Origin: Chitinophagaceae bacterium
Lineage (GTDB): Bacteria; Bacteroidota; Bacteroidia; Chitinophagales; Chitinophagaceae
DNA length: 64,000 bases
Assembly (NCBI GenBank): GCA_947451985.1
Contig: CANGBQ010000001.1
Span: forward strand, 11,471-75,470
Direction of reading: 5' to 3'
Part shown: positions 1 through 64,000 of the stretch, one piece after another
Layout of the letters: the number at the start of each line of letters is the position of its first letter
How positions within the stretch are numbered: the stretch's first letter is position 1
Notes under the pieces: model-generated
What the model was told of the DNA's origin: nothing
What the model saw: only the letters and a program-made list of their open reading frames with translations
Databases searched by the model: none
Program-made: the position numbers and the translations under genes

Positions 1-2
1 AT

Positions 3-1553
3 AGTTTCAGGGGCGCCACCATCGAAAACATTTTACAATTTCAGAAAGACTACGACGAAGTGAAAGTGGTGAAGCTGGAGCAAAATTACAGAAGCACCAA
101 AACCATTCTGCAGGTGGCGAATGAAGTCATCGGCAACAACATGGGTCAGATGGAAAAGAAATTGTTTACCACCAACAGCGAAGGCGATAAAATAAAGCTG
201 GTTCGCACCATGACGGACAACGACGAAGGAAAAATAGTGGCCGACACCATTCAGGAATTAAAACTGCGCAATCATTTTTTCAATAAAGATTTCGCCATTC
301 TGTACCGCACCAACGCCCAGAGCCGGAGTTTTGAAGAAGCCTTGCGTCGAATGGGAATCGTCTATCGGATTTATGGTGGCATGAGTTTCTATCAGCGAAA
401 AGAAGTGAAAGATTTCATTGCCTATCTAAGATTAGTGGTGAATCCAAAAGACGAAGAAGCCATCAAAAGAGTGATCAATTACCCGGTGAGAGGAATTGGT
501 AAAACCACTTTGGATAAAATTATTTTGTTGGCGAACGAACGGAACTTAGGCGTATGGGATGTCATCGCCAATGCTGCTATGTATGGATTTAAAAGTGGCA
601 CTTTGGAAAACATCGACAATTTTTTCACGATGATCAAGATGTTTCAGTCGGAGCTTTCCAAAAAAAATGCCTACGATTTGGCGGTGATTGTGGGCAAAAG
701 CACCAACCTGGTCAAAGAATTGTTCAATGATAAAACGGTAGAAGGATTGGCTCGTTATGAGAACGTGCAGGAATTGCTGAACTCCATCAAAGAATTTACC
801 GAAACCCCCATGAATCAAGAAGATGGGGAAGTAGGAGACAAGGGCCTGGGTGCTTACCTGCAACAAATTGTTTTATTGACCGATGCCGATGAGGATAAAG
901 AAGTGTCTGATGCGGTGAAGTTGATGACCATTCACGCTGCAAAAGGATTGGAGTTTCCGGTTGTTTTTGTAGGCGGATTGGAAGAAACATTGTTTCCCAA
1001 TGCCATGAGTATTCAATCGCGCGAAGAACTGGAAGAGGAACGGAGGTTGTTTTATGTGGCCATTACCCGTGCCAAATCCAAACTTGTATTGAGTTATTCC
1101 AATGCCCGTTATCGTTTTGGCCAATTGCAACAAAATGACCCCAGTCGTTTTATTGATGAAATTCCAGAAGAATACCTTGACAAATCTTATGCAGGGAATA
1201 CGAGTAGAAATCATTCAGGCAATGAATGGAGCCAATCGACTGCTTTTGAAAGAATGCGCAGGGGTTTTGGTCAGCCAGGCAGCAAAAAGGAGCCCGGCAA
1301 AACCCATTATGCTTCTTCTCCTTCAAGGCCCAAAACCAAAGAACACACCCCCACAGAAAACTTTTTACCCAGTGATACCAGCCAATTGCAGGCCAATCAA
1401 AAGGTGGAACACCAGAAGTTTGGCTTTGGAAGGGTACTGAAAATCGAGGGGTCCGCACACAATCCGATCGCTACGATATTGTTTGACAGCAATGGAGAGA
1501 AAAAGATCATGTTGAACTATGCCAAACTTCGCATTGTAGAATTTGGGTCCTAA
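3..1553 (+). CDS. pcrA: ATP-dependent DNA helicase UvrD/PcrA family, 5'-truncated by the window edge
   Basis: Frame open from nt 3 (SFRGA...LEQNYRST). Motifs AILYRTNAQSR, MTIHAAKGLEF and EEERRLFYVAITRA, plus a C-terminal Tudor-like tail (VEHQKFGFGRV). Confidence 0.93.
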   Translation, partial: SFRGATIENILQFQKDYDEVKVVKLEQNYRSTKTILQVANEVIGNNMGQMEKKLFTTNSEGDKIKLVRTMTDNDEGKIVADTIQELKLRNHFFNKDFAILYRTNAQSRSFEEALRRMGIVYRIYGGMSFYQRKEVKDFIAYLRLVVNPKDEEAIKRVINYPVRGIGKTTLDKIILLANERNLGVWDVIANAAMYGFKSGTLENIDNFFTMIKMFQSELSKKNAYDLAVIVGKSTNLVKELFNDKTVEGLARYENVQELLNSIKEFTETPMNQEDGEVGDKGLGAYLQQIVLLTDADEDKEVSDAVKLMTIHAAKGLEFPVVFVGGLEETLFPNAMSIQSREELEEERRLFYVAITRAKSKLVLSYSNARYRFGQLQQNDPSRFIDEIPEEYLDKSYAGNTSRNHSGNEWSQSTAFERMRRGFGQPGSKKEPGKTHYASSPSRPKTKEHTPTENFLPSDTSQLQANQKVEHQKFGFGRVLKIEGSAHNPIATILFDSNGEKKIMLNYAKLRIVEFGS

Positions 1554-1639
1554 TCCCTCCAAGGCTTGCGAAATCCGAAAAATCATTTTTCCAAACGCCT
1601 TTTTTGCCCTTCTTTCAAACCCAAGTGTGGCGAAAGGTT

Positions 1640-1647
1640 TATTTTTG
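1640..1647 (+). promoter_or_regulatory. Bacteroidota housekeeping -7 element (TATTTTTG) upstream of the NifU-family gene
   Basis: Exact TAnnTTTG match 23 nt before the ATG at 1671. Confidence 0.6.
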
Positions 1648-1670
1648 CAGGGTAGCATAAATTAGTATCT

Positions 1671-2270
1671 ATGATTAAAACAGGAAACCCCGTCATCAGC
1701 ATTTATACTGAAATGACACCCAATCCCGAGACCATGAAATTTGTAGCCAACAAATTATTGTATCCGGGTAAAAGCATCGACTTCCCAGATGAGGCCAGTG
1801 CAGCGCCTTCTCCTTTGGCACAAGCATTGTTTAGTTTTCCGTTCATTCGTTCCGTTTTTATCGCCAGCAATTTTGTGACCTTAACCAAAACCAACGAAAC
1901 AGATGATTGGCAGGATGTGATTCCTACTGTCAAACTGTTTTTAAAAGAATACCTGGAGGAAGGAAAAGTAGTGGTCAATGAAGACGAAGTGGCCAATATG
2001 AAAGCCGCCAGCAGCAATACCATCAGTGCAGATGACAATGATATCGTGAAACGCATCAAAGAATTGCTGGAGAATTATGTAAAGCCAGCGGTTGAAATGG
2101 ATGGCGGTGCGATACAGTTCAAAAGCTATGAAGACGGAAAAGTGAATTTGATGTTGCAGGGAAGCTGTAGCGGATGTCCTTCTTCTATGATTACATTAAA
2201 AGCGGGGATAGAAGGCATGATGAAAAGAATGATTCCCGAAGTAAAAGAAGTGGTTGCGGAAGCGGAGTAA
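1671..2270 (+). CDS. NifU/Nfu-family Fe-S cluster carrier (Nfu N-terminal scaffold plus NifU_C domain)
   Basis: TPNPETMKF N-terminal motif; VEMDGG...GSCSGCPSS..TLK.GIE CxxC domain. Confidence 0.9.
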   Translation: MIKTGNPVISIYTEMTPNPETMKFVANKLLYPGKSIDFPDEASAAPSPLAQALFSFPFIRSVFIASNFVTLTKTNETDDWQDVIPTVKLFLKEYLEEGKVVVNEDEVANMKAASSNTISADDNDIVKRIKELLENYVKPAVEMDGGAIQFKSYEDGKVNLMLQGSCSGCPSSMITLKAGIEGMMKRMIPEVKEVVAEAE

Positions 2271-2292
2271 TCCAATTCATTCAAATACATTG

Positions 2293-2320
2293 AAAAGCAT
2301 CTCTAAGAGATGCTTTTTTA
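2293..2320 (+). terminator. Intrinsic terminator after the NifU-family gene
   Basis: AAAAGCATCTC-TAA-GAGATGCTTTT inverted repeat followed by T/A run. Confidence 0.8.
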
Positions 2321-2392
2321 ATAAAACAATCATTTGTTTGCTTGCGTGAAAGGGTTTATTAGTAACATTGTCAGCGCTTTCAAACCATACCA

Positions 2393-3019
2393 ATGACAGT
2401 ACTCAACTTTTTTGAACAATTACAATCCGGTATCCAGCAAACCACGTGGTATGAGCTGGTAGCTGTTTGTTCGGGTATTGTCAGTGTGTATTACAGCAAA
2501 AAAGAGAGCATTTGGGTATATCCGATTGGATTGATCAATACCATTTTATATATATTCATCAGCATAAAGGGACATTTGTTGGGAGAGGCTGCAGTGAATG
2601 TATATTATACCATTATGAGTGTGGTGGGATGGAGGCTCTGGACCTTAAAAAATGGACAACATCAAACGGTATACTCCATCAGTCGTTCCAATCGAAAGGA
2701 GTGGCTTCAGCAGTTGAGTTTTTTTGCAGTGGTGTATATCATTGTTTTTTCTGCGCTTCTTTTTTTCAAACAACATTTCTTTCCCGGTGCTATTCCTTGG
2801 GCAGACGCTTTTGCCAGCGCCACCGCTTTTACAGCGATGTGGCTGATGACTCGGAAAAAAATTGAAAGCTGGTACTGGTGGTTGGCAACGAATATCGCCT
2901 CCATTCCACTGTATTTTGTGAAACAGTATGTATTTACCAGCTGTTATTATTTTGTATTGTTGATATTGGCCGTATTGGGCTGGATGGAATGGCGTAAAAA
3001 ATTAAGTGAAAAAATATGA
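2393..3019 (+). CDS. pnuC: PnuC-family (nicotinamide riboside-type) vitamin transporter
   Basis: Hydrophobic 208 aa with WYELVAV, W.IGLIN, DAF..A..F.AMWLM.RKK.E.W..W motifs. Confidence 0.88.
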   Translation: MTVLNFFEQLQSGIQQTTWYELVAVCSGIVSVYYSKKESIWVYPIGLINTILYIFISIKGHLLGEAAVNVYYTIMSVVGWRLWTLKNGQHQTVYSISRSNRKEWLQQLSFFAVVYIIVFSALLFFKQHFFPGAIPWADAFASATAFTAMWLMTRKKIESWYWWLATNIASIPLYFVKQYVFTSCYYFVLLILAVLGWMEWRKKLSEKI

Positions 3020-3564
3020 GTTATTGCAAAGCGATACCTTCCATGAAACCCCATGATCAAGTGTTGCATCTAGTGTATCATGACCAGCACTATGGTTTCC
3101 CCATTCAGGATGACAATGAGTTGTTTGCTCGGTTGGTATTAGAAATCAATCAGGCGGGTCTTAGTTGGACAACGATTTTAAAAAAGCAATCCCATTTTCA
3201 GCGCGCGTATCACCAGTTTGACATTCCAACGGTAGCCGCGTATAAACAAAAAGATATCAATAGATTGTTGAATGATGAAGGCATCATTCGAAACAGACTA
3301 AAAATTCGGGCAGCCATTGAAAATGCCCAAACCATTTTGTTGTTACAAAAAGAATACGGCTCTTTTAAAAATTGGATAGATGCTCATCATCCCTTACCCA
3401 AGGAAAGCTGGGTGAAGCTGTTCAAGAAAACATTTTATTTCACCGGAGGCGAAATTGTAAATGAATTTTTAATGAGTACAGGTTATTTGCCCGGTGCACA
3501 TGAAAAGAATTGTCCCATTTATCATAAGGTGCTGCAACAGTCACCTGCATGGAAAACAAAATAA
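3016..3564 (+). CDS. tag: DNA-3-methyladenine glycosylase I
   Basis: YHDQHYG.P..DDNELF..L.LE..QAGLSW.TIL.K, IIRNRLKI.A.I.NA and terminal HEKNC. ATGA overlap with pnuC. Confidence 0.92.
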   Translation: MSYCKAIPSMKPHDQVLHLVYHDQHYGFPIQDDNELFARLVLEINQAGLSWTTILKKQSHFQRAYHQFDIPTVAAYKQKDINRLLNDEGIIRNRLKIRAAIENAQTILLLQKEYGSFKNWIDAHHPLPKESWVKLFKKTFYFTGGEIVNEFLMSTGYLPGAHEKNCPIYHKVLQQSPAWKTK

Positions 3565-4112
3565 TGCTTAAAAAAATTGTCATACTGGGTCCAGAGTCCA
3601 CAGGAAAAACCACTTTGTGTGCTGCTTTGGCCAATCATTTTGGAACCACCTGGGTGCCTGAATATGCGCGGGAACATCTCACTGAACAGGGAAGTGCTTA
3701 TACCGAAGAAGATTTGCTTGTCATTGCACAAAAACAAATTGAACAGGAAGACCAATTGATTCAACAATGGCAACAAGAAAAAAAAGAATCGATCAGCAGG
3801 CAACCTATTTTCGTTGATACCGATTTGTATGTCATGAAAGTGTGGAGCGAATTTGTATTCAATAGTTGTCATCCATTTATTCTGAATGGCATCGTGCATC
3901 GTCCATATGATATGTATCTGTTGTGCAAGCCCGACTTGCCTTGGGAAAAAGATGCCTTGCGAGAATATCCCGATCAAATTACCCGAGATCGATTGTATCA
4001 TCATTACAAAGATGCCTTGATGAATCAAGCCTATCCATGGAAAGAAATTGGCGGGCTGAATGGGCAAAGGCTTGAACAGGCCGTTGAAGCAGTACACACT
4101 TTATTTAAGTAG
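3564..4112 (+). CDS. NadR-type kinase/AAA ATPase (stand-alone ribosylnicotinamide-kinase-like domain)
   Basis: Walker A GPESTGKTT, VPEYARE, DTD and LPWEKD..RE motifs. Start placed at the TAATG overlap with the tag stop (ORF track starts at 3549). Confidence 0.82.
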   Translation: MLKKIVILGPESTGKTTLCAALANHFGTTWVPEYAREHLTEQGSAYTEEDLLVIAQKQIEQEDQLIQQWQQEKKESISRQPIFVDTDLYVMKVWSEFVFNSCHPFILNGIVHRPYDMYLLCKPDLPWEKDALREYPDQITRDRLYHHYKDALMNQAYPWKEIGGLNGQRLEQAVEAVHTLFK

Positions 4113-4796
4113 AGCCTGTATATCCGGATCGCCCTCCAGATTGTTCATTTGCTGCATAATTCGGGGTGTTCTGCCCAGTACATATTTGCTGGCGGGTGCT
4201 ACGGTGAATTTTTTGGGATTGGGCAAACAGGCGGCAATCATCGCTGCTTCTCGTCTGGTCAACTTGCTGGCATCTTTGTGAAAATAAGCCTGGGCCGCTG
4301 CTTGTACGCCAAAAATACCTTTGCCCATTTCCGCTACATTCAAATATGCTTCGAGTATTCTTTTTTTACTCCAGATGGTTTCAATCATAAAAGTGAAATA
4401 CACTTCGAGTCCTTTTCGAAAAAATCCACCGTGCTGCCACAAAAAGACATTTTTCGCTGTTTGTTGACTGATGGTGCTGGCGCCTCTGGTTTTGTTGGGA
4501 TGTTTTTTATTGTATTTCATCGCCTTTTTAATGGCCTTGATGTCAAATCCGTCGTGATCAGGAAACAATTGGTCTTCGGAAGCCATCACTGCTAGTTGGA
4601 TGTTCGGACTCATTTCATCGTAATTCACATAGTCTCTTTGCAAGCCATTCCCTTCTGCCAGGCTGACCAATTGGGTGAGTGTAATGGGGGGATTGAACAA
4701 GGCACAAAATAAGATATACACCAGTTGCCCAATGAATAGAAACAAAAGAAGTTTAGCAAACCATCCCCATTTCTTTTTCTTATTTTTTTTTGCCAT
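4101..4796 (-). CDS. mtgA: Monofunctional peptidoglycan transglycosylase
   Basis: GT51 motifs ASEDQLF.DH.GFD, RGASTISQQTAKNVF, RK.LE, YLN.AEMG, LPNP. Confidence 0.93.
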   Translation of the reverse strand: MAKKNKKKKWGWFAKLLLFLFIGQLVYILFCALFNPPITLTQLVSLAEGNGLQRDYVNYDEMSPNIQLAVMASEDQLFPDHDGFDIKAIKKAMKYNKKHPNKTRGASTISQQTAKNVFLWQHGGFFRKGLEVYFTFMIETIWSKKRILEAYLNVAEMGKGIFGVQAAAQAYFHKDASKLTRREAAMIAACLPNPKKFTVAPASKYVLGRTPRIMQQMNNLEGDPDIQALLK

Positions 4797-4807
4797 ACCG
4801 AATCCTG

Positions 4808-6340
4808 CTAAGTTGTTTTGTTATGAAGAAATGCCTGCCATTCTTCCAATATTTTTCCTTTCAGTACCCTGGGAAATTTATGTTGCCCGCCTTCTTTGCC
4901 TTTGAATTTCATGAAATCCATGAATGTTTTTTCGGGAAGCACTTCCACTTCCACTGCTTTTAATGCATGCCTTCTCTCTACTTCGTAATCATCATTAATG
5001 GATTGTAAATTCTGATCAATCAGTTGGGCGATTTCAGTGGCATTTACTTTGTCATCCGTTGCGATAAACCATTTGTGTGCAAAAAAATTGCCATAAGAAA
5101 TACCCGCTACTGTAAATTCTGGAATGAATACATTGAGTTGTTGACAAGCCATTTCAATGGCTTTGTTCATGTTGTCTACGCTTAAATGTTCACCCACCAA
5201 ACTTAAAAAGTGTTTGGTTCGGCCAGTAATGATGATTTCCATTTTTTCTTTGTCTACCAATCGAATGGTATCACCAATGGCGTAGCGCCAAGCGCCTGCG
5301 TTCGTGCTGATTAGAATAGCATAATCCTTGTTCTCCTCTATTTCATGGATCATGTACGCCTCTGGATTGTCAATCATATTGCCATCGCTGTCAAAATTAT
5401 TATCATCGAAGGGAACGAACTCAAAGAAGATGTTGTTGTTAAAAGCCAGCTGCATGCCCCGGGTGTCTTGTCTGCTTTGATAGGCTAAAAAACCTTCACT
5501 GGCCAAATAGGTTTCTATGTAAGTAATGGGTTTGCCCAACAGTTTTTCAAATCCTTTTTTATAAGGTTCCATGGCAACGCCACCGTGCACGTAGAAGGCC
5601 AGATTGGGCCAGATTTCATGAATGTTTTTCAGTTGGTATCGTTCAATGATTTTTTCCAGGCAAAGTTGGAGCCAGGCAGGAACACCCACGATAAAACCAA
5701 TGTCCCAGTTGGGCGCATTGTCTACTATTTCAGCTAGTTTTTTACTCCAATCTTTTTCTTTGGCGATTTTTTTTCCGGGTTTGTACAAGCCCAAACCTAA
5801 AAACCAAAAGGGAATATTTTTTTGTTGAATGCCACTCAGGTCGCCCGCAAAATAAGTGGGCCCTTTTTGCAATTGGGTGCTACCGCCCAACATGAGCCAT
5901 CCTTTTCCAATTGAACTTTTGGGAACGTTTTCGTATCGAGTCAAGCTCAATAATTGTCTGAAACTGGTAATGGTATTGCTTCGGATCAGCTCTTTGGTGA
6001 CAGGAATATATTTGCTTGATGCTTCACTGGTTCCACTGCTCAAAGCAAAATATTTGATCACGCCAGGCCAACACACATCCGGCGTGCCTTCGAGGGTTTT
6101 ATGCCACCAATCCCGGTAAATTTTTTCGTAATGGTAGGTGGGAACCAGCTGCTGAAATTTCTTTCCTGGGTGTCGGCTCAGCAATATGTCATCAAACCTA
6201 AATTGTTGACCAAATTCTGTAAACCGCGCCTTTTTCAACAGCTTTTTTAATACCTTAATTTGCTGCCTCCTTGGGTCACTCACCGGCAAATTCAAGGCGC
6301 GGGCAATCGTTTTAGGTAGTTTTATGTCAAAAAAGGCCAT
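4808..6340 (-). CDS. GH3 (auxin-responsive promoter) family adenylate-forming acyl-amido synthetase
   Basis: ALSSGTS..SKYIP, ETYLASEGF and WRYAIGDT motifs of the GH3/ANL family. Confidence 0.85.
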   Translation of the reverse strand: MAFFDIKLPKTIARALNLPVSDPRRQQIKVLKKLLKKARFTEFGQQFRFDDILLSRHPGKKFQQLVPTYHYEKIYRDWWHKTLEGTPDVCWPGVIKYFALSSGTSEASSKYIPVTKELIRSNTITSFRQLLSLTRYENVPKSSIGKGWLMLGGSTQLQKGPTYFAGDLSGIQQKNIPFWFLGLGLYKPGKKIAKEKDWSKKLAEIVDNAPNWDIGFIVGVPAWLQLCLEKIIERYQLKNIHEIWPNLAFYVHGGVAMEPYKKGFEKLLGKPITYIETYLASEGFLAYQSRQDTRGMQLAFNNNIFFEFVPFDDNNFDSDGNMIDNPEAYMIHEIEENKDYAILISTNAGAWRYAIGDTIRLVDKEKMEIIITGRTKHFLSLVGEHLSVDNMNKAIEMACQQLNVFIPEFTVAGISYGNFFAHKWFIATDDKVNATEIAQLIDQNLQSINDDYEVERRHALKAVEVEVLPEKTFMDFMKFKGKEGGQHKFPRVLKGKILEEWQAFLHNKTT

Positions 6341-6363
6341 TGGCAGTCAGATTCAAATCTTGG

Positions 6364-6371
6364 CAAATATA
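6364..6371 (-). promoter_or_regulatory. -7 element (TATATTTG) for the GH3-family-mtgA operon
   Basis: Exact TAnnTTTG on the minus strand 23 nt upstream of the start at 6340. Confidence 0.6.
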
Positions 6372-6432
6372 ATTTATTGCCCCTCAAAACGAAGAAAACC
6401 CCCTTTTGGAGATATTCCTTGGAAAAATTGGC

Positions 6433-6440
6433 TAGGTTTG
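6433..6440 (+). promoter_or_regulatory. -7 element (TAGGTTTG) for the S46 peptidase gene
   Basis: Exact TAnnTTTG 21 nt upstream of ATG 6462, divergent from the 6364-6371 element. Confidence 0.6.
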
Positions 6441-6461
6441 TCCACCTAAATTAATACAGTT

Positions 6462-8621
6462 ATGAAAAAATTGATTCTATCCCTTGTTTTATTGGCTAGC
6501 TTGTTTCAAGCCAAGGCTGATGAAGGCATGTGGTTGCCCATGCTCTTGGGAAAACAAGTGTATAACAACATGGTTAAGAAAGGCTTAAAGCTTTCAAAAG
6601 ACCAATTGTATTCCATCAATCATGCATCACTCAAAGATGCCATCCTCATTTTTGGAGGCGGTTGTACCGGTGAAATTGTGAGCAATCAAGGCTTGATATT
6701 CACCAATCACCATTGCGGATACGGTGCTATTGCGGCTGCCAGCAGTGTTCAAAACAATTATTTGAGGGATGGTTTTTATGCATACAACAAAGACCAGGAA
6801 ATTCAAAGCCAATTGACCGTGCAGTTTTTGGATCGCATAGTAGATGTGACCGCTGATGTGGAAGCTGGTTTGAAAGGATTGAGCTGGGCGGACAGACAAA
6901 AGAAATTACAAGAAGTATATAAATCTATTACAGATAAAGTAGCCGATAAGGAAAATGGATTGTCTGGCAGAATCTACAGCATGTTCAAAGACAATCAATA
7001 CCTGATGTATGTATACAAAGTATACCGCGACATTCGATTGGTGGGCGCTCCACCAGAAAGCGTAGGAAAATTCGGGGGAGACACCGACAACTGGGAGTGG
7101 CCTCGTCACACAGGTGATTTTTCTATTTTCAGGGTATATGGGTCTAAAGACGGAAAACCAGCCGACTATAGCAAAGAAAATGTGCCTTTGAAACCCAAGC
7201 ATTTTCTTCCGGTAAGCATCAAGGGTATCAAAGACGGTGACTATGCCATGATATATGGATATCCTGGTAGTACCAATCGTTACGAAACCAGCTATGGGAT
7301 CAAATTGAAAAATGAAATTGAAAATCCTTCTTTGGTAGCATTAAGAGACATGCGTTTAAAATTCATGCATGAGCAAATGATCAAAGATCCTGCTGTAAAA
7401 TTAAAACTGGCATCTGATTATGCTGGTATCGCTAACTATTGGAAGTTTTTCGATGGCGAAACCAAACAGTTGACCAAATTCAACACCTTCGGTCAGAAAC
7501 AACAATTTGAAAAAGATTTTGCTGCTTGGGCAAAAGGAAAACCCGAGTACGAAAATATTTTTACTGAATACGACAAAAATTACGCTGCCTGGACGCCTTA
7601 TAGTAAGCATCGCCAATACCTCAGAGAAGGCATATTGGGTTCTCCGCTATCAGCTTTTGCTTCTTCGTTGATTGCATTGGAAACTGCATTGACAAAAGCA
7701 GATGCTTCTGCTGCAGACATCAAAAAAGCCATGGATGCGGCAGATGCAGCCAGAAAAACTTTCTTAGCCGCAGAGGACATGCCGAGCGACAATAATATTT
7801 TGGCAGCAGTTGCACAGGCCTTCCATCGTGATATAGACAAAAGCCAGCATCCTGCAGGCGTCTATGATTCACTGGCCAAGTACGGTTCATTGGACGACGA
7901 AGCCACCTATAAAAAATGGGCAAAAGACGTATTTGCCAACACCATGATCTTGAGCAACGATAAATGGAGCGCTTTTGCTTCGAATCCGACTGCTGGGGTT
8001 TTGCAAGCAGATCCTGCTTTTGCATTTGCCGCTACATTCGTTAAAAATTACAATACCAAGTATGCACCGCTTTATACTGCGTTTGTGAGCAAAAACAATG
8101 AACTCGGTAGAAGTTATTTGAAGGGTATCATGGAGAGAGATCCCAAAGCTGCTAAAAAAATGTATCCAGATGCCAATTTTAGTATGCGCGTAAGCTATGG
8201 CAATGTAAAAAGCTACCAGCCCAGGGATGCTGTTTATTATGATTATGTGACGACTGCCAAAGGTATTTTGGAGAAGTATGTGCCCGGTGATTATGAATTT
8301 GATTTGCCGAGCAAACAAGTGGAACTTTTCAAGAAAAAAGATTTTGGACAGTATATAGATACAGCCAGAAAGGATTTGGTTATCGCTTTTATCACTACCA
8401 ATGACATCACAGGTGGAAACAGTGGCAGTCCTGTGATAGATGCCAAAGGAAATTTGATAGGCTTGGCTTTTGACGGGAACTATGAAGCATTGAGTCATAA
8501 AATTGCATTTGACAAAGACTTAAATCGTACCATTTGCGTGGACGTTCGCTATGTATTGTGGTGTGTGGACAAATTGGGAGGTGCCAAGAATTTGATCGAT
8601 GAATTGAAGCTGGTTAAATAA
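6462..8621 (+). CDS. S46-family dipeptidyl peptidase (DPP7-like), exported
   Basis: Signal peptide, ADEGMWLP, TNHHC (His), DNWEWPRHTGDF (Asp) and DITGGNSGSPV (Ser). LAFDGN has Gly at the S1 position, as in DPP7 rather than the Arg of DPP11. Confidence 0.9.
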   Translation: MKKLILSLVLLASLFQAKADEGMWLPMLLGKQVYNNMVKKGLKLSKDQLYSINHASLKDAILIFGGGCTGEIVSNQGLIFTNHHCGYGAIAAASSVQNNYLRDGFYAYNKDQEIQSQLTVQFLDRIVDVTADVEAGLKGLSWADRQKKLQEVYKSITDKVADKENGLSGRIYSMFKDNQYLMYVYKVYRDIRLVGAPPESVGKFGGDTDNWEWPRHTGDFSIFRVYGSKDGKPADYSKENVPLKPKHFLPVSIKGIKDGDYAMIYGYPGSTNRYETSYGIKLKNEIENPSLVALRDMRLKFMHEQMIKDPAVKLKLASDYAGIANYWKFFDGETKQLTKFNTFGQKQQFEKDFAAWAKGKPEYENIFTEYDKNYAAWTPYSKHRQYLREGILGSPLSAFASSLIALETALTKADASAADIKKAMDAADAARKTFLAAEDMPSDNNILAAVAQAFHRDIDKSQHPAGVYDSLAKYGSLDDEATYKKWAKDVFANTMILSNDKWSAFASNPTAGVLQADPAFAFAATFVKNYNTKYAPLYTAFVSKNNELGRSYLKGIMERDPKAAKKMYPDANFSMRVSYGNVKSYQPRDAVYYDYVTTAKGILEKYVPGDYEFDLPSKQVELFKKKDFGQYIDTARKDLVIAFITTNDITGGNSGSPVIDAKGNLIGLAFDGNYEALSHKIAFDKDLNRTICVDVRYVLWCVDKLGGAKNLIDELKLVK

Positions 8622-8641
8622 GTATCCAGGAATTGGATGAC

Positions 8642-8670
8642 AAGCCGCTGTTTTCACAGCGGCTTTTTTT
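8642..8670 (+). terminator. Intrinsic terminator after the S46 peptidase gene
   Basis: AAGCCGCTGT-TTTC-ACAGCGGCTT followed by a T run. Confidence 0.85.
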
Positions 8671-8717
8671 ATGCTAAAAACCTGTTTGATGCTTCTGCAT
8701 CGGTGAATAAAAACGCT

Positions 8718-8725
8718 TATTTTTG
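8718..8725 (+). promoter_or_regulatory. -7 element (TATTTTTG) for the deoxyhypusine synthase-like gene
   Basis: Exact TAnnTTTG. It overlaps the ORF-track TTG start, which supports the ATG at 8744 as the real start. Confidence 0.55.
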
Positions 8726-8743
8726 CGCACTAAATCAATCACT

Positions 8744-9718
8744 ATGCAAAAGGGTCCTGTTTCACAGTATATTCAACACCATTATCGTCATTTCAACGCG
8801 GCTGCTTTGATGGATGCCGCCAAAGGATATGAAACCCACCTGCTGGAAGGCGGAAAAATGATGGTTACCCTGGCTGGTGCCATGAGTACTGCTGAATTGG
8901 GATTGAGTTTTGCCGAAATGATTCGCCAAGACAAGGTGGCCATCATCAGTTGTACTGGTGCCAATTTGGAAGAAGACATCATGAACCTGGTGGCGCACAG
9001 TCATTACAAAAGAGTGCCCAATTACAGAGACCTGAGTCCACAAGACGAATGGGACTTATTGGAAAATCATTACAATCGTGTAACCGATACTTGCATCCCC
9101 GAAGAAGAAGCATTCAGAAGGCTGCAAAAACACATTCATCAGTTGTGGAGTGAAGCAGATCAAAAAGGGGAGCGCTATTTTCCGCATGAATTCATGTACA
9201 AAATGTTATTGAGTGGCGTATTGGAGCAATACTATGAAATTGATCCAAAGAACAGCTGGATGTTGGCAGCGGCTCAAAAAAACATTCCCATTGTCGTGCC
9301 CGGATGGGAAGACAGCACGATGGGAAATATTTTTGCTTCCTATGTGATTAAAAATGAAATGAAAGCTTCTACCATGAAAAGTGGTATTGAATATATGGTG
9401 TGGCTATCCGATTGGTACAGACAAAATGCTGGTGGAAAAGGAGTGGGCTTCTTTCAAATTGGCGGAGGCATCGCGGGCGATTTCCCTATCTGTGTAGTAC
9501 CGATGATGTACCAAGACTTGGAATGGCACGATGTGCCTTTCTGGAGCTATTTCTGTCAAATCAGTGATTCTACTACTTCTTATGGCTCGTATTCGGGTGC
9601 AGTTCCCAATGAAAAAATTACCTGGGGTAAGCTGGATATCAACACACCTAAGTTTATTGTAGAGAGCGATGCTACGATTGTTGCTCCTTTGATATTTGCC
9701 TGGGTGCTGGGTTGGTAA
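8744..9718 (+). CDS. Deoxyhypusine synthase-like protein (probable homospermidine synthase)
   Basis: AGAMST.ELG, CTGANLEED, DSTMGN, IGGGIAGDF and SDS...GSYSGA.PNEKITWGK motifs. Confidence 0.88.
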   Translation: MQKGPVSQYIQHHYRHFNAAALMDAAKGYETHLLEGGKMMVTLAGAMSTAELGLSFAEMIRQDKVAIISCTGANLEEDIMNLVAHSHYKRVPNYRDLSPQDEWDLLENHYNRVTDTCIPEEEAFRRLQKHIHQLWSEADQKGERYFPHEFMYKMLLSGVLEQYYEIDPKNSWMLAAAQKNIPIVVPGWEDSTMGNIFASYVIKNEMKASTMKSGIEYMVWLSDWYRQNAGGKGVGFFQIGGGIAGDFPICVVPMMYQDLEWHDVPFWSYFCQISDSTTSYGSYSGAVPNEKITWGKLDINTPKFIVESDATIVAPLIFAWVLGW

Positions 9719-9737
9719 TTCCTATATAGTGCTATGA

Positions 9738-11321
9738 TTAACGGGTGCCGGTTGGCAAAGGTTTGTCTCTGATCAACATGCCTTCTCTATTGGCCATTTC
9801 CCACGCCGTATTGAATATCATCTGCGCACGCTTTTCAAACAGTGACCAGTTGATGAATTCAATATCATCGGTGGGTTGGTGATAATCGGCTTTTAGCATC
9901 CCATCATAGAAGAACAATACCGGAATGCCTTTGCGGGCGAAATTGTAATGATCACTTCTGTAATAGATTCTGTTGGGATCTTTGGGATCGTCAAATTTGT
10001 AATCCAATACCAATTGCGTGGTTTGATTGTTGATTCCTTCATTGATAACGGGCAACTCGGAACTGATTTTGTCATGCCCCACTACATACACATAATTCAG
10101 CGTGTCGGCTGTTTGTCTTTCGGTATCAATTCTTCCAATCATGTCTGTGTTCAAATCCACGGATGTTTTTTCGGTAGGATAAAAAGGATGTTCTGAATAA
10201 TATTCACTTCCCCACAATCCTTTTTCTTCTCCGCTTACCGTCATGCACACCACGGTCCTTCTAGGTCCATGACCATCTTTTTTTGCTTGTGCAAATGCAG
10301 CAGCCATCTGTAGTACAGTCACTGTTCCGCTTCCATCATCGTCAGCACCGTTGTATATTTTGTCTCCTTGTTTGCCTAAATGATCGTAATGCGCCGTTAA
10401 AAAAACATATTCATCTTTTTTATCTGATCCCTCAATAATACCAACTACATTGCTTGCATAAACGGTATTTGTGTATTTAGAATAATGCATCTCAACAGGC
10501 ATTTTCCAACTTACATTTAGGTAGTTCATTGCCTGGTTGTTTTTTGCACAGATAAGCAAACTGTCCATTTCTTGTCCCAATATTTTCTGCGCAAAAGCAT
10601 GCGACAGCAACACGCCGTTTATTTTTTTGATTGTATCAGTTTCTTTTACCAATCGAATGCCATTTCGTTTGCTGTTATCTATGTTCTTTTGAGTAAAGTT
10701 TTCTTGAGAAGAATTAATAATCATGGCTCCGATAGCGCCTTTGCTAGCAGCCACTTCTAATTTTTTATTGAGTCCAGGATAGGTCCATTGCGAAGAACGC
10801 CCTTCGGGATGAATAAAATATTTTCCGTCTTTTTTGGGTTCTCCGGCAAAGAAAACCACTACTTTTCCTTTCACCAGTTTGTTTTGGTAATCGCTGTATT
10901 GCGAATCATCAATCCCGTATCCTACAAAAACCAGTTCATCAGCGGTGAAGCTGCCGGTTTCGTTCACATTAAGGGGTGTTATGTAATCGTTTCCATAAGT
11001 GGCAGACTCTTGATGGATGCTGAGAGAAGCACTTACCAGGCTGTCCTGTTTCAATGGATACATTTGTTGATATCCATTCAACGACGGAACTTTTTTCAAT
11101 CCTATTTTTTTGAACACGCCTTCAATGTAGGCAGCTGCTTTTCTTTGTCCTTCCGTGCCGGTTTCTCTTCCTTCCATCGCATCACTGGCAATAACGGTTA
11201 AGTGTTTTTTCAACCCTTCGGCGTTGACCATTTTTGTATATGGGTTGATGCTTTTTTGTTGTGCCATGGCAACCTGGCTCACCGATAACATCAACAGTGC
11301 TACTATTGTTTTTTTCATCAT
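9738..11321 (-). CDS. M28-family aminopeptidase with PA domain, exported
   Basis: Signal peptide, MEGRETGT.G, TAHYDHLG, NGADDDGSGT, SGEEKGL.GS, RSDHYNF, YHQPTD. Confidence 0.9.
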   Translation of the reverse strand: MMKKTIVALLMLSVSQVAMAQQKSINPYTKMVNAEGLKKHLTVIASDAMEGRETGTEGQRKAAAYIEGVFKKIGLKKVPSLNGYQQMYPLKQDSLVSASLSIHQESATYGNDYITPLNVNETGSFTADELVFVGYGIDDSQYSDYQNKLVKGKVVVFFAGEPKKDGKYFIHPEGRSSQWTYPGLNKKLEVAASKGAIGAMIINSSQENFTQKNIDNSKRNGIRLVKETDTIKKINGVLLSHAFAQKILGQEMDSLLICAKNNQAMNYLNVSWKMPVEMHYSKYTNTVYASNVVGIIEGSDKKDEYVFLTAHYDHLGKQGDKIYNGADDDGSGTVTVLQMAAAFAQAKKDGHGPRRTVVCMTVSGEEKGLWGSEYYSEHPFYPTEKTSVDLNTDMIGRIDTERQTADTLNYVYVVGHDKISSELPVINEGINNQTTQLVLDYKFDDPKDPNRIYYRSDHYNFARKGIPVLFFYDGMLKADYHQPTDDIEFINWSLFEKRAQMIFNTAWEMANREGMLIRDKPLPTGTR

Positions 11322-11337
11322 ATCTGGTTAATAGAAT

Positions 11338-11787
11338 TTAACAAGCGATTTTGTTCACGCGATTGGCATGTCTGCCGCCCTCGAAAGCGGTTTCCATAAA
11401 TATCGATACCATCTTCTCTGCCATCCCTTCTTGTATAAACCTGGCAGGGATACAAATGATATTGGCGTCGTTGTGTTGACGAGCCAGGGAAGCCAGTTCT
11501 TCTGCCCAGCAGATGGCTGCGCGCACGCCAGCATGCTTATTGGCAGTGATGGCGACTCCATTGGCACTGCCACAAATCAAAATACCAAATGCAGCCGCTC
11601 CTGATTCAACTGCTTGTGCCACGGGGTGGGCAAAATCAGGGTAATCAACGGAGTCTTTGCTATGGGTGCCAAAATCCGTAAAGGAAATCTGTTTGGAGGC
11701 TAAAAAGGCAAGCAACTGCTCTTTACAGTCAAAGCCCGCATGATCGCAGCCAATGGCCACGGGTTTTTGTTGATTGAAGGCAAACAT
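11338..11787 (-). CDS. rpiB: Ribose-5-phosphate isomerase B
   Basis: GCDHAG, VDYPD, CGSANG, RQHNDAN, FEGGRHANRV. Confidence 0.93.
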   Translation of the reverse strand: MFAFNQQKPVAIGCDHAGFDCKEQLLAFLASKQISFTDFGTHSKDSVDYPDFAHPVAQAVESGAAAFGILICGSANGVAITANKHAGVRAAICWAEELASLARQHNDANIICIPARFIQEGMAEKMVSIFMETAFEGGRHANRVNKIAC

Positions 11788-11827
11788 CCTGGATGAGTTT
11801 TATGGTTTGTATTGTTAAATCAATGGA

Positions 11828-12664
11828 TTAGCTCCACTGTTTTTCTTCTTTTATGTTTTGCTTGTCTACCCTGGCCGCAATCAATACGCTGACTTCATAT
11901 AAAAGCAACAATGGCACCGCCACAATAACCTGACTGGTCCAGTCGGGAGAGGGCGTGATGACAGCCGCCACAATCAAAATGATTACAAATGCATATTTTC
12001 TGTAATTCCTCAAAAAGTTTGCACTGATCAATCCGATTTTTGCCAATACATAAGCCAATACTGGCAATTCAAAAGAGAGGCCACAACCCAAGATGATATT
12101 GTTCAGCGAATCAATGTAATCGTCCAATGTGGGCATGTATTTGTAGGCGCCCGTAGTGCCCAGGGTGAAATTGGCCAGAAAATTAAATGTAAAAGGAGCC
12201 AATAGAAAATATCCAAAAGCAGCACCCATAAAAAAACAAAGAGAAACCCAGAAGATGCTTCCTCTAGAATACTTCAGCTCTTTCGGAGACAATGCGGGCT
12301 TGATAAACTTCCACAACTCCCAGAATAAATAAGGAAATGCTACAATGAGTCCGCCTACCATCGCAATGGACATAGCTGACATAAAGGGGCCACTGATGGT
12401 ATTGCCTTGTAATTGAATATTGATTGGAGGCATGCACAATGCTTCACCCAAATGCAATTGGTGGCTTAGGTTACACAAGAATCCATAGGTAACAAAATCA
12501 TTGTGTGCAGGAGCGTAAATGATATGATCGAAAATCCAATCGATGTTGATAAAAATAGCAATGGCTGCTATTAGCCAAACCACCACCGATTTCACCAAGT
12601 GCCATCTCAAGGCTTCGAGGTGATCAATAAAACTCATTTCGGATTTTCCCTTGGGGTTGCTCAT
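11828..12664 (-). CDS. tatC: Twin-arginine translocase subunit TatC
   Basis: EMSFIDHLE.LRW, W.FIKPAL...E, FELPV, AAVITPSPD, LLYE.S. Confidence 0.93.
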   Translation of the reverse strand: MSNPKGKSEMSFIDHLEALRWHLVKSVVVWLIAAIAIFINIDWIFDHIIYAPAHNDFVTYGFLCNLSHQLHLGEALCMPPINIQLQGNTISGPFMSAMSIAMVGGLIVAFPYLFWELWKFIKPALSPKELKYSRGSIFWVSLCFFMGAAFGYFLLAPFTFNFLANFTLGTTGAYKYMPTLDDYIDSLNNIILGCGLSFELPVLAYVLAKIGLISANFLRNYRKYAFVIILIVAAVITPSPDWTSQVIVAVPLLLLYEVSVLIAARVDKQNIKEEKQWS

Positions 12665-12692
12665 GACGAGGAATTAAATACTGCTTTGGTGG

Positions 12693-12700
12693 CAAAGGTA
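12693..12700 (-). promoter_or_regulatory. -7 element (TACCTTTG) for tatC-rpiB-M28
   Basis: Exact TAnnTTTG, 28 nt upstream of the tatC ATG and downstream of the 12749-12781 terminator. Confidence 0.6.
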
Positions 12701-12748
12701 GCACCATTTATATTTTCAACTCCAAGATATTCAATCATTCTTTTCTTC

Positions 12749-12781
12749 AAAAAAAAGAAGGCCCCTGTAGAAACAGGGGCC
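12749..12781 (-). terminator. Directional intrinsic terminator (minus strand)
   Basis: GGCCCCTGT-TTCT-ACAGGGGCC followed by TTCTTTTTTTT. There is no U-tract on the plus-strand side. Confidence 0.85.
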
Positions 12782-12828
12782 GTTCACAAAACTAACTGCG
12801 TATGAAAAAACTTAACCATCGTTTTTCA
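12749..12828 (-). ncRNA. Candidate ~80-nt small RNA (two hairpins, sigma54-type promoter)
   Basis: Bounded by a -24/-12 motif (12840-12853) and the terminator. 5' hairpin UGAAAAAC/GUUUUUUCA. No sizeable ORF on this strand. Prediction only. Confidence 0.5.
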
Positions 12829-12839
12829 ATACAACAGGG

Positions 12840-12853
12840 GCAAAGAACATGCC
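12840..12853 (-). promoter_or_regulatory. Putative sigma54 (RpoN) -24/-12 promoter
   Basis: Minus strand reads GG-CATGTTCTTT-GC, with the exact GG-N10-GC spacing plus GGCAyG and TTGC cores. It deviates from consensus at -26 (G) and -11 (C). Confidence 0.5.
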
Positions 12854-12904
12854 CAATCTCTTTATAATTGTTAAGAATTAGCCAAGATTGCCAGTACATC
12901 TCTT

Positions 12905-13969
12905 TTATTGCTGCGTGGTCAGTTTTTCTGCATTTTCAGCAAACTGCAGGGCATCAATAAACTCTTGAATTTCGCCATTGATAACTGTATCGAGGTTGTA
13001 GACAGTCAATCCGATTCTGTGATCGGTGACCCTGCCCTGCGGATAATTATAGGTTCTAATTTTGGCACTGCGATCGCCTGTGCTCACCAAGCTTTTCCGT
13101 TGTTTGGAAATGGCTTCTTCTGCTTTTCTTACCTCTTCATCATACAATTTGGTTCGAAGCATGTCCATCGCTTTTTCCCGATTGGCCAACTGGCTTCTCT
13201 CTGTTTGGCAAACCACTACAATGCCCGTGGGTTTATGGGTTAGAAACACTTTGGTTTCTACCTTGTTCACGTTCTGGCCTCCCGCACCGCCACTTCGCGC
13301 GGTTTCCATTTTTACATCACTTTCTTTTAATTCGAAATCAATTTCATCTGCTTCCGGCATAATGGCTACGGTAGCCGCACTGGTGTGTACCCGGCCACTG
13401 CTTTCAGTATCCGGAACCCTTTGTACCCGATGAACGCCGCTTTCAAATTTCATCGTGCCGTATACATCATCTCCTTTAATTTCCACCTGCACCTCTTTGT
13501 ATCCGCCCACCGTTCCTTCGCTTTCGCTGAGAATGGCTGTCTTCCAGCCTTTCTTCTCACAATATTTGATGTACATCCTTAACAAGTTCCCGGCAAACAA
13601 AGAGGCTTCGTCCCCGCCGGTACCTGCCCTGATTTCCAAGATGGCATTTTTCTCATCAAATGGATCTTTAGGAATCAGCATGGTTCTGATTTCCTTCTCC
13701 AGTTGCTCTTGTTGTGTTTCCAATGCGGGCAATTCCAATTTGGCCATATTGCGCATCTCTTCGTCATCAGAATGCAGTACTTCTTTATTGAAAGCGATGT
13801 CATCTAATAATTTTACATAGGCGTTCCGAACGTCCACAATTTTTCCCAAACTGCGATATTCCTTGCTCATGGCGCTAAACTTCTTATTGTCGCTTACAAT
13901 TTCAGGATTGGTCAATGCCACCCCGAGGTTGTCGAATTTCGCCTTGATCGCATCTAGTTTATCTAACAT
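12905..13969 (-). CDS. prfA: Peptide chain release factor 1
   Basis: GGQ motif, PxT recognition tripeptide (RVPDTE), [26 protein letters not shown]. Confidence 0.96.
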
Positions 13970-14057
13970 ATAGTACTTTTATAGCTGGTATTCAACAAAG
14001 CGCCTTTGATGGGGTTAAGCGGATATACCACATTTCTTTACGAGTCAGTAGAGGGTG

Positions 14058-14065
14058 CAAATTTA
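14058..14065 (-). promoter_or_regulatory. -7 element (TAAATTTG) for prfA
   Basis: Exact TAnnTTTG, implying a leader of about 80 nt. Confidence 0.55.
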
Positions 14066-14085
14066 CGTGATCTCAACCATTCATT

Positions 14086-15231
14086 TTGTATAGAAAATTC
14101 ACAGCCGATCAGATTTTTTCAGGGTATGAGATGTTGCCTGAAAACACGGTTATCATAACCGATCAATCAGGAAAGATATCGGATTTGATAAACACGACTG
14201 AAGCCGGTGAGGATATTCAGCGTTTTGAAGGGATCCTTTCACCGGGATTTGTGAATACCCATTGTCATTTGGAGCTTTCTCATATGAAGGGAATGATTTC
14301 ACAGCAAAGCGGCATGGTTGATTTTTTGCTGGAGGTGGTAAAGCAAAGAGAAGCCGATCGGGACGCTGTTTGGGACGCGATTGAAAAAGCCGAAGAGCAA
14401 ATGATTGAAAACGGCATTGTGGCGGTGGGGGATATTTGCAACACCAATCATACCATTGATCAAAAAGCAAAAGCCCGTTTATATTATCACAATTTTATTG
14501 AGTCAACTGGTTTTATTCCTGCCTTGGCGACAAATCGTTTTCAGCAAGCGGTTGGTTTACACCAGGAGTTTGCTGAAAAATTACCCAATAATTCTATTGT
14601 GCCACATGCGCCTTATTCAGTATCGACTGCTTTATTGGAAAAAATCATTGCATTTCCATCCAACAGGGTAATGACGATGCACAATCAGGAGTCACGAGCA
14701 GAAAATGATTTTTACATCAACAAAGTGGGCGACTTCTTGCGGTTATACGATGAATTGAAGATTGACATCTCTTTTTTCACCGCTGCAAATAAAACGAGTC
14801 TGCAATCCCTGATGCCTTATTTTAAATGGAACCAGCCCATCGTACTAGTACACAATGTATGCACGAGTGAAGAGGATATTGCCATCGCTGCTACGTATTT
14901 TGAATCTCAAGCATTATACTATTGTTTATGCCCCCACGCCAATCTGTATATTGGCAATGGATTGCCTGAAGTGGAATTGCTTATCAAGAACAAGTGCAAT
15001 GTGGTTCTTGGTACCGACAGTCTGGCTTCCAACAATCAACTGAATATTTTGGAAGAAATCAATACACTAAAAAAACATTTTCCTTCTTTATCAATGAATC
15101 AGTTGTTGCAGTGGGCAACCATCAATGGGGCTAAGGCGCTTGGCATTGACGGCGTGTATGGTAGTTTTGAAAAGGGAAAAACGCCGGGGATCGTATGGAT
15201 TCAAAACGATCAGGTGAAGAGGGTAGTGTAG
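14086..15231 (+). CDS. Amidohydrolase superfamily metal-dependent deaminase (substrate unknown)
   Basis: PGFVNTHCHLE (HxH), PHAPYS, HNQES, VHN, LGTDS.ASN, ATINGAKAL. TTG start. Confidence 0.85.
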   Translation: MYRKFTADQIFSGYEMLPENTVIITDQSGKISDLINTTEAGEDIQRFEGILSPGFVNTHCHLELSHMKGMISQQSGMVDFLLEVVKQREADRDAVWDAIEKAEEQMIENGIVAVGDICNTNHTIDQKAKARLYYHNFIESTGFIPALATNRFQQAVGLHQEFAEKLPNNSIVPHAPYSVSTALLEKIIAFPSNRVMTMHNQESRAENDFYINKVGDFLRLYDELKIDISFFTAANKTSLQSLMPYFKWNQPIVLVHNVCTSEEDIAIAATYFESQALYYCLCPHANLYIGNGLPEVELLIKNKCNVVLGTDSLASNNQLNILEEINTLKKHFPSLSMNQLLQWATINGAKALGIDGVYGSFEKGKTPGIVWIQNDQVKRVV

Positions 15232-15299
15232 ATGCGTTCATTGTATGCCGTACTATTAATTTGCCTGTTTTCCTATCTTACGTTTCAAATACATTGAAT

Positions 15300-15764
15300 A
15301 TGATACAATCCAAAGCCGCCACCGTAGAATTATACATTCAAGCACTGCCCAAAGAAAGAAAAGAAGCGATAGAAAAATTGAGAAAGGTCATCCGGAAAAA
15401 TTTACCAAAGGGTTTTGAAGAGGAGATGTGTTACGGCATGATCGGCTATTGTGTGCCCCACAGCAAGTATCCAAAAGGATACCATTGCAAACCCGAGCAG
15501 GCACTTCCTTTCATAAATATCGCCTCACAAAAAAACTTCATCGCGCTTTACCATATGGGTATCTATGCTAACCCCAAATTGTACGAATGGTTTGTGAAAG
15601 CGTATGCCGTTAAAGTAAAAGGGAAATTGGATATGGGAAAAAGCTGTATACGCTTTAAAAAACCGGATCAGATTCCATTTGATGTAATTGGTGAGCTGGC
15701 AACAAAAATGACGCCCGATGAATGGATAAATACCTACGAAAAGAGCTTTTTAAAAAAGAAATAA
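15300..15764 (+). CDS. DUF1801/YdhG-like domain protein
   Basis: MIQSKAATV..YI..LP.ERK, GF.E.M.YGMIGY.VP...YP.GYHC, IASQKNFIALY, MGKSCIRFKK. Start moved to ATG 15300. Confidence 0.8.
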   Translation: MIQSKAATVELYIQALPKERKEAIEKLRKVIRKNLPKGFEEEMCYGMIGYCVPHSKYPKGYHCKPEQALPFINIASQKNFIALYHMGIYANPKLYEWFVKAYAVKVKGKLDMGKSCIRFKKPDQIPFDVIGELATKMTPDEWINTYEKSFLKKK

Positions 15765-15799
15765 ATTCATGAATCATTTCGGTCATTCTCTTTAAAAAA

Positions 15800-16546
15800 T
15801 CACCCCAATACCTCCTGCAATACGGACAAGGTTTTCATTTGTCCAAAGTCTGAAAAATGCAATGCATAGTATTCCTGATAAGACAACAACAATGCCCTTC
15901 TCCATTGTTTGTTGAGTTTGATTTGATGCAATTCTGAAGGATGCATTGCTTTCAATAATTCTGCCGTCAGTACAGCGCCTTTACCGCCAATAAAATGCGA
16001 ATGTTCAGGAATCGAATCTATAAATCTTCCTTCTCGGAGGTCCAGGTAGCAATTGGCTTCGGAAAGATTTTCGTTATTGGGTTCTTGAATTTTGAATCCG
16101 ACCAACTGAGTGAGTTGAAGCGAAAAAAAGAGTGGAATATTGGCCGCCACGCTGGCATCTGCCTTGTCCAGAGAAATTAATATGTCTTCGCAAAAATAAA
16201 ACAGATCTGTATGTTGTTCGGGCTGTTTGAGAATCTTATATAATAATTCCATCATGTACAAGGCAATGCTGTTTTTAATCACATCGCTGAATACGGTATG
16301 GTACACAATGCCCCAATTGCTTTCTTTGATCCGCTGAATATTTTTGATGTTGTTTTGATACACTTCCAATTCCAATATTGCACCCGGTTGCATCATCATG
16401 GCTTTGCTGCTTCCTTTTTTTTGAGAGCGAGCACCATTCACCATATAGGCCTGTACGCCAAACAACTCCGTCAGCAGCGTAACAATCAGGCTGGTTTCAC
16501 CATACTTGACCGTTCTCAAAACAATTCCTCTGGTACTGTGTATCAT
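15800..16546 (-). CDS. recO: DNA repair protein RecO
   Basis: GIVLRTVKYGETSLIV..LT..FG OB-fold start; typical length. Confidence 0.9.
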   Translation of the reverse strand: MIHSTRGIVLRTVKYGETSLIVTLLTELFGVQAYMVNGARSQKKGSSKAMMMQPGAILELEVYQNNIKNIQRIKESNWGIVYHTVFSDVIKNSIALYMMELLYKILKQPEQHTDLFYFCEDILISLDKADASVAANIPLFFSLQLTQLVGFKIQEPNNENLSEANCYLDLREGRFIDSIPEHSHFIGGKGAVLTAELLKAMHPSELHQIKLNKQWRRALLLSYQEYYALHFSDFGQMKTLSVLQEVLG

Positions 16547-16638
16547 GCGAATAATTCAGCAATAAATGCTTGCGTTTCTTGATAAATCAACTTTCTTTGC
16601 AAATGGGATTTCTTTACAAGACTCAATATTAAATAATT

Positions 16639-18984
16639 ATGTGGCAACGTTTAGGAAAATTTGTGTTACGCAACAGAATGATTTTATTGGCTTTGCTGTT
16701 GATCAGCTCTGTCTGGATGGGTTATTTTGCTTCCAAAGTAAAGCTTAGCTATGAGTTTGCCCGTGCTATTCCGACCGACAATCCCAAATACGAGGAATAT
16801 GTATCTTTTAAAAAAATGTTTGGGGATGATGGCAATTTAATGGTGGTCGGCGTTCAAACACCCGATTTTTTTACCTTAAAGCAGTTTACTGCTTATCAGG
16901 AAATGAACCAACAAATCAAAGCTGTTATAGGGGTGAATGATGTGTTAAGTGTGCCCGCTGCTGTTTTGTTACAAAGGGACAGTATCGAAGAAAAGTTGAA
17001 TGCTGTCAAAATATTTCCCTCCACTTTTACCGATCAAAAAGCCTTGGACAGTGCCAAGGCCCTTTTTCTGAATCTTCCTTTTTACCAGTCTTTGCTGTAC
17101 AATTCTGCTACAGGTGCTTATTTGATGGCCATCAAAATCAACAAGGACATACTCAATTCAGCTGCAAGGGTACAAGTGGTGAATGCCATTACCAAAGCCA
17201 CGCATCAGTTTGAACAGCAAACAGGCGCCGAAGTGCATCTGAGTGGCCTTCCGCTGATTCGAACCGTGGTAGCAGAAAGAATTCAGAAAGAGATGAGATT
17301 GTTTCTAATTGGATCTATTCTATTCAGTATTCTGATTTTGCTCTTGTTTTTCCGTTCTGTGGCCACTACTTTGATTTCGATTTCTGTCGTGATCTTGGGC
17401 GTGATCTGGACAATGGCTTTGATTTATTTGTTTGGATATAAAATCACTTTGTTAACGGCCCTGATTCCATCATTGGTGGTGGTGATTGGTATTCCCAATT
17501 GCATCTATTTTATCAACAAGTACCATACTTCTTATCTCCAGCACCCGAATGACAATGAGGCAGATAGAAAAAACAATGCATTGGTAGACATGGTCAGCAA
17601 AATGGGCGTTGTTACGCTGTTTTGTAATATCACGGCTGCTATTGGTTTTGCCGTCTTTGCCCTTACCAAAAGCGCCATTCTGCAAGAGTTTGGATGGGTA
17701 GCCGGCAGTAGCATCATGGTTATTTTTCTTATTTCTTTTATCCTGCTGCCTGCAGTTCTTAGTTTGATACCTGCTCCCAGCCCTATTCAGTTGCGTTATC
17801 TGGACAATAAGTGGATTAGCGCCTTCTTAAACAAAGTGGAAATATGGGTGTTTGGCCATCAAAAAACCATTCTGGGGTTGACAGCAGGCATCGTATTGTT
17901 TTCTATAGCAGGGGTACTGCGCCTGCAATCGGTTGCTTACATTGTAGATGATCTCCCCAAGAAAGATAAGATTTACATGGATTTATCTTTTTTTGAAAAA
18001 AACTTCAAGGGGGTGATGCCACTCGAAATTGTCATTGATACCAAGAAAAAAAATGGATTAGCGGGCATGAAAGCCTTGACTGTTTATGAAAAAGTGGATG
18101 CTTTGTCAGCGTACATTGCACAAAGAAGAGAAATGAATAAACCCCTTTCCATTGCGGAGGGTTTAAAGTTTGCCAAACAAGGATTTTACGAAAATGATTC
18201 CACCCAATACCTGCTGCCCAATAGTTTTGACGGTGCTTTTGTAGGCGAATATTTAAAACCCAGCAAAGGACAATCCAACAATAATTTTTCTAAAATGTTA
18301 CTTTCTTTTTTAGACAGCAGCAGAAGATATACACGCATCAGTGTGAGCATGGCTGATATTGGCACCCAGCGGCTGCCGACAGTACTGAATGATATCCAAC
18401 AGAAAGCCAATGAGTATTTCGACTCTAGTCATTATACAGTATCCCTCACTGGTACCAGTATTACTTTTTTGGAAGGAAGTCGTTTTATCATCAATGGCCT
18501 CAAAGAGAGCATTGTATGGGCATTTTTGTTGATTGCTTGTTGTATGCTGTATTTGTTCCGTTCGTTCAGGATATTGGTTTGCTCTCTGATTCCGAATTTG
18601 ATTCCATTGTTGATTACAGCAGGTATCATGGGGTGGGTAGGTGTGCCTTTAAAGCCTTCTACGGTATTGGTGTTCAGTGTGTCATTGGGCATTGCCATTG
18701 ACATTACCATCCGCTTTCTGGTCAATTACCGACAAGTGCTTCCCTTGTCAGAAAATAATATTGAAAAAGCCGTGAAACACACGGTGCAACAAACAGGCTT
18801 AAGTATTATTTATACGTCGCTTGTGTTGACTGCGGGATTTGTGATTTTTTGTGCCAGTAGTTTTGGCGGAACCTTTGCATTGGGATGGCTCACTTCTGTG
18901 ACCTTGCTCTCGGCAACCATTACCAATTTGGTTTTGTTACCGGTACTATTGTTGATATTGAATAAGTCGAAAGCTAAAAGCTAA
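16639..18984 (+). CDS. MMPL/RND-family transporter
   Basis: Two repeats of a periplasmic loop plus TM bundle; IGIPNCIYF and GIAIDITIRF signature helices. Confidence 0.85.
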   Translation: MWQRLGKFVLRNRMILLALLLISSVWMGYFASKVKLSYEFARAIPTDNPKYEEYVSFKKMFGDDGNLMVVGVQTPDFFTLKQFTAYQEMNQQIKAVIGVNDVLSVPAAVLLQRDSIEEKLNAVKIFPSTFTDQKALDSAKALFLNLPFYQSLLYNSATGAYLMAIKINKDILNSAARVQVVNAITKATHQFEQQTGAEVHLSGLPLIRTVVAERIQKEMRLFLIGSILFSILILLLFFRSVATTLISISVVILGVIWTMALIYLFGYKITLLTALIPSLVVVIGIPNCIYFINKYHTSYLQHPNDNEADRKNNALVDMVSKMGVVTLFCNITAAIGFAVFALTKSAILQEFGWVAGSSIMVIFLISFILLPAVLSLIPAPSPIQLRYLDNKWISAFLNKVEIWVFGHQKTILGLTAGIVLFSIAGVLRLQSVAYIVDDLPKKDKIYMDLSFFEKNFKGVMPLEIVIDTKKKNGLAGMKALTVYEKVDALSAYIAQRREMNKPLSIAEGLKFAKQGFYENDSTQYLLPNSFDGAFVGEYLKPSKGQSNNNFSKMLLSFLDSSRRYTRISVSMADIGTQRLPTVLNDIQQKANEYFDSSHYTVSLTGTSITFLEGSRFIINGLKESIVWAFLLIACCMLYLFRSFRILVCSLIPNLIPLLITAGIMGWVGVPLKPSTVLVFSVSLGIAIDITIRFLVNYRQVLPLSENNIEKAVKHTVQQTGLSIIYTSLVLTAGFVIFCASSFGGTFALGWLTSVTLLSATITNLVLLPVLLLILNKSKAKS

Positions 18985-18985
18985 G

Positions 18986-20122
18986 CTACAGTGTTTTTGA
19001 AAGAAACGCTTCCAAAGCCTCTTCTCTCAAATCTGTTGCAATGATTTTTCCTTGCGGATCCACCAATACATTGTATGGAATGCCATCGAAGCCATATAAT
19101 TTAACTGCTTCGCCGTTCCAGCCCCTTAAATCGATGATGTGTTTCCAGGTAAGCTTATCTTCTTTGATGGCATCTTTCCAGTCTGCTTTGTTTTCGTCGA
19201 GCGATACACCCAATACCGTGAAATTCTTTTTCTTAAATTTTCGGTAAGCCGCCACTACATATGGATTCTCGCCCCTGCAAGGGCCACACCAACTGGCCCA
19301 AAAATCAACCAACACATATTGTCCTTTGAATTGACTTAGTGAAACCATCACGCCCGAAGTGTCTGGCATGCTGAAATTAGGGGCCATGTTTCCAATGGCA
19401 GGTTTACCTGCAGCAGGAGTATCGGTGGTTGCTTTGGCCTCTTTCATTTTATTAAAAGAAGCAACTACTCCTTCGATTCCTTTGTGCTGGGGGAAGCGTT
19501 TGGTAAGCCCCGCAATGGTTTTGCTAAGCGCTGCCGTATCTACCACATTGCTGTATCCCAATGCAAACATCGTTACAATCGGATCTGCACAGGTGTCAAT
19601 TTTTGTTGAAATAAATGTTTTAAATCCTTCCTGCAGGTTTTTCATCTGTGCCTGTTCCACCAATAAGAGGCTATCATTGCTGGTCAAATTGATTTTTGCA
19701 TTTTGCTTTTCAAGGTCAGTGATTTTGCTGTTCAACGTTACCATGAATGTTTTCAATAAAGCGTTGGCAGGGGTATTAAAAGAAGCGCCTTCAATGCCTG
19801 TTTCTTGGATATTGGCTTTGCATTCAATAACGGGTTGATCGTTGATGAAAATGAAACTCACTTCGCTTTTTTCCAATCGCAAACGATACAACCCTTCTTC
19901 GGTGGCACTGGCTTTGACACTGAATTTTCCATTTTGTATCATGCCGGTATCCAATACTTCAGGATTTTTCTCACTGAAATACAATTCTTCCAGATATACT
20001 TTTTGATCCACTGCATGACTGATCTCGCCATTCAAAGTGAAATTATAATTGTCCTTCTTTACATTGCAAGAAATGATGCAACCAATCATTGCAAGGAGGG
20101 CGAGTAGTTTAAGTTTATTCAT
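18986..20122 (-). CDS. TlpA/CcmG-like thiol-disulfide oxidoreductase lipoprotein with N-terminal DUF4369-like domain
   Basis: Lipoprotein signal MNKLKLL...IISC, VLVDFWASWCGPCR.EN, VLGVSLD, GIP.NVLVDP.GKII. The longer ORF-track start lies inside alaS and is rejected. Confidence 0.87.
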   Translation of the reverse strand: MNKLKLLALLAMIGCIISCNVKKDNYNFTLNGEISHAVDQKVYLEELYFSEKNPEVLDTGMIQNGKFSVKASATEEGLYRLRLEKSEVSFIFINDQPVIECKANIQETGIEGASFNTPANALLKTFMVTLNSKITDLEKQNAKINLTSNDSLLLVEQAQMKNLQEGFKTFISTKIDTCADPIVTMFALGYSNVVDTAALSKTIAGLTKRFPQHKGIEGVVASFNKMKEAKATTDTPAAGKPAIGNMAPNFSMPDTSGVMVSLSQFKGQYVLVDFWASWCGPCRGENPYVVAAYRKFKKKNFTVLGVSLDENKADWKDAIKEDKLTWKHIIDLRGWNGEAVKLYGFDGIPYNVLVDPQGKIIATDLREEALEAFLSKTL

Positions 20123-20133
20123 CTGAAAGTTGT

Positions 20134-22749
20134 TTATAGTTTGTTTTTGATGGCTGTAATTACTTCGTTGAGCTGTTTGGAATCTTGGCCGCCAGCGGTT
20201 GCCAGCGTTTTTTGCCCACCACCACCACCATTGATCAGTGGCCCAGCGATCTCTTTGATGAGTTTGGAAGCATCCAGGTTTTTGGCAGCAGCCACCGTTT
20301 CGCTCATACCAATCGCTACAAAAGCCTTTCCGCCAATATTGGCACAAAGCACCACCAAATGATCGTGCAAGTGATTTTTGAAATCAAAACATAATTTTTT
20401 CAATGCGTCGGCTGTTGGCACTTCAATGATTTCACCGATAAAGCTCACATTGTTGATGATTTCATCTTTTTGCATCAATTCCTGTCTGATTGCCACCAAT
20501 TGCCTTGCCTCTAGCGATTCAATTCTTTTTTCAAGAACTGTTTTTTCTAATAAAATATTTTCAATCGCTTTTTGTAAGTCTTTTGGATTTTTCAACTGCT
20601 CTTTCACCCCATCCAATTGAGCAGCCTGTTGTCTCCAATGATTTTCCGCTGCTTCGCCGGTCATGGCTTCAATTCTTCTCACCCCTGCGGCTACAGCGCT
20701 TTCGTGTGTGATGGTGAAAAGGCCCAGTTCTCCAGTAGAACCTACATGCGTTCCTCCGCACAATTCAATGGAGTAGGCAGGATCCATGATGACCACCCTT
20801 ACCGTATCGCCATATTTTTCTCCAAACAATGCCATGGCCCCCAATGCAATGGCTTCCTCTTTGCTCATGCTTTGAATCACCACTGGAATGTTTTCCCTGA
20901 TTTTTTGATTCACTATTTTTTCAACCGCTATCAGTTCTTCAGCCGTCACTTTGGCAAAATGCGAAAAGTCGAATCGAAGCTGTTGGTCGTTCACCATGCT
21001 TCCTTTCTGAGCAACATGCTTACCCAAAACCTGTCTCAATGCAGCGTGCATTAAGTGTGTAACACTGTGGTGCACCGTGATGTTTTTTCTTCTCTCCCGA
21101 TTGACCACCGCTTCCACTTGGGTGGTGAGCAGGTTGGGAATACTTTCGGCGAAATGAATAATCAAATCGTTTTCCTTTTTCGTATCAATGATGTCAATGG
21201 TGGCATCGCCTATTTTCAAAACCCCCGTATCGCCTACCTGTCCGCCACTTTCTGCATAGAATGGTGTTTGTTCCAGAACGATTTGAAACAATGATTTTCC
21301 TTTTCCCGTAACTTTTCTGTACTTAATCATTCGGGTAGAGAAAGACATCGTGTCGTATCCGACAAAACCTTTTGCATCTGCAGCTTCCACTATTTGCCAG
21401 TCCTCTGTGTCCATGGCCGTGGCAGCACGGCTTCTATCCTTTTGCACCTTCATTTCTTTTTCAAATCCTTCTTCGTCTACGGTCAGTCCATTCTCTTGCG
21501 CAATCAATCTTGTTAAGTCGATTGGGAAACCAAATGTATCCAACAGTTCGAATGCATCCACACCTGAGATGGCACCTTTGGCTGCCGCCATAATGGCATC
21601 GATTTTTTTAAGGCCTTTATCCAGTGTTCTCAAAAAAGCTTCTTCTTCTTCTTTGATGACCTTGGCAACAAAATCTCTTTGTTGATGCAATTCCGGAAAC
21701 ACGGCTTTGAATTGATCAGCAATCACCGGAAGCAATTGGTGTAAGAGCGGTTGTTTGTAATCCAAATAGGAATAATAATAGCGCACGCCTCTTCTTAAAA
21801 TTCTCCTGATGACATACCCTGCACCAGTATTGAATGGAAGCTGACCGTCTGCAATGGTGAATCCTATGGCGCGAATATGATCTGCCAGTACCCTAAATGC
21901 AACACTTTGTTTGTCATCTCCCGCCGTATAGATTTTACCGGTGATTTTTTCAGTGGCTTGAATGGTGCCGGCAAAAACATCGGTATCGTAATTGCTTTGT
22001 TTGTTTTGCAATACCCTTACCAAGCGCTCAAAACCCATTCCGGTGTCCACGTGCTTTTCGGGTAGGGGTTCCAGTGATCCGTCTTTTTTTCTGTTGTATT
22101 GAATAAAAACATTGTTCCAAATTTCAATCACCTGAGGGTGATCTTTGTTGACCAAATCCCTCCCTGGCACGGCTGCCCGTTCTTCGGCTGAACGGCAATC
22201 GACATGGATTTCAGAGCAAGGGCCACAGGGTCCTGTATCGCCCATTTCCCAAAAGTTGTCTTTTTTGTTTCCGTAGATAATCCGGTCATCCGGCACTATT
22301 TTTTTCCATTCCTGCAGCGCAATATTGGAAGGGGGAATGTTTTCTTTGGCATCGCCTTCAAAAACGGTTACATACAATCTATCCTTGTCTAGTTTGTATA
22401 CTTCAGTCAACAATTCCCAGCTCCAAGCAATGGCTTCTGCTTTGAAATAATCTCCAAAACTCCAGTTGCCCAGCATTTCAAACATGGTGTGGTGGTAAGT
22501 GTCCACACCCACTTCTTCCAGGTCGTTGTGTTTTCCACTCACCCGCAAGCATTTTTGTGTATCTGCAATGCGAGTGGCAGGTGCTTGCTTGTTGCCCAAA
22601 AAATAATCTTTGAACTGATTCATGCCGGCATTGGTAAACAGCAGTGTTGGATCGTTTTTAACCACGATAGGGGCCGAGGGAACAATGAGGTGTCCTTTGG
22701 ATTGGAAGAAGTCAATAAAATGCTGTCTGATCTCTGATGCCGTCATCAT
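20134..22749 (-). CDS. alaS: Alanine--tRNA ligase
   Basis: LLFTNAGMNQFK, FEMLGNWSFGDYFK, DTGMGFERL, HSVTHLMHAAL, ELCGGTHV, GGGGG C-terminus. Confidence 0.97.
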   Translation of the reverse strand: MMTASEIRQHFIDFFQSKGHLIVPSAPIVVKNDPTLLFTNAGMNQFKDYFLGNKQAPATRIADTQKCLRVSGKHNDLEEVGVDTYHHTMFEMLGNWSFGDYFKAEAIAWSWELLTEVYKLDKDRLYVTVFEGDAKENIPPSNIALQEWKKIVPDDRIIYGNKKDNFWEMGDTGPCGPCSEIHVDCRSAEERAAVPGRDLVNKDHPQVIEIWNNVFIQYNRKKDGSLEPLPEKHVDTGMGFERLVRVLQNKQSNYDTDVFAGTIQATEKITGKIYTAGDDKQSVAFRVLADHIRAIGFTIADGQLPFNTGAGYVIRRILRRGVRYYYSYLDYKQPLLHQLLPVIADQFKAVFPELHQQRDFVAKVIKEEEEAFLRTLDKGLKKIDAIMAAAKGAISGVDAFELLDTFGFPIDLTRLIAQENGLTVDEEGFEKEMKVQKDRSRAATAMDTEDWQIVEAADAKGFVGYDTMSFSTRMIKYRKVTGKGKSLFQIVLEQTPFYAESGGQVGDTGVLKIGDATIDIIDTKKENDLIIHFAESIPNLLTTQVEAVVNRERRKNITVHHSVTHLMHAALRQVLGKHVAQKGSMVNDQQLRFDFSHFAKVTAEELIAVEKIVNQKIRENIPVVIQSMSKEEAIALGAMALFGEKYGDTVRVVIMDPAYSIELCGGTHVGSTGELGLFTITHESAVAAGVRRIEAMTGEAAENHWRQQAAQLDGVKEQLKNPKDLQKAIENILLEKTVLEKRIESLEARQLVAIRQELMQKDEIINNVSFIGEIIEVPTADALKKLCFDFKNHLHDHLVVLCANIGGKAFVAIGMSETVAAAKNLDASKLIKEIAGPLINGGGGGQKTLATAGGQDSKQLNEVITAIKNKL

Positions 22750-22790
22750 AATGTGTTGAGCTATGGGTTGGGTAATGTAATTTATAGGTT

Positions 22791-22798
22791 TATATTTG
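22791..22798 (+). promoter_or_regulatory. -7 element (TATATTTG) for the M23-MerR-thioredoxin operon
   Basis: Exact TAnnTTTG in the alaS/M23 divergent region. Confidence 0.5.
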
Positions 22799-22893
22799 TA
22801 CGATGGAGTATAAGCGCCGTTGCGCGCCAATGCTCACGATGCAATTTAACGATTAACAACGAGTTTTACAGACCAAATACGGATTGGCAGCCG

Positions 22894-23868
22894 ATGAAAA
22901 AAATCAAATATTATTATAACACCCATACCTTAAAGTATGAAAAACTGATTACCCCCTTGCGGGTGAAGCTGTTGAGGCTTTTCAGTGTTTTGTCGGGGAT
23001 TGTGGTGGGTGCTGCCTTGGTGGTTTATGTATACAACCGCTTTTTCCCTAAGCCAACAGAAATTGCCGCCAACAAGCGCTACGAATTATTGAAAGACAAC
23101 TACAAACAGTTGTCTTCTAAGCTCCAGGTGTTGCAAGAACAAATGGCTGCGTTGGAAACGCGCGACAATGAAGTTTATCGATCTATTTTTGAAGCCAATC
23201 CCTTGCCAGACAGCGCCCGCGCCAAGCTAATAGAAAAGAAAAACGAAATTGAAAAGATAAAAGAAATGGATGGTTTTGAGTTGGGAAAGGGAATCGCTCA
23301 ACAACTCAATAACATCAATGCCCGCATGGTATACCAGTTCAAAAGCTACGACAACATTGCTTTGTTGATCAAAGACCAGGGAACCAAACTGACTTGCATA
23401 CCTGCCATTCAGCCCGTCAGCAATAAGCAGCTCAACAGAATTGCCAGCGGATTTGGGATGCGCATTGATCCGGTATACGGCACACCTAAATTCCATAAAG
23501 GCCTCGATTTTACTGCACCGCAAGGCACCCCCATTTATGCTACGGGCAATGGAACCGTCATTGAATCGGGCTTGTCCACCTCCGGCTATGGCAATCACGT
23601 CATCATCAACCATGGCTATGGCTACCAAACCTTATATGGCCACATGGTTCGGATCAAGGCTCGCAGAGGGCAAAAGGTGAAAAGAGGCGAAGTGATTGGA
23701 TGGGTAGGAAGCACTGGTAAAAGCACCGGTCCGCATTGTCATTATGAAGTCCACATCAACAGCCAGGAAGTAGATCCAGTGTATTTCTTCTACAATGATT
23801 TGAATGCTGAACAATACGACAGGTTGTTGAAACTAGCTGCCAAAGGAAGTGCCAAAAGTTTTGATTAA
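22894..23868 (+). CDS. M23-family metallopeptidase (membrane-anchored)
   Basis: HKGLDF (HxxxD), GYGNHV, TLYGHM, GPHCHYE (HxH). Start MKKIKYYY at 22894. Confidence 0.9.
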   Translation: MKKIKYYYNTHTLKYEKLITPLRVKLLRLFSVLSGIVVGAALVVYVYNRFFPKPTEIAANKRYELLKDNYKQLSSKLQVLQEQMAALETRDNEVYRSIFEANPLPDSARAKLIEKKNEIEKIKEMDGFELGKGIAQQLNNINARMVYQFKSYDNIALLIKDQGTKLTCIPAIQPVSNKQLNRIASGFGMRIDPVYGTPKFHKGLDFTAPQGTPIYATGNGTVIESGLSTSGYGNHVIINHGYGYQTLYGHMVRIKARRGQKVKRGEVIGWVGSTGKSTGPHCHYEVHINSQEVDPVYFFYNDLNAEQYDRLLKLAAKGSAKSFD

Positions 23869-23941
23869 CTTTAATATGTCCCGAAAAGCCGTTCGTCAAT
23901 CGGATAAAGAATAGAGATCATTAACGTTATAGCTTGCAAGC

Positions 23942-24508
23942 ATGAAACTCAAACAAACCGCTTTAGATTTTGATTTTACCGGCGAACCTCAACCCGAGCA
24001 CTCGCCTGTTCAACCGAAGGAAACGCCCATCGTTGTTAGGGAAGAGCCGATCGAAGTAGACATTCAGCCTAAGCGAAGTTCAAAGCCTCCCAAAGCCGTA
24101 GTCAAAAGCGAAAAAAAATCTACCAGGGGTCGCATGAAAATAAGTGACATGGCCATGGAGGCGGAAAAGATTGACATCCCTTCAGATGAGATTCTGTTTT
24201 CTAAAAGCTATTACAACATAGGAGCTGTGGCCCAAATGTTTCATGTCAATCAATCTTTGATTCGTTTCTGGGCCAATGAGTTTGATGTGCTCAAGCCAAA
24301 GAAAAATGCCAAAGGAGACAGGTTTTTCAGGCCCGAAGATGTAAAAAATCTAAAATTGATTTATCATTTATTAAGGGAACGAAAATATACCATTGAAGGT
24401 GCCAAGGATTTTTTAAAGAAGAGCAAACGAGCCGATGAAAAGTTTCAGGCAATTGAATCTCTCCACCACCTCAAATCTTTTCTATTAGAATTAAAAGCAG
24501 GATTATAA
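23942..24508 (+). CDS. MerR-family transcriptional regulator with long N-terminal extension
   Basis: YYNIGAVAQMFHV..SLIRFW..EF..LKPKKN.KGDRFF HTH from about residue 88; Pro/Lys/Glu-rich N-terminus. Confidence 0.85.
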   Translation: MKLKQTALDFDFTGEPQPEHSPVQPKETPIVVREEPIEVDIQPKRSSKPPKAVVKSEKKSTRGRMKISDMAMEAEKIDIPSDEILFSKSYYNIGAVAQMFHVNQSLIRFWANEFDVLKPKKNAKGDRFFRPEDVKNLKLIYHLLRERKYTIEGAKDFLKKSKRADEKFQAIESLHHLKSFLLELKAGL

Positions 24509-24515
24509 TATTCGT

Positions 24516-25028
24516 ATGAAACAAATTTTTAGCATCGTTTTTTGCCTGTTTTTGGCGTTTAGCACCCTTGGCCAAACACCCTATACCACTGCTGCTGATC
24601 CCCAACATCCCGGCGGGTTGATATTGAATGGTGTGCTGACCAAGTACATTTTGATCAATGAAAAGTCTTTCAAATGGTATGGTGCCAATCAAAATGGATA
24701 CCAACCTGATGCAAGTATGGTAACGACTATGGCCGCTGCAAAAGACTCTTTTCATGTTGTGATTTTCGGGGGCACTTGGTGCGACGACACCCAGTTTATA
24801 TTGCCAAGGTTTTTTAAAATTCAGGAGCTGAGTGGTTTTCCCGACAGCCGCGTGACTTTTTTTGGGGTAGATAGAAACAAAAAAACATTGGGCAATGCAG
24901 GCGCTGCTTTTCAACTGCAAAATATTCCTACCATTATTGTCATGAAGAACGGAAAGGAAGTGGGCAGGGTAGTAGAATATGGTAAAACAGGCAAATGGGA
25001 CGCAGAACTGTCGTCTTTGCTTCAATAA
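24516..25028 (+). CDS. Exported thioredoxin-fold protein (CxxT active site)
   Basis: Signal peptide, FGGTWCDDT, cis-Pro loop NIPTIIV..NGKE.GR.VE. Confidence 0.8.
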   Translation: MKQIFSIVFCLFLAFSTLGQTPYTTAADPQHPGGLILNGVLTKYILINEKSFKWYGANQNGYQPDASMVTTMAAAKDSFHVVIFGGTWCDDTQFILPRFFKIQELSGFPDSRVTFFGVDRNKKTLGNAGAAFQLQNIPTIIVMKNGKEVGRVVEYGKTGKWDAELSSLLQ

Positions 25029-25031
25029 AGG

Positions 25032-25877
25032 CTATAAAAGCTGATAGATTTCCAATCCTCTTTTTGTAAGCACATACAATTGCCCATTCGCAATTTTAAT
25101 AGAAAGATAAGATCCAATGGAGGCTGGCAATGGGTAGGCCTGCTCTTGCATCGTGTCTAACCTGTACACCAAAATACTATTACTTACAAATCCATATATA
25201 CGGTTGTTTTCAACGATGATGTTTTTCCATCCTTTGATGGGGAGCAATGAAACATAAGCCCCATAATAATCGAACCGATACAATCCTTTTATGGGATCAT
25301 ACAAGAACAATTGATTGGCCGCATCTATCAGTTGGGTGGCAGTCGGCAGATTGCTTGTCATCATTCGCATATCATTGCTTTCCAATAAGACTTTCCCTTG
25401 GTCGTTTATTTTTTTTATTTTAAAATCCTGTTCATCAAAAATCCAAAGGGTATTGTCGTAAGCGGTGGCAACGGCGTGCACATTAAAAATATTTTGATTT
25501 CTCAGATTGATGCTGTTGATGACGCTCAGTGCTTGGTTGAGTGTTACGATGGTAGCAAACTGAGGATAATACACAATCACCTTCAGTGGATTGCGTACAT
25601 TGATCAGGGACGGATTTCCGTATTTTTTTACGTCATTGAAAATGCTCAGCTTTTCACCCGCCGGACTTATTTTTTGCAACTGGTTGGAGGTCGTGAGCAG
25701 GTACATGTTTCCCAATATATCTACTTCGGCCGATATAAATTCTCCCGGAATCAACTTTGAAAACTTTGCTATCGGCTCCATGCCGGCAGTCAAGATGCTG
25801 CTATCTTTTGATTGAGCCAACAATGCACAAGGAATGAACAGGGAATAAGCGAATATGTAAACAACAATCTTCTTCAA
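25032..25877 (-). CDS. Uncharacterised exported protein, predicted beta-propeller-like
   Basis: 281-aa ORF with signal peptide and repeated D..GN.YL, D..LWI and N..YG/YV beta-strand units; co-oriented 3 bp after lpxH. Confidence 0.7.
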   Translation of the reverse strand: MKKIVVYIFAYSLFIPCALLAQSKDSSILTAGMEPIAKFSKLIPGEFISAEVDILGNMYLLTTSNQLQKISPAGEKLSIFNDVKKYGNPSLINVRNPLKVIVYYPQFATIVTLNQALSVINSINLRNQNIFNVHAVATAYDNTLWIFDEQDFKIKKINDQGKVLLESNDMRMMTSNLPTATQLIDAANQLFLYDPIKGLYRFDYYGAYVSLLPIKGWKNIIVENNRIYGFVSNSILVYRLDTMQEQAYPLPASIGSYLSIKIANGQLYVLTKRGLEIYQLL

Positions 25878-25880
25878 TGA

Positions 25881-26633
25881 TTAAGCATTGTAATAGTGGA
25901 GTGTAAGATCGTTTCCGTCAAAAACAGCGTAGCTGTTGTATTGAATCCAATCGCCTAAATTAACATAAGTGCTTTGGCTAGTTAGCGGAATATGAAGGGG
26001 CAGGTGTCGATGGCCGAATACAAAATAGTCATACTGTTGAGTCTGCAAGATTTCTTCGCAGTAAGCCACCAGCCACTCTTTGTCTTTTCCCATAAATACT
26101 TCATCTTTCTGACCAGTTTGCGCCCTGCTTTTTTGGCTAAAATAATCAGCGAGTCCAATTCCCCATCTACTAGGCAACATTCCAAACAGCGTTTTTGCGA
26201 GCCTGTTCCTGAAAATCTTTTTAATGAATTTGTAACCATGATCTCCTGGGCCTAAACCATCTCCGTGCCCCAATAGGAATTTTTTTCCATTGAAATCAAA
26301 AGCAACCGGTTCGTAATAGACCGGAATATTGAGTTCCTTCTGAAAATAATCGTTCATCCACATGTCATGGTTCCCTACAAAAAAATGAATCGCGACGCCG
26401 CTGTCCGTCAGCTCGGCCAGTTTACCCAGGATTCGAACATATCCCTTGGGCACTACTTTTTTGTATTCAAACCAAAAGTCAAACAAATCTCCCATGATGA
26501 AAATGGTATGGGCTTTGTCTTTGATGTCATTCAGAAATGCAACAATTCTTTTTTCTCGAACCAAACTAGTAGCAGCATTCGGCGCACCCAGGTGAAAGTC
26601 TGACAAAAAATATATTTGCTTTGATGTAGACAT
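25881..26633 (-). CDS. lpxH: UDP-2,3-diacylglucosamine diphosphatase (LpxH-type metallophosphoesterase)
   Basis: SDFHLG, MGDLFDFW, GNHD, HGDG, GHRH, NLGDW. Confidence 0.85.
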   Translation of the reverse strand: MSTSKQIYFLSDFHLGAPNAATSLVREKRIVAFLNDIKDKAHTIFIMGDLFDFWFEYKKVVPKGYVRILGKLAELTDSGVAIHFFVGNHDMWMNDYFQKELNIPVYYEPVAFDFNGKKFLLGHGDGLGPGDHGYKFIKKIFRNRLAKTLFGMLPSRWGIGLADYFSQKSRAQTGQKDEVFMGKDKEWLVAYCEEILQTQQYDYFVFGHRHLPLHIPLTSQSTYVNLGDWIQYNSYAVFDGNDLTLHYYNA

Positions 26634-26642
26634 AAAGTCAAA

Positions 26643-27071
26643 TTATTTTGAATGGTTTTTGGATTGAATATATTCCAATAAATCGCCGGTAGGAATCACA
26701 GGCAGTCCGGTGGTGTCACCATTGAACCAATAAATCCATGCGGTGGTGGTTTGATCTTGGTGATATACCTCCACCAAAGATCTTTTATATAAGGGAGTTT
26801 CTCCTGCCTCTACAATCAATCCTTCATAATCATCCAATTGGGCGATGGCCCACTGAAAGGCATCCACACTGTTCGCTGCATATAGCTCTCCGATAATAAA
26901 TGCGTCTTCGGTTGGGATGGCGACAGGATAAGTCCCTTTGTCATAAAAACGCCCCTTTACTTTCGCTTCTCCTATGAGTGAAAAAAAATCAGACAAATAC
27001 CTGTACGCAGGATTGCGAAATCCACTGCGCAGTGAACCATATACAAAAACTTGATAGACAGGTGCTGTCAT
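26643..27071 (-). CDS. Gamma-glutamylcyclotransferase family protein
   Basis: VFVYGSLRSG, YPVA, GELY, LDDYEG, AWIYW. Confidence 0.85.
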   Translation of the reverse strand: MTAPVYQVFVYGSLRSGFRNPAYRYLSDFFSLIGEAKVKGRFYDKGTYPVAIPTEDAFIIGELYAANSVDAFQWAIAQLDDYEGLIVEAGETPLYKRSLVEVYHQDQTTTAWIYWFNGDTTGLPVIPTGDLLEYIQSKNHSK

Positions 27072-27082
27072 AGAATCTAAGG

Positions 27083-27712
27083 TTACCCTTCAATTAGAAA
27101 ACAATATACTTCTTTTGGTCCATGTACGCCTGTTACAAGCGTTTTTTCAATGTCCGCCGTTCGGCTGGGTCCGCTTGCAAAAGTGATGAGGGAAGGTATA
27201 TTGGAAGTATATTTTTCTTTCAAAAACTGCAGCGCTTCTTTTGCATCATATACCAATTGGCTGGTGTATGCAATGCATATATGAATAGGGGCGTACACAC
27301 TGGTCGTTCTTCCACTGGCCTGTGCCGAACTCATTACGATGGTGCCGGTTCTGGCCACTAAATACTCGCAGCTGGTCAGAGAAGCATCACAGCTTTCCAA
27401 ATGGGCCGAGGGTGTTAACTGCAAAGAAGTCAATAAGGAAGTCAGCTTTTTTTCTACACAATACATTTCTTTCCAGCCCTTGATTTCGATTAATTGTGCC
27501 AATTGTTGCTGAAGGCTTGCTTCATCCGGACAAAAAATAAATTTTCCTTGCAGTTGATTAAATGATTGTGCAAAAGCTACCGCTATATCTTCGGTCGGTT
27601 TGGTAAAAACAGATTGAGCGCCTTCACTCTGAGGAAAGGGCAAGGGCACAGGATTGCTCAGCGCTTGCCGTATTCTTTTTAAAATATTTTCTTTTGCGGG
27701 AGTGGTGGCCAT
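27083..27712 (-). CDS. LUD-domain protein (LutC/YkgG-like)
   Basis: CE.LVARTGTIV, S...P.HI and SGPSRTADIEKTLV.GVHGP. Confidence 0.85.
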   Translation of the reverse strand: MATTPAKENILKRIRQALSNPVPLPFPQSEGAQSVFTKPTEDIAVAFAQSFNQLQGKFIFCPDEASLQQQLAQLIEIKGWKEMYCVEKKLTSLLTSLQLTPSAHLESCDASLTSCEYLVARTGTIVMSSAQASGRTTSVYAPIHICIAYTSQLVYDAKEALQFLKEKYTSNIPSLITFASGPSRTADIEKTLVTGVHGPKEVYCFLIEG

Positions 27713-27721
27713 CTCACAGAT

Positions 27722-29794
27722 TTATGATACCGTATTGGGTTGCGCGTCTGTATCTGGAGTAGTGTCTGGAGGCGTCGTTGTTGGCTCCTCCTGAATGTCT
27801 ACAATCTTCTTTTCCTCAAAAGGTCTTTTGCCAATCAGTGCTTCCACATCGCTTTTGAACAACACTTCTTTTACCAATAATTCTTTGGCTAATTTTTCTA
27901 CTTCTGCCTTTCTCTCTGTGAGCAGTTTTTTTGTTTTGATATATGCCTGATCAATCAATTCACGCACTTCATGGTCAATCATTTTTCCGGTTTCTTCACT
28001 GTATGGCTTGGTGAAATAATTTTCCTGTGCAGGATCGTAGAAGCTGATGTTGCCCACCTTTTCGTTCATACCATAAACAGTTACCATGCTATAGGCAATC
28101 TTCGTGATTTGTTGCAGGTCATTGCTGGCACCGGTGCTGATTTTTCCGAAGAAAATATCTTCACTAGCTCTGCCACCTAAAGTCATACAGATTTGATCAA
28201 TCAACTGATCGGTGTTGTACAAGTATTGTTCCTTGGGGGTGTATTGTGCATATCCCAATGCAGCAGTACCTCTGGGTACAATGGTTACTTTTAGTAATGG
28301 GTAAGCGTGTTCTAAATACCATCCGCAAATAGCGTGTCCGGCTTCATGATACGCAATGATTTCTTTTTCTTCGGGAGAGATGATTTTGTTTTTCTTTTCC
28401 AATCCGCCAATCACGCGATCGATGGCATCTTGAAAATCGCTCATGTCTACGGCTTCTTTGTTTTTTCTGGCGGCAATCAGGGCTGCTTCATTGCAAACAT
28501 TCGCAATGTCGGCACCCGCAAAACCTGGAGTTTGTTCTGCCAACTTATGAATGTCCAGGGTTTCAGATGTTTTGATGGGTTTCAAGTGCACTTTAAAGAT
28601 GGCTTCTCTTCCTACTAAGTCAGGACGATCGATCGTAATTTGTCTGTCAAACCTTCCGGGTCTTAACAAGGCGCTGTCCAATACATCGGGCCTGTTGGTA
28701 GCCGCTAAAATAATGATGCCCAAGTCGGTTCCAAAACCATCCATCTCCACCAATAGTTGATTCAAGGTATTTTCACGCTCGTCATTACTCATCATTACAT
28801 TTTTTCCTCTGGCGCGTCCAATGGCATCTATTTCATCAATGAATATGATACAAGGTGCTTTTTCTCTGGCTTGCTTGAACAAATCCCTTACCCTGCTCGC
28901 ACCTACACCTACAAACATTTCAACAAAATCACTTCCACTCAAACTAAAGAAAGGAACCTGCGCTTCGCCCGCAACTGCTTTTGCCAAAAGCGTTTTACCG
29001 GTACCGGGAGGGCCCACCAATAAGGCACCTTTTGGAATTTTACCACCCAATGCAGTGTATTTTTTGGGATTTTTCAAGAAGTCGACAATCTCCATCACTT
29101 CTACTTTGGCTTCATCGAGTCCGGCCACATCTCCAAAATTGATGTCCACCTTGGTGCCTTTTTCAAACAAAGTCGCTTTCGATTTGCCGATGTTGAAAAT
29201 GCCGCCTGCGCCACCCGCACCGCCAGCACCGCCGCCCACTTTGCGCATCATCATGATGAACAAAAATCCAATCAACAAAATGGGCAACAAAGAACTAATG
29301 ATTTGCGAAAACAATTCACCCTCATCATCCGGAGAGTCGGGCACTTGCGTCACCAATGGATTTTTGTTGTAGAAATCGCTGATTTGACTGGCAAAGGTTT
29401 TGTCGTCTACAATGCTGAAGAACAACTGAGGGGCGTTCGATTTTTTCGCTGTCTCATATCGCTTGTTGTTTTCTTTCTCGTTCAAGAGTTGATTGTATAC
29501 CTCAGTCTTATTGTTGAGGCTGTCTTTATTGATAAAAACGCGGACAATCTTTTTGTTTCGGATGGTTTTAATTTTCTCTACATCCCCTTGCTTCAGCATT
29601 TCGTAAAATTTTTGCTGATCTGTTTCAATCCCGCCACTTTCTACGCCTCTAACCAGGTTGTAAGAAATAATCGAGAGGAAAACAATCCCATAGATCCAGT
29701 AGATATTGAATTTGTTTTTTCGCTTTGGAGATTCTTGTCCCATCGGATTGTTATTGTTGGAGGAGGAATTCCTGTTGTTGTTTGACTGACTCAT
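27722..29794 (-). CDS. ftsH: ATP-dependent zinc metalloprotease FtsH
   Basis: Two TM helices, [19 protein letters not shown] motif [24 protein letters not shown]. Confidence 0.97.
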
Positions 29795-29834
29795 AAACTG
29801 CTTTTGCCGTTGTTTGTAAATGATAGGGTAGTGA

Positions 29835-30236
29835 TTAGAGGTTGTGCTCCATAGCAGGGGCGTCGCTCCACAATTCTTCTAGGTGATAAAATTTTCTAGG
29901 TTCTGGCAGCATGATATGCACCACAATGTTTACGTAATCAATCAATATCCATTGCTCTGCCTGTTTTCCTTCGTGTTTAAAAGGGGCTTCACCGCATGTT
30001 TCTTTAACTTCTTTCTCAATGTTATCGCCAATGGCCCTTAATTGATTGTTGTTGCTGGCTTGACAGATGATAAAAAAGTCTGCCACCGCTTCAGGAATTT
30101 TTCTCAAATCAAGGCTGACGATATTTTCACCTTTTTTGTCTTGTATTGCTTCAATAATTGTCTTGAAAAGTTTGCTGTTTCTGGTTAGCCGAGCAGGACT
30201 TTTTGCTCTGCTTTTTAATACGTTCAAATTACTCAA
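29835..30236 (-). CDS. rsfS: Ribosome silencing factor
   Basis: [47 protein letters not shown] start. Confidence 0.9.
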
Positions 30237-30317
30237 AAGTGTTACTTTTAATGTTTATTATAAACCTGTTTGGATGCTGTGTCGCAGGGAGAGAAAAACC
30301 TCTCATGCAGCTGGTAT

Positions 30318-30325
30318 CAAAAGTA
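30318..30325 (-). promoter_or_regulatory. -7 element (TACTTTTG) for the rsfS-ftsH operon
   Basis: Exact TAnnTTTG, implying a leader of about 75 nt. Confidence 0.55.
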
Positions 30326-30350
30326 CTATTTCTTTGCCATTTCTTACTTT

Positions 30351-31082
30351 ATGAAATCTTCCGCCTCCTTTCATATGGTCGATTGTGTAGATAGCTCCAA
30401 CAACTATGCCATGGAACAGGTGCATGCAGGATTGGCCGGCTCTGGAATGGCTTGGTTTGCCAATGAACAGCTGTCCGGCAAAGGACAGAGAGGCAAAAGC
30501 TGGGAAAGCCAGCCAGGCGCCAATATCACGATGAGCGTGGCTTTCGTGCCCCCCAAAGCTTTTTGGTCTCAACCATTTCTTTGGAATGCGCTCATAGCCA
30601 ATACCTGTCGGCAGTTCTTAGCTGGCCTTACCGATCATACCGTCACCATCAAATGGCCCAATGATTTGTACATAGATGACAGAAAGGCAGGAGGCATACT
30701 GATTGAAAACAGTTACCAAGGTCAAGCATGGTCTTGGTCGATTGTCGGCATCGGCATCAATATCAATCAAACCAGTTTCGATTCATCGCTTCCCAATCCT
30801 ATTTCTTTGCAACAACTTACTCAATCACTGTATAACGTGCCGGATCTAGCCAAGCAGTTGCATCTTCAGTTGATACATGCTGTTGAGCATCCGGAGGCCC
30901 ATTCCATCCTATGGGAAGTATACCAACAGCACTTATACAAGCGCTACCAGCAACAAAAACTTCGAAAGGCCAATGCGGTGTTTGAAACCCAGATCATGGG
31001 CGTGAATCAATACGGACAACTGCTGACCAAGGATACCTTGGATCGAGCATTTTCCTTCGGGGAAGTGGAATGGATTCTATAA
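30351..31082 (+). CDS. birA: Biotin--[acetyl-CoA-carboxylase] ligase (no HTH; group I BPL)
   Basis: DSSNNYA, Q..GKGQRGKSW, IKWPNDL, KAGGILIE, GIGININQ. Confidence 0.9.
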   Translation: MKSSASFHMVDCVDSSNNYAMEQVHAGLAGSGMAWFANEQLSGKGQRGKSWESQPGANITMSVAFVPPKAFWSQPFLWNALIANTCRQFLAGLTDHTVTIKWPNDLYIDDRKAGGILIENSYQGQAWSWSIVGIGININQTSFDSSLPNPISLQQLTQSLYNVPDLAKQLHLQLIHAVEHPEAHSILWEVYQQHLYKRYQQQKLRKANAVFETQIMGVNQYGQLLTKDTLDRAFSFGEVEWIL

Positions 31083-31084
31083 AC

Positions 31085-31573
31085 TTACTTGCGTTCTTTC
31101 GAATTGCTTAGTGTTGCCCAGGCCGCCAAGATTTCAGCAGCGTGTTCTTTGCTCTTAGGCTTGTCAAAAATTTTCCGAATGACACCCTTGCTGTCAATTA
31201 AAAAAGTAGTTCTGATGAGGCCCATGTATTTTTTCCCGTATAATTTCTTCTCGCCCCACACTCCATATTTTTGAATGATGGTTAGGCTTGGATCTGCTAT
31301 GAGTGGAAAAGGGAGTTCGTGTTTTTGCTCAAATTTCTTGTGTTTTGCCTCTTCATCTGGGCTCACGCCTATCACGATCAATCCTTTGTTTCTAAGTAAG
31401 CCATAATGGTCCCTTAAGTTGCATGCTTGTACAGTGCAGGTGGGTGTGTCGTCTTTTGGATAGAAATACAACACAATATTTTTTCCTTTGTAATCAGCCA
31501 ATGAAATGGCTTTGCCATTTTGGTCTTTCCCTTTAAAAGCGGGTGCTTTGGTGCCTTCTATTAGCGGACTCAT
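31085..31573 (-). CDS. bcp: Thioredoxin-dependent thiol peroxidase (BCP/PrxQ)
   Basis: LYFYPKDDTPTCTVQAC, FPLIAD, RTTFLID. Confidence 0.92.
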   Translation of the reverse strand: MSPLIEGTKAPAFKGKDQNGKAISLADYKGKNIVLYFYPKDDTPTCTVQACNLRDHYGLLRNKGLIVIGVSPDEEAKHKKFEQKHELPFPLIADPSLTIIQKYGVWGEKKLYGKKYMGLIRTTFLIDSKGVIRKIFDKPKSKEHAAEILAAWATLSNSKERK

Positions 31574-31582
31574 GAGGATAAT

Positions 31583-33286
31583 TTATCGCGTGAAATAAAA
31601 TGTTTTGGTTGCAATATTGCCTGCCAAATCTGTAACAGTCAACTCCAAAGAATGTTCGCCCGGAGGGCAATGTTCATCAAATGAATATCGAAACACTTTT
31701 CCTTTGTCATTGCTGAAGCAAAGCCATTGGCCATCCAGTATTGCATTGAATGTCCCTATTTCTTCCGTGTTGTCTGATACGGCAAAGGCGATGCTTTTGA
31801 GGCCAGACCAATTACTACTATTGTTCAAACGACCAATAGGCCGAATGACAGGAGCGATGGTGTCTAGTATAAGTTGAAATTGTCCTAAGCTTCTGAAAGA
31901 AGCGCTGTACCAATCGTTTGCGACCACCGTTTTTTTAAATTCCGTTTTATTGTTCCAGCTTCGTTTCATGATTATGCGACCAGTGTCTTTGATTGCAAAA
32001 GCATCTTTTATTTTAACGGAAAAATATTTATACAACGGCACCTGTTTATGGTGAAGCTGGTAAATCGGTTTTCCCACTGCAGGTTTTATTACTTGATACG
32101 CAAAATGAAATGAATCAAAAATCGCTTCTTCATTCAGGTAAAAAGAAACCACCTCGTTTTCAAAAACATTGACATGATTCGGCTTGAACAAGGGGCCCGA
32201 TATGGTCGGGACATTCGATACTGCAAGGCTATCGTGCACAATCGAAAACTGCAAAACCGAAGGATTGTTGTGCGCATCCCATAGGGTGATGGTGATGTCA
32301 TGGGGTTGATTGTCTGTCAAATCAATGCTTCCATCTTCACCGGAGGCTGTCTGATAAATTCCCTTTGTATAGCCCGGAAGCGGAGAGAGATATTGTAAAA
32401 AAGGGCCGCCATTGGAACGAGTTGAATAATCGATGTGTGCATTCAGGCTCCTGGTTTCATCGTATGAAATGCTATCCATCAAAAATCCGCTGATCCAATG
32501 TCCATTATTGGTAAGTTCGCCTTTGTAAATGCCATTTTGGTTGCTGCTTCCTGAGCTCCTATCCGTAGTCGTTACAGCAAATATCACTTTGGTGGCAGCG
32601 GTGCGAATCATTCCGGCTGTATAATTGCCATTTGATTTTTTTACGGGATACAATCTGGGTTGCTGTTCATAAGTGCTTCGGTTTCGGTCGTAAACAGCCA
32701 GTCGAAAGACATCGGGTGCCACATCATCTGCTATCTGAAATCCGAACAACAATGGATTCAGCACTTTGTCTGTTTGAGTGTCTCTGATTTCAAAATGCAA
32801 GTGCGGACCTTGAGAAGCGCCTGTGTTGCCGCTGTAGGCAATGAAATCTCCTTTTTGAACAGGAAACAAGGTGGGAGGAATATCTATGAACAGCTTCCAT
32901 TGTTTTTGCTGGTATTGCTGCTGTTCAACGTATTGTTCCAGTGCCGGAAAGAAATCATTCAAATGCGCATACAGGGTAGTCAGTCCATTGGGATGGTTGA
33001 TGTAGAGGGCCCGCCCAAAGCCCAGGGGTTCGATTTTTACCTTGGCGATATACCCTTCTGCTGCCGCCAATACGGGAATGTTTTCTCTCTCTTCTGTTTT
33101 ACAATCCAGCCCCATGTGGTAATGGTTGGGTCGCAATTCTCCAAAATTGGCTACCAATAAGGGTTTGGTGTCCACCGGCCATTGAAAATATCCTTGGGGA
33201 TAGCGGGGGTCTTGCAAGTGCTGTGCAAAATTGATTTTCGGACAGACCAATCCAAGCCAAAGTAGAAGTAATGCGTGCTTTTTCAT
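31583..33286 (-). CDS. Exported M23-family metallopeptidase with C-terminal extension
   Basis: Signal peptide, FGELRPNHYHMGLD, TLYAHL, GPHLHFEIRD. Confidence 0.87.
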   Translation of the reverse strand: MKKHALLLLWLGLVCPKINFAQHLQDPRYPQGYFQWPVDTKPLLVANFGELRPNHYHMGLDCKTEERENIPVLAAAEGYIAKVKIEPLGFGRALYINHPNGLTTLYAHLNDFFPALEQYVEQQQYQQKQWKLFIDIPPTLFPVQKGDFIAYSGNTGASQGPHLHFEIRDTQTDKVLNPLLFGFQIADDVAPDVFRLAVYDRNRSTYEQQPRLYPVKKSNGNYTAGMIRTAATKVIFAVTTTDRSSGSSNQNGIYKGELTNNGHWISGFLMDSISYDETRSLNAHIDYSTRSNGGPFLQYLSPLPGYTKGIYQTASGEDGSIDLTDNQPHDITITLWDAHNNPSVLQFSIVHDSLAVSNVPTISGPLFKPNHVNVFENEVVSFYLNEEAIFDSFHFAYQVIKPAVGKPIYQLHHKQVPLYKYFSVKIKDAFAIKDTGRIIMKRSWNNKTEFKKTVVANDWYSASFRSLGQFQLILDTIAPVIRPIGRLNNSSNWSGLKSIAFAVSDNTEEIGTFNAILDGQWLCFSNDKGKVFRYSFDEHCPPGEHSLELTVTDLAGNIATKTFYFTR

Positions 33287-33390
33287 TCCAAGATCAATGG
33301 AGTAAAGTTAGTGATAAGCCCTTGTAAAATGTATGATTTTCAATTGGTTTTGCGCTATTGGTTTTATGGAAAAATAATGCTCCTTCAAAA

Positions 33391-33422
33391 TTTGCGACAC
33401 TAGTTTTTTAGAATTACTTTTG
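33391..33422 (+). promoter_or_regulatory. Complete -33/-7 housekeeping promoter for carB
   Basis: TTTG (33391-33394), 20-nt spacer, TACTTTTG (33415-33422). Confidence 0.7.
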
Positions 33423-33448
33423 CACGCCACTCTATTCGGCAACTTCTT

Positions 33449-36289
33449 ATGCCAAAAAACAACTCTATTCAAACGGTATTAATTATTGGAAGCGGACCCA
33501 TTATTATCGGTCAGGCTTGTGAATTTGACTATAGCGGCACCCAAGCGGCGCGTAGTTTAAGAGAAGAAGGAGTAAAAGTCATATTGATCAATAGCAATCC
33601 CGCTACTATTATGACGGATCCGATGATGGCGGACCGCGTGTATCTATTGCCTTTGACCGTGGAAAGCATTGAGCAAATTTTGGAAGAAAATAAAATAGAC
33701 GCGGTATTGCCTACCATGGGCGGTCAAACGGCGCTGAACTTATGCAAGGAAGTAGATGAATTGGGTATTTGGGAAAAATACAAGGTGCAATTGATTGGCG
33801 TTGACATCAAAGCCATTGACAAAGCCGAGGATAGAGAGCAGTTTAGAAAGTGGATGATTGAAATGAACATTCCGGTGGCGCCTGCCAAAATTGCCAACTC
33901 TTTTTTAGAAGGAAAAGAATTTGCGCAGTCGATTGGTTTTCCATTGGTGATTCGTCCATCCTTTACTTTGGGCGGAACCGGCGGGGGTATTGTTTTTAAA
34001 AAAGAAGACTTGGACGAAGCGTTGAATAACGGATTGACTGCTTCGCCTATACACGAAGTATTGGTAGAAAAAGCAGTATTGGGCTGGAAAGAATTTGAAT
34101 TGGAATTGCTGAGAGACAACGCAGACAACGTAGCCATCATTTGCACAGTAGAAAATTTTGATCCAATGGGTGTGCATACCGGAGACAGCATCACCGTTGC
34201 TCCCGCGATGACATTGAGCGATACGGCCTATCAATTGATGCGCAACACCGCCATTCGAATGATGCGCAACCTGGGCAATTTTGCAGGCGGTTGCAATGTG
34301 CAGTTTGCATTGAATCCGCAGACGGAAGAAATTATTGTGGTGGAAATCAATCCGCGGGTAAGTCGTTCTTCTGCATTGGCGAGTAAGGCTACCGGTTATC
34401 CCATTGCTAAAATTGCCGCCAAACTGGCACTGGGATTCAATTTAGATGAATTGAAAAATCAAATCACCCAATCTACTTCTGCTTATTTTGAACCTGCCTT
34501 GGATTATGTCATTGTAAAAATCCCTCGCTGGAATTTTGACAAATTCAAAGGCGCCAATGATACGCTTGGTTTTCAAATGAAAAGTGTGGGAGAGGTGATG
34601 GGAATTGGCAGAAGCTTTGCTGAAGCGGTTCAGAAAGCTTGTCAAAGTTTGGAAAATGAAGCAGTGGGTTTGGGATACTATGGCAAAAGCTTGATGCATG
34701 CAGATGAATTGCTGGAGTACATCAAAATACCCAAGTGGGATCGGATTTTCCGAATCAAGGATGCTTTGATGGCAGGGGCCAGTGTGAAAAGGATTTGTGA
34801 GAATACTGGCATCGATCGTTGGTTTATTTATCAGATTCAGAAAATTTGCGATTGCGAAAAGCAAATCGCTCAATACGATCTTAAATCCTTACCCGACGAA
34901 TTATTAACAGAAGCGAAAGGGCTAGGTTTTAGTGACGAGCAGATTGTTCGAATCATGAGAGAGTCCGATAGCGAATCTTTGTATGAGCGCCGTAAAAAAA
35001 TGGGACTGACCAGAACCTATAAAATGGTCGACACTTGTAGTGCAGAGTTTATGGCAAAGACGCCTTATTTCTATTCTACTTTTGAGCCGAAGGCTGCTGC
35101 CGGTCAATTGTTGTCCAATGAGTCCATCGTGTCGGATAAAAAGAAAATCATTGTGTTGGGAAGTGGTCCCAATCGAATAGGGCAAGGCATTGAATTTGAT
35201 TATTGTTGTGTGCATGGTTTGCTGGCAATCAAAGAAAGCGGTTACGAAGCCATCATGGTGAATTGCAATCCCGAAACCGTCTCCACTGATTTTGACATTG
35301 CTGATAAATTATATTTTGAACCCGTGTTCTGGGAGCATTTATGGGAAATCGTGGAGCATGAAAAACCGGCTGGCGTCATTGTACAGTTGGGTGGTCAGAC
35401 GGCCTTGAAATTGGCTAAAAGACTTCATGAGAAAGGAATCAAGATCATCGGAACTTCTTTTGACAACATGGACATTGCAGAAGATCGCGGACGATTCAGC
35501 GACATGCTCAAAGAACTTGCCATTCCTTATCCAAAATACGGAACAGCCTTTAATACAGATGATGCCATTGAAGTGGCCCAAGAAGTGGGCTATCCTGTAT
35601 TGGTTAGACCCAGTTATGTCTTGGGTGGTCAAAGAATGCGCATCGTGCTCAACGACGAAGAGTTGGAAAAAGGCGTGTTGAGTCTATTAAAACATTTACC
35701 CGGCAATAAAATCCTCATCGATCATTTTCTGGATCGTTGTCAAGAGGCTGAAATCGATGCCATTTTCGATGGAACCAATTTTCATGTGATGGGAGTGATG
35801 GAGCACATTGAGCCTGCTGGTATTCACAGTGGAGACAGCAATGCGGTGTTGCCACAATTCAACCTGAGTCCACTCATTGTTCAGACCATGGAAGAATATG
35901 CCGAAAAAATTGCGCGCGCGTTGGATATTCGCGGCCTGATCAATATTCAGTTTGCCATTAAAGATGGAGATGTATTTGTGATTGAAGCCAATCCAAGGGC
36001 TTCGAGAACAACGCCGTTTATTGCCAAAGCGTATCAAATTCCTTATTTGAACATAGCTACCAAAGTGATGTTGGGCGTCGCCAGCTTGAAAGACTTTACG
36101 TACAATAAAAAGCTTACTGGCTTTGCCATCAAAGAACCGGTGTTTTCTTTTAATAAATTCCCAGGGGTAAACAAAGAATTGGGTCCTGAAATGAAGAGTA
36201 CTGGAGAAGCCATTCGATTCATCAAAGATTTGCGCGATCCTTATTTCAGGCAATTGTACAAAGAGCGAAGCATGCACTTGAGTAAATAA
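33449..36289 (+). CDS. carB: Carbamoyl-phosphate synthase large subunit (short form, 946 aa)
   Basis: IIGSGPIIIGQACEFDYSG and a duplicated ATP-grasp (ENFDPMGVHTGDS; HIEPAGIHSGDS). Ends shortly after PEMKSTGE. Confidence 0.95.
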   Translation: MPKNNSIQTVLIIGSGPIIIGQACEFDYSGTQAARSLREEGVKVILINSNPATIMTDPMMADRVYLLPLTVESIEQILEENKIDAVLPTMGGQTALNLCKEVDELGIWEKYKVQLIGVDIKAIDKAEDREQFRKWMIEMNIPVAPAKIANSFLEGKEFAQSIGFPLVIRPSFTLGGTGGGIVFKKEDLDEALNNGLTASPIHEVLVEKAVLGWKEFELELLRDNADNVAIICTVENFDPMGVHTGDSITVAPAMTLSDTAYQLMRNTAIRMMRNLGNFAGGCNVQFALNPQTEEIIVVEINPRVSRSSALASKATGYPIAKIAAKLALGFNLDELKNQITQSTSAYFEPALDYVIVKIPRWNFDKFKGANDTLGFQMKSVGEVMGIGRSFAEAVQKACQSLENEAVGLGYYGKSLMHADELLEYIKIPKWDRIFRIKDALMAGASVKRICENTGIDRWFIYQIQKICDCEKQIAQYDLKSLPDELLTEAKGLGFSDEQIVRIMRESDSESLYERRKKMGLTRTYKMVDTCSAEFMAKTPYFYSTFEPKAAAGQLLSNESIVSDKKKIIVLGSGPNRIGQGIEFDYCCVHGLLAIKESGYEAIMVNCNPETVSTDFDIADKLYFEPVFWEHLWEIVEHEKPAGVIVQLGGQTALKLAKRLHEKGIKIIGTSFDNMDIAEDRGRFSDMLKELAIPYPKYGTAFNTDDAIEVAQEVGYPVLVRPSYVLGGQRMRIVLNDEELEKGVLSLLKHLPGNKILIDHFLDRCQEAEIDAIFDGTNFHVMGVMEHIEPAGIHSGDSNAVLPQFNLSPLIVQTMEEYAEKIARALDIRGLINIQFAIKDGDVFVIEANPRASRTTPFIAKAYQIPYLNIATKVMLGVASLKDFTYNKKLTGFAIKEPVFSFNKFPGVNKELGPEMKSTGEAIRFIKDLRDPYFRQLYKERSMHLSK

Positions 36290-36329
36290 ACTTCATCTTT
36301 TTTTCTTTTCTGTTGCGCTAGATTAGCGG

Positions 36330-38414
36330 ATGTTTCCGTACCAGATTCCCCTTTGGAAAAAAGCGCCTTTTATAAGAGTGGTGCTTGCCTGGATCACCGG
36401 TATTGGGCTCCAAGATACTCTCCGGTTAGGCTTTACAACGATTTTCTCCATTAGCCTTTTAATCCTTTTTTGTTTTTCCCGTTTGTATGCTCTTCCGATA
36501 TACAAAAGATATCGATACCGGCATGTTCATGGTGGATTCATATTGAGTGGTGTGATGTGTTTTGCCATGCTGGTTACATGGAACAAAGATATTCGGCATC
36601 AAAACTCTTGGTATGGTCATCATGTACAGCCGAATGATGGTTTCATGATCCGTATTGAAACTCCGCCCACTCAAAAAGGCAAATACTGGCAAGCGGTGGG
36701 TGTTGTGCAAGCATTGTTTCATCAACAGAAATGGAGGCAGACTACTGGCAACATCCACTTGTTGGTGCCGGTAGACAGTCAACAGCGGGCGTTGCAATAC
36801 GGAGATGTACTCTTTGTACGTGGAAAGTTGCAATTGATTTCACAAGCCACCAATCCTGGAGGCTTCAACTACCGAGTGTACATGGCTCGGCAACAAATAT
36901 TTTATAGCATTCGAGTGACGCCGACACAGTATCGACGGATTGCCGAACACCAGGGTAGTTGGATATCGGCCTTTGTTTTTCAAGCGCGGACAATGGTGCT
37001 AGATCGGTTGGATCGGTTCATTCAATCAGGCCCATCCATCAAAGGGATTGCCGAAGCACTATTGATTGGGTATAAAGAAAACCTTGATGGTAAGTTGATG
37101 CAATCTTATAGCAATACGGGGCTTGTTCACATCATTGCCATTTCAGGTTTGCACTTGGGTGTGATTTATATTATTTTATTGTTTTTACTGAAAAAAATTC
37201 CTTTTGTCAACCGACTACCCATAGTGAAATGGCCAATTGTTTTGCTTTTACTTTGGTTGTTTGCCCTCATGACCGGTGGAAGCGCTTCTGTGTTAAGAAG
37301 TGCCGTCATGTTTTCTTGTATTATCGTTGGAAAATTGTTGGGTAAAAGCGCGTCCATTGAGCAGTCTTTGGCAGTTTCGGCTGGTTTGCTACTGGCCTAT
37401 AATCCTTATCTGCTATGGGATGTGGGCTTTCAGCTGAGTTATTTGGCTATTATGGGGATTGTGAGTACCCAGCGATTTTTTCAAGGATGGTGGTCTCTGA
37501 GATACAAAGCATTCCAGAAAATATGGACATTGGTGTCGGTGACATTGGCTGCTCAGGTATTTACATTTCCGATATGTATCTATTATTTTCACCAGTTTCC
37601 GAATTTATTTTTTTTGAGCAATTTGATCATCGTACCGCTGTCTACGCTTGTATTATTTGGTTTGCTGTTGTTGATTGCGTTGTCTCCATTCGAAACAGTG
37701 GCGGTATGGCTGGGAAAATCTTGTTCTGTATTGATTGATGGGATGAATGGGGTGGTGCAAGCCATCGACGCCATTCCCGGTTCGGTGCTTCAGCCCATTT
37801 ATGCCAATATGTATACGACTCTTGCCCTGTATGGATGTGTACTCAGTTTGTGCTATTGGTGGATTCGTCCATACAACCGAGCTGCATTGTATGCATTGGG
37901 GACTTTTTTTATTTTTCTGGGAGCACATGCCATGGTCAGAAAGGCAGCCGATCAACAACTAAAAATCATTGTCTACAATATTCCCAAACAGTCGGCAGTG
38001 GATGTATTGTATCATCAACAATGCAATTTGATCGGTCGTTCAGGCGTATCAGATGGTCAAGCTGTCAAAACCACCCGAATCTTTTTTCATGCATGGCAGG
38101 CCTATTCGCCGCTGCCTTCTTTCTCACAGAAAAATTCCGTTTTTTCTTTTGCCACTACTCACTGGATGGTTCTTGATAGAAAAATTCACTTACCATTTTT
38201 GCCTCCACCCGCCTGTCTTGACTTTGTGGTGTTGTCAAACAATGCGCACCTTTCCATTCAATCCATTCATGATGCATTGCATCCTGCTATTATTGTTTTT
38301 GACGCGTCGAATAGTTTGTGGAAAATTGCCAAATGGAAAAAAGAATGCGAAGCCCTACTTTTGCCCTGCTATTCTATACCCGAACGAGGCGCTTTTGTGT
38401 ATTCAGTGTCATAG
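36330..38414 (+). CDS. comEC: ComEC/Rec2-family competence membrane protein
   Basis: G..HIIAISGLHLG, SVLRSAVM, WDVGFQLSY core; N-terminal OB-like region. Confidence 0.85.
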   Translation: MFPYQIPLWKKAPFIRVVLAWITGIGLQDTLRLGFTTIFSISLLILFCFSRLYALPIYKRYRYRHVHGGFILSGVMCFAMLVTWNKDIRHQNSWYGHHVQPNDGFMIRIETPPTQKGKYWQAVGVVQALFHQQKWRQTTGNIHLLVPVDSQQRALQYGDVLFVRGKLQLISQATNPGGFNYRVYMARQQIFYSIRVTPTQYRRIAEHQGSWISAFVFQARTMVLDRLDRFIQSGPSIKGIAEALLIGYKENLDGKLMQSYSNTGLVHIIAISGLHLGVIYIILLFLLKKIPFVNRLPIVKWPIVLLLLWLFALMTGGSASVLRSAVMFSCIIVGKLLGKSASIEQSLAVSAGLLLAYNPYLLWDVGFQLSYLAIMGIVSTQRFFQGWWSLRYKAFQKIWTLVSVTLAAQVFTFPICIYYFHQFPNLFFLSNLIIVPLSTLVLFGLLLLIALSPFETVAVWLGKSCSVLIDGMNGVVQAIDAIPGSVLQPIYANMYTTLALYGCVLSLCYWWIRPYNRAALYALGTFFIFLGAHAMVRKAADQQLKIIVYNIPKQSAVDVLYHQQCNLIGRSGVSDGQAVKTTRIFFHAWQAYSPLPSFSQKNSVFSFATTHWMVLDRKIHLPFLPPPACLDFVVLSNNAHLSIQSIHDALHPAIIVFDASNSLWKIAKWKKECEALLLPCYSIPERGAFVYSVS

Positions 38415-38457
38415 TCAATAGCGAACCCATCCGCTCGAAGCAGAACCCACAATCAAT

Positions 38458-39975
38458 ATGAAAAAAATTCAATCGGCCCTTATTTCTGTTTTTTATAAAG
38501 ATGGCCTCGAAGCCATTGTTTTAGCACTTCATCAGCAGGGTGTTCAAATCTATAGCACGGGCGGTACGCAATCGTTTATTGAACAACTACAAGTTCCTTG
38601 TATTCCTGTCGAATCACTGACCAGCTATCCAGCTATTCTTGGAGGAAGGGTAAAGACCCTGCATCCGGCTGTTTTCGGAGGCATTTTAGGTAAGCGGAGC
38701 GATGCGCAGCATACAGAAGAAATGGCCACCTACCAGATTCCTGCGATTGATTTGGCAATCGTCGATTTGTATCCTTTTGAGGAAACGGTCAAAAGTTTTG
38801 AGGGACAGGTATTGACAGACGAGGGGCCCATCATTGAGAAAATTGACATCGGCGGTCCGTCGATGATTCGAGCAGCGGCTAAGAACCATCAAGATGTAGT
38901 GGTGGTGGCCGCCAAACAAGACTATCCTGTATTGCACGATCTTTTGGTACAGCAATCTTGTCAAACCACCCTGGAACAAAGAAGGATGTTTGCCATTAAG
39001 GCATTCGACGTGTGTACAGCTTACGATACGGCTATATCCAATTATTTTCACAAAACCCATTTTCAGACGCCTTTTCACCAACAAGAAAGGTCTCTTCGAT
39101 ATGGTGAAAATCCGCATCAGCTAGCTTCTTTTCATGGAGACCTCTCACAAATATTCATTCAGTTACACGGAAAAGAATTGTCCTATAACAATTTGGTAGA
39201 TGTGGATGCGGCCATTCATTTGATCCGAGAATTCGATACCACTACTTTTGCCATTATCAAACACACCAATGTATGCGGCATTGCACAAGCCGATTCGGTG
39301 CTGGGCAGTTGGAAAAATGCATTGGCCGGTGATCCGGAGAGCGCTTTTGGCGGTGTATTGGTGTGCAATCAACCCATCGATGCAGCTACCGCTACCGCTA
39401 TCAACGATTTGTTTTTTGAAGTATTGATTGCATCCAATTTTGAGCCAGCGGCGCTTGCTGTGCTACAATCCAAAAAAAATCGAATATTATTACAATTAAC
39501 TGAAACTCCTTTACCGCTTCATCAATATAGATCATTGTTGAACGGCTTATTGAGTCAGCAACAAGACGAAGGCAATGTGGAAGAATGGAAAGAAGTGGGT
39601 GGTCGAGCTTGTTCGCCTGCTGAAAAAGAAGATTTACTTTTTGCCAATTTGGTGTGCAAACATTTAAAAAGCAATGCCATCGCCCTGGTGAAAAACAAGC
39701 AATTGATTGGAAAGGGTTGTGGTCAAACCAGTAGAATTGACGCCCTTCGGCACTCGATTGAAAAAGCCCGTCAATTCAATTTTGATTTACAGGGAGCTGT
39801 TCTGGCCAGTGATGCATTTTTCCCCTTCGATGATTGTGTTACGATTGCGCATGCGGCAGGCATCCATGCTTTTATTCAGCCGGGCGGATCGATTCGCGAT
39901 GCAGATTCCATTGCTTATTGTGCGACCCATCAATTGGCCATGGTGATTACCGGGAAAAGACATTTCAAACATTAA
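38458..39975 (+). CDS. purH: Bifunctional AICAR transformylase/IMP cyclohydrolase
   Basis: ALISV..K.G, GGRVKTLHP, IDIGGPSMIRAAAKN, LRYGENPHQ, ASDAFFPF.D, RHFKH. Confidence 0.96.
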   Translation: MKKIQSALISVFYKDGLEAIVLALHQQGVQIYSTGGTQSFIEQLQVPCIPVESLTSYPAILGGRVKTLHPAVFGGILGKRSDAQHTEEMATYQIPAIDLAIVDLYPFEETVKSFEGQVLTDEGPIIEKIDIGGPSMIRAAAKNHQDVVVVAAKQDYPVLHDLLVQQSCQTTLEQRRMFAIKAFDVCTAYDTAISNYFHKTHFQTPFHQQERSLRYGENPHQLASFHGDLSQIFIQLHGKELSYNNLVDVDAAIHLIREFDTTTFAIIKHTNVCGIAQADSVLGSWKNALAGDPESAFGGVLVCNQPIDAATATAINDLFFEVLIASNFEPAALAVLQSKKNRILLQLTETPLPLHQYRSLLNGLLSQQQDEGNVEEWKEVGGRACSPAEKEDLLFANLVCKHLKSNAIALVKNKQLIGKGCGQTSRIDALRHSIEKARQFNFDLQGAVLASDAFFPFDDCVTIAHAAGIHAFIQPGGSIRDADSIAYCATHQLAMVITGKRHFKH

Positions 39976-39985
39976 AAATTCCTAC

Positions 39986-40921
39986 ATGTCTGTTTCCAAA
40001 AAGAAAGGTTGGGCGTATGCGGCCCTTGTGGCCACTAGTTTTTTTTGGGGAACCACATGGGTGGCTAGCAAATGGTCGGTTCAATCTATTCCGTCTATTC
40101 AGCTGGCGTCCATTCGTCAATGTTTGGCTGGGAGCTGTTTCGTAGGTTATTTTCTTTTTTACAAGAAGCATCCGTTGCCCACTCTTTTGCAATGGAGATG
40201 GTTGTTGGTAATGTCTGTAATCATGTTTGTATTTGCCAACTGGATGAGTACTTGGGGAATTCAATACATCACGACCGGGTTAGGAGCGCTGATCGGTTCT
40301 TTGTATCCGTTGAGTGTAGTGCTCATTGAATCTATTTTTTTTAAGTCGAAAAAAATTAACACGCTAACGATTCTCGGATTGTGCTTGGGCGTTTTCGGTG
40401 TTTCGGTTGTCTTTTACAACAGCATGCTCACACAAATGAATGAAAAGGTATTGTTTGGTATTTGTTTGTCTGTTTTTGCTATGTTATCCTGGAGCCTGGG
40501 GACTGTTTTTTTGACAAGAAACAAGGTAAACATCAATCCCTATTATGCTACTGGTTGGCAAATGTTGATCAGCGCTTTCATTTTACTTAGCATTGGATTG
40601 TACCACCATCAATTCACTTCGGTTGCGCAGATGCCCTTGAGTGTTTGGGGAGCTATTTTTTACTTGGTTGTTTTTGGGTCTATTGTCAGTTTTATCGCTT
40701 TCATCTATTCCACCAAGCATTTGCCTCCTGCGATTGCTTCGCTGTATGCATACATCAATCCGATTGTTGCGATTGTGGTGGCTTCATGGGTTTTTAAAAA
40801 TGAAGCCCTATCGATCTCTGTTTTGTGGGGGACTCTGATTACCCTGTCAGGCGTTTATTTGGTGAATCTCAGTATGAAAAAAGCAGCTACCCAGAATCCT
40901 ATCGTTGAACCTGAGATATAA
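39986..40921 (+). CDS. EamA/DMT-family transporter
   Basis: Ten hydrophobic helices in two repeats; FWGTTW and YINPIVA motifs. Confidence 0.87.
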   Translation: MSVSKKKGWAYAALVATSFFWGTTWVASKWSVQSIPSIQLASIRQCLAGSCFVGYFLFYKKHPLPTLLQWRWLLVMSVIMFVFANWMSTWGIQYITTGLGALIGSLYPLSVVLIESIFFKSKKINTLTILGLCLGVFGVSVVFYNSMLTQMNEKVLFGICLSVFAMLSWSLGTVFLTRNKVNINPYYATGWQMLISAFILLSIGLYHHQFTSVAQMPLSVWGAIFYLVVFGSIVSFIAFIYSTKHLPPAIASLYAYINPIVAIVVASWVFKNEALSISVLWGTLITLSGVYLVNLSMKKAATQNPIVEPEI

Positions 40922-42185
40922 ATCTTGCATACATTTCCTGCCAGCCTTCAAACTGCGGATCTGTTCCCAAAAAGTTATTATGAAAAATCGTTATAAAGGA
41001 GCCTTGTACTTTTTTGCATTCTTCGTAATAATACATGAGTTCACTAAACGCTTCTTCTGCAGATTTCTTTTGATAATAAAAACAAGTGGCATCCATAAAA
41101 CAAAAGGGATGAAGGCGCAAAGTTGTTTTTTCTTCTTTCGATAAATCGTACCAATAAAAAGAACTGGCTACTGAAGCCCTGAAGCCATTCGTAGAAGGAT
41201 AGCCCATGCTGTATTCCTCATGAATATTGGTTTGAATCAGCCGTTGATAGGTATCCGGCAGCGAAAATTTAATGTAGTGTTGTCTGGAAGAAATGATGTC
41301 GTGTTTAACCAGTCGTGTCAGTCTTCTTTTTTCTTTTTGTAAAATATAAATCGCTTTGTTGCTTTTCCAGGAGGGATGGATGCCAATGGTATAGCGTCTG
41401 TCGTGATGCTGAATCAGACGTCTCATCGATTTTTTGAAAGGAGAAATGTTTTTGTCATATCGCCCCATCAGGTGAGATACTAAAAAGAAATAGATTGGAT
41501 GGAGGGAATATTCCTGGTGTAGCCGATCTAAAAAATCATATGAATCGAATGGATCTTTTTCTATTCCCAACATTACTTTCAATCGATATACAGACGGCTT
41601 TCTACAAAAGCCAACCATGTTTCTGATGACACCCTTGTTCTTATAAGACCAGGCGATATCAATATCGTAGGTGGGTTTAAATTGAAAATGCCCAGGCTCT
41701 ATAGATAATGACGGAAATTTTTCTTTCAATATCCGGCCGAGCAATACCATCCATTGACTGACCAGCGGTCTTTGTAAAAATCCGTTTCGGTGGGCCACGC
41801 TGCTGTGATGGTCATATCGGCCAAATGCATCTTTTTGATGAGGAAGGTATTCTTCGTATCGGCTGATTAAAAAAAAGCTTGCTCCAAAAATATCAAACGT
41901 CAAATCTCCGCCATTCGTTTTGAAAAATGCGGTACAATGATCTGTTTCAAAGCAATCCACCTGCTGTTGTTCAATGCTTTTTTGAAACAGAATCCCTTGG
42001 GGCGCTATATGCAAACAATTCCTGTCTATTTTTTCAAGACTGTAATTGAGTATCGGGCCAGTGTGGTTGTTTAAAATTTCTTGTTGATCTGTTACGACGA
42101 AAGAAATGCCGAGTTGTTCTTTTAAAATAAACTCGCAGATGTATAAAAGTCTAGGAGTGATGGTATGGGTATAAACGAGCAGCAT
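40899..42185 (-). CDS. Polysaccharide deacetylase family protein (Bacteroidota type)
   Basis: FFLISRYEEY, PTYDID, IGIHPS, RQHY, GFRAS, FMDAT, IFHNN NodB-like pattern. Confidence 0.75.
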   Translation of the reverse strand: MLLVYTHTITPRLLYICEFILKEQLGISFVVTDQQEILNNHTGPILNYSLEKIDRNCLHIAPQGILFQKSIEQQQVDCFETDHCTAFFKTNGGDLTFDIFGASFFLISRYEEYLPHQKDAFGRYDHHSSVAHRNGFLQRPLVSQWMVLLGRILKEKFPSLSIEPGHFQFKPTYDIDIAWSYKNKGVIRNMVGFCRKPSVYRLKVMLGIEKDPFDSYDFLDRLHQEYSLHPIYFFLVSHLMGRYDKNISPFKKSMRRLIQHHDRRYTIGIHPSWKSNKAIYILQKEKRRLTRLVKHDIISSRQHYIKFSLPDTYQRLIQTNIHEEYSMGYPSTNGFRASVASSFYWYDLSKEEKTTLRLHPFCFMDATCFYYQKKSAEEAFSELMYYYEECKKVQGSFITIFHNNFLGTDPQFEGWQEMYARFISQVQR

Positions 42186-42196
42186 GGTTCAATGGT

Positions 42197-43573
42197 TTAT
42201 TGGCTGAACCGTTCTTTCCATTGTTGATTGAAGGTTTTATCGCTGAAATGAAGTTGACCCCTGCGAGCAGTCCATTGTGTAAATACTTTGTTCACCCACT
42301 TGTTTTTGAGTTTGCCATTGGCCATGTTCATCAAGCTTCGATTCATATTGGCCAATCGCCATATTTTCCAGGCAGCCCTTTCGGCCAAACTACTCAACCC
42401 TTCTTCCACCGATTCTTTTCGGTTGTCTAATAGTAGTTCGTGCAAATTGATTTTCACAGCACATACTTCTGTACAACTACCGCAAAGTGAAGATGCATAA
42501 CTAAGGTGTTTGAACTCCTGCATGCCCTGCAAGTGAGGAGTGATTACGCTTCCTATAGGTCCGCTGTAAGTAGCCCCATAAGCATGACCCCCAATATTTT
42601 TATAAATGGGACAAGTATTTAAGCAAGCGCCACACCGAATACAATACAAGCTTTCCCTTTGTTTGGGATTTTGTAAAATATTGGTTCGGCCATTGTCCAG
42701 CAATATCACATACATTTCTTCGGGTCCATCCGTTTCATTGGCTTGTTTGGGGCCAGTGACAATGGTATTGTATACTGTCATCTTTTGTCCCGTACCATAG
42801 GTGCTCAGCAAGGGCCAGAACAAAGCCAGATCAGTCAACGAAGGAATTATTTTTTCAATACCCACCACCACAATATGCGTTTTGGGAAAGGCACAACTCA
42901 GCCGTGCATTCCCTTCGTTTTCTGTAATCGCAATGCCGCCAATGTCACTGATGATAAAGTTGGCACCTGTTACGCCCACTTCTGCCTCCACATATTTTTT
43001 TCGCAAGATATTTCTGGCAACCAACGTCAGGGCTTCCGGTGTGAGTTTTGGATCAGTCCCTAATTTTTCTGCAAACAGCTTCGCTACATCTTCTTTGCTT
43101 TTATGCATGGCTGGGGTAACGATGTGGTAGGGGGCTTCTCCGTCCAACTGCTGAATGTATTCACCTAAATCTGTCTCAATGCTATCAATGTTGTTTTCCT
43201 GCAATGCTTGGTTCAAATGAATTTCTTCGGTAACCATGCTCTTGCTCTTGACAAGGGTTTGGCAGTTTTTTTGTCGGCAAATTTGTAAGATTTCATCAAT
43301 CGCTTGCTGTCCATTCTCTGCCCATATCACTTTTCCGCCTCTTTTACTGAAATTCAATTCAAATTCTTCCAGTTGCTGGTCGAGGGTTTCAATGGCACGC
43401 CACTTGATATTTTTGGCACGCTCCCTGGCCAGATGCACATTGTCAAATTGCCCCTTTCCTTGTGGAACAACGGCGTTGTATTTACCAATATTGAAATTGA
43501 TTTTTCGCCTGTGTTCAACATCGGCTGCTTTTATAGTGCTTTTGGCTATAAAGGAGGCTGCTGTTTCTGACAT
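42197..43573 (-). CDS. lutB: Lactate utilization Fe-S protein LutB/LldF
   Basis: KSKSMVTEEI, ETDLGEYI, HIVTPAMH, CIRCGACLNTCP and CGSCTEVC 4Fe-4S motifs. Confidence 0.88.
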   Translation of the reverse strand: MSETAASFIAKSTIKAADVEHRRKINFNIGKYNAVVPQGKGQFDNVHLARERAKNIKWRAIETLDQQLEEFELNFSKRGGKVIWAENGQQAIDEILQICRQKNCQTLVKSKSMVTEEIHLNQALQENNIDSIETDLGEYIQQLDGEAPYHIVTPAMHKSKEDVAKLFAEKLGTDPKLTPEALTLVARNILRKKYVEAEVGVTGANFIISDIGGIAITENEGNARLSCAFPKTHIVVVGIEKIIPSLTDLALFWPLLSTYGTGQKMTVYNTIVTGPKQANETDGPEEMYVILLDNGRTNILQNPKQRESLYCIRCGACLNTCPIYKNIGGHAYGATYSGPIGSVITPHLQGMQEFKHLSYASSLCGSCTEVCAVKINLHELLLDNRKESVEEGLSSLAERAAWKIWRLANMNRSLMNMANGKLKNKWVNKVFTQWTARRGQLHFSDKTFNQQWKERFSQ

Positions 43574-43684
43574 GATTAAAAGGTTATAGCGAAGGTACTA
43601 CATAACCTATATGCAGGCATGAATTTTTTGTGCTCGATAGGGCAGTTGATGACCCTTGTCTTCCTGCTGTAAAAAAATATTGCT

Positions 43685-44872
43685 TTACTTCAGCACGTCC
43701 AAAGATTTGCCCACTTTGATAAAGGCATCGATGGCTTTGTCCAGGTGATAAGGTTCGTGGGCCGCACTCAATTGAACCCTGATGCGCGCTTGTCCTTTGG
43801 CCACTACGGGAAAGAAAAAGCCAATGACATAAATGCCTTCTTCCAACAATTTTGCAGCAAATTGTTGCGCCAGTACCGCATCGTATAGCATAATGGGAAC
43901 AATAGGATGGTCGCCTGGTTTGATGTCGAAACCGGCTTCGGTCATTTTTTGTCTGAAGTATTTTGTATTGTGTTCCAGCTTGTCTCTTAATTCGGTGGTT
44001 TCGCTCAGCATGTTCAATACGGCTATGGAAGCGCCCACGATGCTGGGGGCAAGGGTATTGCTAAACAAGTAAGGACGACTTCTTTGGCGGAGCATTTCAA
44101 TGATTTCTTTTTTACCGGACGTAAAACCGCCACTCGCACCACCCAACGCTTTACCCAGCGTGCCCGTAATGATATCCACCCGTCCCATTACATTTCTGTA
44201 TTCGTGGGTGCCACGGCCCGTTTTTCCTAAAAAACCCGAAGAGTGACATTCGTCAATCATCACGATGGCATCGTATCGGTCTGCCAGATCACAAATAACA
44301 TCCAATTGAGCAATGGTTCCATCCATACTGAACGATCCATCTGTAACAATGATGCGGCTTCTGCAGGTACTCGATTCTTGTAATTTTTTTTCCAAATCCG
44401 CCATGTTGTTGTGTTCGTAGCGAAACCGTTGTGCTTTGCACAATCGAATGCCATCAATAATAGAAGCATGATTGAGCGCATCGCTGATAATCGCATCTTC
44501 CTCATTAAACAACGGCTCAAATACACCCCCATTCGCATCAAAGGCAGCAGCATACAAAATGGTGTCTTCGGTGCCTAAAAAGGCTGCTATTGATTGTTCC
44601 AATTCCTTATGAATATCCTGTGTCCCACAAATGAAACGTACGCTGCTCATACCATATCCTCTATGGTCGATGTATTTTTTTGCCGCTTCCAGTACTTTGG
44701 GATGAGACGATAAGCCCAAATAATTATTGGCACAAAAATTCAACACGGTCTTACCATTGACAATGATTTCGGCGCCTTGCTCACTGGTAATGACGCGTTC
44801 GTTTTTAAACAATCCTGCGGCATTGATTTCATCCAGCTCTGCTCCTATGCGGGCGGTAAATTTTGTATTCAT
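43685..44872 (-). CDS. kbl: Glycine C-acetyltransferase (2-amino-3-ketobutyrate CoA ligase)
   Basis: NFCANNYLGLS, SVRFICGTQD.H, LNHASIIDG, GTLGKALGGA PLP lysine, RPYLFSN. Confidence 0.95.
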   Translation of the reverse strand: MNTKFTARIGAELDEINAAGLFKNERVITSEQGAEIIVNGKTVLNFCANNYLGLSSHPKVLEAAKKYIDHRGYGMSSVRFICGTQDIHKELEQSIAAFLGTEDTILYAAAFDANGGVFEPLFNEEDAIISDALNHASIIDGIRLCKAQRFRYEHNNMADLEKKLQESSTCRSRIIVTDGSFSMDGTIAQLDVICDLADRYDAIVMIDECHSSGFLGKTGRGTHEYRNVMGRVDIITGTLGKALGGASGGFTSGKKEIIEMLRQRSRPYLFSNTLAPSIVGASIAVLNMLSETTELRDKLEHNTKYFRQKMTEAGFDIKPGDHPIVPIMLYDAVLAQQFAAKLLEEGIYVIGFFFPVVAKGQARIRVQLSAAHEPYHLDKAIDAFIKVGKSLDVLK

Positions 44873-45086
44873 GTGATTGTTGTCTAAGGGATTAAAGGTA
44901 TTATTTTAGTCCTTTATTTTTTTATTTTTATTGAGTATTTCTATAAAAAATCATCTGTCGGATAAGGTTGACTATAAAAACTCGTTAAAATTGTTTTTTG
45001 TGTTTTTTTATATTGTCTCTTTGTCTACATTCGATTCAACAGTTTTTGAAATTATATCCCATCAAAGTATTCAAATGATCGCTTCC

Positions 45087-45623
45087 ATGAAACCCTTTAT
45101 TTGTTTTATTCTTTTAGGTTGTCTTTTCATATTGGTATCTAGCTTTTGGACAACTTCGGGTCATAAAAAAACAACCCGTCAACAGGGATACTACATCATT
45201 ATTGATAAAAGCGATTATGAATTAAAAGTCTACGATTTTGATGGATGGTACGCCACTTATCCGATTGTTTTCGGAAGCAAAGATTTGAGCGACAAAATGA
45301 GAGAGGGGGACAAAAAAACGCCCGAAGGCACGTTTAAAGTCATCCTTAAAAAGATTCATTCAAAATGGGGTCCTGAGCTTTTGCTGGATTATCCAAACGA
45401 AGAAAGCGTTCAAAAATTCAATGATCGCAAAGCTGCTGGTATGATTCCCCGAAATGCCAAAATCGGGAATGGTATTGCTATCCATGCCACCCGGCCGGAG
45501 GAAGAATGGACAGTAGACAATTATTACAATTGGACAGATGGCTGCATTTCGGTAAAATATTCAGAGATGATCGATCTGTACAGTTATATTCCTTTGCAAA
45601 CCAAGGTTACGATTCAGCCATAA
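45087..45623 (+). CDS. L,D-transpeptidase (YkuD) family protein, exported
   Basis: Signal peptide, IDKSDYEL, GDKKTPEG, IAIHAT (His) and WTDGCISV (Cys). Alternative start at 45075. Confidence 0.82.
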   Translation: MKPFICFILLGCLFILVSSFWTTSGHKKTTRQQGYYIIIDKSDYELKVYDFDGWYATYPIVFGSKDLSDKMREGDKKTPEGTFKVILKKIHSKWGPELLLDYPNEESVQKFNDRKAAGMIPRNAKIGNGIAIHATRPEEEWTVDNYYNWTDGCISVKYSEMIDLYSYIPLQTKVTIQP

Positions 45624-46842
45624 ACAATAAACTGCTATCACCATAGCTCAGAAATCGGAAATCATTTTCCAGTGCGTATTCATATATTTTTCTCCAATCT
45701 TTTCGCACTGCCGCAGCTACCAGTAACAATAAGGTAGAATGAGGCTGGTGAAAATTTGTGATCATGACCTGCACCAACTTGAATGCATAGCCAGGTGCAA
45801 TCAGCAATTGGGTTTTCGTGAACAAAGCGTTTTTCTTTTTCATCTCGAGCCATTTCAATAAGGATTGAAGTGCTTCCTTCGTTGACAAATTTGGTTCTTG
45901 CAGCAATTGGCTGTAGGCATCCCATTGTTGAATAGAAAGGTTTATTGCATGGGGTGAAACAAATGCCTTTACACCCAGCCAGTATAAAGATTCCAAGGTT
46001 CGAACCGAAGTTGTCCCCGTTGCTACAATAGGTCCGTTGTGCTGAATCAGTTGTTCTATGAAGCTCTTTTCTACTTCAATCCATTCTGCATGCATCTCAT
46101 GCTGTTCCATGGTAGGGGTAGTAACGGGCTTAAAAGTACCAGCTCCTACGTGCAGGGTGATATTCGCTGTATGAATGTTTTTACTTGCCAAACGATCTAA
46201 TACAGACTGGGTAAAGTGAAGTCCGGCAGTTGGCGCCGCTACCGACCCGCTATGTGCCGCATAAATGGTTTGATACCGCTCGGTATCTGCTGAAGCTGTT
46301 GTTCTTTTGATGTAAGGTGGCAAAGGAATATCGCCTGCATATTCTATGATCTCTGCAAAAGAGTATTGGCTTGGTTTCCATTCAAAAGAAACAAGATAAG
46401 CATTGGATTGCTTTTCAATCATTCGAGCATACAGTTGAATAACATCGTTTCGAATCATTATTTGCTTGACCAACACATCACTTTTCCATTTGGCTGCCCC
46501 TCCAATGAAACATTTCCAGGTGGAACGGCCGCTTTGTTGCATAACAGTGCTGTATTCTGTTATCTCGCCAGCGGGTTCCAAACAAAAAATTTCAATGGTA
46601 CTGCCAGTGGTTTTTTTAAAATGCAATCTTGCATTGATGACTTTGGTGTTATTGCAAACCAGCAAACTATTTTCCGGCAAATAGGCAGGCAGATTGACAA
46701 ATCGACTTTCTTGAATATCCCCATCTTTGTATACCAGTAATTTGGACTGGTCTCTTTCTGCCAAGGGATGCAGTGCAATGCGTTCGTCAGGGAGCGAATA
46801 AGTGTAGTCCTGAATAGAAATATCGCCTGGAAATGTTTTCAT
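45607..46842 (-). CDS. queA: S-adenosylmethionine:tRNA ribosyltransferase-isomerase
   Basis: NNTKVINAR, PLPPYIKR, YQT.YA...GSVAAPTAGLHF, LHVGAGTF.PV, TNFHQP.STL, FLSYGD. Confidence 0.93.
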   Translation of the reverse strand: MKTFPGDISIQDYTYSLPDERIALHPLAERDQSKLLVYKDGDIQESRFVNLPAYLPENSLLVCNNTKVINARLHFKKTTGSTIEIFCLEPAGEITEYSTVMQQSGRSTWKCFIGGAAKWKSDVLVKQIMIRNDVIQLYARMIEKQSNAYLVSFEWKPSQYSFAEIIEYAGDIPLPPYIKRTTASADTERYQTIYAAHSGSVAAPTAGLHFTQSVLDRLASKNIHTANITLHVGAGTFKPVTTPTMEQHEMHAEWIEVEKSFIEQLIQHNGPIVATGTTSVRTLESLYWLGVKAFVSPHAINLSIQQWDAYSQLLQEPNLSTKEALQSLLKWLEMKKKNALFTKTQLLIAPGYAFKLVQVMITNFHQPHSTLLLLVAAAVRKDWRKIYEYALENDFRFLSYGDSSLLFMAES

Positions 46843-46866
46843 GCAGGCTCAAAATTACCAACCTTC

Positions 46867-48780
46867 CTATAATTTGTTTGATTTAATTTCTTCTACCACC
46901 AACGGGTCCAACAGGGTAGTGGTATCACCCAAGTTGTCTACTGCGCCTTCTGCAATTTTCCTTAAAATTCTTCTCATGATTTTACCGCTTCGAGTTTTGG
47001 GTAATCCACTCACAAACTGAATTTTATCTGGCTTGGCAATGGCGCCAATAATATTGGCAACAGTTTCACAAATATCTTTTCTGGTTTGTTCTTCGTTTAC
47101 ATGAATGCCATTAAAAATAACATAGGCATACATGCCCTGGCCTTTGATGTCATGTGGATAGCCCACCACCGCACTTTCTACCACACCTGTGTGTCGATTG
47201 ATGGCATTCTCCACTTCGGCGGTTCCAATTCGATGTCCACTCACATTCAATACATCATCTACCCTTCCGGTGATGCGGTAGTCGCCGTCTTTGTCTCGAA
47301 GGCAGCCGTCTCCGGTAAAATAAAGGTTTTCGTATGTAGAAAAGTAAGTAGTTCGACAACGTTCATGGTCCCCAAATGTGGTTCGAAGCATTCCAGGCCA
47401 GGGGAATCGAATGCATAAATTACCAGACACTTCATTTCCTTCAACCAAGGACCCTTTTTCATCTACCAAAATTGGCTGTATGCCTGGTAGCGGTAAGGTG
47501 GCAAAAGACGGCTTCGAGGGAGTGATGCCGGCCAAATTAGAAATCATGACACCGCCTGTTTCTGTTTGCCACCAAGTATCTACAATCGGACAATTCTTTC
47601 TTCCAATATTTTCATCATACCAATGCCAGGCTTCTTCATTGATGGGCTCGCCAACAGTGCCCAAAGTTTTTAACGAGTCCAATTTTTTTCCTTGCAAGGG
47701 CTCCGTGCCAAAACTCATCAAACTTCTGATTGCAGTGGGCGCGGTGTATAAAATATCTACCTGGTGCTTGTCTGCAATTTCCCAGAACCTTCCTGCATCG
47801 GGCCAAGTAGGAATGCCTTCGAACATCAAGGTAGTGGCTCCTGCGCTTAAAGGGCCATATACAATGTAACTGTGTCCTGTGATCCAGCCGATATCCGCTG
47901 TGCAAAAATGCACTTGACCTGGCTTGTATTGAAATACATTTACAAAAGTATAATTCGCCCATACCATATATCCTGCACAAGTATGCACGACTCCTTTGGG
48001 TTTACCAGTACTTCCGGAAGTGTATAAAATGAAGAGCATATCTTCTGCATCCATGATGGCGGCCTTGAATGGCAGATTCCCTTGAGCACTGATTTTTTTC
48101 ATTTCATCTTCCCACCAGCAATCCCGGTCTTTCATCATGCTTACAGGAGTATTGGTGCGGGTAAGTACAATTACTTTTTGAACAGAAGGACAGGTCAGCA
48201 ATGCTTCATCAATGACTGATTTGAGTGGAATGGTTTTATTGCCCCGATAGGCCCCGTCAGCAGTCACCACCAAATTGCATTGAGCGTCTTGAATTCTGTC
48301 TGCAATGCTTTGTGCCGAAAAACCGCCAAACACCACAGAATGGATGGCGCCAATGCGCGCGCAAGCCAGCACAGCAATCGCTAATTCCGGTACCATCGGC
48401 ATATAAATACAAATCCGATCGCCTCGTTTTGCGCCATTCTGGGTGAGTACATGTGCAAAGCGACAAACCTCCTCAAATAATTCCTGATAGGTCAATGTCC
48501 GACTAGGCGTATGCGGATCATTCGACTCCCAAATAATAGCAGGCGTATGGGGCTGTTTTTCTACCCATCGGTCCAGACAATTTTCGGTGATATTGAGCTT
48601 GCCTCCTTTGAACCATTCTATTTTTGGATCGTAAAAATTCCAATTCAATACTTCGTCCCATTGCTGATGCCAAGTAAAATGGCTCGCGATATCAGCCCAA
48701 AAGGATTCAGGTGTCTCTACGCTTTTCTGATAGGCGGCATGGTAATCTTCAATAGAATGAATTTGGTATGGATACGACAT
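46867..48780 (-). CDS. acs: Acetate--CoA ligase (AMP-forming)
   Basis: LYTSGSTGKPKGV, ADIGWITGHSY, DTWWQTETG, YFTGDG, PKTRSGKIMRR. Confidence 0.96.
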   Translation of the reverse strand: MSYPYQIHSIEDYHAAYQKSVETPESFWADIASHFTWHQQWDEVLNWNFYDPKIEWFKGGKLNITENCLDRWVEKQPHTPAIIWESNDPHTPSRTLTYQELFEEVCRFAHVLTQNGAKRGDRICIYMPMVPELAIAVLACARIGAIHSVVFGGFSAQSIADRIQDAQCNLVVTADGAYRGNKTIPLKSVIDEALLTCPSVQKVIVLTRTNTPVSMMKDRDCWWEDEMKKISAQGNLPFKAAIMDAEDMLFILYTSGSTGKPKGVVHTCAGYMVWANYTFVNVFQYKPGQVHFCTADIGWITGHSYIVYGPLSAGATTLMFEGIPTWPDAGRFWEIADKHQVDILYTAPTAIRSLMSFGTEPLQGKKLDSLKTLGTVGEPINEEAWHWYDENIGRKNCPIVDTWWQTETGGVMISNLAGITPSKPSFATLPLPGIQPILVDEKGSLVEGNEVSGNLCIRFPWPGMLRTTFGDHERCRTTYFSTYENLYFTGDGCLRDKDGDYRITGRVDDVLNVSGHRIGTAEVENAINRHTGVVESAVVGYPHDIKGQGMYAYVIFNGIHVNEEQTRKDICETVANIIGAIAKPDKIQFVSGLPKTRSGKIMRRILRKIAEGAVDNLGDTTTLLDPLVVEEIKSNKL

Positions 48781-48845
48781 GTTTGAAGCATTAATGTTCT
48801 TCTAATGTAATAATAATTTACCAATGTGTAGGCTAGTACATCTCC

Positions 48846-51776
48846 TTAATGTGCCATTCCCTGATAGACGGCTTCCAATAAGGCCGACCGAATATTTAAT
48901 TTTTTAAACTGGTCGTTTTCGGTGGGATGAATTCTGTTGCTCAGAAATACAAAAACCAATTGATGGGCAGGATCCGCCCAAGCACAGGTGCCGGTAAAGC
49001 CCAAATGACCAAATGTTTCCGGAGAAGCAGCCGCAGCCGGATAAGGTTCTTTTCTGGTTGCATTGTCTTTTTCTGGTTTGTCAAATCCCAATCCACGTCT
49101 GCTGTGATTGTTTTGATATCTAGTAAACAATTGAATGGTTTCAGGATGCAAATAACTTTTTTGATTCAAGCTGCCACCGTTCAAGAGCATTTGCATAATG
49201 CAGCCTACATCATAGGCGTCTGCAAACAATCCTGCATGTCCTGCAACGCCTCCCATGAGGGCAGCCCCAGGATCGTGGACATCTCCTCTCAACAACTGGT
49301 TTCTAAAAGTCGTTTCTGCTGCGGTGGGTACGATTCGATTGTAGGAAAGATGATTCAATGGATGAAACCCCATTGATTCTAGTTGCATTGGTTCGTAGAA
49401 AGTTTTCTTGACATATTCATCGAGCGGAGTGCCTGTCGATTGTTCTACTACTTTTCCTAAAAAAATAAAATCATTGTCGCTGTACAGATACTTACCGGCT
49501 TCTTGCACCGGGCTTTCCAAGATTTTATTGTAAAACGAATCAATCACATCGTTTCGGACAAATAAATTGCTGGCTACCCGATGAGTATATTGTGCGGAGG
49601 GGTTTGTTAAAAACAATTCTTTTTTGGGTTGACCCTTGGCATCAAGCGTTTCTTTGTAAAATGGAATGTAAGCAGCCAAACCTCCTTCGTGTTCGAGTAA
49701 TTGCTCGATGGTAATGGTTGCTTTATTGGAATGTGTTGTTTCCGGTAAATAATCCATTAATTGTTTGTGCAAATCAATTTTCCCTTCTTCATACAGCCTC
49801 ATAACAGCTAGGTTAGTGGCCAGTATTTTGGTAACAGAAGCCAGGTCATATACCGCGTTTTTATCAACGGCTTCTTTTTGCTCGTAAGTATAATGTCCGT
49901 AAGCTTTTTCAAATATTACTTTTCCATTCTTGGCCACCAATACCACGCAGCCTGGCATGGCTTTACCAGTGATTCCAGCGGCAACGATAGAATCTATTTT
50001 CTTCATTCCTGCTTCGCTGATAGCAATAGAATCTTTTGGATGGGCACTGGGCAAGGATTGATAGGCATCATGAATGCCGAAGCCGAATGGATATTGTGCA
50101 CACACCGTCACCGGCAAGGAGCCTTTGTAAGAAAGACTTCCTGTCAATAGCTCAATGGCAGTCTGTTGAACAATGCTATCATCTTCATAACATACAACCA
50201 GGTTTTTTGCAATACACCAGTTTTGAGCTGCATAGGGATTGCCAAAGGAAAAGGTAATAGCTCTGGCTCTTTGTTGCAACGCGTTGACAAATTGAACGGC
50301 ATCGGCGCTGATGCCAAAATTATTCGCAGGTGTTCTGTTGAATTGATGAATACCAATCACGATGCGTCGATGTCCTGTAACAATCTGATCAATGAGTGCA
50401 GCGACAGAATCTTTGTTTTTTTTACTGTAATCGAAGTAAAAAACATTTGCTTGATACTTTTCTCGCATGCTTTTCGCAAAAAAATTGTCTTTGCTGATAC
50501 CCACACCCACGTAGGCTACATTTTCCTGATTGTATTCGGGTGTAAAAGGAAAAAAAGCTTCATCCTGTTTTGCCAACAAGGTAACAGCGTTGGCTGCAAC
50601 CAAAGCGCGCATAGCGGGCACTTCCCTGTTTAAATCCTGGGTGAGATTTTCGAGTACAATAGGTTGGTTGGCCGGAAGCACATATTTATATTTAGCCATC
50701 AAAACCCTTTTGCAACGCTCTTCAATGTCTGCCCACTTCAATCTGTTTTCTTGAATCGCTGTTTTTATTTTTTCAATCGCCAAGGGTATGCTATCGGGCA
50801 AACAAAGCATGTCGTTGCCTGCAATCAACGCTTCCACGGAGGCTTCTCCATTAGGAAAGAATTTTTTCACGCCTTGCATTTCGAGGCCATCCGTAATGGC
50901 CAAACCTTCAAAGCCAATGTTTTTTCTAAGCAACCCTTGAATATTTTTTTCAGACAATGAAGTAGGTCGATTCATTCTGTCGTCAATGGAAGGAATGTAT
51001 AAGTGTCCAATCATTATACTTCCAATGTTTTGCTGTACGGCTTTTCTGAATGGGTACAATTCTGTGGAATCCAATTGGTCCATGGTTTTATAAATGACCG
51101 GCAGGTCTAGATGAGAATCCACTGCAACGTCTCCATGACCCGGAAAATGCTTGGCGCAGGCCATGATGCCATTGTCTTGCATGCCTTTCATATACTCATT
51201 GCCGTATAATGCTACTTTGTATTTATCCTGTCCAAAACTTCGGTCATTGATGACTGGATTATTGGGATTGTTATTTACATCCATGACCGGGGCATAATTG
51301 GTTTGTATGCCCATGCGCTTGCACTGATTGGCTACTACCTGGCCATATTTGTAAATCAGCATAGGATCGCTGGTGGCACCCAACATCATTTGTCTGGGCA
51401 AAGGCATTACACTATCCGGCATCCGCATGCCCAATCCCCATTCACCATCAATCGAAAACAAAATGGGCGTTTTGGCCAGTTCTTTCAACGAGTTCATGTA
51501 GGTTGCCTGCAAAGTGGGCCCTCCTTGAAAAAGACACACACTGCCGATGTTGTATTTTTTTACATATTCGGCAACTTGATCATATAAGAAAGTTATTTTC
51601 CTGGATTTAAGGTCCATAGAAGACAACCGGGCTACTATTAATTGCCCGATGCGCTCATCCTCACTGAGGCTATTGTACACACTGTCTGTCCATTTTTTTG
51701 CAGCTGACTGGTGCAGCTCTTGAGCACTTGCCTGTATCGATACAATCAATAAAAAAACGGATAAAATCAACCGCAT
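48846..51776 (-). CDS. GH3 beta-N-acetylglucosaminidase fused to a beta-lactamase-fold serine hydrolase, exported
   Basis: GH3: DGEWG, KHFPGHG and TDGLEM nucleophile. C-terminal domain: DLASVTK (SxxK), YSD, HDP, GHAGLF, GHLGFTG. Confidence 0.88.
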   Translation of the reverse strand: MRLILSVFLLIVSIQASAQELHQSAAKKWTDSVYNSLSEDERIGQLIVARLSSMDLKSRKITFLYDQVAEYVKKYNIGSVCLFQGGPTLQATYMNSLKELAKTPILFSIDGEWGLGMRMPDSVMPLPRQMMLGATSDPMLIYKYGQVVANQCKRMGIQTNYAPVMDVNNNPNNPVINDRSFGQDKYKVALYGNEYMKGMQDNGIMACAKHFPGHGDVAVDSHLDLPVIYKTMDQLDSTELYPFRKAVQQNIGSIMIGHLYIPSIDDRMNRPTSLSEKNIQGLLRKNIGFEGLAITDGLEMQGVKKFFPNGEASVEALIAGNDMLCLPDSIPLAIEKIKTAIQENRLKWADIEERCKRVLMAKYKYVLPANQPIVLENLTQDLNREVPAMRALVAANAVTLLAKQDEAFFPFTPEYNQENVAYVGVGISKDNFFAKSMREKYQANVFYFDYSKKNKDSVAALIDQIVTGHRRIVIGIHQFNRTPANNFGISADAVQFVNALQQRARAITFSFGNPYAAQNWCIAKNLVVCYEDDSIVQQTAIELLTGSLSYKGSLPVTVCAQYPFGFGIHDAYQSLPSAHPKDSIAISEAGMKKIDSIVAAGITGKAMPGCVVLVAKNGKVIFEKAYGHYTYEQKEAVDKNAVYDLASVTKILATNLAVMRLYEEGKIDLHKQLMDYLPETTHSNKATITIEQLLEHEGGLAAYIPFYKETLDAKGQPKKELFLTNPSAQYTHRVASNLFVRNDVIDSFYNKILESPVQEAGKYLYSDNDFIFLGKVVEQSTGTPLDEYVKKTFYEPMQLESMGFHPLNHLSYNRIVPTAAETTFRNQLLRGDVHDPGAALMGGVAGHAGLFADAYDVGCIMQMLLNGGSLNQKSYLHPETIQLFTRYQNNHSRRGLGFDKPEKDNATRKEPYPAAAASPETFGHLGFTGTCAWADPAHQLVFVFLSNRIHPTENDQFKKLNIRSALLEAVYQGMAH

Positions 51777-51809
51777 AAAAGCATTCAGTTAATAGTGATG
51801 AGGATTAGT

Positions 51810-51817
51810 TATTTTTG
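51810..51817 (+). promoter_or_regulatory. -7 element (TATTTTTG) for mutL
   Basis: Exact TAnnTTTG downstream of the ORF-track start, which supports the TTG start at 51837. Confidence 0.55.
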
Positions 51818-51836
51818 CCCTACAAATTACAAGATT

Positions 51837-53645
51837 TTGGCAGATATCATACATTTATTACCCGACAACATCGCCAATCAAATTGCAGCTGGTGAAGTGA
51901 TTCAGCGCCCCAGCAGCGCCGTTAAAGAATTGCTCGAAAACGCTGTAGATGCAGGGGCGGACGAAATCAAGCTCATCATCAGTGATGCAGGAAAGTCGTT
52001 GGTACAGGTAATAGACAATGGTAAAGGCATGAGTCCTATTGATGCCAAAATGGCTTTCGAAAGGCATGCAACATCTAAGATCCGAAACATTGACGATTTG
52101 TTTACCATCAAAACCATGGGTTTTAGAGGAGAGGCGCTGGCCAGTATTGCAGCCGTTGCACAAGTGGAGCTGAAAACAAAAAGACCGGAAGATGTTTCAG
52201 GTACATTTATAGAAGTAGAAAATAGCCAGGTGGTGGCCGAGGAGCCCATTGGCATGAACAGCGGAACCAGCATTGCCATGAAAAACTTGTTTTTCAATGT
52301 GCCTGCCCGGCGCAATTTTTTGAAAAGCAATACCACAGAGTTGAAGAATATTGTGGAAGAATTTATCAGAGTGAGTATGGCATTCCCGGATAAATTTTTC
52401 TCTCTTCAGTCGAATGGTCAGGAAGTATTTCATTTAGAAAAGGGAACCTTAAAGCAACGCATAGTTCAAATATTAGGCAATACTTATAACGCCAAGTTGG
52501 TCAGTGTTCTAGAGCATACCGATTATTTGAACATCATGGGCTTTGTAGGAAAGCCTGAGACAGCTAAAAAAACAAGAGGCGATCAGTATATTTTTGTCAA
52601 CAATCGTTTCATCAAAAGTTCCTACCTCAATCATGCCATCATGAATGCTTTTTCGGAATTGATTCCGAAAGACAGCTTCCCGATGTATGCTTTATTCATC
52701 GATTTGAATCCGGCTCAGGTAGACATCAATGTACATCCTACCAAGCAAGAGATCAAATTTGAAGACGAAAAAATCGTTTATGCTTTTGTGCAGTCTGCTG
52801 TTAAGCATGCTTTGGCACAATTTAGCATTACGCCTACGCTAGATTTTGATTTGGATCCTACAATTCAACATTTAGACTCTGTCAGTAAACCTACCAGTGC
52901 GGAACGCAATGCATCTGTGGCTTCGTCCAGTTTATACCAAACCTTTTCTCAAAAAAACCAAGCCCATTTTATTGAGCGAAAAAGTGATTTAAAACATTGG
53001 AAAGATTTCTATGAATCTGATACGAGTGCACCCAAGTCGGTAGAAGAAAGTATTTCTGTCATGCACAAGGAGTATACCGCAACATTTGATCTATTTCAAT
53101 TGAACCATCAGTACATTGTTGTACCCAACGAAACAGGTTTCATGCTGGTGCATCAGCAACATGCCCATGAGCGCGTTTTATATGATCAATATGCCCTTGC
53201 AGTAGAGGGTAAACCTATTGCCACCCAACAAAGTCTTTTCCCTGCCACCATCGAACTCACGCCTGCGGATGCTATTTTATTAACCGAATTACTGGATGAT
53301 TTACAGGAACTGGGTTATCAAATTGAATCTTTTGGCAAACACACTTTTATCATTCAGGGTACTCCTGCAGATGTAAGCCAGGGAAATGAAAAAGTAACCA
53401 TCGAAAAAATATTGGATCAATACAAGCATTTCAATATGGATCTTGCCTGTAGCAAAAGAGAAAAGCTCCTTCGCTCCTTAGCCATGCAAAATGCAGTGAA
53501 AGTAGGAGTGAAACTGGGTCAGAAAGAAATGCAAACATTGGTTGCCGAGTTATTGGCTTGTTCTATGCCTAGTGCTACACCAGGCGGAAAACCCACCTTC
53601 ATGCATTTCAAAAAAGATGAATTGGAAAAAATGTTTGGAAAATAG
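51837..53645 (+). CDS. mutL: DNA mismatch repair protein MutL
   Basis: NQIAAGEVIQRP, ELLENAVDAGA, DNGKG, HATSKI, GFRGEALASI, DINVHPTK.E; clamp motif QQSLF. Confidence 0.95.
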   Translation: MADIIHLLPDNIANQIAAGEVIQRPSSAVKELLENAVDAGADEIKLIISDAGKSLVQVIDNGKGMSPIDAKMAFERHATSKIRNIDDLFTIKTMGFRGEALASIAAVAQVELKTKRPEDVSGTFIEVENSQVVAEEPIGMNSGTSIAMKNLFFNVPARRNFLKSNTTELKNIVEEFIRVSMAFPDKFFSLQSNGQEVFHLEKGTLKQRIVQILGNTYNAKLVSVLEHTDYLNIMGFVGKPETAKKTRGDQYIFVNNRFIKSSYLNHAIMNAFSELIPKDSFPMYALFIDLNPAQVDINVHPTKQEIKFEDEKIVYAFVQSAVKHALAQFSITPTLDFDLDPTIQHLDSVSKPTSAERNASVASSSLYQTFSQKNQAHFIERKSDLKHWKDFYESDTSAPKSVEESISVMHKEYTATFDLFQLNHQYIVVPNETGFMLVHQQHAHERVLYDQYALAVEGKPIATQQSLFPATIELTPADAILLTELLDDLQELGYQIESFGKHTFIIQGTPADVSQGNEKVTIEKILDQYKHFNMDLACSKREKLLRSLAMQNAVKVGVKLGQKEMQTLVAELLACSMPSATPGGKPTFMHFKKDELEKMFGK

Positions 53646-53667
53646 CATTGCTACTATTCATTTGATT

Positions 53668-54987
53668 CTAATAACGCTCCCTAACTGACATTAAAAAATT
53701 TTCAATTGCTTTTCGAACAGGAGTTGCATTTGATAAATAATTGTTTACCATAATGGAGAACACGAATAGCTTTCCTTTTTTCGTGTATAGATAGCCACTC
53801 AAGGAACTATTATTGCTCAGTGTGCCTGTTTTTGCAAAGATGTATCCCTTCGTTTCGGTATAGTATTGTTTCAAGCTGCCTTCGCCGCCGGTGGGCAAAA
53901 TGGCTTTCATTCGTTGAATACCAAATTCGGTGTTTAATTTGTTGAGTATATACACAAACGATTGAGGCGTAAACAAATTGTATCTACTTAATCCGCTGCC
54001 ATCCACCCATTTGATGGGCTGAGGCAGATCCTTCAAATGGTATTGTACTAACGTATCAATCAAAGCAGTTTCATCCATGTAGCCCAGCTGCTTGTTGCTG
54101 GCCATCAAAAGTGTTTGTTCAGCAAAGAAATTGTCGCTTCGATGCATCATGATTGAAAACACCGAATCGCTTGGCTGCGAATGAATGATGTTCATATTGG
54201 CAGCAGGCAAATTTCTATTTTGCTCCATGGGTAGAATGGATGGAAACTCCTGATGCAGTATTTCCATAGCCGTTTGTGAGCCAAGGGTAACAAAAGGAAC
54301 TTCCTTCACGAGGCTGTCTGTTTTTTTCTGCAAATACACAGAAAATACGTTTTCATTTTTATTTCTTTCTATTCGATTGCTTTCGCCTGGGTTGTTTGCT
54401 GCTATTTGATATGCTCCATTGGGAACACGCGGCGTGGCTTGGATGGATTGACCATTTGCTTCAATCTTGGTTACATTTCCATAGATGGGCAGCGCGTTTC
54501 TTTCAGACACAAATGCTTCATTGTAATCGTCCCAGCTCCAGCCCTTTCCATAATAGTTGGTTTGAAAGCGAGGCTTTATCCAAACCACTGGCAACGTATT
54601 TTTTTTAAAAAAATCAATCACCGGTTGATAAGAAAAAAGAGAATGGTGTAAAGTAGGGTCACCCGTTGCCATAGCAAACACAGTGTCTTTCAAAATCTTG
54701 TACTGCAATCCTTCCAAACTGTCTCCTAATATTGACATCCCTGCATAAAGGGTAAACAGTTTTGTATTGCTGGCTGGTATGAAATAATGATCGGCTTGGT
54801 GGTTATAGAGATACTTGTTATTATCCGCGTCGTATATACAAATGCCCAGGTGGCCGTTTTGGATGGCTGCATCAGAAAACAAGTACTCATTCGCTTGGCG
54901 ATGGATTTGCTGTGAAACCGTACAGGAGGTTAATATTCCTATACACATCGAAAAAGCGAAAGCTGTATTTAATGAAAGTCTTACCAT
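53668..54987 (-). CDS. dacB: D-alanyl-D-alanine carboxypeptidase/endopeptidase (PBP4, S13), lipoprotein
   Basis: Lipobox LTSC, PASNTK (SxxK), SDN, DGSGLSRYN, KTG. Confidence 0.9.
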   Translation of the reverse strand: MVRLSLNTAFAFSMCIGILTSCTVSQQIHRQANEYLFSDAAIQNGHLGICIYDADNNKYLYNHQADHYFIPASNTKLFTLYAGMSILGDSLEGLQYKILKDTVFAMATGDPTLHHSLFSYQPVIDFFKKNTLPVVWIKPRFQTNYYGKGWSWDDYNEAFVSERNALPIYGNVTKIEANGQSIQATPRVPNGAYQIAANNPGESNRIERNKNENVFSVYLQKKTDSLVKEVPFVTLGSQTAMEILHQEFPSILPMEQNRNLPAANMNIIHSQPSDSVFSIMMHRSDNFFAEQTLLMASNKQLGYMDETALIDTLVQYHLKDLPQPIKWVDGSGLSRYNLFTPQSFVYILNKLNTEFGIQRMKAILPTGGEGSLKQYYTETKGYIFAKTGTLSNNSSLSGYLYTKKGKLFVFSIMVNNYLSNATPVRKAIENFLMSVRERY

Positions 54988-55016
54988 CGTTTATATATTA
55001 TTGCCAAAAAATAGGA

Positions 55017-56144
55017 TTAATTTCTTTCTTGGGTTCGCAGCCACCTCTCTGGAATTTCATTTCTGCTTGCCTTGATGTAATCGTTTTGACTGCAGGCGAT
55101 GAATTTTTTATCCGGCATTTGCATCCACCACCGATTGCTCCTTTTGCTTTGCAAAAAAACGGTATCGACTTCTGCAAAGCAAGTATGAAATTGATTGAAG
55201 GCTCCTGTATCTTCTAATTTGCTTTCTAGTTTATTTTTATGTCGCCCATCAATAAAATACCAAATCATTTGGGCAATTTGTTTGGCTGTTAAATCTTGCA
55301 AATCCAAACCAGGGTTGTAGCCATAGATTCCAAAACTGCTGAGTTTGTTGCTCATGCCCGCAAATCGAGCTATCATGCATGCTTCTTCTCCATTGAATCC
55401 ATTGGGGCCAAGCGTACTGGCAGGAGAGTCACTGTTCTTAATCGCATTGATATCAAAACTAACCAGCTGCGAGTTTCGAATGGCTGGTTCTATTTCTTCA
55501 ATGTTTTCTTTGGCCATACCCACTCTCCAGCAGTCAAATCGCAATTTGTCCATCGTTTCCAGTAGTCGTGGATGTACAAAATAACTTTGGAATCCTACGT
55601 GATTGTAATGCTTCACCATATTAGGTTCGCTGGTCAGCATTTCTAATAAGAAATTTTCGCTTCGAATGGGGCTGTCATTTCTTAAATCAATCATTGCATC
55701 GATGCAAGTCGCTTCAATTACTTGGGGCATACTGACATAAGAATGGTATTGCGCCAAAGTAATGTCGTGCGAACCTCCTAGAATGAGAGCTGTTTTCCCC
55801 TTTCGGATGATTTCACTCACCACTGTTTTCAGGGCTGCATAACTATCGCCTAGAGTGGCACCAGGGCGTATGTTGCCGATATCGGCAATTGCAATATCCG
55901 TGTGCCAGTATAGCAATTTGTATAGTTGTTTTCGGATGGCATCAGGCGCATCGTCAGGATCAGCAGCATAACCGGCACCTCTTGTTTCGCCAATACCCAC
56001 GATTACAAAATCTGCAGGGGAAATAGCTGGAATTTGGGTTTCGAAGTAAGCAATGGTTTTTCCCAATTGACCATCTGTAAAACCATTGTCATCGTGTAAA
56101 GCCTGTACATTAATCGGAGACAAAAAATCTTGTAGGTCTTGCAT
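55017..56144 (-). CDS. Arginase/formimidoylglutamase-fold protein with degenerate metal site
   Basis: IADIGNI, LGGSHD, DAMID, GFQSY, FDINAI, GF.GEEAC.IARFAG. Start moved to ATG 56144. Confidence 0.78.
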   Translation of the reverse strand: MQDLQDFLSPINVQALHDDNGFTDGQLGKTIAYFETQIPAISPADFVIVGIGETRGAGYAADPDDAPDAIRKQLYKLLYWHTDIAIADIGNIRPGATLGDSYAALKTVVSEIIRKGKTALILGGSHDITLAQYHSYVSMPQVIEATCIDAMIDLRNDSPIRSENFLLEMLTSEPNMVKHYNHVGFQSYFVHPRLLETMDKLRFDCWRVGMAKENIEEIEPAIRNSQLVSFDINAIKNSDSPASTLGPNGFNGEEACMIARFAGMSNKLSSFGIYGYNPGLDLQDLTAKQIAQMIWYFIDGRHKNKLESKLEDTGAFNQFHTCFAEVDTVFLQSKRSNRWWMQMPDKKFIACSQNDYIKASRNEIPERWLRTQERN

Positions 56145-56158
56145 GTGCGATGTTTGCA

Positions 56159-56166
56159 CAAACCTA
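56159..56166 (-). promoter_or_regulatory. -7 element (TAGGTTTG) for the arginase-fold gene
   Basis: Exact TAnnTTTG 14 nt upstream of ATG 56144 (very short leader). Confidence 0.55.
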
Positions 56167-56287
56167 GTTCTTTCATAGGAAATCATAAACAAGATGACTG
56201 ATTTTTCTTTTATTTCTCTTATTTGTATTCTGTAACTTAGCTCTTTACAAAGACCCTATAGGAAGGGTTGTTACAATGGTTTAATCA

Positions 56288-58132
56288 ATGACAGCAAAAC
56301 AAGAAATACTTCAGGAGGTAGTGATCAAATTTGCCGGTGACAGCGGAGACGGCATGCAGCTTACAGGAAGTCAGTTTACCAATAATACCGCATTGCTAGG
56401 AATCGATTTGGCAACCTTTCCCGATTTTCCAGCTGAAATTCGTGCGCCAATAGGAACCCTTCCCGGCGTGAGCGGTTATCAACTCCGATTCAGCAGCGAT
56501 TTAATCTATACACCCGGAGACGAATGTGATGTGCTGGTGGCTATGAATGCTGCTGCCCTCAAAGTGAATCTCAATGCCTTGAAAAAGGGAGGTATCATCA
56601 TTGTGAATGTGGATGGATTTGATGCTAAGAATTTACGGCTGGCCAACTATACGGATGGAGTCAACCCTCTGGAAGACCATAGTTTGGACAACTATGAGGT
56701 CATTAAGATGGATGTCACTAAAATGACGCGCGAGGCTTTGAAGGACTTTACCATGGGGACCAAAGAAAAGGACCGAGCTAAAAATATGTTTGTGCTGGGC
56801 TTTTTATACTGGATGTACAATCGGGACATGGACAATACCATTCAATTTTTTAAAGAGAAATTTTCTAAAAAGCCCGAAATCTTGGAAAGCAATATCAAAG
56901 CTTTGCAAGCCGGATATCATTATGCAGATACAACAGAAACTTTTTCTTCTCGATTTACTGTTTCCAAAGCAACCATGCAGCCCGGAACGTATCGATCCAT
57001 TATGGGCAACCAGGCATTGGCCTATGGATTAATAGCGGCTGCAGACAAAAGTGGCTTGCCTTTGTTTTTGGGCAGCTATCCCATTACCCCTGCTTCTGAT
57101 ATTTTACATGAATTGAGCCGTCATAAAAACTTTGGTATTAAAACGTTTCAAGCAGAAGACGAAATTGCTGCCGTTACTGCAGCAATTGGTGCGAGTTATG
57201 GCGGATCGATTGGAGTCACGACTACCTCTGGTCCAGGCATGGCATTAAAGACAGAAGCCATGGGGCTTGCCGTCATGTTGGAAATTCCATTGGTTATCTG
57301 TGATATTCAACGGGGCGGACCCAGCACGGGCCTTCCCACCAAAACCGAACAAAGTGATTTGTTGCAAGCCTACTACGGTAGAAATGGGGAATGCCCCATG
57401 CCCGTCATCTCCGCCTCCACACCCAGTGACTGTTTTGAAGTAGCTTTTGAAGCGGTTCGAATAGCCATTCAGCACATGACACCCGTGATATTGCTCAGTG
57501 ATGGATACATAGCCAATGGTGCAGAACCTTGGAAGTTTCCTCAATCCAACGAACTTCCTTCCATTGATATTCACTTTAAAACTGCACTAGAATCAACAGA
57601 AGAGACCTTTCAGCCTTATTTACGCAATGAGAAAGGCGTGAGGCCATGGGTGGTTCCGGGTACGCCCGGTCTGGAGCACAGAATAGGAGGGTTGGAAAAA
57701 CAAGACATCACCGGCAATATTAGCTATGATCCTGACAACCATCAAAAGATGGTACAGATCCGTCAACAAAAGGTGGACAACATCGCTGCATTTGTACCCA
57801 AGCAAACATTAGATAGCGGACCAGACAGCGGCAAAGTGTTGGTATTGGGCTGGGGCAGTACATACGGAGCGATCAAAACTGCTTGTAAAGAATTGCAGCA
57901 AGCAGGCCATTCTGTTTCGCATGCCCATTTGCGTTATATCCGTCCATTTCCCAGCAATCTGAAAGAAATCATCAGTCGTTTTGAAAAAGTATTGATACCT
58001 GAAATTAACAACGGACAATTGATTAAAATAATTCGAGATCAATTTTTGGTTGATGCAAAAGGCTATCATAAAATAAAGGGTGTTCCCATCACCAAGGGAG
58101 AACTGATTGAAGCCATCCAAGAAATGCTATAA
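56288..58132 (+). CDS. 2-oxoacid:acceptor (ferredoxin) oxidoreductase subunit alpha (gamma-alpha fusion, KorA-type)
   Basis: FAGDSGDGMQLTG, FPAEIRAP, YPITPA, QAEDEIAA, TTSGPG, QRGGPSTGLPTK.EQ.D. Confidence 0.92.
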   Translation: MTAKQEILQEVVIKFAGDSGDGMQLTGSQFTNNTALLGIDLATFPDFPAEIRAPIGTLPGVSGYQLRFSSDLIYTPGDECDVLVAMNAAALKVNLNALKKGGIIIVNVDGFDAKNLRLANYTDGVNPLEDHSLDNYEVIKMDVTKMTREALKDFTMGTKEKDRAKNMFVLGFLYWMYNRDMDNTIQFFKEKFSKKPEILESNIKALQAGYHYADTTETFSSRFTVSKATMQPGTYRSIMGNQALAYGLIAAADKSGLPLFLGSYPITPASDILHELSRHKNFGIKTFQAEDEIAAVTAAIGASYGGSIGVTTTSGPGMALKTEAMGLAVMLEIPLVICDIQRGGPSTGLPTKTEQSDLLQAYYGRNGECPMPVISASTPSDCFEVAFEAVRIAIQHMTPVILLSDGYIANGAEPWKFPQSNELPSIDIHFKTALESTEETFQPYLRNEKGVRPWVVPGTPGLEHRIGGLEKQDITGNISYDPDNHQKMVQIRQQKVDNIAAFVPKQTLDSGPDSGKVLVLGWGSTYGAIKTACKELQQAGHSVSHAHLRYIRPFPSNLKEIISRFEKVLIPEINNGQLIKIIRDQFLVDAKGYHKIKGVPITKGELIEAIQEML

Positions 58133-58149
58133 ATAAAAAGATCATTTAT

Positions 58150-58182
58150 TAAAAAAGCCGCTATGTCATAGCGGCTTTTTTA
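58150..58182. terminator. Bidirectional intrinsic terminator between the KorA-type gene and the DUF6089-like gene
   Basis: Perfect inverted repeat TAAAAAAGCCGCTAT-GTC-ATAGCGGCTTTTTTA. Confidence 0.9.
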
Positions 58183-58202
58183 ATCAGGTTACCCATATTT
58201 TT

Positions 58203-59135
58203 TTAACGAACTCTTTCTCTGCCGAAAGTAATTCCTGCTTTGATATTGAAAGAGAAGTATCCGTCATTATTTGTTGAATTTCCACGTTTTCCACCTGGTC
58301 CGGCTTTGTAGTCCAGTTGTCTGTCGTACAAGGCAACAGCATTATACAGCAAATCTCCAGTGAGCCCGTTGGTAGCAAATGTATTGGGATCAATGTATTT
58401 GGTGCTACAATCATCTAAATAGTCCGTATTCAATATTCTATACACAAACTCTGCCCTGAGATTAACTGAAGGAGATAGTTCGTATTTGAAACCAACCCCT
58501 ACCGGAATATTAATTTGCTTGAGTTTGTATTCTTTTCTGTCGGGGTATTCAACAAAACCTTGTCCTTCGGTGTGCAAGGGTTGCAATTCAATCAGTTGAT
58601 CTCCCAATCTGCCTTTTGGGTTATAAGAAAAATACCCAATTCCACCCATGATGTAAGGAGAGATGCGGGGAGGGTAAGTTTCGCTTTCTGCCCAATTCTT
58701 TAAAATAAAAAAGGGATGAATTTCTGTAACAAAAGAAAATTCGGTTATCGGCGTTTCGAAATTCAAATTACGATTGTAGCGTGCGTGCGCAATATCTGAA
58801 ACAGGTACATTTTTCAGTACGGCATCATCAGCGGCCACTTTTCCAAAAGTGGCTTCCAATCGGGCAGCAATCGCATTTTTATACAAGCAACTGAAAAAGA
58901 TGCTTCCGTTCATTTGGCTTTGACCCATGTTCAGATCCTTCACAAAACGCTGACCCAATCCTTTTTTACCGCCCAAATCGGTTAGGCAGTTCATTATGCC
59001 CACTGAACCGCCCACTTCAAACATAACGGGACTGTCATAGAAGTTGTCATTGTAAAAGTAGTACTGTGCTGAGGTTTTGTTTGCAATGCCCAAACTGAGC
59101 AATAACCAACCAAATACAATTGCCGTTTTTTTCAT
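58203..59135 (-). CDS. Outer-membrane beta-barrel protein, DUF6089/PorT-like
   Basis: Signal peptide, TDLGGK, RNLNF, LQPL.TEGQG, IPVGVGFKY, TDYLDD.S, RGN...ND.Y alternating beta-strand pattern. Confidence 0.7.
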   Translation of the reverse strand: MKKTAIVFGWLLLSLGIANKTSAQYYFYNDNFYDSPVMFEVGGSVGIMNCLTDLGGKKGLGQRFVKDLNMGQSQMNGSIFFSCLYKNAIAARLEATFGKVAADDAVLKNVPVSDIAHARYNRNLNFETPITEFSFVTEIHPFFILKNWAESETYPPRISPYIMGGIGYFSYNPKGRLGDQLIELQPLHTEGQGFVEYPDRKEYKLKQINIPVGVGFKYELSPSVNLRAEFVYRILNTDYLDDCSTKYIDPNTFATNGLTGDLLYNAVALYDRQLDYKAGPGGKRGNSTNNDGYFSFNIKAGITFGRERVR

Positions 59136-59214
59136 GATGCTTAAAACTATTAAATTTCTTTCAGTTTTTTGAACGATAGGCTACAAAATACGCCATTTTT
59201 TTTGAAAAATTAAT

Positions 59215-59853
59215 CTATTGGGTCTTTTGAAAGTGCTTACAAGCCAACTGTAGCCCACATTGGTCGCACTTAGGCTGCCTAGCTAAACATATATATCTCC
59301 CGTGTAAAATCAGCCAATGGTGCGCTTGGTGAACCCATTCGCTGGGTATGTGGCTAATCAATTGTTTTTCAGCAGCTAAGGGAGTTTTAGCACCGGTGGT
59401 AAGGCCTATCCGGGCACTCACCCTAAAAACGTGGGTGTCTACGGCCATGTTGGGTTGATGGTCAATGACCGAAGTGATTACATTGGCAGTTTTTCGTCCA
59501 ACTCCGGGTAACTCCACCAAGGCATCTACCTGCATGGGAACCTGTCCTTCATGTTTTTCTAACAACAGTTTGGCCATGCCAATCAGGTGCTTTGCTTTGT
59601 TGTTCGGGTAGGATATGCTTTTGATGAGTTGAAACATATCTTCCAAACGGGCCTGGCTCATGGCCACCGCATCAGGGTATTTTTTAAAAACAGCCGGGGT
59701 TACCATATTCACCCGTTTGTCGGTGCATTGTGCCGACAGGATGACGGCCACCAATAGTTGAAAAGGATTGTCATAGAACAATTCTGTTTCTGCAACAGGA
59801 ACGTGTTCTTGAAACCACTGTAGTACAAATTGATATCGCTGTTTTTTATTCAT
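59215..59853 (-). CDS. nth: Endonuclease III
   Basis: LLVAVILSAQCTDKRVN, HhH LPGVGRKTAN, VDTHV, C-x6-C-x2-C-x5-C Fe-S cluster. Confidence 0.96.
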   Translation of the reverse strand: MNKKQRYQFVLQWFQEHVPVAETELFYDNPFQLLVAVILSAQCTDKRVNMVTPAVFKKYPDAVAMSQARLEDMFQLIKSISYPNNKAKHLIGMAKLLLEKHEGQVPMQVDALVELPGVGRKTANVITSVIDHQPNMAVDTHVFRVSARIGLTTGAKTPLAAEKQLISHIPSEWVHQAHHWLILHGRYICLARQPKCDQCGLQLACKHFQKTQ

Positions 59854-59879
59854 AAAAAAACCCGTCTCATCGAAACGGG
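59854..59879 (-). terminator. Terminator-like hairpin whose U-tract directly precedes the nth ATG
   Basis: Minus strand CCCGTTTC-GAT-GAGACGGG (8 bp including one G-U pair), then T7, then ATG. Confidence 0.65.
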
Positions 59880-59903
59880 CAAAGGCTTCTTCAAATCAGT
59901 GTT

Positions 59904-60119
59904 TTAAGAAGACTGACCGTATTGTAAAATTTTTTCAATGCTTTCTTTTCTGGGCGAATAGGAAACGTTTGACAGCTCTTGCAAGGTATCTGTAAAGGAT
60001 TGATAAGTATCCTGCAAATGTGCATCTGTTTGCAAGGCCCGCTGTATGGCTTGGCTTCGGCTCGCAGGCACTTCGTTGTATAAATGCGAAACCAATTCTT
60101 CTATTGAAATATCAGCCAT
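59904..60119 (-). CDS. Small protein (71 aa) resembling a non-zinc anti-sigma N-terminal domain
   Basis: EELVSHLYNE.....Q.I..AL..D..L helical pattern; fits the minus-strand gene order between the FtsB-like gene and nth. Confidence 0.6.
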   Translation of the reverse strand: MADISIEELVSHLYNEVPASRSQAIQRALQTDAHLQDTYQSFTDTLQELSNVSYSPRKESIEKILQYGQSS

Positions 60120-60199
60120 ATGACTTGTCGATTGAATGGGTGAAAAAAGCGATTGTGGCTATAAAACGAGAAAGGAGTCGCTTTATTGCCTTTCGCTGG

Positions 60200-60511
60200 T
60201 TATTTGGATTGATTTTCAGGATTTTTTACCAAAAAAACATCCTCGTTGTCCTTTTTCATCAGGTATTTTTCTCGGGCGTACCGCTCAATGGTTTGAGCGC
60301 TTGTTTTGAGAAAAGACAATTCTTTTTTTGTTTCTGTGATCTGCTGATTGAGGGATTTTTCACTTTTCTGCAGATCTTTTAATTTCTGGTTTCTGTTGTA
60401 GATCAAACCCCAGTCTTTGGGATCAAAAAACGACATCCATACTAAAAAAACAGCCAAGGAAATAAAGTACTTGTTTTTAAGGATGGGGTAAATTCTTTCT
60501 ATCGCGGGCAT
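60200..60511 (-). CDS. Septum formation initiator (FtsB/DivIC family)
   Basis: One TM helix (KNKYF...WM.FFD), coiled coil, ERYAREKYLMKK.NE.VF; follows eno. Confidence 0.82.
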   Translation of the reverse strand: MPAIERIYPILKNKYFISLAVFLVWMSFFDPKDWGLIYNRNQKLKDLQKSEKSLNQQITETKKELSFLKTSAQTIERYAREKYLMKKDNEDVFLVKNPENQSK

Positions 60512-60579
60512 GTCAATACAGTTAATGTTGCTCCAATATAGGATTGTTTTTGAAATTCACCAACCCCCATTCAGGCAGT

Positions 60580-61869
60580 TTATTTACCAAATTTTATCTT
60601 ACCCGTTGGGTAAATCGCCCTGTCGCCTAGCATTTCCTCAATACGAATCAGCTGGTTGTATTTGGCCATCCGGTCGCTTCTGGAAGCAGAGCCGGTTTTG
60701 ATCTGACCACAATTCAATGCCACTGCTAAATCGGCAATGGTACTGTCTTCTGTTTCGCCGCTGCGGTGGCTCATGATGGTATTGTATCCGTTGTGCTGGG
60801 CCATGGTCACAGCATTGATGGTTTCAGTCAAGGTGCCAATCTGGTTCACTTTCACCAACAAGCCATTTGCAATATTCTGTGTGATGCCCTTCTCAAGTCT
60901 TTTTACGTTTGTTACAAACAAATCATCTCCCACCAATTGGCATTTGCTGCCAATGGTTTCTGTTAGCATTTTCCATCCTTTCCAATCGTCTTCGGCCATT
61001 CCGTCTTCTACAGAAATGATGGGGTATTGTCTTACCCAACTTTCCCAAAACTTCACCAATTGTTCACTGGTTAATTTTTTGCCATTGCTTTTATGGAAAA
61101 TATATTTTTTCTCTTTGGCATTCCACAATTCGCTATTGGCGGCATCCATTGCAATAGATACTTGACTTCCTGTTTTGTAGCCAGCCGCTTGAATAGCGGT
61201 CAACACGGTTTCAATAGCCTCTTCATTGCTCTGTATATTAGGCGCAAAACCACCTTCATCTCCTACGTTGGTGCTGAACCCTTTTTTCTTTAGGACTGTT
61301 TTCAACGCATGAAAAATATCTACACCCCATTGCAGGCCTTCGCTGAAACTTTTCGCGCCCACCGGCATCACCATGAATTCTTGAAAATCAATTTTGTTAT
61401 CAGCATGCGCGCCACCATTCAAGATGTTCATCATGGGAATAGGCAAAATGCTTGCATTGGTTCCGCCGATATATCTGTACAAGGGCAAGTTCGCTTCCAA
61501 TGCAGCAGCTTTGGCCACTGCCAAACTCACTGCCAACATAGCATTGGCGCCTAATTTACCTTTGTTTTCAGTTCCATCCAATTGAATCATCATGGCATCG
61601 ATGCCGGTTTGATCCGCCACATCCCATCCCAATAAATGATCTGCTAAAACCGTGTTCACGTTTTTCACTGCTTTCAATACTCCCTTTCCGCCATATATTT
61701 TTTTATTATTATCTCTTAATTCCACTGCTTCATGGATGCCGGTACTGGCGCCGCTTGGAACAGCAGCTCTGCCCAGTCTTTCATTTTCAGTTAACACATC
61801 TACTTCTATGGTAGGATTTCCTCTGCTGTCTAGGATCTGACGGGCATGTATGGATGCGATGTAGCTCAT
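60580..61869 (-). CDS. eno: Enolase
   Basis: [62 protein letters not shown]. Confidence 0.98.
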
Positions 61870-61935
61870 ATAAAAGGTTTAAATGTTTATTTTTTGCAAA
61901 TTAACGACCTTTCTCGCTGTGTTCAAAATCAAAAA

Positions 61936-62841
61936 TCAGTGAGTAAGTGAGGTGAAAACCTCTTCCAGGTCTTGTTTTTGGCTATGTAGAGAAACAATAT
62001 TCAAGTTTGATTGCAGGCTCATTTCAAGCAATTGCTTTTTGACTTGTTCGGGTTGATTCGTTTCGATTTTGAATTGATTTGCCGACAGGTTGGTGATTGC
62101 CGTGCACCCTTTTATGGATGATAGGAGTGAGTAGGGGATTGTTTCTTCAAATTCAACCATTACAAAATGATGGGTGTCGACGCCCTTTTTCAAGTGTTGA
62201 ACAGTATTGTCGGCCACAATGTTTCCCTGGTGAATGATGATCACTCGTTCACAAATCGCCTCAACCTCTTGCATGATATGAGAAGAAAACAAAATGGTTT
62301 TGTGTTGTCCCAGTTGTTTGATCACTTCTCTGATTTCAAGCATTTGATTGGGATCCAATCCGGACGTGGGTTCATCCAAGATCAACACTTCGGGATTGTG
62401 AATCAACGCTGCTGCCAATCCGACCCGTTGTTTATATCCTTTGCTCAGCTGGCCAATTTTTTTATGTGCTTCCGATTGCAATCCAACCAATGCAATCGTT
62501 TCTTGCAATCGAACTGTTTTTTGGTCTAGTTGATGGATAGATGCCACAAACTCCAAGTATTCTCTTACATACATTTCAGGATACAATGGATTGGCTTCGG
62601 GCAAATAGCCGATTTTTGCTTTGGTGTCAACACTGTTTTTGAGAACAGGTATTCCGCAAATTTCCATTTGTCCGCTGCTGGGTTCGATGCTACCGGTGAG
62701 CATTTTCATAGTGGTGGATTTACCTGCCCCATTGGGGCCCAGAAATCCTACAATTTCACCCTTATTGACTTGAAAAGAAATATTGTTGACAGCCAGTTGC
62801 TGTCCATATTGCTTTGAAAGATGTTGAACTGAAATTGACAC
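61936..62841 (-). CDS. gldA: ABC transporter ATP-binding protein, GldA-like (gliding motility)
   Basis: GFLGPNGAGKSTT, LSKGYKQRVG, LILDEPTSGLDPNQ, SSH; GldA-like N-terminus. GTG start. Confidence 0.72.
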   Translation of the reverse strand: MSISVQHLSKQYGQQLAVNNISFQVNKGEIVGFLGPNGAGKSTTMKMLTGSIEPSSGQMEICGIPVLKNSVDTKAKIGYLPEANPLYPEMYVREYLEFVASIHQLDQKTVRLQETIALVGLQSEAHKKIGQLSKGYKQRVGLAAALIHNPEVLILDEPTSGLDPNQMLEIREVIKQLGQHKTILFSSHIMQEVEAICERVIIIHQGNIVADNTVQHLKKGVDTHHFVMVEFEETIPYSLLSSIKGCTAITNLSANQFKIETNQPEQVKKQLLEMSLQSNLNIVSLHSQKQDLEEVFTSLTH

Positions 62842-62875
62842 TGAAACTTATTTTATAAACCGCTTACAATAGCTG

Positions 62876-64000
62876 TTATGCGTTGGGTGCTTTGGAAGAT
62901 GGGCCGTTGTTTCTTCCTGGTCTGCCCCTGTTGGGTTGCGGCGACCTTTGTCCTGGCCCAGCAGAACGTGGTTGACCTTGTGATGGCCGCGGCGCATTGG
63001 ATTGAGGACCTCTTCCCGATCCGCTCCGAGCATTGCTTTGCCCACCGCGTTGTTGGTTCCTTTCTTTCTCTCTTCTTTTACGGGTTGTTTTTTCGAGGCT
63101 TTTCAAACTGATCTGTCCTACAATATCCGCGTACTCTGGTTCTACTTCTTTGGGTTTGCCGGTAATGACTTCAGCTGTCTCCAATTCTTCTGGACGGATG
63201 CCTTCTCTGTTCTGAGATTTGATTTTCTTTACCGTTTCAATCGACAATGGATATTGTTTATTGCTGTCAGGCAATGTATACCACATTAAATTTCTGAATA
63301 TATCTTTCTTTACTAAATAGGCGCGACCTTTTGCTACTTCAAGCGAATCTGCATCGGTAGGAAAAAATTGCAAAGCATCCATATAAGTATCCAGCTCATA
63401 ATTCAAACAACATTTAAGCCTTCCACACTGTCCGCTCAATTTGGTTTGGTTGATGCTGAGGTTTTGATAGCGGGCTGCATTGGTGTTCACGCTTTTGAAA
63501 TCAGTCAGCCAGGTGCTGCAACACAGTTCACGTCCACAGCTCCCAATACCACCTACTTTACCGGCCTCTTGACGAGCACCGATTTGTCTCATCTCTACTT
63601 TTACTTTGAACTCGCCGGCGTATAATTTAATCAGCTCTCTGAAATCGACCCTGTCATCAGCAATGTAGAAGAAAGTGGCTTTGCGTCCGTCGGCTTGTAT
63701 TTCTACTTCGGCCATTTTTAATTCCAACTTCAATTGTCTGGCAATGGCGCGGCTCCGAATCAACACCTGCGCTTCGCGCGCTTTGGTTTCTTTCAATTTG
63801 TCCAGGTCTTGCTCTGTGGCCCTGCGCAGTATTTTTTTGAGGTCGTTGTTTTTTTCGTCGATGTTGTTTTTTTTCAACTGCAACCTTACCAACTCTCCAG
63901 TCAAGTTCACCATGCCCACGTCAAAGCCGCTGGCGCCTTCTACGGCCACCCATTCGCCTTTTTCAAAATAATGTACAGTAGTATTTCTGAAATATTCTTT
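62876..64000 (-). CDS. PSP1/RicT (YaaT)-family protein, 5'-truncated by the window edge
   Basis: Frame open to the window end (KEYFRNTT...). TFFY.AD.RVDFRELI, GIGSCGRELCC, KLSGQCGRLKCCLNYE. Confidence 0.87.
   Translation of the reverse strand, partial: KEYFRNTTVHYFEKGEWVAVEGASGFDVGMVNLTGELVRLQLKKNNIDEKNNDLKKILRRATEQDLDKLKETKAREAQVLIRSRAIARQLKLELKMAEVEIQADGRKATFFYIADDRVDFRELIKLYAGEFKVKVEMRQIGARQEAGKVGGIGSCGRELCCSTWLTDFKSVNTNAARYQNLSINQTKLSGQCGRLKCCLNYELDTYMDALQFFPTDADSLEVAKGRAYLVKKDIFRNLMWYTLPDSNKQYPLSIETVKKIKSQNREGIRPEELETAEVITGKPKEVEPEYADIVGQISLKSLEKTTRKRREKERNQQRGGQSNARSGSGRGPQSNAPRPSQGQPRSAGPGQRSPQPNRGRPGRNNGPSSKAPNA

What the first reader, a model, noticed from the sequence alone, without database searches (positions are those of the whole stretch)
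12749..12853. Candidate sigma54-dependent ~80-nt small RNA hidden between prfA and tatC
Seen: the terminator lies about 125 nt past the prfA stop, much further than needed. In that gap the minus strand has GG-CATGTTCTTT-GC (exact -24/-12 spacing, 12853-12840), predicting a start near 12828. The predicted RNA is UGAAAAACGAUGGUUAAGUUUUUUCAUACGCAGUUAGUUUUGUGAACGGCCCCUGUUUCUACAGGGGCCUUCUUUUUUUU: a 5' hairpin, a single-stranded U-rich linker and a 9-bp GC terminator with U8. tatC has its own -7 promoter downstream, so this unit is self-contained. Established: GG-N10-GC is the RpoN signature and needs an enhancer-binding activator. Inference: an independent RpoN-controlled sRNA gene, which I cannot assign to any known family. 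Novelty is unverified.
Basis: partly seen in the sequence, partly recalled or inferred. Interest (0 to 1): 0.8.

Follow-up and report, generated by a model that had tools for sequence, protein, structure and literature searches.

The report
Conserved sigma-54-type small RNA gene
The gap between prfA and tatC holds one copy of an apparently undescribed small regulatory RNA family found in about three quarters of Chitinophagaceae genera, usually driven by a sigma-54-type promoter like the one in front of the family's heat-shock genes; this particular copy is the most diverged one seen.

Summary
GG-N10-GC alone occurs at chance frequency in the window, but comparison with relatives supports the reading.

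- **Family.** The 3' two thirds of the predicted RNA (a ~30-nt core plus the terminator) occur in 109 of 150 sampled Chitinophagaceae genera, at 1-7 copies per genome. No credible copy was found in other families of the order.
- **Structure.** All 9 terminator pairs show compensatory changes.
- **Promoter.** 45% of 156 copies carry a 9/10 or better match to TGGCAC-N5-TTGC at a fixed distance, against 0.6% of control windows. A conserved TTAACA lies 22 nt upstream. With no mismatch, the composite motif matched only sRNA genes in 14 genomes.
- **Regulon.** The same promoter type precedes dnaK, grpE and hsp20 in this family. Some hsp20 genes carry the RNA core in their 3' UTR.
- **Machinery.** The genome encodes rpoN and one activator, which lacks a sensor domain.
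- **Known families.** Nothing matches in Rfam, and no paper in the library describes it.

**Caveats.** No expression data could be obtained. Targets are unknown. This copy has a weakened promoter and three changes at otherwise invariant core positions. Its closest relatives have lost the gene at this locus.

**Verdict.** It is a real, new sRNA family of a known kind.

The parts
12905..13969 (-). prfA (peptide chain release factor 1), 354 aa. It has no terminator of its own, so its mRNA must end at the sRNA terminator.
   Evidence: ORF. Pfam PCRF and RF-1 domains. No hairpin lies between the stop codon and 12854. The same holds in 22 of 24 relatives.
12869..12874 (-). Conserved upstream promoter motif TTAACA, a candidate activator or architectural-protein site. 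Here it lies 20 nt upstream of the position before the -24 GG; the family spacing is 22 nt.
   Evidence: Alignment of 82 sigma-54-type promoters of the family. With no mismatch, the composite TTAACA-N16-TGGCA-N6-TTGC matched only sRNA genes in 14 genomes.
12840..12854 (-). Sigma-54-type -24/-12 element GGGCATgttctTTGC, an 8/10 match to TGGCAC-N5-TTGC with correct GG-N10-GC spacing. It lies 56 nt upstream of the core's CAGTTAG; the family mode is 57 nt.
   Evidence: It is homologous to TTTGGCATtggttTTGC of the nearest alignable orthologue, L003.
12749..12828 (-). Predicted primary sRNA of about 80 nt. The 5' end at 12828 is inferred from the -12 position and is not measured.
   Evidence: The covariance model built from 19 genus copies scores 81.2 bits over 12748-12846.
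12782..12813 (-). Conserved core AAGUUUUUUCAUACGCAGUUAGUUUUGUGAAC (family consensus AAUUUUCUCAUAAGCAGUUAGUUUUGGUAAAC). It is the presumed seed and contains an anti-start-codon CAU flanked by U runs. This copy differs from the consensus at three otherwise near-invariant positions.
   Evidence: In the 19-sequence genus alignment the window copy is the one sequence that departs at columns 44/61 and 48/58. In the 99-sequence alignment a single sequence departs at each of the corresponding pairs.
12760..12781 (-). Intrinsic terminator hairpin with a 9-bp stem. The loop and closing pair, GUUUCUAC, are also conserved across the family.
   Evidence: Across 99 sequences, 9 of 9 pairs show compensatory changes and 99.8% of cells are paired; 0 of 500 shuffles reach the observed values.
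12749..12759 (-). U-tract of the terminator (UUCUUUUUUUU).
12693..12700 (-). TACCTTTG, a match to the Bacteroidota primary-sigma -7 box TAnnTTTG. It is the likely own promoter of tatC, downstream of the sRNA terminator.
   Evidence: Sequence. The consensus is from published knowledge of Bacteroides promoters (see PMC7366714).
11828..12664 (-). tatC, 278 aa.
   Evidence: Pfam TatC.

Best explanation
**What it is.** Positions 12828-12749 on the minus strand are this genome's single copy of a small RNA gene family conserved across Chitinophagaceae. A family member consists of:
- a short variable 5' leader;
- a ~30-nt nearly invariant, mostly unpaired core (UUUUCUCAUAAGCAGUUAGUUUUGGUAAAC);
- an intrinsic terminator.

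**How it is probably transcribed.** The copy at the prfA/tatC locus starts from a dedicated sigma-54-type promoter (TTAACA-N16-TGGCAY-N5-TTGC). It would therefore need RpoN and an enhancer-binding ATPase. This genome has exactly one such ATPase. It lacks a sensor domain, like PspF, and sits in the operon miaB-EBP-lptE. prfA has no terminator of its own, so the same sequence also forms the prfA 3' UTR.

**Likely regulon (inferred).** Sigma-54-type promoters also precede dnaK, grpE and hsp20 in this family. Some hsp20 mRNAs carry the core in their 3' UTR. The RNA is therefore probably the riboregulatory arm of the sigma-54 heat-shock or proteotoxic-stress regulon.

**Likely mechanism (inferred).** The core probably pairs with the translation-initiation regions of mRNAs and blocks initiation. 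Its CAU flanked by U's is complementary to AUGAGAAAA, and in this genome's version to AUGAAAAAA, the commonest start of signal-peptide proteins. Other Bacteroidota sRNAs act in this way.

**Shown and not shown.**
- Shown: family conservation, terminator covariation, promoter association, and the presence of rpoN and the activator.
- Inferred: the 5' end, RpoN dependence, stress induction and the targets.

**What the confidence covers.** It refers to the core claim, a real sRNA gene family with a sigma-54-type promoter of which this is the orthologue. The stress-regulon link rates about 0.5 and the start-codon-masking mechanism about 0.35.
For: **Family is real and widespread**
- The core plus terminator is 75-91% identical in 24 of 25 congeneric genomes.
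- The covariance model hits 110 of 151 family genomes (109 of 150 genera) at E<=1e-6, with 1-7 copies each.
- It gives no credible hit in other families of the order.
- An exact 18-mer scan found at least 120 stretches. Nearly all records are named Chitinophagaceae genera or less specific Bacteroidota/Chitinophagales MAGs; a few MAG labels differ.

**RNA-level constraint**
- All 9 terminator pairs show compensatory changes.

**Promoter association**
- A 9/10 or better match to TGGCAC-N5-TTGC lies upstream of 71 of 156 copies, against 0.6% of control windows. The position mode is -57 from the core.
- The architecture TTAACA-N16-TGGCA-N6-TTGCGTTAT is conserved.
- With no mismatch, the composite motif hit only sRNA genes, 7 times in 14 genomes. 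The reversed-pattern controls, counted at up to 1 mismatch, totalled 5.
- All 11 metagenomic tatC-linked copies have it.

**Machinery**
- The genome has one rpoN and one PF00158 activator with an HTH_8 domain and no N-terminal sensor domain.
- rpoN is present in 150 of 151 family genomes.

**Link to heat-shock genes**
- TGGCATAATSATTGA lies upstream of dnaK in 18 of 22 genera, and the other four have one-base variants.
- Similar elements precede this genome's dnaK and grpE and 4 of 4 hsp20 genes whose 3' UTR carries the core.
- This agrees with the published prediction of sigma-54 promoters at chaperone genes in Bacteroidota (PMC12316311).

**Not protein-coding**
- Both the antisense and the sense short ORFs vary in length or are absent in relatives.

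**Anti-start complementarity**
- Stretches of 9 nt or more complementary to the window core occur in the start regions of 84 of 1510 predicted genes, nearly all at AUGAAAAAA.
- The internal control gives 8, and shuffled cores give 15 +/- 10.
Against: - There are no expression data.
- The window copy is the weakest family member examined.
  - Its -24 element has G in place of T, giving an 8/10 match.
  - Its TTAACA is 2 nt too close.
  - It scores below the top hits when the family promoter matrix is scanned over this genome.
  - Three near-invariant core positions are changed.
- In three close tatC relatives (85%, 80% and 73% identity) prfA abuts tatC with no sRNA gene. The gene is therefore dispensable and has been lost repeatedly in this lineage.
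- About half of all family copies lack a sigma-54-type promoter.
- No conserved long target site exists.
- Complementarity to AUGAAAAAA is low-complexity. The family consensus instead matches the much rarer AUGAGAAAA, found at 4 versus 57 gene starts in this genome.
- Many copies have -12 TTGA or TTGT in place of TTGC.
Confidence: 0.7

Rival explanations
1. In this genome the element is only the prfA 3' UTR and terminator. It would be a decaying remnant of the family sRNA gene, with an internal promoter that no longer fires. Any short RNA would arise by read-through and processing of prfA mRNA.
For: - prfA has no other terminator.
- The promoter match is 8/10, with the TTAACA spacing off by 2 nt.
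- Three invariant core positions are mutated.
- The closest relatives have deleted the gene.
- The genome is small: a 1.78-Mb assembly estimated 92% complete.
Against: - The GG-N10-GC spacing and the promoter-to-core distance (56 nt, against a mode of 57) are intact.
- rpoN and the activator are retained.
- About 90 nt of non-coding DNA between the prfA stop and the core are kept in a small genome. Close relatives that lost the gene have a prfA-tatC spacer of about 60 nt or less.
- T at -26 is not essential in characterised sigma-54 promoters (general knowledge).
Confidence: 0.2
2. The invariant core together with the conserved terminator loop is a protein-binding module. It might bind, for example, the RRM-type RNA-binding protein that this genome encodes. 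The RNA would then act as a sponge or decoy, or as a 3'-end stability tag on mRNAs such as hsp20 and prfA, and not by base-pairing with targets.
For: - About 26 nt plus the loop UUUCYA are invariant across the whole family, which is more than a typical seed.
- The module always sits at a transcript 3' end, including after hsp20 and prfA.
- No conserved complementary target was found.
- An RRM protein with an RGG tail is encoded on contig C23.
- Bacteroides RbpB binds sRNAs in a sequence-specific way (PMC11697453).
Against: - Long invariant regions are also known in base-pairing sRNAs that have many targets, such as Qrr (general knowledge).
- The core contains a start-codon complement in the context that all characterised Bacteroidota sRNAs use (PMC11697453).
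- There is no direct evidence for protein binding.
Confidence: 0.15
3. It is a non-functional dispersed repeat, a REP/MITE-like terminator cassette that has spread through Chitinophagaceae genomes.
For: The element is multicopy. It sometimes forms tandem arrays, for example three copies about 165 nt apart downstream of prfA in G013.
Against: - It has a syntenic position across many genera.
- It has no terminal repeats or target-site duplications.
- One strand only is used.
- It has a dedicated conserved promoter.
- Purifying selection on the core extends across a whole family.
Confidence: 0.03
4. It encodes a micropeptide: the 11-codon sense ORF AUG GUU AAG ... UGA, or the 21-codon antisense ORF MKKLNHRFSIQQGQRTCPISL.
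For: Both ORFs exist in the window sequence.
Against: - The sense AUG is absent in relatives.
- The antisense ORFs range from 4 to more than 22 codons with unrelated sequences.
Confidence: 0.02

Closest known systems
Qrr1-5 quorum-regulatory sRNAs of Vibrionaceae (sigma-54 plus LuxO)
   Same: Both are ~80-100-nt RNAs made from sigma-54 promoters and ending in intrinsic terminators. Both occur in one to several paralogues per genome. Both have a long invariant single-stranded region shared by all paralogues.
   Different: There is no sequence or covariance-model similarity. The phylum is different. The activator here lacks a receiver domain and is not adjacent to the RNA gene. The likely signal is proteotoxic or heat stress, not quorum sensing. 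Only about half of the paralogues use the sigma-54-type promoter.
FopS family and GibS of Bacteroides thetaiotaomicron (PMC11697453, PMC7366714)
   Same: Both are multicopy Bacteroidota sRNA families with a single-stranded seed followed by a terminator. In both, some members derive from 3' UTRs. The presumed mode of action, pairing at or next to the start codon in a phylum without Shine-Dalgarno sequences, is the same.
   Different: No Rfam hit to FopS appears even at E<=10. FopS genes use the primary sigma promoter and GibS uses motif PM2, not a -24/-12 element. The FopS seed is at the 5' end, whereas here the conserved part abuts the terminator and the 5' end is variable. SusC targeting could not be confirmed here.
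Envelope-stress sRNAs of Enterobacteria: sigma-E-dependent MicA, RybB and MicL, and CpxQ from the cpxP 3' UTR
   Same: In both cases an alternative-sigma stress regulon pairs chaperone genes with sRNAs that may lower synthesis of exported proteins. In both, sRNA copies are embedded in the 3' UTR of a stress or chaperone gene (hsp20 here, cpxP there) or carry their own promoter inside an upstream gene's 3' region (MicL).
   Different: The sigma factor differs (sigma-54 type, not sigma-E or the Cpx system). There is no Hfq. Stress induction and the targets are unproven here.
GlmY/GlmZ (sigma-54 plus GlrR) and CrcZ (sigma-54 plus CbrB)
   Same: These are sRNA genes with sigma-54 promoters and conserved upstream activator sites.
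   Different: Those RNAs act by protein sequestration, or their activator genes lie next to them. They share no sequence or structure with this RNA.
PspF-type enhancer-binding proteins
   Same: The only activator in this genome has the AAA+ sigma-54 domain and a C-terminal Fis-type HTH but no N-terminal sensory domain, as PspF does.
   Different: It is 417 aa with a long linker. It lies in the context miaB-EBP-lptE. No PspA-like partner was identified, and its link to the sRNA promoter is inferred only.

Membership tests
Any Rfam 15 family (including FopS, Qrr, GlmY/Z, CrcZ) | Covariance-model match at or near the gathering score | tested here: not met
   With the E-value threshold at 10, the window copy and a consensus-type copy, L009, give only chance hits of 12-20 bits against gathering scores of 37-114. 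None of these is FopS or Qrr. Six cultured-species loci give nothing at gathering thresholds. I could not independently confirm that the FopS model is in this library copy.
Sigma-54-dependent promoter | GG and GC (or G) dinucleotides separated by exactly 10 nt, matching TGGCAC-N5-TTGC | tested here: met
   The window has GG-CATGTTCTTT-GC, an 8/10 match. Of the family copies, 71 of 156 match at 9/10 or better, against 0.6% of controls.
Sigma-54-dependent promoter | Conservation of the -24/-12 element at a fixed distance from the transcript in orthologues | tested here: met
   The position mode is -57 from the core and the window copy is at -56. The element is conserved in all 11 metagenomic tatC-linked copies and in the genus alignment.
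Sigma-54-dependent promoter | rpoN and at least one enhancer-binding ATPase encoded in the genome | tested here: met
   PF04552 gives 1 hit at 176.9 bits. PF00158 gives 1 strong hit at 233.6 bits, with HTH_8. rpoN is present in 150 of 151 family genomes.
Sigma-54-dependent promoter | Transcription abolished without RpoN or the activator, and a 5' end about 12 nt downstream of the -12 element | not testable with these tools
Trans-acting base-pairing sRNA | Non-coding, own promoter and Rho-independent terminator, conserved accessible seed | tested here: met
   No ORF is conserved. The terminator covaries. The core is invariant, and only a weak, non-covarying mini-hairpin is predicted in it.
Trans-acting base-pairing sRNA | Identifiable conserved complementary target site | tested here: inconclusive
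   Hits to the 17-mer with up to 3 mismatches in 11 genomes are at control level, apart from the sRNA genes themselves. An 11-mer scan of 1.5 Mb gave 46 hits against 38 in the control. Only the generic AUGAAAAAA or AUGAGAAAA start class matches.
3'-UTR-embedded sRNA with its own internal promoter (MicL/DapZ type) | The upstream gene shares the sRNA terminator, and the promoter lies downstream of or within the upstream gene's 3' part | tested here: met
   No terminator lies between the prfA stop and the sRNA, here or in 22 of 24 prfA-linked relatives.

The most novel reading that the evidence does not exclude
The RNA may be the post-transcriptional arm of a sigma-54-driven heat-shock or envelope-stress response in Bacteroidota, which lack RpoH. 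When the sensor-less activator is released, chaperone genes (dnaK, grpE, hsp20) and this sRNA would be switched on together. The sRNA's anti-start-codon core would then broadly dampen translation of signal-peptide proteins with MRK/MKK starts. This would relieve the secretion and folding machinery, making the RNA a functional analogue of the sigma-E sRNAs MicA, RybB and MicL and of CpxQ, built from unrelated parts.
Probability: 0.25. Interest if true: 0.75.

Novelty: new member of a known kind. Interest (0 to 1): 0.55.

Why it matters
Riboregulation in Bacteroidota outside gut Bacteroides is almost unexplored, and I found no described sigma-54-dependent sRNA in the phylum. This family is present in most Chitinophagaceae, which are abundant in soil, freshwater and activated sludge. 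It has a promoter architecture that, without mismatch, matched only its own gene in the 14 genomes scanned.

It also ties in with the predicted but little-tested sigma-54 control of heat-shock chaperones in this phylum. That gives a concrete, easily assayed reporter for the regulon and for the conserved sensor-less activator encoded next to lptE. Several cultured species carry the RNA, among them Sediminibacterium salmoneum, Terrimonas ferruginea, Flavihumibacter petaseus and Niabella drilacis, so the idea can be tested directly.

Tried and rejected
- **Rfam.** Scans of the window copy, a consensus copy and six cultured-species loci gave nothing above chance, and no FopS or Qrr hit.
- **Literature.** Five searches found no description of this RNA.
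- **Extra copies in this genome.** The four weak model hits (21-31 bits) are ordinary terminators without the core.
- **Family promoter matrix scanned over this genome.** No second site was found, and the window's own promoter scores low because of its 2-nt spacing change.
- **Genome-wide list of TGGCAC-N5-TTGC matches in this genome.** It is dominated by coding-sequence chance hits. One example is a perfect match inside the CGCGTSF end of an iscA/erpA-like gene.
- **Target search.**
  - RNAduplex over 1510 start regions gave hits dominated by AU-rich MKK starts, and none was compelling.
  - The 17-mer complement with up to 3 mismatches in 11 genomes hit at control level.
  - The 11-mer complement over 1.5 Mb of family DNA gave 46 hits against 38 in the control.
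  - Genes with MRK starts in this genome show no extended pairing.
- **Window-specific core variant in metagenomes.** An exact search found no match.
- **rpoN co-occurrence.** The test is uninformative because rpoN is universal in the family.
- **Micropeptide readings.** Rejected, because the ORFs are not conserved.

Full report
**1. Observation**

The features below are on the minus strand.
- prfA occupies 13969-12905.
- A 240-nt spacer follows.
- tatC occupies 12664-11828.

- GG-CATGTTCTTT-GC is at 12853-12840.
- A 9-bp G+C-rich hairpin is at 12781-12760, followed by UUCUUUUUUUU to 12749.
- The gap from the prfA stop to the hairpin is 124 nt.
- The 80-nt RNA folds better than shuffled versions, at -26 kcal/mol with z = -3.35.

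A two-mismatch match to TGGCAC-N5-TTGC is not special in this window: 74 were found and 79 expected. The motif can therefore only be judged by comparison with relatives.

**2. It is a conserved RNA family**

A DNA search of relatives found positions 12815-12749, the core plus terminator, at 75-91% identity in 24 of 25 genomes of the same genus. Several genomes had more than one copy, and one has three tandem copies behind prfA.

An alignment of 19 copies shows three parts:
- a variable, A/C-rich 5' part;
- an almost invariant stretch, AUUUUCUCAUAAGCAGUUAGUUUUGGUAAAC;
- a terminator whose loop, UUUCYA, is also conserved.

A covariance model built from this alignment gave these results.
- This genome has one copy, at 81 bits. 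The weaker hits are plain terminators.
- No credible copy exists in other families of the order.
- Copies exist in 110 of 151 genomes, or 109 of 150 genera, of the family, at 1-7 per genome.

The named records include Ferruginibacter, Sediminibacterium, Terrimonas, Niabella, Niastella, Chitinophaga, Flavihumibacter, Puia, Dinghuibacter and Hanamia. Many others are labelled only as Chitinophagaceae, Chitinophagales or Bacteroidota MAGs, and a few MAG labels differ.

On 99 aligned copies all nine terminator pairs show compensatory changes, and 99.8% of cells are paired. The shuffle and slide controls fall far below these values. The predicted mini-hairpin inside the core never varies, so its reality cannot be judged.

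Short ORFs on either strand are not conserved.

**3. The promoter**

Near-perfect sigma-54 elements lie upstream of the copies in relatives. An example is TTGGCACttgatTTGCG.
- Over 156 copies, 45.5% have a 9/10 or better match within -120 to -25 of the core, against 0.6% of random windows from the same loci.
- At 8/10 or better the figures are 55% against 2.4%.
- The positions peak sharply at -57 from the core's CAGTTAG. The window's element is at -56.

Aligned on the -24 element, 82 promoters share the pattern TTTAAA..TTC.TTAACA-N16-TGGCA(C/T/G)-N5-TTGCGTTAT. The TTAACA lies exactly 22 nt upstream.

I searched 14 genomes for the composite TTAACA-N16-TGGCA-N6-TTGC. All seven mismatch-free hits were sRNA genes. 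The reversed-pattern controls, counted at up to one mismatch, totalled five. This is therefore a dedicated promoter, usually present once per genome.

All 11 tatC-linked copies on metagenome contigs have it as well.

The flanks of this primary copy are drawn from a small set of genes.
- Upstream: prfA, an unknown protein or a radical-SAM gene.
- Downstream: a convergent vanZ-like gene or tatC.

It is thus one syntenic locus, and the window holds its orthologue.

**4. Machinery and regulon**

- The genome has one rpoN.
- It has one true enhancer-binding protein. This is 417 aa, with an AAA+ sigma-54 domain and a Fis-type HTH but no N-terminal sensory domain. It is encoded between miaB and lptE.
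- rpoN is universal in the family.

While listing -24/-12 matches I noticed that this genome's dnaK and grpE carry TGGCAT/A-N5-TTGA just upstream.
- Across 22 genera, 18 dnaK genes have TGGCATAATSATTGA 40-70 nt upstream of the start. The other four have one-base variants.
- All four hsp20 genes that carry the sRNA core 19 nt after their stop codon have TGGTAY-N5-TTGA upstream.

This fits a published comparative prediction that sigma-54 promoters are enriched at GroEL/ES, DnaK/J, GrpE and IbpA genes in Bacteroidota (PMC12316311). The sRNA therefore appears to belong to a sigma-54 chaperone regulon, and the hsp20 3'-UTR copies would be co-expressed through the hsp20 promoter.

Other paralogues lack the -24/-12 element. 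Some of them have a TAnnTTTG -7 box preceded by repeated CTTTAAC motifs.

**5. Relation to prfA**

No terminator lies between the prfA stop and the sRNA, either here or in 22 of 24 prfA-linked relatives. The RNA sequence therefore also forms the prfA 3' UTR. The arrangement is that of a 3'-UTR-embedded sRNA with its own promoter.

**6. Mechanism**

The most economical reading is a base-pairing sRNA whose core is the seed.
- The core contains CAU flanked by U runs, complementary to AUGAGAAAA. In this genome's version it is complementary to AUGAAAAAA.
- In this genome, stretches of 9 nt or more complementary to the core occur in the start regions of 84 of 1510 predicted genes. Nearly all are AUGAAAAAA starts of MKK-type signal-peptide proteins.
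- The internal control gives 8, and shuffled cores give 15 +/- 10.
- All characterised Bacteroidota sRNAs (GibS, FopS, MasB, BatR) pair near start codons (PMC11697453).

I could not find a specific conserved target.
- Near-full-length complements occur at control frequency.
- Single-genome duplex predictions are dominated by AU-rich starts.
- AUGAGAAAA, the start matched by the family consensus, is rare: 4 genes against 57 with AUGAAAAAA. None of those genes shows extended pairing.

A protein-binding or sponge role for the unusually long invariant module cannot be excluded. The genome encodes an RRM-type RNA-binding protein.

**7. This particular copy**

This is the most diverged copy examined.
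- Three near-invariant core positions are changed: UUUUCUCAU to UUUUUUCAU, CAUAAG to CAUACG, and UUGGUAAAC to UUGUGAAC.
- The -24 element begins with G instead of T.
- The TTAACA is 2 nt closer to the -24 element.

In three close tatC relatives on metagenome contigs (85%, 80% and 73% identity) prfA abuts tatC and the sRNA gene is gone. The gene may therefore be drifting in this small-genome lineage. Against that, the GG-N10-GC spacing, the promoter-to-core distance and the terminator are all intact. I put the chance that this copy is still an active sigma-54-type sRNA gene at about two in three. I put the chance that the family is real at more than nine in ten.

**8. Comparison and novelty**

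No Rfam family matches, and no paper in the library describes this RNA.
- By design it is closest to the Qrr sRNAs: sigma-54, multicopy, with a long invariant region.
- By phylum and presumed mechanism it is closest to FopS and GibS.
- By presumed physiology it is closest to the stress sRNAs MicA, RybB, MicL and CpxQ.

It is a member of none of these. Earlier notes of this scan had found the same family in other genomes. I reproduced the family, the promoter association and the absence from Rfam independently. I did not confirm the suggested susC targeting.

It is a new family of a known kind. Interest is moderate, and would be higher if the link to a sigma-54 heat-shock regulon holds.

Noticed in passing
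Own genome contig C22 (dnaK) and C99 (grpE-dnaJ); loci L306-L335: Sigma-54-type elements sit upstream of chaperone genes. TGGCATAATSATTGA lies 40-70 nt upstream of dnaK in 18 of 22 Chitinophagaceae genera, and the other four have one-base variants. A conserved CTG(C/A)CA(A/T)TTTT.CAC lies 12-14 nt further upstream. This genome's grpE has TGGCAAcatgtTTGA. This agrees with the comparative prediction in PMC12316311.
   Followed up: partly
L036, L037, L038, L040 (other genera of the family): hsp20 genes carry the sRNA core plus terminator 19 nt after their stop codon. These same genes have TGGTAY-N5-TTGA about 55-60 nt upstream of their start, so the sRNA module would be co-transcribed with a small heat-shock protein.
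   Followed up: partly
Own genome contig C76 (L171:781-2034, minus strand): The only true enhancer-binding protein of this small genome has no sensory domain (AAA+ and HTH_8 only, 417 aa). It lies in an apparent operon miaB-EBP-lptE, and its start is 3 nt after the miaB stop.
   Followed up: partly
G013:C13:123628-124023; G230:C54:9822-10315; G314:C33:120025-120302; G267:C64:48810-49253: Tandem arrays of two or three sRNA copies spaced about 165-340 nt apart occur in some genomes. In G013 the array lies directly behind prfA.
   Followed up: no
L012, L013, L054, L126: Some paralogues lack the -24/-12 element. They have instead two or three direct repeats of CTTTAAC upstream and, in L012 and L054, a TAnnTTTG -7 box. 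This suggests a second, primary-sigma promoter class under another regulator.
   Followed up: no
L029, L032, L061, L125, L136, L151, L160 and similar: In many genera the sigma-54-driven copy has a longer leader that carries a second, diverged copy of the seed (CUCAYAUAAAGCAGUCA) directly upstream of the invariant one. These RNAs therefore have a duplicated core.
   Followed up: no
window 12838-12854: In this genome the -24/-12 element is itself a 5-bp inverted repeat, GGGCA-N7-TGCCC. It is not seen in relatives and is probably a by-product of the T-to-G change.
   Followed up: no
L237, L244, L253 (metagenome contigs): In three close relatives prfA and tatC are separated by about 60 nt or less and the sRNA gene is absent. 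The gene has thus been lost repeatedly at this locus.
   Followed up: partly
Own genome contig C23 (plus strand, from about base 17331): A 127-aa RRM-type RNA-binding protein with a C-terminal RGG-rich tail is encoded here. It is the same protein class as Bacteroides RbpA/B/C. A crude motif scan found no Hfq-like ORF.
   Followed up: no
Own genome contig C73, about 7533 (minus strand): A perfect TGGCACcagttTTGC lies inside the last codons (CGCGTSFAV) of an iscA/erpA-like gene, followed by a terminator. It is most likely a coding-sequence coincidence.
   Followed up: no

Follow-up and report, generated by a model that had tools for sequence, protein, structure and literature searches.

The anti-start-codon segment and its genomic context

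Does an RNA segment that is complementary to a common translation start act as the seed of a regulatory RNA, and if so, on which mRNAs? This question was raised by positions 12785–12817 of the window, that is, the whole 64,000-nucleotide stretch of Chitinophagaceae DNA that was analyzed. The initial annotation had placed the segment in a candidate small RNA and proposed that it brakes envelope-protein synthesis globally by pairing with the starts of Met-Lys-Lys signal-peptide mRNAs. The segment lies in a 240-nt intergenic gap between two minus-strand genes, namely, prfA upstream (peptide chain release factor 1; 12905–13969; Pfam PCRF and RF-1) and tatC downstream (11828–12664; Pfam TatC). The plus strand of 12785–12817 reads CACAAAACTAACTGCGTATGAAAAAACTTAACC, and its reverse complement on the minus strand is GGUUAAGUUUUUUCAUACGCAGUUAGUUUUGUG. 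When the sequence was re-read, the RNA string that had been annotated was found to be correct, and UUUUUUCAUA (12810–12801, minus strand; CAU at 12804–12802) is the exact complement of UAUGAAAAAA. All of the cited ATGAAAAAA starts were likewise found, at 6462 (+), 11318 (−), 22894 (+), 38458 (+), and 59135 (−), as was the thioredoxin start CGTATGAAAC at 24513–24522. Four more copies of ATGAAAAAA occur within the window (9609+, 40874+, 48102−, and 38090−), in addition to the one at 12802 itself.

Read along the minus strand, the gap contains a TTAACA motif, a sigma-54-type promoter, approximately 47 nt including the segment, and a terminator. The predicted small RNA is approximately 80 nt long (12828–12749, minus strand); its 5′ end would be the predicted sigma-54 start and its 3′ end the last base of the U-tail. 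This transcription start, at approximately 12828, was placed 12 nt past the −12 GC.

Promoter and terminator of the predicted small RNA

The sigma-54-type promoter, TTGGGCATGTTCTTTGC, is located at 12856–12840 on the minus strand, with the −24 GG at 12853–12852 and the −12 GC at 12841–12840 in canonical spacing. By inspection, the sequence at 12853–12840 reads GGCATG-N4-TTGC. A motif of the form TTGGCA-N4-aTTTGCGTTAt was found at most 90 nt upstream in 91 of 163 distinct family copies (56%), compared with 1.2% of random windows. The frequency matrix built from these 91 promoters also revealed a family-conserved TTAACA upstream of the −24 element, at 12874–12869 (minus strand) in the window, with the spacing TTAACA-N~17-TTGGCA-N4-aTTTGCGTTAt. 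Some of the copies that do not show the sigma-54-type motif carry TAnnTTTG-like boxes instead, and TTAACA is visible in copies with promoters of this type as well; it is possibly a regulator-binding site. The genome encodes rpoN (contig C74) and a single clear enhancer-binding protein (contig C76); the gene of the latter lies between miaB and lptE, and its product contains no receiver domain. Dependence of the small RNA on sigma-54 is thus a prediction from promoter sequence. A simple terminator scan had labelled the promoter stretch a terminator-like hairpin.

At the other end, the terminator scan identified a rho-independent terminator, GGCCCCUGUUUCUACAGGGGCC with a U8 tail, at 12781–12749 on the minus strand. 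The terminator helix was examined by a covariation test across the family, in which 98.1% of the cells were paired and 8 of 8 pairs had changed on both sides. Among 500 shuffles, none reached the observed proportion of paired cells, none reached the covariation score, and 2 reached the number of pairs changed on both sides. Moreover, the loop, UUUCYA, is conserved, with its columns at 90% or more.

Distribution of the gene family

On comparing the gap with related genomes by BLAST, conservation was found to be confined to query positions of approximately 90–156, which correspond to 12815–12749 in the window and comprise the segment and the terminator. The BLAST-based genus search returned matches with 75–94% identity in 33 of 61 genomes, and all 33 belonged to the window's own genus, represented by 37 genomes. 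Matches were often present at 2–4 sites per genome and were sometimes in tandem. When one genome per species was scanned for an exact pattern, the core was found in at least 120 species, and the matches listed were almost all from Chitinophagaceae or related bacteria, with Ferruginibacter, Sediminibacterium, Terrimonas, Niabella, Flavihumibacter, Chitinophaga, Niastella, Puia, and other genera among them. Sediminibacterium salmoneum, Terrimonas ferruginea, and Flavihumibacter petaseus were among the species matched. A covariance model (R1) was built from 143 copies and searched in 151 Chitinophagaceae genomes, each at least 90% complete. The family was detected in 114 of the 151 genomes and in 103 of 135 genera, with 1–15 copies each and tandem arrays in some genomes. 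The locus in the window was matched at 12741–12818 with 70.8 bits (E 1.7e-16), and both the BLAST-based search and the covariance model identified it as the only family copy in its own genome.

The neighborhood is also shared. In 59 family loci, prfA is found upstream in the same orientation; thus, the copy in the window is considered to be the ancestral, syntenic one. Downstream, the nearest same-strand gene is tatC in 22 family loci, and tatC is nearest or second in 24. None of the families in Rfam 15 was matched at its gathering score in the window, and a permissive scan of 12600–12960 gave noise at 14–19 bits. A search of the literature for sigma-54-dependent small RNAs in Chitinophaga, Chitinophagaceae, and Bacteroidetes found nothing relevant. 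Judged by its sequence features, this is a previously undescribed, putative small regulatory RNA family of Chitinophagaceae, without match in Rfam or in the literature searched. The annotation of a candidate small RNA at this locus was therefore well placed, as the segment forms the core of a genuine small-RNA gene family, which is conserved and, in homologs, predicted to be mostly single-stranded.

Such a conserved element could also be explained without an independent base-pairing RNA. The locus could represent the 3′ UTR and terminator of prfA, with the core serving as a protein-binding or processing element. That prfA immediately precedes the element in 59 loci, in the same orientation and without a convincing terminator in between, agrees with this explanation, as does a copy in the complete genome G163 that directly follows the stop codon of another gene. 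UUUCU occurs in the core and again in the conserved terminator loop, and RRM_1 proteins are encoded, an RRM-type protein being one example of a possible binder. Moreover, when 41 genomes were searched for a long antisense target with a 25-mer target-sense pattern at up to 3 mismatches, only small-RNA genes were matched, so that no target complementary to at least 22 of the core's 25 bases was found in these genomes. However, additional copies that are not next to prfA occur in most genomes, and in the tandem arrays among them each copy has its own −24/−12 element. The core also resembles a seed for which base-pairing has been proven, and its predicted pairing is biased toward SusC and signal-peptide starts to a degree that all or nearly all shuffles fail to reach (both described below). 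Accordingly, we regard a UTR element without base-pairing function as improbable.

An explanation from the opposite strand is extremely improbable. The ATGAAAAAA at 12802 opens a plus-strand frame that runs to a TAA stop and would encode a micro-ORF of 21 codons (MKKLNHRFSIQQGQRTCPISL), so that the conserved signal could in principle belong to that strand. However, in homologs, the frame on that strand differs in both length and sequence, with, for example, only 8 codons in locus L005, and part of the micro-ORF is merely the complement of the promoter. Conservation ends right past the ATG, and both the promoter and the terminator U-tail face the minus strand. The micro-ORF was ruled out as it is not conserved.

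Conservation and predicted accessibility of the core

The family core in the window is AAGUUUUUUCAUACGCAGUUAGUUUUGUG (12785–12813, minus strand), which is the presumed extended seed; its consensus, from alignment A1 of 143 copies, is AAUUUUCUCAUAAGCAGUUAGUUUUGGU, and the consensus at the anti-start segment is UUUUCUCAUA. The pattern search itself imposes invariance on the central 18 nt of the core, while the flanking TTTCT and GT, which are free of this bias, are at least 90% conserved in the same alignment. CAU was retained in all copies examined, including the divergent paralogs that BLAST or the covariance model had detected, and its 5′ flank is U-rich. The U-run next to it varies. More than 90% of the 143 aligned copies read UUUUCUCAU, whereas the copy in the window and that of L150 read UUUUUUCAU; the other variants were CUUUUUCAU in L154, UGUUUUCAU in L153, and AAUUUUCAU in the second copy of G163. 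The C-to-U change of the window copy was found elsewhere only in L150 and, partly, in L154.

The consensus UUUUCUCAU is complementary to the start AUGAGAAAA, and its C mismatches AUGAAAAAA. Thus, perfect complementarity to UAUGAAAAAA is not a family trait. The start favored by the consensus is approximately ten times rarer than ATGAAAAAA, at 0.23% compared with 2.4% of 869 ORFs in the family loci, and 16 compared with 130 ORFs in G163. The anti-AUG element with its U-rich flank is a trait of the family, and the perfect complement of UAUGAAAAAA is peculiar to the genome of the window. The U-run was also considered as a Bacteroidetes −7 promoter box (TAAGTTTT), which was ruled out because such a box is absent from the family consensus.

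Accessibility was evaluated by folding. A total of 82 homologs were folded from their predicted sigma-54 start, and UUUUCU-CAU-AA showed a mean unpaired probability of 0.54–0.84; a conserved 5′ hairpin was not present among these 82 homologs. The copy in the window is predicted to fold differently. It forms a copy-specific 5′ hairpin of 7 bp (12827–12804, minus strand), in which GAAAAAC (12827–12821) pairs with GUUUUUUC (12811–12804). In partition-function folds from starts at 12830–12827, UUUUUUC, the 3′ arm of this hairpin, had an unpaired probability of approximately 0.1–0.2; from the fifth of the five starts folded, at 12826, the stem was one pair shorter and the value was 0.3–0.7. The warning attached to the initial annotation, that the segment is also the 3′ arm of a hairpin, is therefore justified for this copy, in which the U-run is predicted to be paired. 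Three substitutions of the window copy create both the GAAAAAC/GUUUUUUC hairpin and a CGCAG/UUGUG hairpin in the predicted fold, and only AUA is left open. The distance from the predicted start to the CAU is 19–64 nt in the 82 homologs and 24 nt in the window, as placed from the −12 element only. Processing of the 5′ end could alter the predicted distance from start to seed.

Pairing with translation start regions

If UUUUUUCAUA acted as a global brake on most Met-Lys-Lys (ATGAAAAAA) signal-peptide mRNAs, start regions should stand out among its predicted partners. ORFs were called crudely, with the first ATG taken as the gene start. ATGAAAAAA, which the initial annotation had already cautioned to be a very common start, was the commonest one, with 57 of 1489 ORFs (3.8%), and it occurs 233 times genome-wide, compared with approximately 39 copies expected from our base-composition estimate. 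The complementarity is real, but the five matching starts are not remarkable because ATGAAAAAA is the commonest start context of the genome.

Pairing was then compared between real and shuffled seeds, as the initial annotation had suggested. In its own genome, the 36-nt seed gave a mean duplex energy of −12.07 over 1456 start regions, with 74 regions at −18 or below, while 24 shuffled seeds gave a mean of −12.15 ± 0.65 with 73.8 ± 34.5 such regions. No enrichment of start regions was thus observed, and in the same genome, start regions did not pair better with the real seed than internal coding windows did. In G163, the consensus seed scored slightly above its shuffles at starts, and internal windows scored better still. 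Contiguous matches anchored at the AUG exceeded the position-specific expectation. However, the same excess was obtained when the seed of the window was applied to the genes of G163, a genome without that seed. Therefore, the excess is attributed to correlated MKK/MRK signal-peptide codons and not to selection for pairing.

The energies of the individual duplexes were also small. Against MKK-start genes, the anti-start half reached only approximately −8.4 kcal/mol in an A/U-only duplex of 9–11 bp, a value that excludes the cost of opening the hairpin and would be marginal once this cost is paid. In the pairing of this half, 85 M(K/R)K-start genes of the window's genome other than those of TonB-dependent receptors were equal to SusC genes (−8.39 vs −8.40 kcal/mol). 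Among the genes named in the initial annotation, the starts of thioredoxin (1.4th percentile), the S46 peptidase (2.2nd), and the M23 peptidase (3.8th) ranked high, while those of purH (10.6th), the DUF6089-like gene (39th), and the M28 peptidase (56th) were unremarkable. The start region of the neighboring tatC paired poorly with the core (56th percentile).

A global brake thus has in its favor the perfect match to UAUGAAAAAA, the equal pairing of M(K/R)K-start and SusC genes, the high rank of three of the named starts, and an enrichment of signal-peptide-like proteins among the best predicted partners. Against it stand the lack of enrichment over shuffles, the predicted sequestration of the U-run, the weak A/U-only duplex, and the mismatching C in more than 90% of the family copies. 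A seed that is sequestered or not conserved in homologs had been named in the initial annotation as a ground for rejecting the brake, and the brake fails on both counts, with sequestration as predicted for this copy. That a segment perfectly complements the most frequent start context of its genome is in itself no evidence of a global regulon, and we consider a brake on all Met-Lys-Lys mRNAs to be very unlikely.

SusC-type and exported proteins as predicted targets

Narrower target classes gave clearer signals. An HMM was used to select SusC-like ORFs in the genome of the window and in 2.8 Mb of G163, and their pairing with the core was compared with that of other genes. The difference was −3.89 kcal/mol in G163 (n=8; 0 of 150 composition-matched shuffles), −6.47 kcal/mol in the window's genome (n=2; 0 of 150), and −3.17 kcal/mol in unrelated family loci (n=4; 1 of 150), values that come from small samples of 8, 2, and 4 genes with crude first-ATG starts and from energies without an accessibility term. 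The anti-start half accounted for most of the signal (0 of 200 and 1 of 200 shuffles), and the 3′ half of the core showed only a trend against the 5′ UTR (23 of 200 and 12 of 200 shuffles). In both SusC-like genes of the window's genome and in 2 of 8 in G163, CAU faces the AUG in the predicted duplex, and UAGUUUU faces an AAAACUA-like leader.

A similar bias was obtained for exported proteins in general. Signal-peptide-like proteins made up 36% of the top 5% of predicted partners in the window's genome, compared with 18% overall, and 33% compared with 22% in G163; none of 40 shuffles was as high in either case. The idea that the segment is directed at envelope proteins consequently survives in part, as a bias of the predicted partners toward signal-peptide-like proteins, and not as a global role. 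The biases toward SusC-like and signal-peptide starts are suggestive of the targets that the RNA may pair with.

Beyond these biases, the longest perfect complements to the core in its own genome were 13–15 nt long and scattered. The 12-mer AAAACTAACTGC was matched outside RNA genes approximately 123 times in 151 genomes, compared with approximately 75 times for the reversed control (our own tally); few of these matches were at gene starts, they concerned unrelated exported proteins, and no single conserved target was found in the 151 genomes. Small excesses of GCTT or GCGT just upstream of ATG were also observed.

The reading that we favor, with moderate confidence, is that a trans-acting, multi-copy Chitinophagaceae small RNA, with a sigma-54-type promoter and its own terminator, uses the segment as its extended seed and masks the translation starts of SusC-type and exported proteins. 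The conserved single-stranded core (AAUUUUCUCAUAAGCAGUUAGUUUUGGU) would pair across the start codon, with CAU on the AUG, the U-rich stretch on the purine-rich codons 2 and 3, and GCAGUUAGUUUU on an A-rich leader containing AAAACUAAC. Such pairing would block initiation on mRNAs of exported and outer-membrane proteins that have no Shine-Dalgarno sequence, in the manner of the GibS/FopS R1 seed, and SusC-type TonB-dependent transporters would be the best-supported target class.

The copy in the window

Under this seed reading, the copy in the window would be a drifted variant with three changes, namely, C to U, A to C, and GGU to GUG. The C-to-U change would have created the perfect match to UAUGAAAAAA, while the changes would also fold the seed into two hairpins and weaken its fit to the SusC starts of its own genome. 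The complementarity to Met-Lys-Lys starts would then be a lineage-specific by-product and not part of the family design. The two SusC-like starts in this genome paired with the consensus core at −18.3 and −17.9 and with the resident variant at −16.7 and −14.8. Co-evolution of the variant with its own SusC starts was ruled out, since the consensus core fits them better. The U-for-C substitution is best read as a lineage-specific change, because the consensus fits these SusC starts better, the bit score is low, and the copy is the only one in its genome; it broadens weak A/U (and G·U) pairing and weakens the ancestral fit.

The same observations raise the question of whether this copy still functions. 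In a streamlined genome, it could be a decaying or relaxed relic, with seed changes that reflect drift and with little or nothing left to regulate. The genome is 1.78 Mb in size and contains 2–3 SusC-like genes. The score of 70.8 bits compares with 78–92 for full-length copies without seed changes in the same search, the three substitutions fall on positions that are invariant or at least 90% conserved elsewhere and create the local hairpins predicted to hide the seed, and a single copy is present compared with 1–15 elsewhere. However, the promoter spacing, TTAACA, and the terminator with its conserved loop are intact, and rpoN and the enhancer-binding protein have been kept. Furthermore, the two SusC-like starts still rank high with the variant (1.8th and 4.7th percentiles), and the C-to-U variant has arisen again, independently, in L150 and L154. 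A relic is thus regarded as unlikely, although it is a somewhat stronger candidate than a global brake.

Comparison with known small RNAs

To our knowledge, Bacteroidota lack Shine-Dalgarno sequences and Hfq, and small-RNA targeting in this phylum is known from a few Bacteroides examples only. The family described here would carry start-codon masking of SusC-type transporters, of the kind exerted by FopS, from gut Bacteroides to soil and freshwater Chitinophagaceae, and it would supply a concrete, easily assayed sigma-54 output in Bacteroidota.

An anti-start-codon seed has experimental precedent. The conserved single-stranded 5′ seed of GibS pairs with BT_0771 and BT_3893 across their start codons (PMC7366714). 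In Bacteroides thetaiotaomicron, 14 FopS paralogs carry the R1 seed, bind beside susC-like start codons, and block translation; they are antagonized by the RRM protein RbpB, and outer-membrane proteins are overrepresented among the targets predicted for them (PMC11697453). The anti-start-codon mode of action first proposed for the segment is therefore plausible, and it is the extension to a global Met-Lys-Lys brake that is not supported. The 5′ seed shared by FopS and GibS begins with GUGUUUUUCAUAGUAUUAG (supplementary oligonucleotide list, PMC11697453). When locally aligned to the FopS seed, the core of the window scored 30 and the consensus 27, compared with shuffle means of 18.7 and 16.0; these scores were reached by 10 and 3 of 2000 shuffles, respectively, in a stretch too short to tell homology from convergence. 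The motif common to the FopS seed and the core is U5-CAUA-N3-5-UUAG, which reads AAGUUUUUUCAUACGCAGUUAG in the window.

The two groups are alike in several respects. Both belong to Bacteroidota and consist of multi-copy paralogous RNAs of approximately 65–100 nt with an intrinsic terminator and a U-rich, single-stranded seed containing CAU, and both include members derived from 3′ UTRs. Both are biased toward SusC and outer-membrane proteins, which is experimental for SusC repression in Bacteroides and predicted for the Chitinophagaceae family. However, FopS and GibS belong to Bacteroidales and the present family to Chitinophagales. FopS has a canonical sigma-ABfr (TAnnTTTG) promoter and GibS a PM2 promoter, whereas the promoter of the Chitinophagaceae family is of the sigma-54 type in 91 of 163 copies. 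The FopS seed is located at the extreme, unstructured 5′ end, whereas the present seed is internal, 19–64 nt from the predicted 5′ end. The Chitinophagaceae core is also longer than the FopS seed, at approximately 27 nt, and near-invariant, with a different 3′ half (GCAGUUAGUUUUGG), and its consensus, unlike FopS and GibS, is complementary to AUGAGAAAA. The family is thus not a member of FopS; it probably works like one and may share ancestry with it. On these comparisons, it would be a previously undescribed variant, with a sigma-54-type promoter, of the kind of small RNA that FopS and GibS represent. Two RRM_1 proteins are encoded in the genome of the window and are possible chaperones.

Qrr of Vibrionaceae (RF00378) is the closest parallel for a multi-copy architecture with sigma-54. 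Qrr RNAs are likewise multi-copy, with −24/−12 promoters, a long, near-invariant single-stranded block, and a rho-independent terminator. However, they belong to another phylum and show no similarity to the present family in sequence or by covariance model. No LuxO-type response regulator is involved here, as a receiver domain is missing from the sole enhancer-binding protein, and neither Hfq nor quorum sensing is known to be connected with the family.

In Enterobacteria, RybB, MicA, MicL, and OmrA/B are driven by alternative sigma factors and use single seeds to repress many envelope-protein mRNAs at their translation starts. These RNAs depend on sigma-E or OmpR, require Hfq, and pair mostly with Shine-Dalgarno sequences or 5′ UTRs. 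They correspond in concept to the envelope brake first proposed for this locus; however, they have no sequence relation to the present family, for which a global role is unsupported.

A wider, speculative possibility, to which a low probability is assigned, is that the seed with the U-rich stretch, CAUA, and UUAG represents an ancient anti-initiation code of the whole phylum, inherited by descent in both Bacteroidales (GibS/FopS) and Chitinophagales. Chitinophagaceae would have rewired this code to sigma-54 and to the sensor-less enhancer-binding protein encoded next to lptE, with seed variants retuning it between MRK and MKK starts. If so, the family would constitute a sigma-54-driven brake on envelope and nutrient-uptake proteins, as a functional counterpart of the sigma-E-dependent small RNAs of Proteobacteria, and point variants of the seed such as U for C would retune the start contexts that are hit, MRK or MKK. 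The natural seed variants UUUUCUCAU, UUUUUUCAU, and UUUUCAU would allow such single-base retargeting between MRK and MKK starts to be tested.

Promoter-upstream motif and candidate activator

A TTAACA motif, found at window positions 12869-12874 on the minus strand, was kept across the promoters of the small-RNA family, in which it preceded the -24 element by approximately 15-17 nt. The same motif was also present in family copies whose promoters looked like the Bacteroidetes TAnnTTTG type. TTAACA may serve as a regulator-binding site.

The sole clear sigma-54 activator of the own genome was encoded on the minus strand of contig C76 (locus L192:781-2034). This protein of 417 aa had its AAA+ domain at the very N-terminus and HTH_8 at the C-terminal end, and no receiver or sensor domain was found in its domain content. 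The activator could be the regulator of the small RNA. Its gene was flanked by miaB on one side and lptE on the other, and the activator hints at a connection to the cell envelope.

Half-copies of the core, tandem arrays, and terminator loop

In many family loci, e.g., L040, L100-L103, and L124, a half-copy of the core (CUCACAUAAAGCAGUCAA) was located immediately 5' of the main core; therefore, each RNA of those members carries two CAUAAGCAGU-like motifs. Moreover, tandem arrays of two to three small-RNA copies, spaced by approximately 165-200 nt, were found at L151 (G013:C13), L155 (G119:C54), L158, and L160. In the arrays that were read, namely, L151, L155, and L158, every copy had its own -24/-12 element.

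In the alignment of 143 family copies, the terminator stem covaried, whereas the loop UUUCYA (window 12767-12772, minus strand; alignment columns 46-51) remained at least 90% conserved. A conserved loop on a covarying stem is atypical of a plain terminator. The string UUUCU was common to this loop and the consensus seed. A weak covariance-model match of 22 bits at window 8614-8683 (plus strand) resembled a further intrinsic terminator, the loop of which, GUUUUCAC, is similar; this match does not belong to the family.

Candidate target and family members in other contexts

Rank 2 among the predicted small-RNA targets of the own genome was held by a gene at C154:338-1540 (plus strand), which encodes an exported protein of 400 aa with a Trp/Tyr-rich repeat region and no Pfam match. 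Its start, TATGAAAAAACTAACTGCC, fits the complement of the small RNA in two alternative 12-nt registers.

In the second genome searched for targets, G163, a divergent copy (AAAUUUUCAUAAGCAGUUGGUUUUGGU followed by the terminator) at approximately 801737 on the minus strand began directly past the stop codon of another gene, the product of which looks, by eye, like a small heat-shock protein at its C-terminus. This copy is a 3'-UTR-type family member with a UUUUCAU seed.

In 40 family loci from many genera, a Gly-rich protein of approximately 220 aa, for which no Pfam match was found, was encoded between prfA and the small-RNA gene; it was not present in the window. The own assembly comprised just 1.78 Mb at 92% completeness, compared with 2-6 Mb for other genomes of the genus, and contained merely two to three SusC-like genes and a single small-RNA copy. 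Therefore, the own genome represents a streamlined lineage.
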